From NCBI GenBank assembly GCA_964016885.1, contig OZ024752.1, positions 14,632,001-14,696,000 on the forward strand: a stretch of 64,000 bases of DNA. Direction: 5' to 3'. The stretch's first letter is position 1, and each line of letters begins with the position of its first letter. The notes below the pieces were generated by a model. The model did not search any database, was not told the origin of the DNA, and saw only the letters and a program-made list of their open reading frames with translations. This document shows, one piece after another, positions 1 to 64,000 of the stretch. The translations under genes were made by a program, and so were the position numbers. The stretch is from Eledone cirrhosa (taxonomy: Eukaryota).

Positions 1-1272
1 TTCTAACTCTTCTGTAAAGGTAACAGGCGTACCCTTTCGTGATACCCTTAAAGCTAGTAATTTGTCAGCTCTCACTCTTTTGTCACACTGGAATATGGAT
101 ATATTTCCACATTTTGCTAGGCATCTGTGTATTATGGAAATGGCATAATCAAATAGTTAAGCATTTCGCTTAGCCAGCACTACGTCCTAATTACAATGCG
201 TGGTGTCTTGAGAAAATAGCATTTATCATATTCTTGAATTGTGAGTGAAGTTTTTTTAGATGGAAGCTAGTTGGGATTAAGTCGATTACACATGTAATTC
301 AAACGCTCAGAATTGTCATCCTCTTTTATATTAATCTCCCTGAGAAGTACAATAATGGTAGGTGTGCTGGTGGAATGCACAAACATCTTACAATTCAACT
401 TCATGAACCGGCTGTGCCGTTGTTCTAACAACTAGAACAACGGCTTTGGAACCGTTGGATATCCATTCCACGGTTATCCATTTACATTTGTTGTATATTT
501 CTTGCAACCTATGCCAAAATAAAGATCGTTCAAGTACGTATTAATTCGCGCGCCAAGGAAAATTAAAATGTTACAATTATAGCACCAACATTCCATCAGA
601 TAAAATCTATGAGTGAAAATGTCATTATTATCTTGTAGAATTGTCTCTTTTTTCTGTTTATGAACGCAGTGTCGTTTATTTTTTGAGAGATCCAATGATT
701 AACATTTCTCACGATATTCCGGGAGGAGGTTTTCTCTGGAAAATCCCTGTCGACATGTAATTTGTGAAAAAAAAAAAAAATGACTTTTTTGTAACATTCT
801 CTGTCTCTTGCGCCATTGTCGACAACAACGTATCTCTTTGTCGAATAGATTGTATTTGATTCGGATTATGTTTCGATTTCCACATAATATGGTAAAGTGT
901 TGTCGTTGATTTTGCCAGGAATTGTCCATTCTATATTCACCCTAAATCACATTTTACTATATTTAAACGGGCTTTACGTATATATGCTTGTCGATATTAG
1001 CTGCATATTCTCAAACCGTCGAGATATAATGTGTGTTCATGTCCATATGTATGTCCTCACAGAAGATTAGATACATTTTTAATGTATTTAAACGTTCGTA
1101 TAGAGCTAGTAAGCCATGATATATGAGGAAGTATCGAGGACTCCTTACAGTTCGTAATAAAAAAGGAACTTGTGAGACAAGTAATAAAGAAAATAACTTA
1201 AAAAATGAAGAAGAAAAAAAGTAAATAATAAAAACAAAATTTGCTTAGGTGTCTGGATGCTGCTTGTGTGTG

Positions 1273-1340
<68 letters not shown>

Positions 1341-1528
1341 CGTGTGTGTGTGTGTGTGTGTGTATTCATGTTTCCAAAAAGGACAGATTTTTAATGAGGG
1401 ACTTTACTGAAATTACCACCGCCGGTGACATCCTTTTACTGACAAACAAATAGTAATAGCATTAGCTTACTTCCGAAATCAGGGTTCCTAGGAAGGTGTA
1501 AGTCAGTTTACCATTTATTTTATATCTA

Positions 1529-1562
1529 TACTAGCAGAATGGCTCGGCGTTGCTCGGGATTC
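1529..1562 (+). mobile_element. 5' end of Helentron-associated non-autonomous element (HINE/DINE-1-like)
   Basis: ACTAGCAG...CTCGGCGTTGCTCGGG, the same terminal palindrome as at 17523 and 38170. Confidence 0.55.
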
Positions 1563-1816
1563 TAAACATAGATTGGCATGTTTATCCTTCCTTTCTGAAA
1601 CAGTTTCGTCGTACGTTCACCAATTGATGCAAAAGTCCTAATAAATGGTGAAGTCGCCTTGGGCGAATAGGCAAATAATTTTCCATTAAGATTTTTCAAA
1701 AGCATGTAATTGCGTTCCCTTTCTTTTTTTTGTTGTTGCTTTTGCTGCTGTGGAGCCTCGTGAAATAAATACGCTTGTTTATATTTTGTTATTGTGTATG
1801 CAAAAATATCTGTACA

Positions 1817-1860
<44 letters not shown>

Positions 1861-1972
1861 TAACAGATTAAAATTTAAGCGAAGAATCGGTGCTTTCATC
1901 CTTAACGGGAGCTTCGGAAACTAAAAAAATCAATCTGTGAACGAATAAGTAAATATTTTGAAACACGTTACA

Positions 1973-2012
<40 letters not shown>

Positions 2013-2075
2013 TATATATACATACACACACACACAGCCACATAGCCTCATAATGTCATAATAATAATAACAACA

Positions 2076-3838
2076 AGGTGGCAGATAACATCAGACATTT
2101 GTTGAGCAAAAGTATGAGGTCCTGGGAAACAGAGTTAACATCGGGTGGAGAATCCTTGGAAGCGTGAAGATCAAGAGAGGTATCTTCCAGGGAGATAGTT
2201 TCTCCCCTCTGCTATTTGTCCTTGCTCTGAGACCCCTGGCCGTTATATTGCGAAAAGTGAGAGCAGGATACAAGTTGGGAAAAGGAGAGCTTACCATCAA
2301 TCACCTCCTCTTCATGGGCGATCTTAAACCCTTGGGGAAGAGTGAGACGGAGTTGGATGTACTTGTTGACACTGTCCGTATTTTCAGCAATGATATATAT
2401 ATGGAATTTGGTATTAATAAGTGTGGAGTGCTTGCGATGAAGAGGGGTAAATTGAGCAGAAGCAACGGAATCCAGGTACCAACACATGAAATGATAAAGG
2501 AAATTGACACTAAGGAGGGAAACAAATGTTTAGGTGTTCTGAAGGGCAGATGACATCAAACATGAAGGAATTGATAAGATCTGAGTTCATAAGGAGAGTA
2601 AGGAGCGTACTAAAATCACATCTAAATAGTAGAAATGTCATAAGTGCAGTAAATTCCCGAGCTGTGTCTATGATTAGGTACAGTGCCGGAATTCTGAAAT
2701 GGAATGTTGCTGAACAAAAAGAAATGGATAGGAAGACTAGGAAGCTATTGACTATCTACAACATGTTCCACAAGAGGAGTGATGTCGATAGACTCTACTT
2801 AAAGAGATCGGAAGGCGGAAGTGATCTTATCAGCATAGAGGACTGTGTTCAGATGGAGAAAAACAACCTGCACATATACGTGGCTGACAGTAGGGAGCCA
2901 ATGCTCAACATTGTACTGAAGGAGAAGTCCATAGAACAGGGGATGTCCAAGGAGGAAATGACAACAATGAGGAAGAGCAACCTTCATGAAAAATCCCTTC
3001 ATAGTACCTGCTTTAAGGAAACGGAATTTAGAGATCCACAGACATGGAACTGGTTAAAAAGAGGAGACCTTAAAAAAGCTACAGAAGGAATGTTAATGGC
3101 TGCCGAAGAGGAAGCCCTCAGAACGAAGTGGGTGAAACACCATATTGACAAGGAGGAGGCTAGCTCACTGTGTAGGATCTGTGGAGAGTGAGAGGAGACT
3201 GTGGCTCACATTGTATCCGAGTGTAAACACCTAGCCCAGAATCATTATAAAGGCTGGAGACATGATGTGATAGGCAGGGTGATCCACTGGCATCTATGCA
3301 AAGTAAACAATTCACCAGCTTCTGAGAAGTGGTATGAGCATAAGCCAGAGTCGATGATAGAAAACGATCGGGTGAAGGTGCTATGGGATTTTAGGATACA
3401 GACGGACACAAAGTTAGAACACTATAGGCCTGACCTGGTGGTTTTGGTCAAGGAAAAAAGACCGCGCCTGAGTGTAGATGTAGCCTGAACATTTGACACG
3501 GGAGTACAAGAAAAGGAGAGGGAGAAAATTAACCGATACCTGGATTTAAAGAGGGAGTTAAAAAGGATTTGGAACTGTCATGAAATCAAGGTCGTCCCGA
3601 TTGTCATAAGCGCACAAGGTACTACCTCAAAGAGTTCCCAAGGATGGTTAAAGATGATTATTCCAGCCCCGCTTTTTGGAACACTTCAAAAGGCATGATT
3701 GCTAGGAACAGCAAGAACCCTCCGATACGTCCTGAATATCTGAGGCTGTAGGTAGCGGCTTGATATTGATATTCATTTCAACAAACTTTCCAGTTAAATA
3801 ACAACAGTGACTGAGACTCAAAGAACAATAATAATAAT
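2076..3838 (+). mobile_element. 5'-truncated, disrupted non-LTR retrotransposon, R4/Dong-like (RT + CCHC + restriction-like endonuclease)
   Basis: RT motifs IKRGIFQGDSFSPLLF and HLLFMGDLK; CRICGE*EETVAHIVSEC zinc knuckle; RPDLVV...VDVA RLE motif; ends LRYVLNI* at 3743; frameshifts and stops; (TAA)n on both flanks. Confidence 0.9.
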
Positions 3839-4024
3839 TGTTTCTACTTTTTGGCACAAGGCCAGCAATTACGCAGTACATTACTGGTACTTTATTTTAT
3901 CGACCCCGTAAAGATGAAAGGCAAAGTAAACCTCGGCTGGATTTGAACTAAGATTATAAAGGGACGTAACTATGCTAGAAAGCATGGCGTCTGACCCTCT
4001 ACCGATACTGCCAATTCACCACCC
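3837..4024 (-). mobile_element. tRNA-derived SINE
   Basis: Reverse strand: TGGCAGTATCGGTAG A-box, GTTCAAATCC B-box, core GCCTTTCATC...GGGGTCGATAAAATAAAGTACC, (ATT)n tail; multicopy in window. Confidence 0.85.
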
Positions 4025-4051
4025 TTAAGAACAATGATAATCATAATAATA

Positions 4052-4240
4052 ATTGTTTCTACTTTTGCCACAAGGGCAGCAATTACCCAGTGCATTACTG
4101 GTACTTTATTTTATCGACCCCGAAAGGATGAAAGGCAAAGTTAACCTTGGCGGGATTTGAACTCAGAATGGCAAGGTACGTAACTCCATACGTCAAAGCA
4201 TGGCGTCCGACCCTCTACCGATACTGCCAATCCACTGCCC
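4052..4240 (-). mobile_element. tRNA-derived SINE (tandem second copy)
   Basis: Same A/B boxes and core as 3837-4024. Confidence 0.85.
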
Positions 4241-4683
4241 AAATAATAATAACAACAACAACAAACAAACCACCAATACAGATAGGATTTAATAGGTTTT
4301 TACTGAACTTCCACGCACGGAACTACAAATGAAATGTGAAAATTACGGCTAATGACACATCTTCACAAACATGCAATGTGTTAATATGCCATATCGTTTA
4401 TATTATAATAAAGATTTATTACTTGATTCTAATAGCAAGCTGTGCCACTGATAACATTCCAGATAACGTCTCAGTGGTAATATAGTTATTCATAATTACA
4501 AGCTAAACAATATATATATATATACATACACATACATACATACTCACACACACATATACATACACACACACATATATATATATATATACATACATACACA
4601 CACACATATATACATATATATATATATATACACATGCATACACATACACACACAGGCACACACACACATATACATACATATAC

Positions 4684-4715
<32 letters not shown>

Positions 4716-5029
4716 ACATATATTCAACTCAATATTCATTATGAATTTATCATGTTATACACGATTGTAAATTATACGAGCATGTGTGAAGTAGAATGGA
4801 ATAGAATATGACTAAGATATACCTGTGTTAATATAAAATATGGCATTAGTGACCACATGGTCGATATTTTATATCCGTTTATATATGTGACATGTGTACA
4901 AACGACAGACAAATATGTGACGTCTAAACTTCCTGTTGCCAAATTAGACCCTACATTACGCAGTTCAAGCTCGAATTGCAGACGTGGGACGAAAGCAGCC
5001 GTGAACACGTTGATAAATTATGTATTCTC

Positions 5030-5330
5030 CAATACCTCCTTCCCATTCGAAAAAGGAAGATCCTGGGGGTCACATGTTGTGACATGTTCTCCACCGGCAA
5101 CCTAGTCACTTCGGCCACAAAGCCCTGGAACTGTAGCCCGCAATGCAGTGGAAATTGAATAGTCCGGTCCCTTCCTCTCAGCACTGGTTGCGGTCGAGAT
5201 CTTTAGGTGTAATCGGACCCCGAACTCCCGTGCTCCGTTGCAGGACCGGAACGTCAATATCCCGTCTGAGGAAGGAGCCCCACGAAGGTGATTGGAGTGG
5301 GTGTTACTGTGCATTGTCAGCGGATATAAT
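5030..5330 (+). pseudogene. Possible highly decayed LINE RT/thumb fragment
   Basis: LPIRKRKILGVT resembles the KxLGVT RT motif; GC-richer island; remainder degraded. Confidence 0.3.
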
Positions 5331-5818
5331 TTTCCGGTCTTTTTCATGTGGTGCATGCCCAACACCACCAACGTGTTTACAGACCCCCCCCCCCTTTCCA
5401 CTTCAGCCTGTGCCCATAGAGCCCTTGCGTTTCCTTTCTTCTTCCGCTTATAAATAATTCTAGATTGTTCTTAATAATTTTATAGCCATTGATACACATT
5501 GGCACTCAACAGATAAACAGTCATTAGAAGAAAGAAAAAGAAAAGAGTTGACATCAAATAAGAAAAGTGTCATGTAGTGGATACAGTTTACCATCTGAGA
5601 GAAAATCACCCAGACATATATTGTCTATTAGATTTTTTGTCTACTTAATCGAAAGTAATATCTCTAAAAGTTTCCAATAGTTACACGTTTTTTGTTGGTA
5701 TTGCGTCATAAAATATTCTTACAACAACACAAGTATTTATATATATAAACAAATACAAACAATTTGATTAATCGGATCTGTGTGTGTATATATATATGTG
5801 TGTATGTATACTTATAAT

Positions 5819-6112
5819 CGAGGGTAATCAAAAACGTAAGGTCTCCAGAGCGATGGGGACGCAGAGAAACTGTTCGTACGGCTGTTGGCAACACTACTGC
5901 GATTGCTGATTCCTTGACTCTCAAACAAGCATGCGAACGCTTCACTGGGATACTCAATCTTGGCATGGCAGCAGTTGAGAATGGCGCTCCCGTTGAACGC
6001 TAATGGATTGTCTCTGCATTTTGGTTCTCGAGGTTTCCCGAAACACAATCCACAGGATTTTAACGGAAAAGTTTCAATATCGGAGGGAGACCTTACGTTT
6101 GGGATTACACTC

Positions 6113-6113
<1 letters not shown>
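5819..6113. mobile_element. Tc1/mariner-type MITE
   Basis: 28-bp TIRs CGAGGGTAATCAAAAACGTAAGGTCTCC / GGAGACCTTACGTTTGGGATTACACTCG, TA on the right flank. Confidence 0.8.
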
Positions 6114-6149
<36 letters not shown>

Positions 6150-6154
<5 letters not shown>

Positions 6155-6201
6155 ATACTTGGGGAAGGTCATATTTGTGTAATATTGCCAGAATTAATAA
6201 C

Positions 6202-6204
<3 letters not shown>
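6150..6204 (-). mobile_element. Terminal fragment of PLE family ending ATGACCCTCCCAAGTATAACAA
   Basis: Reverse complement of the termini at 9160-9183 and 42890-42931; embedded in (TA)n. Confidence 0.7.
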
Positions 6205-6279
<75 letters not shown>

Positions 6280-6281
6280 TA

Positions 6282-6511
6282 TAACATCAAAAGATGGGTT
6301 AAAAGAGTTCCATGTATTTTATTATGCGCATTTCAAAAACAAATATCATCATGCGATGACATTTGCGTTTTCGTCATGTAAAATAGGGAGACATGATGTG
6401 AAGGTTAAAAAACACTTGTGAATAGTGCAGTTTTAAATCAACATATGCTGTTTTAAATCTGTTTTAAATCTGCATTGCTTTATTGTACTACAATAAAACT
6501 CACCTCCTACA
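6282..6511. mobile_element. Diverged rearranged copy of the 26563-28783 pLTR family with decayed HHR (6318-6382, minus)
   Basis: Matches 26570-26735 and then terminus 28740-28783; minus strand AUGACGA...GAAA-UGCGCA-UA. Confidence 0.75.
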
Positions 6512-6614
6512 TATATGTGTGTGTGCGTATATATATTCACACACGCACACATACATACAGACAGACATATATATGTATATATATTCACACACATATATAT
6601 ATATATATATACAT

Positions 6615-6706
<92 letters not shown>

Positions 6707-7067
6707 GTTGACAATTATATTAATGTGCACGGGCACGCAGATATATTGCCCTTGGTATTACAGTGTGGTTTTAGCTCCATGTAGGATAACTAGTATACTA
6801 CAGAGCCGTTATATGTTTAAGAATAACCAAACAGCAACATAGTTGTGATTAATAGTTTTAGTCGTGAGTTTACTATATATCCTACAGTATCTGCACACAA
6901 CAGAAATTTTGCACTCACTATAATAAATCAGCTTATTAATGTAACCATAACTGCTCTTCCTTCTCTCTGCCATAGGTAATCCCGTCAGCGGAGTTTTCTA
7001 TATACGCTTTCTGTCTACGCTTTTTGTATTATATTCGACAAATATTATATACTTATATATATATATT

Positions 7068-7155
<88 letters not shown>

Positions 7156-7172
7156 GTATATATATATAAATG

Positions 7173-7204
<32 letters not shown>

Positions 7205-7207
7205 TGC

Positions 7208-7463
7208 AAAAGTTTTATTTAAAATTGTTGGGTTACAACGAGTAAATATTTTATAACTGATATAAAGCACTCAACAAGTTTTGGAGTAGATATACGATAT
7301 TAAACAAAACGATATACGATATTAAACCAAACGATATACGATATTAAACCAAACCAACTTTTTTAAATGGAAGTTTCAATATTTTATGGTACGTCAAATT
7401 TATTTATAAAACTGCTTATAAATATGGTTTTATAAATATAGTTTCCATTTGTTTAATATCGTA
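7208..7463. mobile_element. Small fold-back relic of the 51861/58314 pLTR family, with 3x 21-bp internal repeat
   Basis: TTTAAAATTGTTGGGTTACAAC...AAGCACTC matches 51870-51930; inverted segment at 7420-7463. Confidence 0.7.
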
Positions 7464-7493
7464 TATATACATATATATATATAAATGTATATA

Positions 7494-7525
<32 letters not shown>

Positions 7526-7526
7526 A

Positions 7527-7605
<79 letters not shown>

Positions 7606-7874
7606 AATATATATACGTATATATGTATGTATGTATGTGTGCGTGTTTGAATATATATATATATACACACATAATTCTACTTTTGAAAAGCACAAGAACT
7701 GAGAAACCAGTAAAGGAAAGAAATAAGTATATTTAAAAATAAAATGGACCCCAGTTGCATTTTCGATTTCATCTTTTTTCCTTATATATATATATATATA
7801 TGTATTTATATATATAGATATATGTGTATTTATATATATATGTATATATATATATGTATTTATATATATATATG

Positions 7875-7923
<49 letters not shown>

Positions 7924-7934
7924 TTACATATATA

Positions 7935-7987
<53 letters not shown>

Positions 7988-8031
7988 CTATATACATATA
8001 TATACATATATATATGTATATATATTTATAC

Positions 8032-8063
<32 letters not shown>

Positions 8064-8249
8064 GTATATATGTGTATATATATATACATATATATGTATA
8101 TATGTGTATATATATACATATATATGTATATATGTGTATATGTATACATATATATATATACATATAAATATGTATATATATTTATACATATATATATATA
8201 TATATATACAAATATGTATATACATATATATGTATATATATACACATAT

Positions 8250-9183
8250 ATTAGAAGGGCCCTAAATAAACATAAACTCAATATTAAGATAGTAGAAAGA
8301 CCAGGTACCTCCGTAAAAACACTTATTAGCAAGACATACCCGTTGCAAAGACCCTCATGTATAGATAAGAAATGTATAACCTGTAAAATAAGCCCCCATA
8401 TTAACTGTAAAACTAGAAATGTAGTGTATAGCATAAGATGTACTGAAGGACAATGTAGAAACAAAAATATAGTGTACATAGGTGAGACAGCTCGTAGTAT
8501 AGGGGGAACGAATAAATGAACACTGGCGAGACCTTCAAGATAATAAAGAATCATCTGTGCTCTACCAACATGCTAAGATAGAACACAGGGGTAGATTAGA
8601 GAACATAGAAATAAAAATAGAATCCACACACAGAAAAGTTGCAATGTTTAGGCAAATTACAGAGGCAGTAAGCATAAAAGAATTACAACCAAAATTAAAT
8701 AGAAAATATGAGTGGAACAGCAACATCACAACTTACAATTAAGGACAACATGAAAACACACACAGAACAAAATGAAAACACACACACACATAGAACAAAC
8801 AACCAACCAACAATAAATAAATAAATAAATAAACAAATAGATAAATGAACACAAACACACACAGACACCCGGATGTGGCGCATGCGCAAACTGAGCACAC
8901 AACACACACACAGAAACAAAATGGCGTAGGATAGAAGAAAGGAAAGGCACAGAAACAAAGAAAGGAATCCCCAGTCACTGAAGAGGTCACAGAGTGTGTG
9001 ACGAAAGGACTATGACTATATATAAACAACTATCTGGTTGTGGAACCAACCAACCAACCAACCAGAAATTTATAAGTTTGTAGATTTGTAAATTTATGAA
9101 TTTATAAATATATAATAAATTGAAGTGAAAGCAACTGGTGCGTGTGTTTCTTATTGGCAACATGACCCTCCCAAAGTATAACA
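8250..9183 (+). mobile_element. Penelope-like element 3' part: GIY-YIG endonuclease (frameshifted) + pLTR
   Basis: CITC...[13 protein letters not shown]...VYIGETARS...RQITEAVSIKELQPKLNRK; HHR at 8973; ends in (TA)n. Confidence 0.88.
8973..9017 (+). ncRNA. Minimal type I hammerhead ribozyme
   Basis: AGUCA-CUGAAGA-G-GUCACA/UGUGAC-GAAA-GGAC-UA-UGACU; stems I and II pair. Confidence 0.8.
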
Positions 9184-9187
9184 ATAT

Positions 9188-9242
<55 letters not shown>

Positions 9243-9768
9243 TACATATGTATATATACATATATAGATATATAAAAGTGGATGAATACCTCAACAGCCA
9301 CTAACTACCTATAGAAATATGCAAGGTGTTTATAATAGTTGTGGTTCTATGGTACTAATTTGAGATACCAGAACAATATAAAAAGAGCGGAGCAAGCGGT
9401 TATCAAACAATACCCACTACAACCACCATAATACTCTTGCTTACCCGCTTAAATTCCTTGCATTACATGTAACACCTTGCCACACAATACTCGTATATAA
9501 ATGAGACACACTTGCATGCTCCATGTATGACAAACGCATCCACTATCTACTAGATCTGATTATCGAACTATCCTCTTGCATTATCTGTGTTAACTGCCGC
9601 ATGTATTTCAATTTTAATTTTAATTTTGATTTTAAATTTGAATTGCTGTACAAGTATAGTATAGTATAATATATGTCACCCCACTGTACATCAATATATA
9701 TATATATATGTATGTGTATGTCTCTTGCGTTGGATAGGAGGTCAACTATATGCACAAGCATTGAAAAA

Positions 9769-9815
9769 TGCTCCGAAGACTACAAGTCTAAGTTTGGATG
9801 AAACAATTGTAAGTG
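9769..9815 (+). ncRNA. Hammerhead-like motif, CCGAAGA core (diverged copy of 24388 family)
   Basis: UGCU-CCGAAGA...GAAA-CAAUUG-UA-AGUG; downstream 9820-9935 matches reverse complement of 22620-22740. Confidence 0.55.
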
Positions 9816-10010
9816 AATAAATGCTTTGAACATAGCTTTGATTCTTGTGAATTCTATATAACTGCTCTGTAGAACAAGTGATGTTATTACATTGAGCTAT
9901 TTATCTTACTGGTAATAAGGTAGTAATAAATTACTGATCTTCCCTGTTTATAGTTCAAAATATACATAACTATAAAAAATGTAAAATATACATAACAATA
10001 AATAGTATCC

Positions 10011-10085
<75 letters not shown>

Positions 10086-10090
<5 letters not shown>

Positions 10091-10166
10091 AAGTTAAATA
10101 AAAAGTCAAATGTCTAAAATTTAGCCTCGTTTATCACTGCTATATATATTTCAGTGACAGCCATCT
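10086..10166 (-). mobile_element. Truncated copy of 36775 pLTR family (3' half of HHR)
   Basis: Near-identical to 36775-36855. Confidence 0.7.
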
Positions 10167-11163
10167 CAAATCTCTCTATATATATATATATTAAAATAAC
10201 AGATTAAAGTTTAAGCAAAGAATCGCTGCTTTCTCCCTGGAATCACTCTAAGCCAATGACCACATCTTAAACAAAAGATCTGAGGCATTTCGTCTTGTAA
10301 ACATTAATTGCATAAGCCTTTCCTTTATTACGGCCCCATTTTATACCCTAACGGATAGTACGAACAATAAGCGGATAGTTTACGTCTCGATGTGGTAGCT
10401 AAGTATATGTTATGTTTATGCCATTACTTATTTGTATAGGTAAGTATATACTTCCTGTATGTTTTGTGAAGGTACGCATACTTTCTCGTAAGTATATTTG
10501 CTTGAATTTGTTATAGGTGTATATATTATATTATATATACTGGTACATGTGTATATGTTTATGTTTATACGTGTATTTTACGTTTGTTTGTGTATGCGGG
10601 TTTGCACGTATGTAGGGTGTGTGTATATGTGTACTTTGTGTTTTCATTGACGTACGTTTAGCGAACATATATGTATTTACCTGTAGGTATGTGTGTGCAC
10701 GCGTTATATACGTATTTATGTGTGTATATTTATATACGTTTATATAATTATATGTATACACGCACACACACATATACATATATATTTTTTTAAATATTTG
10801 TATGTGTATTTGCTGTATACGTCCGTATGTGTGCGGGTACAGGTGTTACGCGGATTTTTGTATGTGCGCGCGTGTTTTGTGTACGTGCTTGTGTACATGC
10901 ATACCCATAGCGGGTGTTTTCGCGTATGCCCGTGTATGTACGTATATGGATGCGTGCCTGTATATATTTAATTATTGTTGATTTCAATAATCTCTGTAAT
11001 TTATTTACATTATTCTTAACTCTGAAGCCGAGTATCATTCGGTTTCCTAAATAGTGTTTTAGTCTACGACTTCAGTTATACCATAAACTTGGTTTTGTCT
11101 TTGCGTGTAATTGTTCTCATCGCTCATAATGACGTATTATCTTCGTTTTTTCAGTAGACAGGA

Positions 11164-11226
11164 GGGAGTAGTTAGCCTTGATAAGCATCAATAAATGCGA
11201 AACAAGGCCTTGTCGGCTTATCTCCC
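11164..11226 (+). ncRNA. Type I hammerhead ribozyme, U3-A8 variant
   Basis: GGGAG..AGCC-UUGAUAA-GCAU/AUGC-GAA-ACAAG(GC)CUUGU-C-GGCU..CUCCC; GUC site at 11214. Confidence 0.8.
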
Positions 11227-11482
11227 CTTGTTTGCTGAGATTAAAGTAAGTGAGTTTGTCACTACTCTAAAACAATAGCATACTGTCTTCAAAATGATTC
11301 TAATTAAGCATAAAGTGTATTGCAAAATACAGTATATATAAATTCATATATATATTGCTATTTCAGAGCTCCAATTCTAATTTTTAATTTCTGCCTGACC
11401 GGCAACCGCTCTGTATAATCAGTTCCTGATTATTTACTAGAATTCTATAAGAATATAACATCAGTGATCTCAGTAGACAGGA

Positions 11483-11545
11483 GGGAGTAGTTAGCCTTGA
11501 TAAGCATCAATAAATGCGAAACAAGGCCTTGTCGGCTTATCTCCC
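11483..11545 (+). ncRNA. Type I hammerhead ribozyme, U3-A8 variant (copy 2)
   Basis: Identical to 11164-11226; GUC site at 11533. Confidence 0.8.
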
Positions 11546-11775
11546 CTTGTTTGCTGAGATTAAAGTGAGATTGTCACTACTCTAAAACAATAGCATACGG
11601 TCTTCAAAATGCTTTTAATTAAGCATAAAGTATATTGCAAAATGCATTATATATACATTCATATATATATTTCTATTTCAGAGCTCCAATTCTAATATAT
11701 ATATATAGGTATGTATATCTGCCTGTGTGTCTGTGACATGTGTGTATAGGTCACATACACCCATATATATATATT

Positions 11776-11970
11776 GTTCCACAACAGTAGGTTTATCATT
11801 ACCGAGAATAATTGTATCATCTTATTCGGATTATCGAGCTGATGATCCGAACCAGGTGAACCAATTGTTCTCGGTATGTTGAACTAACTGTTGTGGAACT
11901 ACTTCTACCAAACTCGTCCCATGGACGGAGTGCTCTACTACTACGGACACTCACACACCAGTGGTTATAT
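11776..11970 (+). mobile_element. pLTR with 5' fold-back (11776-11899) and decayed HHR (11835-11873)
   Basis: CGAG-CUGAUGA...GAAC-CAAUUG-UU-CUCG inside an imperfect 124-bp palindrome; GAGTGCT at 11928. Confidence 0.65.
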
Positions 11971-11989
11971 CGGAAGCCTTTTAATTACG

Positions 11990-12480
11990 TAATATGTCAC
12001 AACTACTGCTCCATCTTTAACAGACACCGGGTGAAACTAGGATACTCCTATGCTAAGAATATAAAAGGTCACATCACCAACAGCCCTAAGAGCAGTATGC
12101 AACCAGGATACTCTTGCTGAAGGCCTGAATCTTGTCCCCTTCATCAACAATGTAACACATCCACTGTAATTTACGAAGATGTGGTCACTGAACCAAATCA
12201 ACAACGATAGTTTATATGCTATGTAGGTATGGTGGCGGGCCGGTTTAAGGAAAACTTTCTGAATCATCAGTCGACCTTCAGATACCCGGACACAGGATCG
12301 TTCACAAAGCCTGCGAGCCACGTATCGTCCATCAAGGACACAGGCGTAGATTACTCCATCCAATTGAAAGTTATTACTAAATCTAAGCCAAACGCTAATA
12401 GGAATCCGTCTTGTGGGCTGTGCGTTGAAGAAAGAATCAAAGAATCAAAGAAGCCCCCGCTATTCAACCTATACATGAAC
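11990..12480 (+). pseudogene. Decayed Penelope-like linker + GIY-YIG endonuclease
   Basis: IFNRHRVKLGYSYAKNIK...CPL...YVGMVAGRFKENFLNHQSTFR...CGLCVEE. Confidence 0.8.
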
Positions 12481-13465
12481 AAATTGACAATAATATGGAT
12501 CATTTGGCATATATGTACTCTGTGAATTTGCATTCATTCATTAATTCATTCATTTGTTCTTTTCTTTTGTGTACTTTATATATGTCTTTGTTGGTTTTGT
12601 TCCATGTGATGGAAATTACGACTATGTACCCAATTGACTACTACCTGTAATACTGTAATTTACCCTCAGTTCTACTGTACGGCACATCGTTCGGTATGTA
12701 GATAGGGTAACTGTAACATTAGGACCCCTTTCAGAACTTCTTACTTAAACGTCTCTCTGCTAATTATTTACTCACTGCAATCTATATATTTTTTCTACTC
12801 ACCTCAATCCGGATTCTCACTTGAAAAATCTTTAATTGTTTAATTTCTATTTGTTAATTTTTTAATTTATAATTTCTGATACTTGATTTAGGATTTTCGA
12901 TTTTAAATTGTTATTTTTAGTTCTAATTTCACTTATAACTTCCAATATGAAACTATGATATATAGAATTAAAAATATATACACTTAGGGGTTGATGGTCA
13001 GTTATTGGTGAGAGGTGGTGTAGAGACCTGTAAATACCAACACTCTCCCATCCCCACTGGCTTTCGGCTGACTGCCACAGACGGGATGGGGAGCAGTAAA
13101 CTATCGTGCCGGCTTGAATGGGTCACTGCCTGGCTGAGAGAGGGAACTGACCAAGCGAATTTCGTGTAAATCTGCGGTAGCTAATGGTCAACTTCCCCCT
13201 GGACCTGTGCCTGCGCAGACCAGTGGGGGTTAATTGCTACTCACAGGGGAACGGATGAAGAACCCAAAAGCACATACTTCATCCGTTCCCATGTCGATTC
13301 AATTTGGATTGCCTCGGAAAATAACCGTATTATGTAACAAGCTGTCTGACGATGTCGCGAGACTGACGTACAGAACAGTGTGGCCACTTTCGCCATTGAA
13401 ATATATATCACAGCTTTATTATTAAAGGACTTGAACATCTGAAACTACTTCGTTTTTCCTTATTC

Positions 13466-13555
<90 letters not shown>

Positions 13556-13804
13556 ATACATACATATATATATTATATATATATATATATATACATACAC
13601 GCACACACACAATCACAAACACACATATATATATATATATATTTATTCAGGTTTGAGTTTCACCACTGTATAGAGCTGGTCTATTCCGTATGGTCAATCC
13701 AGGGCGACCGGCTGAGGTTGAAGGAACAGAATAGCGGTCGCCCTCGGGTCCTCAATTTTCAGCCCCATGGATTTTACCTATTACATTCACGTATTATATT
13801 TCGA

Positions 13805-13862
13805 ATACCCGATGATATCACCGGATTCATACGGAACCCGGTCATTGAAATGATCATAGTAT
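13805..13862 (+). ncRNA. Minimal hammerhead-like motif, CCGAUGA core
   Basis: AUAC-CCGAUGA-..ACCGG/CCGGU..-GAAA-UGAUCA-UA-GUAU. Confidence 0.65.
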
Positions 13863-13908
13863 AATAAACCTTTCAAGGATTTACACAAATCCAGCCTCCT
13901 GTCATTTC

Positions 13909-13940
<32 letters not shown>

Positions 13941-13943
<3 letters not shown>

Positions 13944-14135
13944 AAGGAAATGTGGTAAGGAACAGGTGGACCATAACGCACCAAAGTACTCAATACTTAT
14001 GGTATTAGAGTGGGTAATAGGAACGAGTCGGACCCCGACGGCTGAGCTCAAGCCGTTTCGACGGCTAATTCTGGCGTCCAGAATTACCTGTCGAAACAGC
14101 TTGAGCTCAGTCGTCGGGGTCCTACTCGTTCCTAT
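13941..14135 (-). mobile_element. Hairpin pLTR derivative (22089 family)
   Basis: Terminus GGAAATGTGGTAAGGAAC plus ~115-bp palindrome at 14018-14134; (TA)n both sides. Confidence 0.8.
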
Positions 14136-14422
14136 ATCTATATATATATATATATATATATATAAATGAAAGATATAGAAAGTACTGTAGCAAGAAGCAA
14201 ACAGTATTCCATAATATATAAGTGACTATAACGTCAAAATGGGAAAATAGTTAACTTAAGATGTACGAAAAATAATTCAATATATGTGTGTGTGTTTGTG
14301 TGTGTATCTTATTCATTGTGTTTCCTATTCAAGGAACACAATTTCTTTGAAACATTCATGTGTACATCCGTGCATTTCTTTCCCGTTTCGCTCATTCTGC
14401 ATCGATATATATATATATATAT

Positions 14423-14604
14423 GGGAAAATGTTTAACCCCAACGGCAGAGCTCAAGCCGTTTCTGGAGTCCAGAAATAGCCGACGAAACGGCTTGATCTC
14501 TGTCGTCTGGGTTGTTAAACATTTTCCTATTACCCACTCTGCTACTCTAAATATTCAGTACACTGGTGCGTTATAATCCATCTAGTTCCTTACTACACTT
14601 CCTT

Positions 14605-14605
<1 letters not shown>
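14423..14605 (+). mobile_element. Hairpin pLTR derivative (22089 family)
   Basis: Inverted GGCAGAGCTCAAGCCGTTTC / GAAACGGCTTGATCTCTGTC then family terminus; (TA)n both sides. Confidence 0.8.
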
Positions 14606-14648
<43 letters not shown>

Positions 14649-15664
14649 TATATATATGTATGTATATGTGTGTCTGTATTTGTGTGTATGTCTGTGTTTA
14701 TTTGTATTTGTGTGTGTGAATGAGTGAGTGTCTATGTGTGTGTACATATATATATATATAAAAATATACATCCTGTACATGAACACGCCTACATATTTAC
14801 ATACACGCATACATATTTACATACATACATACATACAACCTTAAATAAATGCAAACATTATCATTCATACTAACATGCAGCTATAATTTCGGACATTGTA
14901 AATATAGATCTGTATTGATTTTAGAACTGAATCTGTGTCGTCTCGGCAGATCATGGTTCTCTGATATCAGAACAGATATTCCATAGTATATTTTGCTTAA
15001 ATTTCCCCTGGGAAATGCCTAAACGTAAATACAATAATGTCTGTTGCATAAAACATATCACTCAACTTATAGATTTATATGTCACGTATCAGATATATGA
15101 TGTGTTTGTCAATTTTTCTAACGAATATATATCTTCTGATATTTGTTAATAACAATATATACTATTAAATATCATGCCACTCATATTATAAATACCAGAT
15201 TCCACTGAGCGATTAATAGTTTTTTTTCTTTAATAAAAAAAAATATACATTTACACATTGTTTTTTTAAAGATTCAGATAATATTATTTTATGCCATTGC
15301 AAATATTTTCGGAATGAAACTTTTTTGCCGAAAGAAAAATAGAGATCAATTTGTGCAATGATTATTTGTTTTAAACCTTCATTGCTGTATGGTTTCTCCA
15401 AAGAATTTGTTAAAAAAATCACTTTCTCTCTTCTCTTCTTTGTATCATTTATATAGAGCTATATTTTATATTTTTTTTATAGCTGTTGGAATGGTATCAC
15501 ACTCATATCATTAGTCATTGATAAACATGGTTTGGCGCTGTTTGTCAAACTATCTGAGATTATATTTATTTTTCATTAAAATCCAGTTTCATTTCCAGCG
15601 GTTCATTTGGAGAAGCGTATATCAATACGAAGAGTAACACTTCCCATTTCACAAATCATGGCAT

Positions 15665-15761
<97 letters not shown>

Positions 15762-15855
15762 GGCTTGAGAGATCACAACCACTATTTTCATTTCTGTCTG
15801 GCCGGCATATCTCGAAGATTGCCTTTCGTTTTGTTTTGGCCACCACCGAAATACA

Positions 15856-16816
15856 ATATCGCTGAAATTATATTTGTATATATATATATATATATATATC
15901 AACTAGAAATTGATTGACATGTATAAAGATCTAAAATAAACACATGAAACAATCACAGGGGATAATTTGTAAAGTGTGTAAGCACACACAGCTAGGTAGG
16001 TAACTAATTAATGTTTAACTAGAACTTCAAATATAGATACCTTTTAAAATGATTAATTTTCCTTGTATATATTTCATTAGAGAAAAATATTTCATCATTT
16101 ATCGGTAAATCACAGTAGTCAAATCACGGATTTTCAACAAGGGAGAAGATTTAACTATCTGTGTTTACACAGCAAATGCAATTCTGCAAATGATCCGTAA
16201 CACGTGTTTCATCTTTTTAGAAATACACGCATTGTACCAGCGGACATGACACCCTTAATTCAATTTTGTATATATATATTAGTTATTAAAATTAACAATG
16301 GAAATAAAACCAACAGAGTCAAGTTACTTTACCTATTCATAACATTGTTTTACGATCTTTTCGGAGGGTCGAACATATTGACATATTGTCTGATCTATAG
16401 CAGTTATATAACTGTATGCTATCAGACCTCATATATGGGTTCTATCCGGCCATATCTTACGTGAGATTTATTGTTTATGTCAAGCTTTAACGTGTTAGAT
16501 AATCGCAGATAACAAACATATATATATTGTATAGCCTGACCCGAGTGACAAATATACTTACAATAATATGCAATATTATACCTGAGACTTACAATAATAT
16601 GCAATACCCTACCTGAGATTTACAACAGTATACAATATTATACCTGAGATTTACAATATTATACAATATTATCCCTGAGATTTACAATACTATGAAATAT
16701 TATACCTGAGATTTACAATAGAATACAGTATTGTACCTGAGATTTACAATAATATTATCCCCTGTGATTGTTTCATGTTTATTTTAGATATATATACATG
16801 TCAATCAATTTCTAGT

Positions 16817-16875
<59 letters not shown>

Positions 16876-16894
16876 AATATAATTTCAGCGATAT
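15856..16894. repeat. Inverted repeat pair 15856-15966 / 16754-16894
   Basis: ATATCGCTGAAATTATATTTG(TA)nCAACTAGAAATTG...CACAGGGGATAAT and its reverse complement. Confidence 0.85.
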
Positions 16895-16965
16895 ACTATT
16901 GTAAATCTCAGTATACAATACCATAACTGAGATTTACAATACTATGCAATATTATACCTGAGATT
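16556..16965 (+). repeat. 31-bp minisatellite (about 6.5 copies + 2 displaced copies)
   Basis: Unit ACAATAATATGCAATATTATACCTGAGATTT. Confidence 0.9.
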
Positions 16966-17149
16966 TCTATTCTAAAAGCTTGTTGCATTTTTTTACTTCT
17001 TCTTTTATCAAACATGCAAATATGTTGCAGTTTGACACGATAGGCTATGCATTGTTAGTTGTACATTCTCTGGTAATACTTTGTCTCCATATTCCGGTTT
17101 TATGGAATACGATGGATCATGTCTCAAGGCTAATACATTTTTATTTTAC

Positions 17150-17328
17150 CTGTATTATATCTGTATTTTTGACCGTTGGTTAGTCAATGATAAACATTGA
17201 GGACCAAATGAATTAACTGTGGATATATAAATGATACAGAAGCGAAGACCAACCAAACAGTGAGTGTGTTCTCTTTTTATTTCTGGCAATATTATTACAA
17301 CAATATGACCCTCCACAATTATAACAAT
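17150..17328 (+). mobile_element. pLTR terminal fragment of the 42228 PLE family
   Basis: Matches 42750-42931, ends ATGACCCTCCACAATTATAACAA. Confidence 0.75.
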
Positions 17329-17522
17329 ATTTGTTTTGACACACGATTTCATATCAAGAACCTTGCAAAACAGATATGTATGTATATATATATATATGAA
17401 CAGAGTTCAAGACTCATATTAATCCCCTATAATTTAATGAGCTCAAGTATTACATACCGCGCTCTTTATAACATGGTATATAGAGGAGAATACAGAAGGA
17501 CGCATGTGTTCAATTATAGGGG

Positions 17523-18327
17523 ACTAGCATTAAAGCCCGGCGTTGCTCGGGGTCAGTAAGTTACCAAAGTCAGGTTGCACCGCCTATTTTATGGCAGCAA
17601 CTTTTTGTCTGCCAGCACGGGGTGAATGAATTGCAGACCTGGACCGCCGAAGCAGGAGCTGCGTCAGCAGTGACAATTGTAGTTTCGCCTATGGATATTA
17701 TCTCTGTACAAAGAAGAGTTGAAATTTATTGTTTCACAGTACTTGCGCAACACGCGCGTAGACGATTCCAGCCGAACAACAGAGTTGCGATGGAGTTGTT
17801 CTGCATGCTTATCTAGTGTGTGTTTTCTAAATTTAAGACAGTAGGGAGGGGTGTGATATGGGGGAGAGTTAGCTGCTGTTTCTAGCAGGTTTAGTGACCT
17901 CATAGAGGATGTGTGTTTTCTAAATTTAAGACAGTAGGGAGTGGTGTGATATGGGGGAGAGTTAGCTGTTGTTTCTAGCAGGTTTAGTGACCTCATAGAG
18001 GATATGTTTCAGGTTTAGTGACCTCATAGAGGATATGCTTTCTAAATTTAAGACAGTAGGGAGGGGTGTGATATGGGGGAGGGTTAGCTGCTGTTTCTAG
18101 CAGGTTTAGTGACCTCATAGAGGATATTATTGTGTATAGTAAATAAACTGATACTTCTTTCTTCCGCGTTCGTTGAGAGGTTTTAAAAAAGATTTATCGC
18201 TATTATTTTTGTTGTTGAATAAATTTATCTGTTGCTGTTGAATAAGTGTTGTTTCGTATGAAATGTAATACATTCTCTTTATCATTGAAGTAAATAAATG
18301 TTTGACCGTTCCACACTCAAAAACAAA

Positions 18328-18379
<52 letters not shown>

Positions 18380-18680
18380 AGCGTTGCTAAAGGAAGTTTC
18401 TAAGCATGTATGTAGTTTTATCGAATTTGAAGGGGAGTAGAGAGAGGTAATCAGATGGTACTATTGGGGGGGGGCGGGTAAATCGTTATGTATTTAGTTT
18501 TATCGATTATTTCCGTAATTGTAGGTGAGTTTGAATGAAATAAATAGTTGTTGACCTAAGTTAGACGATTTACAAAATTCTTATAGACTTTGAGTCGAAT
18601 CGGCTTGAAATTGTGCAAATGTATAAACATGGAACATGTACTCACACACAACAACAACAACTGCCTTTTATAGATATTGA
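17523..18680 (+). mobile_element. HINE/DINE-1-like element with internal 93-bp tandem array (17818-18125)
   Basis: ACTAGC...CCCGGCGTTGCTCGGG start; central tandem repeats; 3' GAATCGG...(CAA)n CTGCCTTTTATAGATATTGAT end. Confidence 0.6.
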
Positions 18681-19050
18681 TAAAATACCACCAGAGTGAA
18701 GATCATGATATCTACAAACAGAATAAAACATAGCTGAAAATTAAAAGGATAAATTATGATGTACAGACCATTATTTTATAAATATATCTCCTGGACACGC
18801 AATAAGCATGTTTCGCCACATATAAAGTGTAGAAACAAACAGGAGGAACAACAGTATGATCGAAACTTCTAATAATATATCAGACAACTAGTAAGAGAAC
18901 ATGGTGTAAAGAGAAATCACGCTCGCTATACAGCACATGGTGGTCTGAATGGACCAAAGGACAGCGATAACTAGCAGCAAAGAACCATTCGGCTTAATAA
19001 ACTCAACTTACGCATATATGAACATATATATATACACACATATATATATA

Positions 19051-19113
<63 letters not shown>

Positions 19114-19283
19114 CTACATATATATATATACATACATATATATATATATATATATACATACATAAATATGATGGCTGCCCCCTCGTTATCGAGTATCGAC
19201 ATTGCACGAGGACCCCCCCCCCAAAAAAAGCCATAATAATAACAATAATAATATCAACAATAATAACAATAATAATAACGATA

Positions 19284-20120
19284 ATAGTACCTTCTTTTAG
19301 AAAACAGAATTTAGAGATCCACAGACATGGAACTGGTTGAAAAGAGGAGACCTTAAAAAGGCTACAGAAGGAATGTTAATGGCTGCGCAGGAGAAGGCCC
19401 TCAAAACGAAGTGGTTGAAACACCATATTTACAAGGAGGAGGCTAGCCCACTGTGCAGGATCTGTGGAGAGAGAGAGGAAACTGTGGCTCACATTGTATC
19501 CGAGTGTAAACACCTAGCCCTGACTCACTATAAGGGCTGGAGACATGATGTGATGGGCAGGGTGATCCACTGGCACCTATGCAAAGTAAACAATTTACCA
19601 CATTCTGAGAAGTGGTATGAGCATAAGCCAGAGTCGGTGATAGAAAACGATCAGGTGAAGGTGTTGTGGGATTTCAGGATACAGACGAACAAGAAACTGG
19701 AACACAATAGACCTGACCTGGTGGTTGTGGACAAAGAAAAAAGATCGTGCCTGATTGTGGATGTGGCCTGCCCATTCGACACGAGAGTGCAAGAGAAGGA
19801 GAGGGAGAAAATTAACCGATACCAGGACTTAAAGTGGGAGGTAAAAAGGATTTGGAACTGCCATGAAGTCAAAGTGATCCCGATTGTCATAGGCGCACTA
19901 GGGACTATCTCAAAAGGTTTCCAGGGATGGTTAAAGAAAATTGGCCCCTTCACGCTTTTTGGAACGCTTCAAAAGGCATGCTTGCTGGGAACTGCAAGAA
20001 CCCTCCGATACGTTCTGAATATCTGAAGCTGCAGGTAGTGGCTTGATATTCATTTCAACAAACTTTCCAGTTAACTAACATCAATGACTGAGACTCAAAG
20101 AATAACAATAATAATAACGA
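19284..20120 (+). mobile_element. R4/Dong-like LINE, second 5'-truncated copy; RLE ORF 19337-20026 uninterrupted
   Basis: Homologous to 3000-3830; CRICGEREETVAHIVSEC, RPDLVV, IVDVACP, PIVIGALG; (TAA)n flanks. Confidence 0.92.
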
Positions 20121-20127
20121 TATTAAT

Positions 20128-21125
20128 GATTTCTTTATTGGCCAAAAGGGTTGACATCAAGAAAAACATTACAGACGGCACAAGACGGTACAGGACGGTA
20201 CGATGTGCCTTTTCTGTGTGTAAACATTTTTATTATTTAGAAGAAAGGACATAGAAACACATATATATATATAAACAATAAAAATGAAAATTGAAACAAT
20301 GAACAATTCCCCAATAGGGGGGAAACCTCCGAGGGTTACTCGTGGCGAAAACCACACAAAAGACCACGGCCACCCTGACCACCAGGGCAAGTGCCCTCTC
20401 TCAATTTTTCCATTTCTCAAACTACAGACGTATATTCAGAACGGTCCCGTTCACTCGGACCATTCTCGCTACATTCACCCACCTTTCAACAAACTTGCTA
20501 GGAGGCAGCACTTGCCTCTCCACCCTGATTTTCCCCTTCAAGTGAAACTTGAAAAAGTTAATTAGGGATTCGCCGAAGAGGAAAGTGTCTGTCTTTAACC
20601 CTTCTTTCAACCTTGTCCACCACAAAATCTCTTTCGCCATGGCCACCAGGCAGATGAAAACCGCCTGCCCTTCCTCCTCGAAGGAAGACGGCGAGACCAT
20701 GTGCACAATGGACTCAGTCGATAACCAGATCAATCCTACACGCGACAGCAACTGTTCGATATAGCTCCACAAGTCAGCAATGCTCGGGCACTGAACGAGT
20801 GCGTGCACGACGGTTTCGTCGCTCTGCGCGCATCTCGGACAGGCTAGACTGGCGGCATTTCCGTGCCTGTAGAGCTTATCTCGAACCGGCAGCGCTCCCC
20901 AGTAGCACTCCCAGGCCAGGGATTTTGGGAAGTTATCTATAGGCCCTGGGCTGAAAGTTCTCCGGAAGAGAGCAAACGGCTAATCTCCTTCGACGCCCAG
21001 GATCTCTCCGAGAACGTCATCCCTCATCCCCTCCACTAGTCCTCTATAGAACGCCGAGGTGGATGTTCCACCGATACTGGTGCCCAGCTGGCAGAGGGCA
21101 GTGAGCGCCTGGAGACATTCCATTT
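20128..21125 (-). mobile_element. 3' end of Tx1/L1-clade LINE (zf-RVT region + 3'UTR)
   Basis: KSLAWECYWGALPVRDKL...CPRCAQSDETVVHALVQC...; AATAAA then (TTA)n tail. Confidence 0.8.
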
Positions 21126-21159
21126 TCTAAGCGCTATCCTCGGTCTTTTTCTGATAGAT

Positions 21160-22277
21160 CTACGTGCCCCTTCAACAACAAATGCCGAGAACGTAACGTG
21201 ATCTACCAGTGCAACGTGAGGACGGACACTGACAACAAAGCTTATATAGGATTAACCGCGTGTGACTTCAAGACACGGCTCTACCAACACCGACATACTT
21301 TCCATAACCCTGTCCGGAGACATGCCACTACACTTTCGGGCCACATCTGGGACCTCCAAGATAATAATATAACCTACAATCTCACTTGGAGCTTACTGTC
21401 CAGAGATAACGCTTACACGGGAGGACCCCGTCCGTGTAACTTATGCTCGGAGGAAACATTACAACTGCTGTTTTCGAAGGACCATCTCCTAAACAAGAAA
21501 GACGAACTTCCTACCGCCCTCTATTTCCTTCCTCGTCTGCTTTTCCCATTTCGCACCCAGATGCAGCCCATCAGTTCCCCCACCCCTGTAATGTTAAGAT
21601 ATAATTGGCCGAATACGTTTTACTAACTACTTATAGCAGACGTATTAAACCCCTTTAATTTTGTATCAGTTCTGGTACTACTCAATTTATACAAGTCTTT
21701 TCCATTCTCAAGTTATTAACATGTAATTGTAAGATTGCATTGTGACTTTTTTTATTCATTTCACATATATTTTGTTTATTCATTTCTCACTATATATTTT
21801 TTTATTTTTTAAATATCTTTTTTTCTATTATCTTTTATTTTCTCCTACTCTGATTCGATTGACCTATTCTATAACCTCCCTCCCCCAATTCATATACGAT
21901 CCTTAGAATCTGCTGTAGCATATCACTTTCAACGCTCAACCGCTCCACTCACACCTCTATTGTTCTACAGGCAAGTTCAGCACCCCTACCTCCCACCAAT
22001 GGCCATGATAGACTTATTTTTTTATTTGTGTTTACAACATATTTTAACTAATCCTCTTGACAACTACAATCTTCCCATATAAGGAAGTATCCCTTGACAA
22101 GATAGGCTATTTATTCACCAGGCTAAAAATTCTAATTTAGTCCAGAAATAGCCGTCGAAACGGCTTGAGCTCTGCCGTCGGGGTCATACTTTTTCCTATT
22201 TCCAACTCTACTACCCTAAGTATTGAGTAATCTGGTGCGTTATGGTCCATCTGGTTCCTTACCACAATTCCTTTGTT
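21160..22277 (+). mobile_element. Penelope-like element 3' part: GIY-YIG + 3'UTR/pLTR
   Basis: CPFNNKCRERNVIYQC...YIGLTACDFKTRLYQH...CNLCSEE...LLNKKDEL; HHR at 22089; ends in (TA)n. Confidence 0.88.
22089..22184 (+). ncRNA. Type I hammerhead, U3-A8 variant with long stem II
   Basis: AUCCC-UUGACAA-GAUAGGCUAUUU...AAAUAGCCGUC-GAA-ACGGC/GCCGU-C-GGGGU; GUC at 22179. Confidence 0.7.
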
Positions 22278-22305
22278 ATATATATATTTATATATATATA
22301 CATAC

Positions 22306-22370
<65 letters not shown>

Positions 22371-22474
22371 CATATGTGTATATATATATATATATAAAAC
22401 AAAGGAATTGTGGTAAGGAACCAGATGGAGCATAACGCACCAGATATATGTATATGATGTATATATATATATAT

Positions 22475-22515
<41 letters not shown>

Positions 22516-22619
22516 TACATATATATATATATAGTATTAGTTATACTATTTATGGTTATGTAAATACAAAACCTTATGCAGTTATACGTATTATTTTACA
22601 CACACCCTAAATAGTGGTA

Positions 22620-24465
22620 GGCAGTAATGTATTACTACCTTATTACCAGTAAGTTAAGTAGCTCAATGTAAAAACATCACATGATTTACAGAGCAGTTAT
22701 ATGAAATATAAGAATCAAAGAACTGTTCAAAACATTATTGTGCTTACAGCTGTTTCCTCCAAACCGAGGTTTGGATTCTTCGGAGCAATTTATTAATGCA
22801 TGGACAGTTATATGACCGCCTTTTCAGCCGAGAGACATACCGATACATATTCAAACATTGATACATATTCAAACATTGTGGGTCAACATTCATTACAGAA
22901 TTTAGAGTGGCAGTACACACTTCGAGATTACATTTATATTAAGAGGTACAATCCAAAATCAAAAATACAGGTTAAAATACAACATGAAGATAAGCGGTTA
23001 TATAGTGCAAATGTTATATGTGTGGCACGCATGTGCGTCTTGTTTATATAGTGTGGCAGAGAGATATGTGTGGTAGAGGCACTTAGATAGGTAAATAAGA
23101 GTGTTAGGTTGGTAGATCTGGTGGCATATTCTTTATATGATTGAAGTCTGTGTGTGGAGAAATATTATAAGCATTAAAAATAGTGCAAGCATTAAAAGTG
23201 TTAAAAGTATTGGAGATGCACAGCGAAGGGATGTCAAGTATTTCATGTACTTCGGCAATTTCATGGTCAGGGGAGTGTATTTACATAATCCACGACAATC
23301 CAGTTAGAGATCGTAGTATGGTGTTCTTTAGTTCAATACAGGAGGCTGTTACGTTTCGAGAAATGCCATTGAATACCACCCGGAATTGTGTGTGTAGCTA
23401 AGGGGAGTTAATGCATGCGGGGAGGTAACTCTGGGGTTTCTATACCTTGCTATTAAAATGTGTCCCAATATAGACCCTAATTTCTATGGTGATGCGCATC
23501 CTCCAAGAGAAATTTTTAAAGCATAAAGTGTATTAACTATAGAGTAGTTTAATTAAGTTATGCTGAAGGTGATCATATTATTATGGTGGATTAACCCATC
23601 GTAAGGTGCCACAAATGGAAATTCTAGAAGATGAGCGAGGATTCTAAATTAATGATCTCTGTGGTTGTAGTCTACTCATAGGACCAGGCGCGGTGATTGT
23701 AGGATTGCTTCAGGACCCAATGATCTCTGGTAAGATCTGGGTCATCGCTTCCTACATTGGATGTCGAAAGATAATCATCCCCAGGCCGGCCAGAGGTCGA
23801 TCCGCAGTCCTCGCGACCCCTCTCTGACCGTCAGATCATCCATATATGTACAACCCGCACGGCAGTTGCAATGCATTCACTCACTGCGCTCAGCAGCCCG
23901 GTCCTACTGCTCAACAGCGTTACTAGATTAAATCATTTTTCATCTGTCTATGGAAGGTGTTTCCTCTGCACAGCACTATCCAACCGATCAATTCATGCTC
24001 AAATTACCTTTAGAGCGGTGTAGTGCCGTTCAAGTGGGTGGATGTTGTCACACCTGACGTAGAGGTATAAATGGGTATTCTCCCTGCGAAGGGTTCCAGA
24101 GGGATGTCGTTGTTTGTGTTATAATAGATCAGTTAGTGTTGGGTATGTAGTATATGGTGTGTCTCTGGTGTTTGATGCTAGATGTGGTGTTAGGTTCCAG
24201 TCCGACATTGCTATATATTGGGCTTAAAGTTTTAAATATAAATGTAACCTCGAAGTGTGTACTGCCACTCTAAATTCTGTAATGAATGTTGACCCACAAT
24301 GTTTGAATATGTATCAATGTTTGAATATGTATCGGTATGTCTCTCGGCTGAAAAGGAGGTCATATAACTGTCCATGCATTAATAAATTGCTCCGAAGAAT
24401 CCAAACCTCGGTTTGGAGGAAACAGCTGTAAGCACAATAATGTTTTGAACAGTTCTTTGATTCTT

Positions 24466-24475
<10 letters not shown>
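22620..24475. mobile_element. Fold-back element: ~240-bp inverted arms (22701-22940 / 24235-24474), each with an HHR
   Basis: Arms near-identical reverse complements; HHR at 22741-22787 (-) and 24388-24434 (+). Confidence 0.85.
24388..24434 (+). ncRNA. Minimal hammerhead-like motif, CCGAAGA core (mirror copy 22741-22787, minus)
   Basis: UGCU-CCGAAGA-A-UCCAAACC/GGUUUGGA-G-GAAA-CAGCUG-UA-AGCA. Confidence 0.7.
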
Positions 24476-24549
<74 letters not shown>

Positions 24550-24594
24550 TACACACATATATATACATACATACATATGTATATATATATATAT

Positions 24595-24809
24595 AACAAA
24601 GGAATTGTGGTAAGGAACCAGATGGACCATAACGCAACCAGAGTACTCAATACTTAGGGTAGTAGAGTGGGGAATAGGAGACAATATGACCCCGACAGCA
24701 GAGCTCAAACCGTTTCGACGGCTATTTCTGGACTATTTAAAAATTCTAATTTAGTCCAGAAAAAGCCGTCGAAACGGCTTGAGCTCTGCCGGCGGGGGTC
24801 ATACTTTTT

Positions 24810-24813
<4 letters not shown>
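24595..24813 (-). mobile_element. Hairpin pLTR derivative (22089 family)
   Basis: Reverse complement of 22140-22277 followed by fold-back; a further terminal fragment lies at 22396-22445. Confidence 0.85.
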
Positions 24814-24891
<78 letters not shown>

Positions 24892-25028
24892 GTCCATAGA
24901 ATCATTTGATAAGATATATATACACAATCTCCTCTCACAATTAGCATAATTAACCATACAAAATATATATATATTTTTATACTTTGGGATGGTCATGTTG
25001 CCAGTAAGAAACACACGCACGAAAGTGT

Positions 25029-25097
<69 letters not shown>

Positions 25098-25170
25098 GTA
25101 TGTATGTATATATATATATATATAGTAATAGTAATAATAATATTAATATATATATATATATATATATATA

Positions 25171-25212
<42 letters not shown>

Positions 25213-25220
25213 TATGTATG

Positions 25221-25252
<32 letters not shown>

Positions 25253-25373
25253 GTAATAGTAATAATAATAATAATAATATATATATATATATACTTATAT
25301 ATATATATATATATATACATATGTATGTATATATATATATATATATATAGTAATAGTAATAATAATAATAATT

Positions 25374-25608
<235 letters not shown>

Positions 25609-25611
25609 TTA

Positions 25612-25647
<36 letters not shown>

Positions 25648-25853
25648 CTTATATACATATATATATATATATATATACTGATATACATATATATATACAT
25701 ATATATACTTATATGCACATATATATGTATAGTCGTAGCTATGGTGCTTCCATAGGCGGTATGCCAAAATCAGCACTCGAAATTCAGCAGAGTAGAGTAT
25801 AGATATTAAAAAGAAAACGAAAAATCTGTGATGCATCTGGACTTAGTTTATTT

Positions 25854-25944
25854 CGTGTTACAAATGTTTCGCCGGCATGTATCTCGAGTCATGGTCCTTG
25901 TATGGATCTGGCTGATTCTAGTTCTGCGGGTTCTTTCAGACACG
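25854..25944 (-). ncRNA. Hammerhead-like motif with long stem II region
   Basis: CGUGU-CUGAAAGA-(~60 nt)-GAAA-CAUUUG-UA-ACACG; GAGTGCT downstream at 25772-25778. Confidence 0.55.
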
Positions 25945-26482
25945 GGTGTTACGTCCGGAGAAAATGTTATCACTGGGGTGTTATCATCAAAAAACACCCT
26001 CAAAAAACCCTATTTCCACTCTTGTCATGCCATTGGCTGTTTTTACTCCAAGTCATCACAAGGTCTGGTCAGTATCTGTTGCCACACGGTTCATCAACCA
26101 TTTTCCGTCCGATACATTTCAATGGAGTCATGCTGGGTTCAGTACTTGACACGCCTGCTCACACTTCAGGGTAAGCACCCGCACATACTAAAATACATAC
26201 ATAAAAACACACACACATGCAGACACATACCCATTTATGCATACACACACGTACGCCTACATGCGCAGACACACCCACCCCACATACATACATCGAAATA
26301 TATATACTCACACACCGTCTCTCCCTCACCTACACGGACCCATTCACACCCACTTGTTGATACATACCGCCACCACCCTTCTGACGGTTGTTTACTTCGC
26401 GCTCTGTATCAATTGGGATAAGCGTATCCTACTCAAACATACACATATATACATACAGACATACATCCACATAGATACATAT

Positions 26483-26515
<33 letters not shown>

Positions 26516-26528
26516 CACACATATACAT

Positions 26529-26562
<34 letters not shown>

Positions 26563-26565
<3 letters not shown>

Positions 26566-28779
26566 ATATAAGATCAAAAGATGGTTAAAGGAGTTCAATA
26601 TATTTTATTATGCGCATTTCAAAAACAAACATCATCAAACAATAATATTTGTGTTTTCATCAGATAAAACAGGAGAACATGATATGAAGGCTAAAAAAAC
26701 ACTTGTTGATAGTGCAGTTTTAAATCAACATATGAAAAGTGGTTTTAGATTGATGTGTGATATTGGGAAAAATATTTTATTTAGAGAGGGGGGGAGAGAA
26801 AAGGATGAAAAGGGAAGGAGATGAGAGGGAGAGATGGGTGATAGAGAGAAAGAGATAGTTTTTATAACTGAGAGGAGATATATTTTATATAGAGGGGTTG
26901 AAAACCGTTGGAAGATACTGTATAAATTAAAAATTTTGAAAATTAACGAAGGGAGGATATGTGCGAGGAAAAAATATATTATATTTAGGGAGGGGTGGGG
27001 GTGGAAAGGATGAAAAAAAGGGGAGGAGATGAGAGTGAAGGTGGAAAGGGAGAGATGGGTGATAGAGAGAAAGAGATAGTTTTTATAACTGAGAAAAAGA
27101 TATAATGTTTTAATATAGAGAGGTTGGGAACCGTTGGAAGATAATGTATAAATTAAAGGAATTTGAAAATTAACGAAGGGAAATTATGTATGGAGATAGA
27201 GAGAAAAAAAATAACGAAGGGAAATTATGTATGGAGATAGAGAGAAAAAAATAATAATTGTGGGTGAATATTCTAACGTCAAATGGATGAGGGTAATAAG
27301 TAAACGAGTATTATAGAGTGAACTTTTCACAAAGTATACAGTTAATATTCAATTCTTTATCAATTTAGAATCTTTTCTCAAAGGCACATATACATACACC
27401 TCTTTAAAATATACCCATCTACCTTACTTTAAAGGGCATTATACACTCTATAATACTCGTTTACTTATTACCCTCATCCTATCTTCTCGTAAAACAATAA
27501 CATTTGTTTTTGACATTTTGAATATTCATCCGCAATCATTATTATTTTTTTCCCTCTATCATAAATCTTTTTAATCTCAATTTCATCCTTAATTTATTAT
27601 TATATATTTTTTTTTAATATATACTCATATATTCTTTAAAATATACCCATCTACCTTACTTTAAAGGGCATTATACACTCTATAATACCCGTTTACTCAT
27701 CACCCTCATTATATCTCCTCGTAAAACAATAACATTTGTTTTTGACATTTTGAGTATTCATCCGCAATCATTATTATTTTTTCTCTCTATCATAAATCTT
27801 TTTAATCTCAATTTCATCCTTAATTTATTATTATTTTTTCTCCCCATCAACGAACTCATTATTAATACATATGAATTCAATATAAAAACTTTAACTTCAC
27901 ATTATTTTTCTCAAATCCTTCTACACATAAACTTTTTCTCTTTGCTAATTTTAAAATTCCTACAATTCTTCTTTTGACGTTAGAATATTCACCCACAATT
28001 ATTATTTTTTTCTCTCTATCTCCATACATAATTTCCCTTCGTTATTTTTTTTTCTCTCTATCTCCATACATAATTTCCCTTCGTTAATTTTCAAATTCCT
28101 TTAATTTATACATTATCTTCCAACGGTTCCCAACCTCTCTATATTAAAACATTATATCTTTTTCTCAGTTATAAAAACTATCTCTTTCTCTCTATCACCC
28201 ATCTCTCCCTTTCCACCTTCACTCTCATCTCCTCCCCTTTTTTTCATCCTTTCCACCCCCACCCCTCCCTAAATATAATATATTTTTTCCTCGCACATAT
28301 CCTCCCTTCGTTAATTTTCAAAATTTTTAATTTATACAGTATCTTCCAACGGTTTTCAACCCCTCTATATAAAATATATCTCCTCTCAGTTATAAAAACT
28401 ATCTCTTTCTCTCTATCACCCATCTCTCCCTCTCATCTCCTTCCCTTTTCATCCTTTTCTCTCCCCCCCCCTCTCTAAATAAAATATTTTTCCCAATATC
28501 ACACATCAATCTAAAACCACTTTTCATATGTTGATTTAAAACTGCACTATCAACAAGTGTTTTTTTAGCCTTCATATCATGTTCTCCTGTTTTATCTGAT
28601 GAAAACACAAATATTATTGTTTGATGATGTTTGTTTTTGAAATGCGCATAATAAAATATATTGAACTCCTTTAACCATCTTTTGATCTTATATTATGCAT
28701 ACTCCAGTCCCACAAACTGTAGAGTGCTTCTTATCCGATATCTGCATTGCTTTATTGTACTACAATAAAACTCACCTCC

Positions 28780-28783
<4 letters not shown>
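26563..28783. mobile_element. Large fold-back element, ~720-bp inverted arms (26563-27283 / 27973-28696)
   Basis: Near-perfect reverse complements; HHR in each arm; internal ~200-bp direct duplication (27400/27633); (TA)n flanks. Confidence 0.9.
28591..28655 (+). ncRNA. Minimal type I hammerhead (mirror copy 26604-26668, minus)
   Basis: UUUAU-CUGAUGA-AAACACAAAUAU/AUGUUUGUUUU-GAAA-UGCGCA-UA-AUAAA. Confidence 0.8.
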
Positions 28784-28825
<42 letters not shown>

Positions 28826-28851
28826 TATGTATATATATATATATATATAAA

Positions 28852-28943
<92 letters not shown>

Positions 28944-28947
28944 TATG

Positions 28948-28983
<36 letters not shown>

Positions 28984-29051
28984 AATATATGTATATATAT
29001 ATATACATATATGTATATATATATATAAATATATGTATATATATATATACA

Positions 29052-29195
<144 letters not shown>

Positions 29196-29221
29196 TATGT
29201 ATATATATATATAAATATATG

Positions 29222-29255
<34 letters not shown>

Positions 29256-29285
29256 AATATATGTATATATATATATACATATATG

Positions 29286-29368
<83 letters not shown>

Positions 29369-29557
29369 ACTTATAGAGAGTAGTGCACATAGAGATATGT
29401 GTTGATACTAGGGACGAACATAATACCTACAGAAGGAATGGTGAATAGTAATCAATACAAATACTAGTTTAAGTGCACTACCCATCAAATTATAACAATA
29501 ACACCCGGACTAACTGTTAATTACTGGAATAATGTTGCGCATAGAGTTACGGCGCTT

Positions 29558-29682
29558 CTAATCTGAGTCGACATCCCGCCAGGGTTAAGTTTACCTTTCA
29601 TCCTTACGGGATCGACAAAATAAAGTACCAGTAATGTACTGGATAATTGCTGGCCTTGTGCCAACTGTATAAACAGTTATTA
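29558..29682 (+). mobile_element. tRNA-derived SINE, partial
   Basis: CCTTTCATCCTTACGGGATCGACAAAATAAAGTACC core and tail. Confidence 0.75.
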
Positions 29683-29774
29683 GAACATATAATAGTAATA
29701 ATTCCAATGGAACTATGTGATGACAATTCTTGTTTTTATAGTAGGACTTAAAGGGACATAACAGAACTACGGAG

Positions 29775-30212
<438 letters not shown>

Positions 30213-30929
30213 CGCATATATATACATATGTATAGTTGCATATACATATATACATAAATATACATATATACACATGCTTACATGTATATACATATTTCCA
30301 CAATTTTGGATGGCCGTGACTCCTATGAGTTCTTCCGCCCTTTATCATACACACATACATACATACACACATACATACATACATACATACACACATACAT
30401 ACATACATACACACATACATACTTGTGTGTGTGCGTGTGTGTTGAACAAAGAAAACAAAAGTCGACGTTTAAGGCTTAATTAGTTTATTGTTTTACGATA
30501 TAATTAGGATGAATCGATATCCAGATACAACAGATCCATCTCACCATCTTTCTCAGAAATATTCGTTTCTGCTCATTTGCATTTTTGAAGATCAATATCA
30601 GATTTTCATTCTACTGTTCAAGTTGATACTCTTCACTAAATCCTTTAGTGCTCAATTTTACCGGTACTAGCAACAATAAGGTATAACATTAACTCATGTG
30701 ATTTAAGGAATAGCTGTCATTGTTGAGAGAATCTTTACTGTTTATTCCCCAAATAGTGCCATATATCATTAGATTACAAGAATATACTTCCACTTAAATT
30801 AGTTGCTATTCGTTGATAGAAATTATTTAGCAGGGTTTTCATAGATCAATAAATATTTTTGGAGTATATAATTTCTAGATAGGTACAATAAATTGTAAGT
30901 CTAGACTCGCTAAAAAACTTTAATAAAAT

Positions 30930-31112
30930 AATTGTTTCTACTTTTGACACAAGGCCAGCAATTATCCCAGTGTATTACTGGTACTTTATTTTATCGAACC
31001 CCCGTAAGGATGAAAGACAAAGTTAACATCGTCGGGATTTGAACTCAGTCCGTAAAAGGACGTAACTGTGCTACAAAGCATGGCGTCCGACCCTCTACCG
31101 ATACTGCCAATT
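30930..31112 (-). mobile_element. tRNA-derived SINE
   Basis: Same family as 3837-4024. Confidence 0.85.
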
Positions 31113-31717
31113 TAATAAAATAATGTTTTACAGTCTTTACTTGTGTATGATGGACATATGACAAAGACAGGAGATTATCTCTTCAGTATTTAGAGGACAT
31201 ATGTAGAGAAAATATTGCCAAAAAGCATCTAATAACATCTTCTATATTCACTGGACTCCAATTAAGTGTGCTATGGGATTTAAATTCCAACTCACTGAAT
31301 CTAAAGTTAAATCATTAACTGATTAACGTTTCCGTTACTTTTTCTAGTCTTGTTTAGATTAAGTGGTGTTATTGGTATTTACAATAAGTGGTATTATTTG
31401 GGTTTGTCCCAATATATGCTAACACTTCCCAAGTAAACTCTAATCTCAAGTGAATGAAATCAATATGACTAGTAAAATTACTCGCCTGGAATTGTAAAGA
31501 TTATCTCGCTGTAGCAGTTGGAACACCCTTGTTTCCTTTCTCGAGATTTCAAGTTGTTTGTAAAATGTAACAGTCTCCTCATAAATAAACAATTAAGTGG
31601 CTTTGGATACGCTGAGCATATTATAGTTACCTGATTTATTAACGTAGCTTTCAATGAGATTAAACGTGACACGATGTGTGACAGCATTCCTTTGATTTAC
31701 AGGAATATAAACATTTA

Positions 31718-31836
31718 TCCCTCTGCGTTGATTGGAGCAAAATGAAATCAACTAACTTGCGCAAGGATACAGCGTACCACCACCTGTCATCGAACTCACG
31801 AGCTTAAGATAGACAGCCGAACACCATAACCACTCA
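31718..31836 (-). mobile_element. Decayed CORE-type tRNA SINE
   Basis: TGGAGCAAAATGAAAT...CTTGCGCAAGGATACA and ATCGAACTCAC (B-box reverse complement). Confidence 0.5.
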
Positions 31837-32739
31837 TATTGGCGCATTCACTGTTTGGGAAAACCGTACAATAAAACGTTTCGAGGTTTCAATAATTTGT
31901 TAACTCAGAATTGTAAAAGAACAGGTGCAGACTAAATGCTAGATTTATCATGGTTTACTATCAGTGCAATGGAGGATGTACCGACAGAACTCCATAAAAA
32001 TGGAGTGATTTTAATGGTGATTATATCGAGTTAGTGATAGTTCTCTGTGTAGCGTTGCTGATCGTAATTCAACATTTTTACAATACACTTCTTTGCTGGA
32101 AGTATGATATTGGTTAGTGTAATGTGAAATTCACAACCTAACAAAGAGCAGATACTCTATTCAAGCATTTTAATTTTATCGGTAACAAATTTGAAAAAAG
32201 GTAACTAACAATGATTGCGAAGTGTTAATATCCACTGATGTCTATTGCTCTTTGGTTCTACGTTGTTTAAATTATTTTATAAATAACAAGAAATAATTGT
32301 AAAACTATCGCTATATTGACAATATGATTAACGATAGAGTATAGCGTATTGCAAACATTTGCATATAATGAACCTATTAGCTGATTGAAAAGTTAAACTT
32401 TGCATACAGAAGCACTGAATGCCTCATTGTTCTACTGTTGCATTGTATCTATGATAGATGTTTTTGTTGTTGCGACAGAGTTGTATGTTTTCTGCTAGAG
32501 AACAGATGGTGGGGAGGAAGTTCAGCTTCAAAATATGATGGTTAGCTGCGCTATAAGCACTTCACTGCCTGACCAGTACACTACCTAGATCTACACAGCA
32601 GCAAGCTACTAGAGTACATATGAAGATAAAGCAATATGTGACGCTGTTAGCTCTCAAGAAAACACTCACAGGCCAGGGATATAGTTACGATGAAGCGATT
32701 TAAGGTGACATTTAGAAAAGCTTAATTTTCCGTGGTCTG

Positions 32740-33150
32740 AAAACATGAGCAAAGTAGTAACTGGCCCGAAAAGGACAGGGAAACCCTCAGTATAGCCAGA
32801 TGACATTAAACCACAACGTACTGTATTGCGCTTCGAAAATTATATTGCACTTTCCATCTAACGCCGAAAGCAGTGTTCATGGTTTGGCCAATTCTCCTGA
32901 GAGGCGTGAGATTCACGCACACACTTTGTTTGTCTCGAAAACACGAATGCGGATCCTGAAGGAGGAAGCGTTAATAGTTGGCAACTGGAACGTTTCATCT
33001 GTTATAGGCAACGAGCAGGAATTTGCCGAGGAGGCCAGATGATACCAAGTTTATATAGACGGAATTTCCTCAACTAAGTTCTGTTGCTCTGCATCATAGA
33101 TGGGTTTAATATTTGTGATCGGATAAATGGGGCTAATTCAAAACTATACA
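32740..33150 (+). pseudogene. Decayed RTE-like LINE 5' region / AP endonuclease N-terminus
   Basis: LIVGNWNVSSVIGNEQEFAEEAR*YQVYIDGISST matches the GTWNV...DIVG APE start. Confidence 0.55.
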
Positions 33151-33538
33151 GTGTAATTGCCTGATTTTGTGATGCTACGTATTGTGCCCTGCTCTGGTCA
33201 TAATCTTTATGAACAGGGTTGTCATGAGTATCTAGGTTAGCAGTGCTATCAAAATCGGTGGGCGTAGGTACAGCCAACAGAAAGTTGCAGATGATTATGC
33301 ACTGGATAAGTGTCTACTGTGTGATTCAAGGCAGGATTGAAAATCAGTGCAACGAGGACTGAGACATCCGCCCTCTCAAGAAACCTGAACCCGGAATACA
33401 TGTGTTTCACTCCATTACTGGTCTAACCAACCGTTGAACCGTCATTTACTGTTTTTTCTTTCGTATTCAATTTTTATTGAAAACATATAGTTTAATTATT
33501 AGACAAATAAATAAAGATTTCTAATAGATACACTAGAC

Positions 33539-33635
33539 CAGGGGTCACCAATCTTTTGGACCTCCCTAATATGGATTTTTGTAAAAAGATGGATACATTA
33601 AAATTCTTATGTGGGCCATCGGTTGATGACCGCTG
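33539..33635. mobile_element. hAT (Charlie-like) MITE
   Basis: CAGGGGTCACCAA / TTGATGACCGCTG TIRs; 8-bp imperfect TSD CACTAGAC / CACTGGAA. Confidence 0.55.
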
Positions 33636-33673
33636 CACTGGAACATTTATGTTTATAATCACAATTACATATA

Positions 33674-33858
33674 ACTGTTTCTACTTTAGGCACAAGGCCA
33701 GCAATTATCCCAGTGCACTACTGGTTCTTTATTTTATTGACCCCGTAAGGATGAAAGGTAAAGTCAACCTCGGCGGGATTTGAACTCAGATCGTAAAGGG
33801 ACGTAACTATGCTGGGAAGCATGGCGCCCGGCCCTCCACCGATACTGCCAATCCACTA
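33674..33858 (-). mobile_element. tRNA-derived SINE
   Basis: Same family as 3837-4024. Confidence 0.85.
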
Positions 33859-34694
33859 ACATATAACAAGAGTGAATACTTCTTAAAACATACATGTTTT
33901 CAGTCACACGTCTACAGTCAGTCGTCATCTAATCAGTTCTATAAAACTTGGTCGCTTCTTTGCTGAAAATATTTCATTCATTCAGTTGAATACTGTTTCT
34001 GTTTTAAAGGTCTTCTGCCAACTACAGTATCAGTTTCATGAACACATTACTCTGGATGTATATTCGTAGAATTTAATATTTTCTCGTTATAACATTCTAA
34101 TGTAGTGGCATGAGCATATATCATTAGCAGAAACATTTGGCTCCAGTTTCATACTAAATATTTCCAATAACTTTATGACAATGAATCCATATGCACATTG
34201 CAAAACTGGAGGAACGTATGCTAAATTATATTAGTTCTAACTAGCTTTGAAAATCAACAAGTGTCCTGATAATACAAAAGTATGCGACGAAGAGAAGACA
34301 TTGCTTCTTCAACACTTTGCTGAAATAGTAGTGATATATCTCATAATTAGACGAATAATGATGTATATGAGAAGGCGTGAATATTAGAAAATTCAAACTG
34401 ATAATTATCGCAGAAATTACGCACTGTTATTTGAATGCAAAAATAAAAAAATGAATGGAGTAAGTGATTCAGCAGCTGTATGCTAATTAAAAAAATAATT
34501 GTTTCTACTTTAAAAAAAATGATAATTAGACGGAACCGAAAATTAAAAATGAAATAGTTTAATCATTTCGGCAAGTAGTATAACGACACGTGATTATGTT
34601 TCGATCTCATTAAATCTCATCAGTGTACTATAGATATGTTAATATCTAGTCGCACTATGGGTTTAAGTTTAGGAATTCTCGTATACTATTTTAC

Positions 34695-35790
34695 CAGTGT
34701 CGGTGTCGACAGAGCGTCCCACAAAAAGCTTTGTCGCATAGAGTTCAAGCCCTTTATTTCCTCGGTTCACAACCACCAACGTTAGCTTTGCTTTTCTTCC
34801 TTACAGGGTCGATAAAATAAAGCACCAGTAAAGGACTGAGGTCAATTTAATCGACTTTAACACACCAAAATTGTTGGCCCTGTGCCTAACTCAGTAACAA
34901 GTAATTTAGAGGGCTCTATAAAATAAAACACCAGTAATATATTGAAGTCGATCTAACCGACCACCCACCCAAATAATTGGCCTGGTGTCTAACTCAGAAA
35001 CAGTTATTCTGGCGTCAGTGTCAATAGAGCGCCGCACAACATACTATGCATCGTATAGTTCAAGCTCCTTACGTCCTGTGATCAAATCCCACCGAGGTTA
35101 GCTTTGCCTTTCATCATTATGGAGTCGATAAAATTAAGCTCCAGTAATGAACTGAGATATATTTACTTCACCTTACCCTCCCCCACCAAAATTGTTGGCC
35201 TTGTGCCTAGACCAAACCAATATTTTGGTAGTAATCGGTGTGTTATGGCATATGATTACGCTCTTTTGACTGATCTGAGTTCAAATCCCACTGAAGTTAG
35301 CTTTATATTTCATCATTGCAGGGTCGATAAAAAGTACCAGTCTAGTACTGGGGTCGATTCTTCCTCTATGTCTCTTTCTCATTTCCTCTATCTCATTTTC
35401 TATTTTTCTCTGGAAAGAAATCTACTGTACTCAGCCCTGGAGAGAGACGGGCTCCGCCAGGGTTAAAATGCCCGAGAAATGCTGTATATCAATACGGTGC
35501 CCCTATGACTCTCTCAGGAGTTACGGGAGCATACATACATAAATATAATGCACTAAGATCAATTTAATCGATTCTCCCCTTAACCAGAATATGTTTGGCC
35601 TTGTGCCTAACTCAGAGAACATTATTTTACCAACGTCGAAAGAGCGGCGGACGACATGATGTGCGACATATAGTTCTAGCCGTTACTTTCTCAGTTTAAA
35701 TCCCGAGGTTAACTTTGCCTTTCATCCTTACGGGGTCGATAAAACAAAGTACCAGTAATATAGTGTGTTCGACTTACTTAATCGAACTTA
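34695..35790 (+). mobile_element. Head-to-tail cluster of about 5 diverged SINE units
   Basis: Repeated GCCTTTCATC..GTCGATAAAA..ACCAGTA cores and TTGGCCTTGTGCCTAA tails. Confidence 0.75.
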
Positions 35791-36438
35791 TCCGCCCACC
35801 ACAATTATAGTATTGAGGTTGTAGAGTACAGTGTTGAGTAGAATACTCGTATACATATACCCCAGGACCGGATCAATAATTATTGCCTTTCTGAAGGATG
35901 GAAACATTCGCAGCTTGGGAGCAACTGGAATTCAGAACCAAAGATTTCAAAGTTGATTTCACAAGCCAACTACACACAAACTCTTTCAATTTCGACATAT
36001 TATGTTCATATTTCAATCATTCTGTTTCTAATACCTGAAATATTTCCCCCCTTAATATATATAAAACATGCACTACATTGAAAATACCGATACGTGTAAC
36101 TTGGGACGAAAAATAGAACTTTCAGTTGCTGGAAGAAAGTGATAGCAAAAAATATTCATGATATGGTGATATGGTAAGGGTTGTATATTTGTTCTATATC
36201 ACTAGGCACCAGGCCCCGTTATTTCTCTCCTTCCCTCTCCAATTCTATTTTCTCTCTTTTTGCGCCACCTTAGTTCAAATACACCATGTGAGTAAACTTG
36301 CTTTTGTTGATTACAGTGCAGGTTTTTCAACTAGAATGAAAGGAGAGTCCTATAATTTGAATTATGCCTATAATAGTATTATTTCCATCCTAGAACAAAG
36401 ACCAACTATCCGTATTGAGTGCAGATACATTATTTATT

Positions 36439-36610
36439 TATGGCAGTATCGGTAGAGGGTTGGACATGCTTTCCAGCATAGTTACGTCCCTTTACGATCT
36501 GAGTTCAAATCCCGCCGAGGATAACTTTGCCTTTCATCCTTACGATAAAATAAAGTACAAGTAATCTATGGGTAATTGCTGGCCTTGGGCCAAAAAGTAG
36601 AAACAATTAT
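36439..36610 (+). mobile_element. tRNA-derived SINE
   Basis: TGGCAGTATCGGTAG A-box, GAGTTCAAATCCC B-box, core and tail. Confidence 0.88.
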
Positions 36611-36774
36611 ATATTTATGTTAAAGAACGGAGAATAAATAAATATTATATATATGAATAACCACACGAACATACACACCCAGGTCTTTATATATACACAT
36701 ATATATATATGTATATATATGTGTATATATAAAGAATCTTATGGGAAAATTACCATTTTATATATATATAGATC

Positions 36775-37311
36775 AAATAAAGTTAAATAAAAAGTCAAAT
36801 GTTTAAAATTTAGCTTCGTTTATTACTGCTATATATATTTCAGTGACAGCCATCTTTGGCTGTGACCTCTTCAGGCAGTGCGAATTAGTATGGTATAGAC
36901 AAGTACATATGTTGTTGAGGTGTATAATATTGTCAATACTCTGATATGCCCAGTTCCTGGTTGGGTTGTTATTTCACTGAGGAACTGGAATCATATGAAT
37001 TCAAACAAACGAATTTCAGTGTCAAAGGGCATATCAGAGTATTGGGCATATCAGAGTATTGACAATATTATACACCTCAACAACATATGTACTTGTCTAT
37101 ACCACACTAATTCGGACTGCCTGAAGAGGTCACAGCCAAAGATGGCTGTCACTGAAATATATATAGCAGTAATAAACGAAGCTAAATTTTAAACATTTAA
37201 CTTTTTATTTAACTTTATTTTAGATTACTCCGGAGTAACCAAACCAACCTGCGCACTTCGTCGAGTGCTCCACCCTGCATACTGAGGTGTGGTATACAAC
37301 CAACACATACT

Positions 37312-37313
<2 letters not shown>
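36775..37313. mobile_element. Fold-back pLTR element, ~176-bp arms (36775-36950 / 37042-37220)
   Basis: Reverse-complement arms, each with an HHR; GAGTGCT at 37263; (TA)n flanks. Confidence 0.9.
37116..37170 (+). ncRNA. Minimal type I hammerhead (mirror copy 36825-36879, minus)
   Basis: ACUGC-CUGAAGA-GGUCACAGCC/GGCUGUCACU-GAAA-UAUAUA-UA-GCAGU. Confidence 0.82.
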
Positions 37314-37358
<45 letters not shown>

Positions 37359-37655
37359 TACACGAAATGTAATTTAGCCATAAGATTATTTATTCATATA
37401 TTCTTTATGAGTATATTTTCTACACATCACAGCAGATTATCTGAATGCACCAACATTTAATTAAGGGTATTAGGGGAGCGACATACTATTTTCTTTATTT
37501 CGTAACGAGTCATTGTTCCTATGCCGAGTCAATTACATGATTTAGATTATGTGATAGCAAATACGAATCCCAATCCTCACCCACCTTCATATATATTATG
37601 TTATATATGCATTATATTATATACATTACATATATTATATTATATATATACGTAC

Positions 37656-37694
<39 letters not shown>

Positions 37695-37791
37695 TCGTTT
37701 TTGAATTTGTTTTGCGGGATTTCTTATCTGAAAACGTGTGTTGAAACATATATTGTTGTATATATATATATATGTGTGTGTATATTATATA

Positions 37792-37889
37792 TAGAGGGTG
37801 TCACCCGAAAATGTATACAGATATTCATTACTTGTACAGGCAATATTTATTAGAATGCTGTTAAGTATGTGTACATCGTTTCGAGACAC

Positions 37890-37894
<5 letters not shown>
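37792..37894. mobile_element. Tc1-like MITE (related decayed copy at about 39810-39900)
   Basis: AGGGTGTCACCCGAAAATGTATACA / TGTACATCGTTTCGAGACACCCT TIRs in TA context. Confidence 0.6.
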
Positions 37895-37965
<71 letters not shown>

Positions 37966-38169
37966 CATCAAAATAATTTAGTAGTATCTAATAAAAATAA
38001 AACACACTATTAGAGGAAAAAACAAAATAGGAAAAAAATTAATGAAATATTTTTTTGTTGAACTATTTGTTGATAAATTTGAACCTGGTCCGCCAAATAT
38101 AGATCTGTTCAGGAGGAAGTAACTCTGCCTATGAACTCCCTCCGAAAATAGACTCTTCTTTTATAGCTT

Positions 38170-38898
38170 ACTAGCAGAGGTACCCGGCGTTGCTCGGGTA
38201 TTAAATAGCTGTTATGTATACCATTTATGTCAATACTTCAGTGCTGCTTCGAAAACTATACTTTTATAAACTCATCGACTTTTTCCAAAAGGGGGTTCCT
38301 GCCCTCAGGGGTCCCCTACTCAATATGTGCCAATTCTGAGAGTTCACATTCATCTGTAGAACAAACGTATCCCATGTGTCAAGTTTTGTGAAAATCGGTT
38401 ACGAACTCCAGAAGTTATGACGTTTTTTTGGCATTACACTGCAGTGCTTCAGCCGAAGGTTTTAGTAGACAGACAGACAACCTCTGTAGACAGACAGACA
38501 ACCTCAGTTTTATACATATAGATTAGTCTAACGACTCCATTTACACCATAAACTTGGTCTCGTCTTTGCATGAAATTGTTCTTCTCGGTCCACCGCGTCG
38601 TTTATACGTAACATAAAGAGATAAGCAAATGACGCCATAAAAGGGAAATAACTCGTCTCTCATCTCTATTTATACATTTGAACTGAAAAATCAATACATT
38701 ACAAATTCGATTTTTACACTTGGCGTGGGTCGATTTGAAAATTTATTTGACCGATGGTTCCGCCGAGCCTTCATCTATAAGTGTAGCAATTTCACCGAAA
38801 TTTGAACGTACGGTTTAAGAGGAGATGTGTGCCGAAGGTTTTAGTAGACAGACAACCTCAGTAGACAGACAGACAACCTCAGTTTTATATATATAGAT
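38170..38898 (+). mobile_element. HINE/DINE-1-like element(s) with duplicated 3' end
   Basis: ACTAGCAGAGGTACCCGGCGTTGCTCGGG start; AAGTTTTGTGAAAATCGG; (GACA)n ACCTCAGTTTTATAYATATAGAT ends at ~38523 and ~38898. Confidence 0.7.
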
Positions 38899-39080
38899 AA
38901 ACGGAAGTCGTTTCGCACTTTTCGGATTCTTCATTGCAGTTTTTTTTCTACATCACTTCTGTGAGGATTTTGACTACATCTTGTTCTCTCTGGATTATCT
39001 ATAGATATGCAGACTGTTTTGCAGACAAACTGTTTTGTCAATAAAGTAAGTCACGTTACATTTAAGTATTCGACTCACGA

Positions 39081-39244
39081 TAACCACAACAGAACAGCTG
39101 TTGACCACAAGCTAACTATAGCCACAACAGAATAGCTGTTGACCACCAGCTTACTATAGCTACAACAGAACAGCTGTTGACCACTATCTAACTATAGCTA
39201 CAACAACAATTGTTGACTACCAGTTAACTATAACCACAACAGAA
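39081..39244 (+). repeat. 39-bp minisatellite, about 4 copies
   Basis: Unit TAGCCACAACAGAACAGCTGTTGACCACCAGCTAACTA. Confidence 0.85.
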
Positions 39245-39931
39245 GAGCTATGCAAATTACTTACTAACAACACCAGAGTATCTCAATTTTACAGTTTATC
39301 TCGTGTTACAGTTTAAACATTTGATATCTTTTCGAACTTAAACAACCAGAACAAATTTCACAAACAGTGAGATGTGGTTACTGAATACTGCCACAAGTGT
39401 GTGGTTTACACATCTTGTCTTCTGCCCCTCTTCCTTCACCCATAAATTCCTGCGATGATAGTGTGAGTAGAGTCCTCCAACACGTCTCCCAGGGAGTGGG
39501 TCCTGTCAGAAGCAACCGTCTCTAATTAATCCGGTTCCATCCTCCAAGCGAGACCAACACCATAAGCTTCACTTTATACGGCATTCAATGAGCTAATCTA
39601 GCCAAGATTTAAGTACTATGTTGGGAAGGAATCTACCAGTCCCAGTAAGTATGTTTCAATTATATTTTACTTGAACTGTTTAACATTTAAAACTAATATT
39701 GGTATCCTCATATACGAGGGTAAGCTGCAGATTTCATAGGCTGACTATAGAGGAGCAATGCTAGAGCTGTGAAATCTTGCATGCATGAATTTCAGCTCTC
39801 TTTATCATATATAGATGGTGTCCAAAAATGTATATACAAAGGCTATGCATTCTAATAAATATTACCTGTAGATGTAATCAATGAGTGTATACATGTTTGA
39901 TATTATATTTTATTATATATATATATATATA

Positions 39932-40133
39932 CGTTATTCCGGGTTGAATCGGAGGTAACCACAGTAAGTAAGGTACTCAATACATTGCAGAGTATAAAAG
40001 TTTTAATATAGATGAGATTCTACAGGACTAGAACTGTTTCCTTCTTTAGAAATCATCAGGAATCAGAGATTCCTGATGATTTCTAAAGAATGAAACAGGT
40101 CTAGTCCTGTAGAATCTCATCTATATTAAAACT
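39932..40133. mobile_element. Mini fold-back element made of two back-to-back hammerheads
   Basis: 135-bp palindrome 39999-40133 with 3-nt centre; GAGTACC (minus) at 39972-39978; (TA)n flanks. Confidence 0.88.
40068..40116 (+). ncRNA. Type I hammerhead with full stem III (mirror copy 40016-40064, minus)
   Basis: GAUUC-CUGAUGA-UUUC(UAAA)GAAU-GAA-ACAGG/CCUGU-A-GAAUC; GUA site at 40111. Confidence 0.85.
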
Positions 40134-41023
40134 ATATACATGTATATATATAAATTAGCGAGAATCGCATTTCAGCTTTTGGAAATTAGCGAAAAACAAC
40201 TTCTGAATTGTGTGGTAAGCGCTGAATAGATACGAGTGAACTAAGCTTACGTTAAAAGGCCAATCACATTGAGACGATGGTTAAACCATTAACCGCAAAG
40301 CCATAGAAACGACCAAGCTATTCGGGTCAAACAAATAATGAAATATGATTGAAAAATTTACCCGGACCGTCTCGGAAACAGTGGTAAAATCCAATATGGG
40401 GTTTCTGCAACTCCTAAATCAGGTACTGTCTGCTTAAACAAATAATGCTAAGCTTTTGGTATGATGATCGAACAAGGAAGTCACTTTTACAAAAGGCATT
40501 TTGTTCTATGCAAAGCTAAGGTACTCACCGTGGTCTGAACCCATGTGCGGACACAGAAGAGAGAGAATCCCTAGTATTGGCGGATGAATTCAGTATGTGT
40601 GGTTATTGCACTATATCACCAAACGAATTAAGCTCTCGACAGAATAGTTTTAAAATTAAAATACGTTATTAAACAGTCATTAGAATTAACTAAAAGAAAT
40701 CAAAAAAAATTAACTGGTTAATAGCTGGGCTCTGGAGATTAATAATTATTAACAAATGAAAGATATTCACAAAATCAAAATATGTGCTTTATTATATATA
40801 TTTCAAAGGTACTGTGTTGTTCTTTTCAGTACATCCTCATTTAGATAAAATATGATTTGATATGACATACCGCTACAGTCTTGATTATACAGATTCAGTA
40901 TTGGCGGTTATCATTATATTAGTTATATATATATATATTATTATATTGGTTATATATATATGTGTGTGTGTAAAAGAGACATTGAGTGAAAAACAGGTCT
41001 AAAGTTAAATCTTGTGTGTGTAT

Positions 41024-41255
<232 letters not shown>

Positions 41256-41746
41256 TGCATTACTACAATGTATTCTAAAATGTATTAGCAGCAATAGAAA
41301 AACAGTGTGTATACTATCCAGAGATATGGGAACGTGTAAACAGGAGTGAACTCTTATTAAACATAAATACAACAGCTGATAGTTAAATCATACGCGTTGC
41401 TTGACAATTCGGTTTCCATTAACATATTACATTAGAAAATGTTCATTATGAGATGGCGTTAATTAAACATGACATTGCACATATTACACTACTTTAATTA
41501 GACATTACAGTAATTTTACGTTTAACACAGTTACTATAAGTGATATAGAGAATCGGGACAGTGTATTAAATATTGGATGATCTCTAATGGATATCCAACA
41601 TTTTTTAGCTTTATTATCAGTTAATGGATCCATTGCCCTCGAGTGTAAATGTGTAAATGTCAGCAATGTATATATAATAGCTTATAGTTTGCGATGTCAC
41701 ACTTGTAGGTTTCTTTTCATCATAAATGCAGACCCACACAGACATA

Positions 41747-41777
<31 letters not shown>

Positions 41778-41794
41778 TTATCTATATATATACT

Positions 41795-41853
<59 letters not shown>

Positions 41854-42227
41854 TACATACAGAGAGAGAGAAGTAGTATTGTGTGTTTGAATGCATGCGC
41901 ATGTAACTTTACCTTATATATATATATATATATATATGATTTAATCCGGCTTAAGCACTCGACGTTGTGCATATCAAAGTAAGATCTGGGATCACGTACG
42001 TTAGTCCTCATCGGATTACTGGTATGTTAATAAATATAAAGTCACGCTTCTATTTTTCCATATTTCAATTTTTTTAATAACAACTTTTCAGAGACATCAG
42101 GTAATATTTATGTAAGTATAACTTATTCCGGGTGGGTTTGCTTATCAGACGTTATTTTCCAAAGTCGGTGAAATACGGATCAAAATATGAGTTTTCCATT
42201 TCGCATTTCATCTGGCATGTTCGTCTA

Positions 42228-42931
42228 GTACTGGCAACAACACGACGGTAACATAGACAACATAGACATTAGAATAATATCTAAACATAGAAATGACCCA
42301 GCAGATAGGCAAATCAGAGAGGCCAGTGAAATAGAACTTAGAAGGCCAAGGCTAAACAGAAAGAATGAATCGAATAACAACGACACCCAAACAAACAACA
42401 CTGACCTAAGAGAAGTATAAATAAATAAATAGATAAATAAATAAATAAATACATACACAAGCACAATAACAACAAATACATATAAACACACACTAGTTAA
42501 GATAGAAGACATTAACCAATACACTGTCACCCAATCACGAACACACATCAAACAGAACACTATACACACACGCAAACGCATGCGCAAAGAAGACAAAATA
42601 AAATAAACAAATAAATAAATATATAAACAGACTAAATAAAGATGGCGTAGAAAAAATACAATGCAACGGGAGGAAACAATAGCACCACTGACGATGTTGC
42701 AGATCTGCAACGAAAGAACTTTGATAAACTATATATATGTGTTTATGTCTATATTGTATCTGTATTATTTTTGACCGATGGTCAGTCAATGGCAACATTG
42801 AGGACCGAATAAATTAGATTACCGATAAAAAAGACACAGAAGCGAAAAGCGAAAACCAACCAAACAGTGAGTGTGTTCTGTTATTCATTCTCGCAATATT
42901 ACACAAATATGACCCTCCCCAAGTATAACAA
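42228..42931 (+). mobile_element. Penelope-like element 3' end (GIY-YIG C-terminus + pLTR), relative of 8250-9183
   Basis: HDGNIDNIDIRIISKHRNDPADRQIREASEIELRRPRLNRK; HHR at 42684-42725 (CUGACGA, GUUGCA/UGCAAC, GAAA); shared terminus. Confidence 0.82.
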
Positions 42932-45900
42932 TATATATCTATATATATATAGATATAGATATAGATATATCCTGAAGCATGTGAAGTCACATGCAAAGAC
43001 CACGGCTGCTCAATGTCGAATATATTCTTTTTAAATATATTTATACCTTACTGAATATATCTTTTTTTATCATATACATACATATTATATTCTACGACTT
43101 TCTGTATATACGCATCTATAATGACATGTGGCAGCACACCATCTTTATTTGAGATGTCGTAAAGTACGTAAATTATGACCACCTAGGTGACGAGCCATAA
43201 ATTGAAACTGGAAAACATCCTGATGCATTTCTAGCTAACCTTTAGCCATAAATACAAAGTACTGAAGTGCAATTCGTAAAATAAATAAACTCTTAACATA
43301 AAAGTTTATTACCTCAGATGTCAGAGGGCTGAGAATTGCCGGAGATATAGTGAGCAAGAGTGAATCACAATAGATGTTCGGCAGCATTTGAAACCAGGCT
43401 TCATTAGCAACTTTAGTGAACTTCCCCCTCCTCATTCTTTCATGACACTAGAGACCTTACCCGTTTTTTTAAAAAATACTTTCTTATATTATATCCCATT
43501 CTTTCTTCCCAGTCTATTGTTTTTTTTATTACTTTTTCTATTAAATTGTTTTTACTAATATGTAAATAAAACTTTATCTATAATAAACTGTCAACACACC
43601 CACTAACATGATCGAAGTTTGTACTTTCTAAGCCTACATTCTTTGATCTTCACATCACCAACTTTCTAAAATTACGTCTACGGAGCAGACACTCGACTTT
43701 AGACATGTTAAACGTAACATTGGGTGACATTTCTGAAATGTGTACATAACAGTTGTTGGTCAATGAATTGAGGTATGGAAAAATAGAACCGTCTCTTCAT
43801 ATTTAACACACACACACTCATATATATACACGGACACACGCACACGGACAAACGCACACGGATATACACGCACACGCGCAGACACGCACACGTACGCACA
43901 CAATCCGGAACAAGACAGAATGCATCCAATAAAAGGTGCAGTGTAGTTATTGCTTAAAACTTCACGAATATATAATAAATAAGGCGGCTAGGACGGTTGA
44001 TTATGAACATTATGAAGCAACCTGTGATGGCGCTTACACACCGGAGCTTCATTGCATTACGAAAATCACGTGCTGCACAACCAAGGGGGACTAATTTCTA
44101 ACTAAAAATGAAAACATCTTTCGTTATTGCTGAGAACATTTGGTTGCCTGATATCAAAATTCGAAATATAGCTTAAATTTATGTCAGTGTTTAGTATCTG
44201 ACCTTGTGTGTCACTTAATCTATGTACCAATGAATTTTCCTTAAAAGTAGGACTTTATCGGTTCGTAGGAGTTACCAGTTATCTTTCATTTCAGGTTCAT
44301 TGCACATCGCGTATATCATACTAAACATTGACAGGATTGTACATTCAACGGGTTTCCAACTGCTATGGTTGACATTTTAAAAGCTTGAGAATAGTATAAA
44401 TGTTGATAGAAGCATGTATCAGTTCGTTATACTAATCTGTTTATGGTTTAGTGAATATAAATCTAGAGTTACACACTTTTCACAGTGGATACCAGTTTAC
44501 CAATTTGATTTTGAAATAAAACTTCATTTCATCACAGGTTTTCACTTTACTGTGCTTTCTTATTCTTATTCTTCTTTTCCTTTTTTCTTTTTTCTTCTTC
44601 TTCTGTGTCTTCTATCTGTTGGCCTCCCCTCCTTAAAATCTGTCCAGCTATTCTTTCCTGTGACAATCTATCCACATGCCCGTAGTATCAGAGCTACAAC
44701 CTCTCAATTCGGAGAAGTAGCGGCAACGTGGAGTGATTTTCATGTAAAAATGTATGATGGAAATCGTTTCACGTTACGATTATTTCAACACCGTGGTAAA
44801 TATGCTCACTGTATGTAACGGTGTGTACACAGTTACCGCGCTGTATATTAGTATGGCACAAGCTATTGAGTCTAGATGCTATTGTTTGATTTGTATTACA
44901 TTCTATTCAGAAGACAATGATATATGTCATCGAGGGCATTTTACCTTAATTGTTTGTATGGAAAGACCGGTGTAGGCTCTTGAGAGATTTGTCAACCCTA
45001 CAATTACAGCTGGTCTTTAAAATACTTTTTGTTGATTATTTTGTGTAAAAGAATGGATTACGTAATAAACGGTGTATGGTAGGGCTGTATTTTTATTTAT
45101 GATTGTAATTTTCATAGATATGATAGTTAAGCTGGCGAATTTGTTCTGTTTCTCAGTTTTGTGTCCTATGGGGAGGATGGCTCTGTTATTTTGAATGTCA
45201 TGTTAAAATCACTTCTGATATGATGTGTATCTTCTCAGCCAGCTGCAATTTATGCGTGTTGTTATTAATATATAAAGTTCTTGTTAGGGTCTAGATAAAT
45301 TATCCGTATTTATATTCAGTATCATTTGCAAAGTAAGCATATGTTCCTTATAATTATAGTTACCGTAATTTTGAAGTCAGTCTCATTACAAGTGGTAATC
45401 ATTGTGTGTCTGGGATGGCCCATACCATATTAATGTTATAATATAGAACAATGCCATCATCTCAGTAATGTAATCTTGGTATTATATATTATTCTGATGT
45501 TTCTCGTGCATTGCTTTCGAAACTATTTATGTATAATTTCATTTCCATGGGATATTCACGATATCCATATAACATTATATTTGAAACATAAAATCAAGCT
45601 GAGGCATGAAGTGAATCTTGACATTTTCAAACAAATAATATATATTGCACGAGATGACACATGAATACAACATACATAATATATATTTACTTTTAGCAAC
45701 CAATAATATATATTGCAATATATGACACAAGAATCCAACAGAGAACTCGTATTGAATTTTACCAAAACCTCGAATTTTATTATTAAATAAAGTGGAGCTG
45801 TTTCAGACGAAGATAATGCTGCTTCTAGGTGTGACTCACATTGTCTGTGATAACCAACTCAGAGTTGAAGTATGGCGTCATCTTCAATTAAGACATCTTT

Positions 45901-46028
45901 TTAACTCTAGACCAGCTTCAACCTCTTATTGATCGAAACATTTTAAAACATAAATCAATACATCAGCATCACAAACGCACGAATATAAACTCACACATAT
46001 ATAGACATTGCTACACATATATATGCGT

Positions 46029-46105
<77 letters not shown>

Positions 46106-46264
46106 TCAGAGCTCAATACATTCATACTTATTGCAGTTCATATATAGACATGTCTAAACACACACATAAACCTATTCACAGTCTTACAGGCACATTCTAA
46201 TAGAGAGCCAAGTACATCAACGCACAAGAATAAAAACAAAATCAATACAGAAGCAAAAATACAT

Positions 46265-46325
<61 letters not shown>

Positions 46326-46340
46326 TTATATATATATATA

Positions 46341-46530
46341 GGTACCACACGGCTGAACTCTTACCGTTTCAACAGCCTAACTCCTGTCTGCAACTAGCTG
46401 TTGAAACAGCAAGCGCTCAGCCGCCGGGTCCTGGATTTTTATAATATAACCATACTCTACTACACCCAGTATCAAGTACTCTGTTGAGTAATGGTCTAAG
46501 CAGCCTCAAACGTAATATATCCGGAATTAC
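46341..46530 (+). mobile_element. Diverged hairpin pLTR derivative related to the 22089 family
   Basis: CGGCTGAACTCTTACCGTTTCAACAGC / GCTGTTGAAACAGCAAGCGCTCAGCCG palindrome then ACTCTACTAC..GTATCAAGTACT. Confidence 0.6.
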
Positions 46531-49029
46531 ATGCACGCATGCACGCGCACACAGACGGGTGAACAAGACATTGGCTATAAATATTTGGGGATCTTGGAAC
46601 GTGATTATATTTTGCATGCGCTCATGTGGAGATTGTGTAGCATATTGTCGGCGCCTGTGAAATATTAGCACAAAAGAATAAAAAAGAAAGCATGACGAGG
46701 TCTGTGATAAACTGCATCTGGTATCGCTGCAATACAAACCCCAACCGACGAATCACGAGTAGTGAAGGCCAATGCAAGTGTATGAAAGGGATCGTGAATA
46801 ACTGCTGTGAAACATTTTAATCCGGCTTTAGTTAGGCCTCTTGCAACAACGACGCCTATACATTTTACGGCCGTTAAAATAGTTGAACTGTAAAATATTA
46901 ATTATAGTGCCCCGAACTATTTTATATGTATTAAATATTAATAAATCTATGTGCTTACAAAACATCCTTAGATAATTAGATCTGAGAAACTCTCAATACG
47001 AACATTTAGCTCCTCTGTAAATCCTTTGAAATGGTTCTTCCTGTGATATTATGTTGATTATATTTATGACAATTAAATGTATCAACTTGCCTATTAATTC
47101 TCCTGTCAATGCAGATTATCTGTTTCCCTTGGTTTCCGGACCTTACCGTATTTTCTACCGATCTCTTTGTGAAATATTACTTACCGCGATAAGAGATGTG
47201 TAATTTAGTGAAGAGTTTCTATGCTTGACTTTCGTTTGTTTTTGTTATGTACATGTCCTTTTTGTTTTTAAGATTAAATGGATGTCTTCAGAAATGTCTG
47301 TACAGCATAGCTCATATTGCTTAATCTCATAACGTTTAACCTCGGATAATTTGGAACTCATTAAGCGTTGGAGTTGTGTATGTACAGTTCCAGATCTCCA
47401 TTGATCAAAGACCTTCTTCCCCACTTCCTTCCATATATAAAACTACCATAATGCCTGGAGAGATGGAGAACAGGAAAGATGGAGGCAGTGACAGTGAGAG
47501 TTTGGTTCTTTTGTGTTTGGAGTTTGTATATATGTATAAATTTCAGACACACGCTCATGTATGTGACCCTAACCACTAGATTATTACAGATATAAATAAA
47601 TACATCATTAACCCTTTCATTACCATATTTCTAACGAAAGACACTGTCTACGTCATTAACCATTACATTTATCGGATATGATTTCTTGAAACAGTCTAAT
47701 ATTCTTTACAGTATTCTACTACAATTTCAAATTTTTCAAATGGTTATGTAGAAGACTCTTCGTTGGTTTCAGGCTATAAGTACACACGTAGAAGGGAAAA
47801 CTTTTACACGTTAGGAGCATCTTCAGCATATTAGAGTAACCACATATCCTGTCGCCTTTGTGCTGAATTGTACAAAATGTATGTAAACATTTAGATACTT
47901 GATATATACAGTTACTGTTTTCAGTTCCTCCGAAATACGTTAAGAGAAACTGGCTTATGATATTAACCTATATTTTCCTCATAAATATAATCTTGGTTCG
48001 TTATCTATTCGGATCCGTATACATCTCTGCACGACTGACGGAAGTCAAAATCGCTTGATATTGAATGTTCAGTTAATTTAAAGCAGGGTGAAAATGTCGA
48101 TTACTTTCAGGGTTTTTTTTTTTTTACAATTTTTGCGCTCACATGTGTAGAAGAAGAATTAACAGGGCCTTTATCTTAACCGGGGTATAATGGCGAGTCT
48201 TTTGTGACAGTTTTCAAGAATATAGGACGTTCCTGTAAAAAGTTTTCCCATGTGTAACTTTGCCTTGTTTTTTTGCGCAAAGTCGAGCCCCGCTTCAGTT
48301 TGATTGATTTTTTTTACATCAATGCGTGATCTCTGAAGTAGATTTGAGTAGCTAAAAACCTGTCCCGGTAAATTTGGTATAGGTGAAAAAAAGTTGATCA
48401 AAATTGTATCTAGGGTTATTGCCCTTTGCCACAGCCTCAAACCTCGTCTCACGGGATGTTGGTGATTCCTCCGTCAGCGCTTGTTGGCGACGAAGGCGAA
48501 CATCAGCAAGCCTTGTCGTACGTGATGTTGGTGACTCAACCAGCCGGGAAAGACGTCTATCAGCGTGTCGAGATTCGCGCTCAGCAGGTGTTTCCTAGAG
48601 AAAATTAATTAATTCTACTGGTAAGCAATGGCAGTGTCAATATTAAATGAGAAAAGTCTAACATGAACAAAAGGGAATCAAGGTAAGACAATACATTTAA
48701 TATAACTACGATTAGAATGTTGTAGTTGCTTAAAAGTGGTGACAGTTAGGATAAACGCAGTACTTGCTAACATTAAGGGAGAATATTGCATAAAGGATTA
48801 ATCAATTGTGAATGAATTCATACCTGAGAACGCCTAATTCGTTGTCTCAAAGCAGTAGCTGTACCTTTTTTGGAGGTAAGTCTTGAACGTTTCCGTGTGG
48901 GCATAACGACGTGTAACGAAGCTGTTAGGTTAGAGAGAGGTGATTAAATACAGAGAGAGATGACACCAGATTCGTTAGCATGGTTACTGGTGAATGGAAA
49001 GGTTTGGAAATATGATTACAATAACTTAC

Positions 49030-49282
49030 CGAATTTTCCGGTCTATAAATTGCACTTAAAATAATTAAATTTAATCAAAAAACAGCTCTGCGCTTTATAC
49101 TCCGGTGAGCCTTATGTATGAATAATACAATGGTAATCAATCACGGTTCTAACAGAAGTAATAGATCTAGACTAAAAGTAAAGAAGATAGCATTTTCCTG
49201 GTTGGCCTTACACTCCATTGCGCGGACCTGATTTTAAATGATACGCCTTATATCCTGGTGAGCCTCATAGAGCGGAAAATAT
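49030..49282. mobile_element. pogo/Tigger-like MITE
   Basis: TACCGAATTTTCCGGTCTATAA / TCATAGAGCGGAAAATATC TIR-like ends with subterminal GCGCYTTATA..CCGGTGAGCC repeats. Confidence 0.55.
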
Positions 49283-50391
49283 CTATTGGAAAAGAATACG
49301 AATTCATGACCAAGGTGTGACAAAATAGACGTCTATACAGCGCCTGAAACAAACTTGTCCAAAACCCTAGGATTTTTCTCGTTAAGTATCCACACAAAAG
49401 AAACCGTTTTTTAGTTACAAAAAATAACCAAAGTGTATAGTAGCTAGATTTCTGACATATCATGCCAAAAAGAACAATATATTCAAAAAATGTTCTAAAT
49501 TACATTCAATCTCTCTTTTTGACCGATATCTTAATAAGCAAGTTATCTATTTTTTATTGGCTGTCAGTGTCTATCTGCATGCAGGTGTGCACGTGTGCGC
49601 AATTAATTGCAAATACGCTCATAACATTTAGTCGTAAGCAGAACAAAAAATGCCATTAGAGGTGGGCTAATAATGAAGACACAAACCCTGGTGAACTTAC
49701 GTTTAAACACCCGAAAAGTTACTCACTTCCTGTGCAAAAGACTGTATTATAAATTAAGTAATTTTTTAGAAACTTTTGTTTAAAAAAGGAAAACATTGGT
49801 ACGGACATAACATTGTTTACACCTTTGTATGTGTACAATACAACTTGGTCAACGTATTATTTAGTAATTTTTTTTTTCAAAAAGCATGATTATTTAAGAC
49901 TGTTTGAAAATTTACTCACAGCTTTTAGCATCACAAAAAACACCATTAAATTTGGTTCCCTTTTCAGATAGGGATAATACTGTATTTCCACTTGAATAAG
50001 GTGGAATATGAAAAGATAAACTCTTTAATGGTCGGTCGTTTACTGAGACAGCTGGGAAGACATGCAGCTGGCCGTCCAATCAATAACGCACGTCCTTATA
50101 TGGGCATATGAAATTTATTTTTATTGCGCCAGATGTAAACTAAGAGTTCTTGTGTTCGAATTCACATAACATTTCATTGGAATCGAAAAACATTGTCATT
50201 GAGCCAGATTATCGATTTTTCGAAAATTTCAAGTAGCCTATACCACTCGACGCGTTGAGTTTTATATATGTGTGAGGTTTCATGAAAGTTGGATGAATGG
50301 TGTAGCATGCAAATTCGGAAAACCAAAAAATGTCCATTTTCCCTTTATATATATAGATATATATATATGTATATATATATATATGTGTATA

Positions 50392-50427
<36 letters not shown>

Positions 50428-50499
50428 CATGTGTATATATATGTATATATATATATATATGTGTATATATATATATATGTGCATATATATATATATGTG

Positions 50500-50530
<31 letters not shown>

Positions 50531-50649
50531 GTGTATATATATATATATATGTGTATATATATATATATATATGTGTATATATATATATATATATGTGTGT
50601 ATATATATATATGTGCATATATATATATGTGTGTATATATATATGTATG

Positions 50650-50682
<33 letters not shown>

Positions 50683-50753
50683 GTATATGTATATATGAAT
50701 ATGTATATATGTATATGTATATATGAATATGTATATATGTATATGTATATATG

Positions 50754-50784
<31 letters not shown>

Positions 50785-50829
50785 GTATATAGATATATGT
50801 ATATATGTATATATGTATATGTATATATG

Positions 50830-50863
<34 letters not shown>

Positions 50864-50891
50864 TATGTGTATATATATATATATGTATATA

Positions 50892-50924
<33 letters not shown>

Positions 50925-51065
50925 ATATATATATGTGTATATATGTATATATATATGTATATATATATGTATATATGTATATATATATATGTATATATAT
51001 ATGTATATATATATGTATATATATATATGTATATATATATTTATATATATATGTATATATATATG

Positions 51066-51102
<37 letters not shown>

Positions 51103-51597
51103 GTATATATGTATATGTATATGTATATATATATATATGTATATATGTGTATATATATGTGTATATATATATATATATGTATATATGTGTATATATATAT
51201 GTATATATATGTGTATATATATGTGTATATATATGAGTATATATATATGTGTATATATATGAGTATATATATATGTATATATATATGTGTATATATATAT
51301 CTGTATATATATATGTGTATATATATATGTGTATGTATATATGTGTATATATATATATGTGTATATATATATATATATATGTGTATATATATATATGTGC
51401 ATATATATATATGTGTGTATATATATATGTATGTATATATATATATGTATATATATATATGTATATATATATATGTATATGTATATATGAATATGTATAT
51501 ATGTATATGTATATATGAATATGTATATATGTATATGTATATATGTATATATATATATGTATATATATATATATGTATATATGTATATGTATATATG

Positions 51598-51652
<55 letters not shown>

Positions 51653-51829
51653 GTATATATGTATATATATATATATATGTATATATGTATATATATATAT
51701 GTGTATATATGTATATATATATGTATATATATATGTATATATGTATATATATATGTATATATATATGTATATATATATGTATATATATATATGTATATAT
51801 ATATTTATATATATATGTATATATATATG

Positions 51830-51860
<31 letters not shown>

Positions 51861-52429
51861 GTAAAGTTATATTTAAAATTGTTGGGTTACAACTAGTAAA
51901 TATTTATAACTGATATAAAAGCACTCGACAAATATTTGGAGTATATTTACAAAATTAAATAAATGGAAAACTATATTTATAAAAACCATATTTATTTCAT
52001 TATATATATTTCGGGGATATCATATTAACAATATGCTATGCCTTCATCAGACAAAATACAATATAAACAGTTTTATAGATAAATATATTCGACATACCGT
52101 AATAAACATCAACTTCATTTGAAGAGGTTTACGCTAGCAGTGAAAATACAGAGAGAAAGAGAGAGAGAAAGAAAAGAGGGAAAAACGAAAGAAAGAAAGA
52201 CAAAACGAAGAAAAGGAAGAAAAAGAAGAAAAAGAAGAAAAAGAAAAAGAAGAAATGCATGGAACAAAATAGAGAGATGGAAAAATAGATAAAGCGAAGA
52301 GCTTCATGTAAAGAGACAGAAAGATATATATATATATAGAGAGAGAGAGGAAATAGAGATAGATACATATATATATATAGAAAATTAGGTAGTGGGAGGT
52401 CATTTTGAGTAAGTGTATCAATGATACAT

Positions 52430-52464
<35 letters not shown>

Positions 52465-53818
52465 GCTCAAGTATTAATGTAAGGGAGATATATAGAGAGA
52501 TATAGAGAGATATAGAGAGAGAAAAAAATTTAAAAATAGCCAGACATATTCGAGGCGTAGAAAACCCTATGTTTTAATGTATTAGTATTTATAAAACTTA
52601 CACTATATTGTAAATATCAGTATTCCTGAATGAAACAAGTATTCACAATTCATTATCTTATGTTTAGTTTTAAAAAATTCATATGTCTATGTGACAGCTA
52701 CAAATCTCAATGTGAATCCAACTGATTCACTCCGCAAACTCTAAGTTATCGGAAAACATTCTCAATGTGGTATAAAAATTTGAGCGTATTATTATTCTTG
52801 CGATTACTCTACAAGATTATCTATCAAGCAGAAATAGAGCGCAGATTTCAATATACTAATCGAAAATATATATTATATTATAAACAAAGATAACCATAAT
52901 AATAATAATAAGTAAAAATATATAAAAATATAGAATAGAAAACTAAAAAAATATTACGAAAGAATATTACATAATAAAAATATTGCATATTAAAAATACT
53001 ACGTATTAAAAAATATTACGTATTAAAAATTTACATATAAAAATATTAAAAATAAAATTAAAAATAAAAATAAAAATGAAAATAAAAATAAACCACAAAG
53101 AACAACCCTTCAAAGTTAATTGACAATATATTGCCAAGTTCACTACAAGACAAAGCCAAAATTATCTATCAAATCACATCTAGCAAAGAATATCGTAAAA
53201 AGATTATGAAGTCCAATAATGTCTACATATGTTCCTATGTTTAATATAGAAGTTTATCTAGTGTAAGGTTAATTCAAAAAATTTGGAGCATCGGCTTTTA
53301 GGGTAGCTTAATTTTTCATGAGGAATGTTTAGATAAAAATAAAAATAAATAAAATAAAATAAACAATAAAAAGAGTAAAACGAGGGAATCAAAGATTTAG
53401 GAATCAAAAGATTTATCGGCTAGTTCTCATATAAATATAAATCAAACTAAATATACTACATTTTAAATTTAAATTTATATTTAAACGTTGAGTTTAATCT
53501 ATGTTTGCAACAACTGAATAAATTTGTCCGTAGGTTAAGGGAATTTTTAGATTTTAGTATAAAGAATATCTCCTCTGCGCAGAGGTCACATGTCTTTTTT
53601 AAAAAACTAAACATAAGATAATGAATTTTCACGCATTGTGAATACTTGTTTCATTCAGGAATACTGATATTTACAATATAGTGTAAGTTTTATAAATACT
53701 AATACATTAAAACATAGGGTTCTCTACGCCTCGAATATGTCTGGCTATTTTTAAATTTTTTCTCTCTCTATATCTCTCTATATCTCTCTATATATCTCCC
53801 TTACATTAATACTCGAGC

Positions 53819-53853
<35 letters not shown>

Positions 53854-54332
53854 ATGCATCATTGATACACTTACTCAAAATGACCTCCCACTACCTAATT
53901 TTTCTATATCTATATTTATATATGTATCTATCTCTACTTCCTCTCTCTCTATATATATATCTCTTTCTGTCTCTTTACATGAAGCTATTCGCTTTATCTA
54001 TTTTTCCATCTCTCTATTTTGTTCCATGCATTTCTTCTTTTTCTTTTTCTTCTTTTTCTTCTTTTTCTTCCTTTTCTTCGTTTTGTCTTTCTTTCTTTCG
54101 TTTTTCCCTCTTTTCTTTCTCTCTCTCTTTCTCTCTGTATTTTCACTGCTAGCGTAAACCTCTTCAAATGAAGTTGATGTTTATTACGGTATGTCGAATA
54201 TATTTATCTATAAAACTGTTTATATTGTATTTTGTCTGATGAAGGCATAGCATATTGTTAATATGATATCCCCGAAATATATATAATGAAATAAATATGG
54301 TTTTATAAATATAGTTTTCAATTTATTTAATA
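51861..54332. mobile_element. Large fold-back element, ~725-bp inverted arms (51954-52677 / 53595-54332)
   Basis: Reverse-complement arms with few mismatches; HHR in each arm. Confidence 0.9.
54231..54290 (+). ncRNA. Minimal type I hammerhead (other copies 51996-52055 minus, 58377-58436 plus)
   Basis: UUUGU-CUGAUGA-AGGCAUAGCAUAUU/AAUAUGAUAUCCCC-GAAA-UAUAUA-UA-AUGAA. Confidence 0.75.
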
Positions 54333-54867
54333 TGTATATATATATATATATGTATATATGTATATGTATATGTATATATATATATATATGTATATATGTG
54401 TATATATATGTGTATATATATATATATATGTATATATGTGTATATATATATGTATATATATGTGTATATATATGTGTATATATATGAGTATATATATATG
54501 TGTATATATATGAGTATATATATATGTATATATATATGTGTATATATATATGTGTATATATATATGTGTATATATATATGTATATGTATATATGTGTATA
54601 TATATATATGTGTATATATATATATGTATATATGTGTATATATATATATGTATATATGTGTATATATATATATGTATATATGTGTATATATAGATATGTA
54701 TGTATATGTATATATGTGTATATATGTTTATATATATATATATATGTATATATATATGTATATATATATATATATATATATGTATATGTATATATATATG
54801 TATATGTATATATATATGTATATGTATATGTATATGTATATATATATATATATGTATATATATGTAT

Positions 54868-54988
<121 letters not shown>

Positions 54989-54994
54989 GATATG

Positions 54995-55027
<33 letters not shown>

Positions 55028-55061
55028 GTGTATATATATATATATGTATATATATATATTG

Positions 55062-55108
<47 letters not shown>

Positions 55109-55506
55109 GTATATTATATATGTGTATATGTATATATATATGTATATATATATATATGTGTATATGTATATATATATATATATGTGTATATATATATGTA
55201 TATATATATATATGTGTATATGTATATATATATATATATGTGTATATATATATATATATGTGTATATTATATATATATATGTGTATATGTATATATATAT
55301 ATGTGTATATGTAATATATATATGTATATATGTTATATATATATATATATGTGTATATGTATATATATATATGTATATATGTATATATATATATATGTGT
55401 ATATGTATATATATATATATGTATATATATGTATATGTATATATATTATATATATATATATATATGTGTATATATATATATATGTGTATATATATATATA
55501 TATGTG

Positions 55507-55537
<31 letters not shown>

Positions 55538-55592
55538 GTATATATCTCTATATATATATATGTATATATGTGTATATATATATGTATATATC

Positions 55593-55649
<57 letters not shown>

Positions 55650-55700
55650 CTATATATATATATATATATATCTATATATATATATATATATGTATATATC

Positions 55701-55751
<51 letters not shown>

Positions 55752-56693
55752 CTATATATATATATATGTATATATCTATATATATATGTATATATCTATA
55801 TATATGTATATATATCTATATATATGTATATATATCTATATATATATATATATGTATATATATCTATATATATGTATATATATCTATATATATATATATA
55901 TATGTATATGTATATATATATATGTATATATCTATATATATATATATGTATATATATATAATATATATATATATATATGTATATATCTATGTATATATAT
56001 ATATCTATATATGTATATATATATGTATATATGTACATATATGTATAATGTATATATATATATTGTATATATATATATATATGTATATGTATATATGTAT
56101 ATGTTATATATGTATATATGTATATATGTATATATGTATATGTATATATGTATATGTATTTATGTATATGTATATATGTATATGTATATATATGTATATG
56201 TATATATATATGTATATATGTATATGTGTATATATATATGTATATATGTATATGTGTATATATATATGTATATATGTATATGTGTATATGTATATGTATA
56301 TATGTATATATGTATATGTATATATGCATATATGTATATATATGTATATATGTATATGCATATATGTAAGTATATGTATATATATGTATATATGTATATA
56401 TATGTATATATATATATATATATATGTATGTATATATATGTATATATATATGTATATATGAATATATATGTATATATATATATATGTATATATGTAAATG
56501 TATATGTATATATATATATGTATATGTATATATGTATGTATATGTATTATGTATGTATATATATGTATGTATATATGTATATATGTATGTATATATGTAT
56601 ATATGTATGTATATATGTATATATGTATGTATATATGTATATATGTATATATATATATATGTATATGTATATGTGTATATGTATATATATATG

Positions 56694-56728
<35 letters not shown>

Positions 56729-64000: not shown

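Follow-up and report, generated by a model that had tools for sequence, protein, structure and literature searches.

Results

Layout of the locus

The window analysed here, the whole 64,000-nt stretch of Eledone cirrhosa DNA, contains a short palindromic element set between two TA-rich runs. We refer to this element as the stub and number its parts by the leader of the parental Penelope-like element (PLE) described below. Its features are as follows.

39913..39931, no strand: left flank, (TA)n target, with no target duplication readable inside the repeat
39932..39998, minus strand: 67-nt "tail", parent leader positions 67-133, on one arm only
39999..40064, minus strand: long arm, leader positions 1-66
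40016..40064, minus strand: long-arm hammerhead (type I), predicted to be cut between 40021 and 40020
40065..40067, no strand: centre junction AGA, placed from the parent's upstream sequence and the junction spectra
40068..40116, plus strand: short-arm hammerhead (type I), predicted to be cut between 40111 and 40112
40068..40133, plus strand: short arm, leader positions 1-66, stopping at the proximal fixed end
40134..40155, no strand: right flank, TA-rich target

The two 66-nt arms (39999-40064 and 40068-40133) are 97% complementary with 3 nt (AGA) between them, and the rod that they are predicted to form has a folding energy of -114.9 kcal/mol (z -18.7 against 200 shuffles). The palindrome described in the original prediction is borne out by these values, and the opposed hammerhead motifs that it placed at 40016-40064 (minus) and 40068-40116 (plus) are real. 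It had also singled out two differences between the arms. Both are present, and lie at 40041 and 40100, but the arms are perfectly matched at these positions in 29/29 other best copies, and the differences are private mutations of the window copy rather than traits of the family. Taken as a whole, the element in the window lacks the promoter and is a head-to-head union of leader positions 1-133 with leader positions 1-66. At its centre, the short arm's predicted +1 A falls at 40067, and 40066 is an extra G where the parent has C, which may be either a copy of the RNA cap or an untemplated base. The end of the short arm is identical to that of tail-less promoter-bearing copies, both solo and in tandem, and this fixed end probably marks a proximal reverse-transcription start; the outer limit of the tail, a distal fixed end, would mark a distal start. 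Since short-read contigs from two runs cross the window-type centre, the fold-back junction is not an artefact of the assembly used here.

Sequence and fold of the hammerhead motifs

Both hammerheads read outward from the centre and carry CUGAUGA, GAAA, and a GUA triplet, and with a conserved core, an NUH triplet, and three stems they are of type I. Rfam returned no match in the window at the gathering threshold, and at a relaxed threshold there was a weak match to the RAGATH-1 hammerhead (E 3.4). The miRNA matches that also appeared at the relaxed threshold were dismissed, as they merely reflect the long hairpin.

Stem II is closed by U.U in the stub family and in two related subfamily copies (L135 and L142), not by G10.1-C11.1, a pair termed highly conserved in the account of PLE-derived hammerheads by Cervera and de la Pena (2014, PMC4209133). 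In the minus arm of the window copy, stem II ends in a U-G pair as a result of the private change at 40041. Stem III of the family has 4 bp and an 8-nt loop around a CUAG palindrome, and the 5-bp stem III of the plus arm in the window is due to the private change at 40100. The claim that both motifs have a canonical core and a real stem III therefore stands for the core and the three stems, but the 5-bp stem III is peculiar to this copy and G10.1-C11.1 is absent. The stretch with the CUAG loop is predicted to self-dimerize at -12.8 kcal/mol versus -1.4 kcal/mol alone, and such self-dimerization would be as expected for the dimer-type PLE hammerheads discussed in PMC4209133. Stem I carries a compensatory change in both relatives, and their loops II and III are variable. 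Because stem I covaries in these related subfamilies, the parental hammerhead motif looks to be under selection. As a separate observation, U at both ends of stem II also occurs in other hammerhead families of the genome (L012, L039, L079, L091, L126, L139, and L153), and stem II U/U is thus a recurring departure from G10.1-C11.1.

The stub family in the genome

A DNA search of the 3.0 Gb genome yielded 2,163 candidates, and the 40 that were scored are 97-100% identical over nearly their full length. Exact patterns identified 2,875 dispersed fusions within about 15 nt of the initiator and 1,056 in which stem I is intact on both of its strands; control patterns gave 0. Just a few partial pieces of the family were found in runs X5 and X6, from two other organisms. 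Each of the 30 best copies is bordered by TA-rich microsatellite on both sides and has a constant left end, with a (CT)n run preceding the TA in one of them. The private divergence of copies is about 0.8%, and the arms differ from each other at 1.3% of sites.

The original prediction turned in part on whether other copies share the window's centre or whether this junction is unique in the genome. The exact centre is present in 5/29 closest copies, so it is not unique. It is found in the same orientation in none of 42 copies picked by position, and the family has many junctions rather than a single one, with 41 types among 67 copies. These junctions, and the tails scored below, come from contig C1 only, where 68 fused loci were collected and 67 parsed (L194 failed to parse); 6 of the 67 were drawn from a search restricted to one subfamily.

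Exact arms are in excess on one strand of the assembly (5,249 forward versus 2,835 reverse), as are promoter-side arms (2,411 versus 750), an imbalance that may reflect a large tandem array made up of promoter-bearing 20A units. Trimmed fusions number 476 forward and 473 reverse, and these counts do not support an origin of the excess in an array that contains a trimmed fused copy. Eleven promoter-side hammerhead arms of the 20T subfamily also lie in direct tandem at a spacing of about 1.08 kb (G000:C1:83680862-83691715), forming a small retrozyme-like or satellite array.

The parental Penelope-like element

The parent was traced through one odd copy that revealed upstream sequence, after which a looser pattern gave longer copies. 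In L063 and L064, CCAAT, CACCC-rich, TATA, and initiator motifs lie immediately upstream of the hammerhead, and these loci show a partial tandem whose inner unit has no tail. The TATA box is followed by 30 nt to the initiator A in 72 of 80 promoter-bearing arms (a sample mostly of one subfamily), and this A opens stem I of the hammerhead. The initiator motif, a match to the initiator consensus, presumably marks the true RNA start, which was placed by motifs together with run-off ends. Promoter-side arms number 3,161 and 1,622 for the two main subfamilies. Promoter, hammerhead, tail, and ATG are unbroken in L124, the tail continues into the start of the open reading frame (ORF) in L124 and L148, and L149 has a 714-aa ORF that is followed, about 2.4 kb downstream and in the same orientation, by a 3' copy. 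The ORFs beside L076, L077, L090, and L097 were set aside, as they belong to other insertions.

By eye, the parent ORF contains SDKT, CNCLNKEAC (a CxCX5C linker), CDLC (CxxC), and CMH (CxH) near the C-terminus, as well as YRDD and GIY-YIG-like motifs, and no CCHH; RWR stands at the N-terminal place equivalent to RWK. Sequence searches of Pfam, NCBIfam, and PDB gave no significant match, and its Atlas neighbours at 0.95-0.99 include clusters in which some members carry GIY-YIG (26-50%) and RVT_1 (77%). The window stub derives from the leader of this RT-EN Penelope-like ORF, and the suggestion that it is a PLE inversion product gains support from a parent with promoter, tail, and ORF. By the motif description in section 11 of PMC8557442 (Craig et al. 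2021), the parent is a Hydra-type PLE. Like members of that C-terminal-EN clade, it has DKT, the CxCX5C linker, CxxC, CxH, a canonical-type hammerhead, and insertion in (TA)n, whereas it has RWR for RWK, and the likeness is one of described motifs. The parent is also about 5 kb long, versus generally under 3 kb in the Hydra clade, owing to an extended 3' region that resembles microsatellite.

In this 3' region, which separates the ORF from the promoter, copies share about 2 kb of degenerate (TA)/(TG) microsatellite (L100 7400-9300; L149 5500-7500), and the element therefore spreads its own target-like repeats. The ORF-bearing copy L148 (3700-3850) starts at the predicted hammerhead cut site. 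In addition, about 13 of 30 loci, judged by eye, have a short form in which one arm ends at the cut site; in this form stem I can reach 22 bp, the antisense core is missing, and the hammerhead might be an active ribozyme if transcribed. The start of L148 and the rare short form make occasional cutting of the template RNA possible. The short form, which is joined at stem I, was not used as proof of cleavage, since cut RNA and stem I microhomology both fit.

Ends of the arms and state of the template

The 2,875 fusion points near the predicted start compare with 40 near the hammerhead cut site, and most of these 40 overrun that site on at least one arm. The template was therefore mostly uncut, in agreement with the in vitro result for the anole element described below, and on the same counts we discarded the idea that most stubs come from a retrozyme-like circle opened at the hammerhead. 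Both arms end at the initiator, which lies 30 nt beyond the TATA box, and an extra G is often present. Of 28 ends with an intervening base, 20 have C as the cDNA base that comes after the +1 A, at a position for which the parent predicts G (39 ends were tallied, of which 10 are joined directly and 1 has no further base; L185 was skipped). We infer that the extra C/G is a copied cap. Cap copying is established for other reverse transcriptases. An extra G is mentioned in PMC11702581. Alternatively, the extra C could have been added to any blunt end without a template, or could be the base with which a snap-back insert starts.

A model of two reverse transcriptions at insertion

Taken together, we consider it likely that the promoterless stub consists of two head-to-head copies of the leader built at insertion by two reverse transcriptions. 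A (TA)n site would be cut and each DNA strand would prime one reverse transcription, with the two primings at fixed positions, one distal and one proximal, on one uncut RNA. Both cDNAs would run to the RNA 5' end at the initiator, perhaps copying the cap, and would then be joined via 1-3-nt microhomology and snap-back inserts. The ends of the arms would correspond to the two internal priming sites seen in vitro for another PLE. In the assay of that element, from the anole (Frangieh et al. 2024, PMC11167929), both strands are cut and extended, two internal start sites define the tail, a dimer is predicted, and uncut RNA serves.

Exactly one tail is present in 66/67 fused copies and none has two, the exception (L137) being a copy whose tail is internally deleted; in longer inverted pairs there is one tail in 18/19, again with none carrying two. 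Since 14 of 30 promoter-side arms of one subfamily have the tail, an independent choice at each arm would yield many two-tailed or tail-less insertions. Variants in loop II and at position 52 occur in both arms or in neither in every copy scored (27/39, 3/63, and 6/59). A single RNA probably serves both primers; agreement between arms could alternatively come from subfamilies active at different times or from conversion between the arms.

The same arm agreement would be explained directly if a single priming were followed by fold-back, such that a cDNA reaching the RNA end folds on itself and extends a second arm, which anneals to (TA)n. Self-priming on an antisense template is proposed for such junctions in PMC3846280 (Arkhipova et al. 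2013). Snap-back inserts are indeed frequent in our sample, and the commonest trimmed junction is a hairpin with a 3-nt loop (32 of the first 100 listed, by hand count). We nevertheless regard single priming as unlikely, as the tail-less arm has the intact end in 11 of 24 clean trimmed junctions, an outcome that fold-back of a tailed cDNA cannot give and that fold-back of a tail-less cDNA cannot complete. The intact end lies on the long arm in the other 13 cases (the raw count was 13:13, from which L185, a wrong match, and L122, a point change, were removed by hand), and this split of 13 versus 11 makes self-folding of the tailed cDNA alone insufficient. Moreover, 0/67 copies are two-tailed or lacking both tails, and the short-arm ends equal those of solo and tandem tail-less copies. 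Hairpin-like junctions thus fit a fold-back step, but not as the sole priming.

The centre junctions bear on whether the stubs were made anew or recopied. They show short (1-3-nt) microhomology and snap-back inserts, with 20 types in 33 copies of the 20A subfamily and 25 in 27 of 20T, and 9 types recur in both subfamilies. Pairs of copies with the same junction share a five-site haplotype in 17/49 cases versus 7.5 expected (permutation P 0.0016). This association of junction with lineage indicates that some copies may descend from fused copies, or that source or era shapes the junction. If the former were general, the stub would be a self-propagating mini-element in which the parent enzyme copies read-through transcripts of a small number of fused masters in full, with junctions changing during or after copying. 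Uniform length, the private divergence of about 0.8%, and high copy number are consistent with such masters, as are the significant junction-lineage association and the same unusual junction in L137 and L138, which lie 312 kb apart. However, we find this origin improbable for the family. The 41 junction types in 67 copies include the same types in both parental subfamilies and hold non-parental bases and templated inserts, the stub has no promoter, and the variants that define lineages occur in promoter-side parental arms too. Longer inverted pairs also follow the same one-tail rule, and recopying would need reverse transcription through the tip of a 66-bp perfect rod.

Predicted ribozyme state of the stub

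Forcing the hammerhead fold costs 64 (plus) or 67 (minus) kcal/mol versus the rod, and every folded prefix, on either strand, pairs the ribozyme with the antisense arm made earlier. Read-through RNA of either strand would fold into the 66-bp rod, and the stub is accordingly predicted to have no ribozyme activity. The competition between rod and ribozyme envisaged in the original prediction has its basis, in that each strand contains a ribozyme plus its antisense, but the rod wins by 64-67 kcal/mol. In addition, with one cut site per strand, no unit-length RNA for circularization can come from a single copy, and a switch or viroid-like cycle would be unlikely on these models. The remaining alternative, a functional ambisense viroid-like RNA or ribozyme switch as first envisaged, can appeal to one complete hammerhead per strand within the rod and to the covarying stem I of related subfamilies, but it is highly improbable given the disfavoured hammerhead fold, an antisense arm that precedes the ribozyme on both strands, a single cut site per strand, the missing promoter, a diversity of junctions with none conserved that mostly points to formation at insertion, and the same geometry at all spacings from 0 to several kb. 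The window locus itself is probably an ordinary insertion and inert. A read-through 66-bp duplex would be a possible substrate for small-RNA or editing pathways.

Discussion

The layout described here is already known for Penelope-like elements, and the stub is a further instance of it. For EN+ PLEs, inverted 5'-truncated copies with a one-sided tail are described in the Fig. 2 legend of Craig et al. 2021 (PMC8557442) and in Arkhipova et al. 2013 (PMC3846280), and the stub family resembles the EN+ insertions described there in its head-to-head copies, tail at one end, partial tandems, and (TA)n target, as well as in the hammerhead within the pLTR and the TATA and initiator-like motifs. It differs from those descriptions in that the shortest form is modal, both copies stop at the predicted RNA start, the pLTR promoter is absent, and the tail is 67 nt rather than 30-40 nt, in about 2,900 such copies. 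In the titles and abstract openings of openly available articles, we did not find a zero-spacer class ending at the transcription start; supplement files S1 and S2 of PMC8557442 may hold related families.

In the reported in vitro assay of Poseidon from Anolis carolinensis (PMC11167929), two start sites bound the tail. Poseidon belongs to a different clade and its ORF starts inside the hammerhead, and both the way in which inverted insertions form and the pairing of one distal with one proximal start are proposed here, beyond the assay of that paper. Opposite-strand hammerhead pairs of Schistosoma (PMC4209133) are likewise PLE-derived and of type I, with a palindromic loop III that suits dimers; as described there, their spacers are 100-700 bp versus 0-15 nt in the stub family, in which stem III has 4 bp and the G10.1-C11.1 pair is missing from stem II. 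Animal non-LTR retrozymes (bioRxiv 10.64898/2026.07.22.740005; PMC7229834) are also described as short, non-coding, PLE-derived carriers of a type I hammerhead. Retrozymes are, however, head-to-tail tandems cut to unit-length RNA (bioRxiv 10.64898/2026.07.22.740005), and instead of a head-to-tail tandem with a hammerhead per unit, the stub is a single head-to-head pair in (TA)n with one cut site on each strand. The proposed second reverse transcription, primed on the opposite DNA end, and the end-joined inversion junction recall L1 twin priming (PMC11702581). L1 inversions, in the account given there, split the RNA in two with 1-10 bp lost or doubled, whereas in the stubs the second start is fixed and all 66 nt of the 5' part are represented twice.

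The copies matter mainly as a record of PLE insertion, which is poorly understood; PMC8557442 calls for an in vitro system to address how PLEs form inverted ends and one-sided tails. About 2,900 insertion products, young and nearly identical, are available in this genome for reading the RNA start, the two priming sites, and the point of joining, and the family predicts strict pairing of a distal with a proximal start on one uncut RNA. A broader proposal is that PLEs, unlike other retrotransposons, integrate by coordinated double priming, in which a dimer would use distal and proximal sites on one capped, uncut RNA and would extend both strands of the cut target. We put this forward tentatively, as a serious possibility that falls somewhat short of likely. 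If true, double priming would by itself account for the tail on one side and for the head-to-head inversions throughout the PLE class, and would mean that the hammerhead is held off during insertion. The thousands of perfect rods left behind could then feed small-RNA silencing of the parent leader. The family also implies that back-to-back hammerheads in animal genomes need not represent viroid-like RNAs.

Several other hammerhead or hammerhead-like motifs lie in the window. A second, unrelated family is present as an inverted pair at 36775-37320, with 178-nt arms that match at 98%, a 90-nt spacer, and cores at 36874 (minus) and 37121 (plus). The right arm alone has an extension, which ends in (TA)n, and the pair has the same Penelope-type layout as the stub. 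Single hammerhead-like cores of other families occur at 8978-9034 (plus), which passed a stem I test, and at 34573-34623 (minus) and 42688-42745 (plus), which are matches to the core pattern only. Finally, a short tandem of units of about 43 nt, recognized by eye, lies at 39080-39250.
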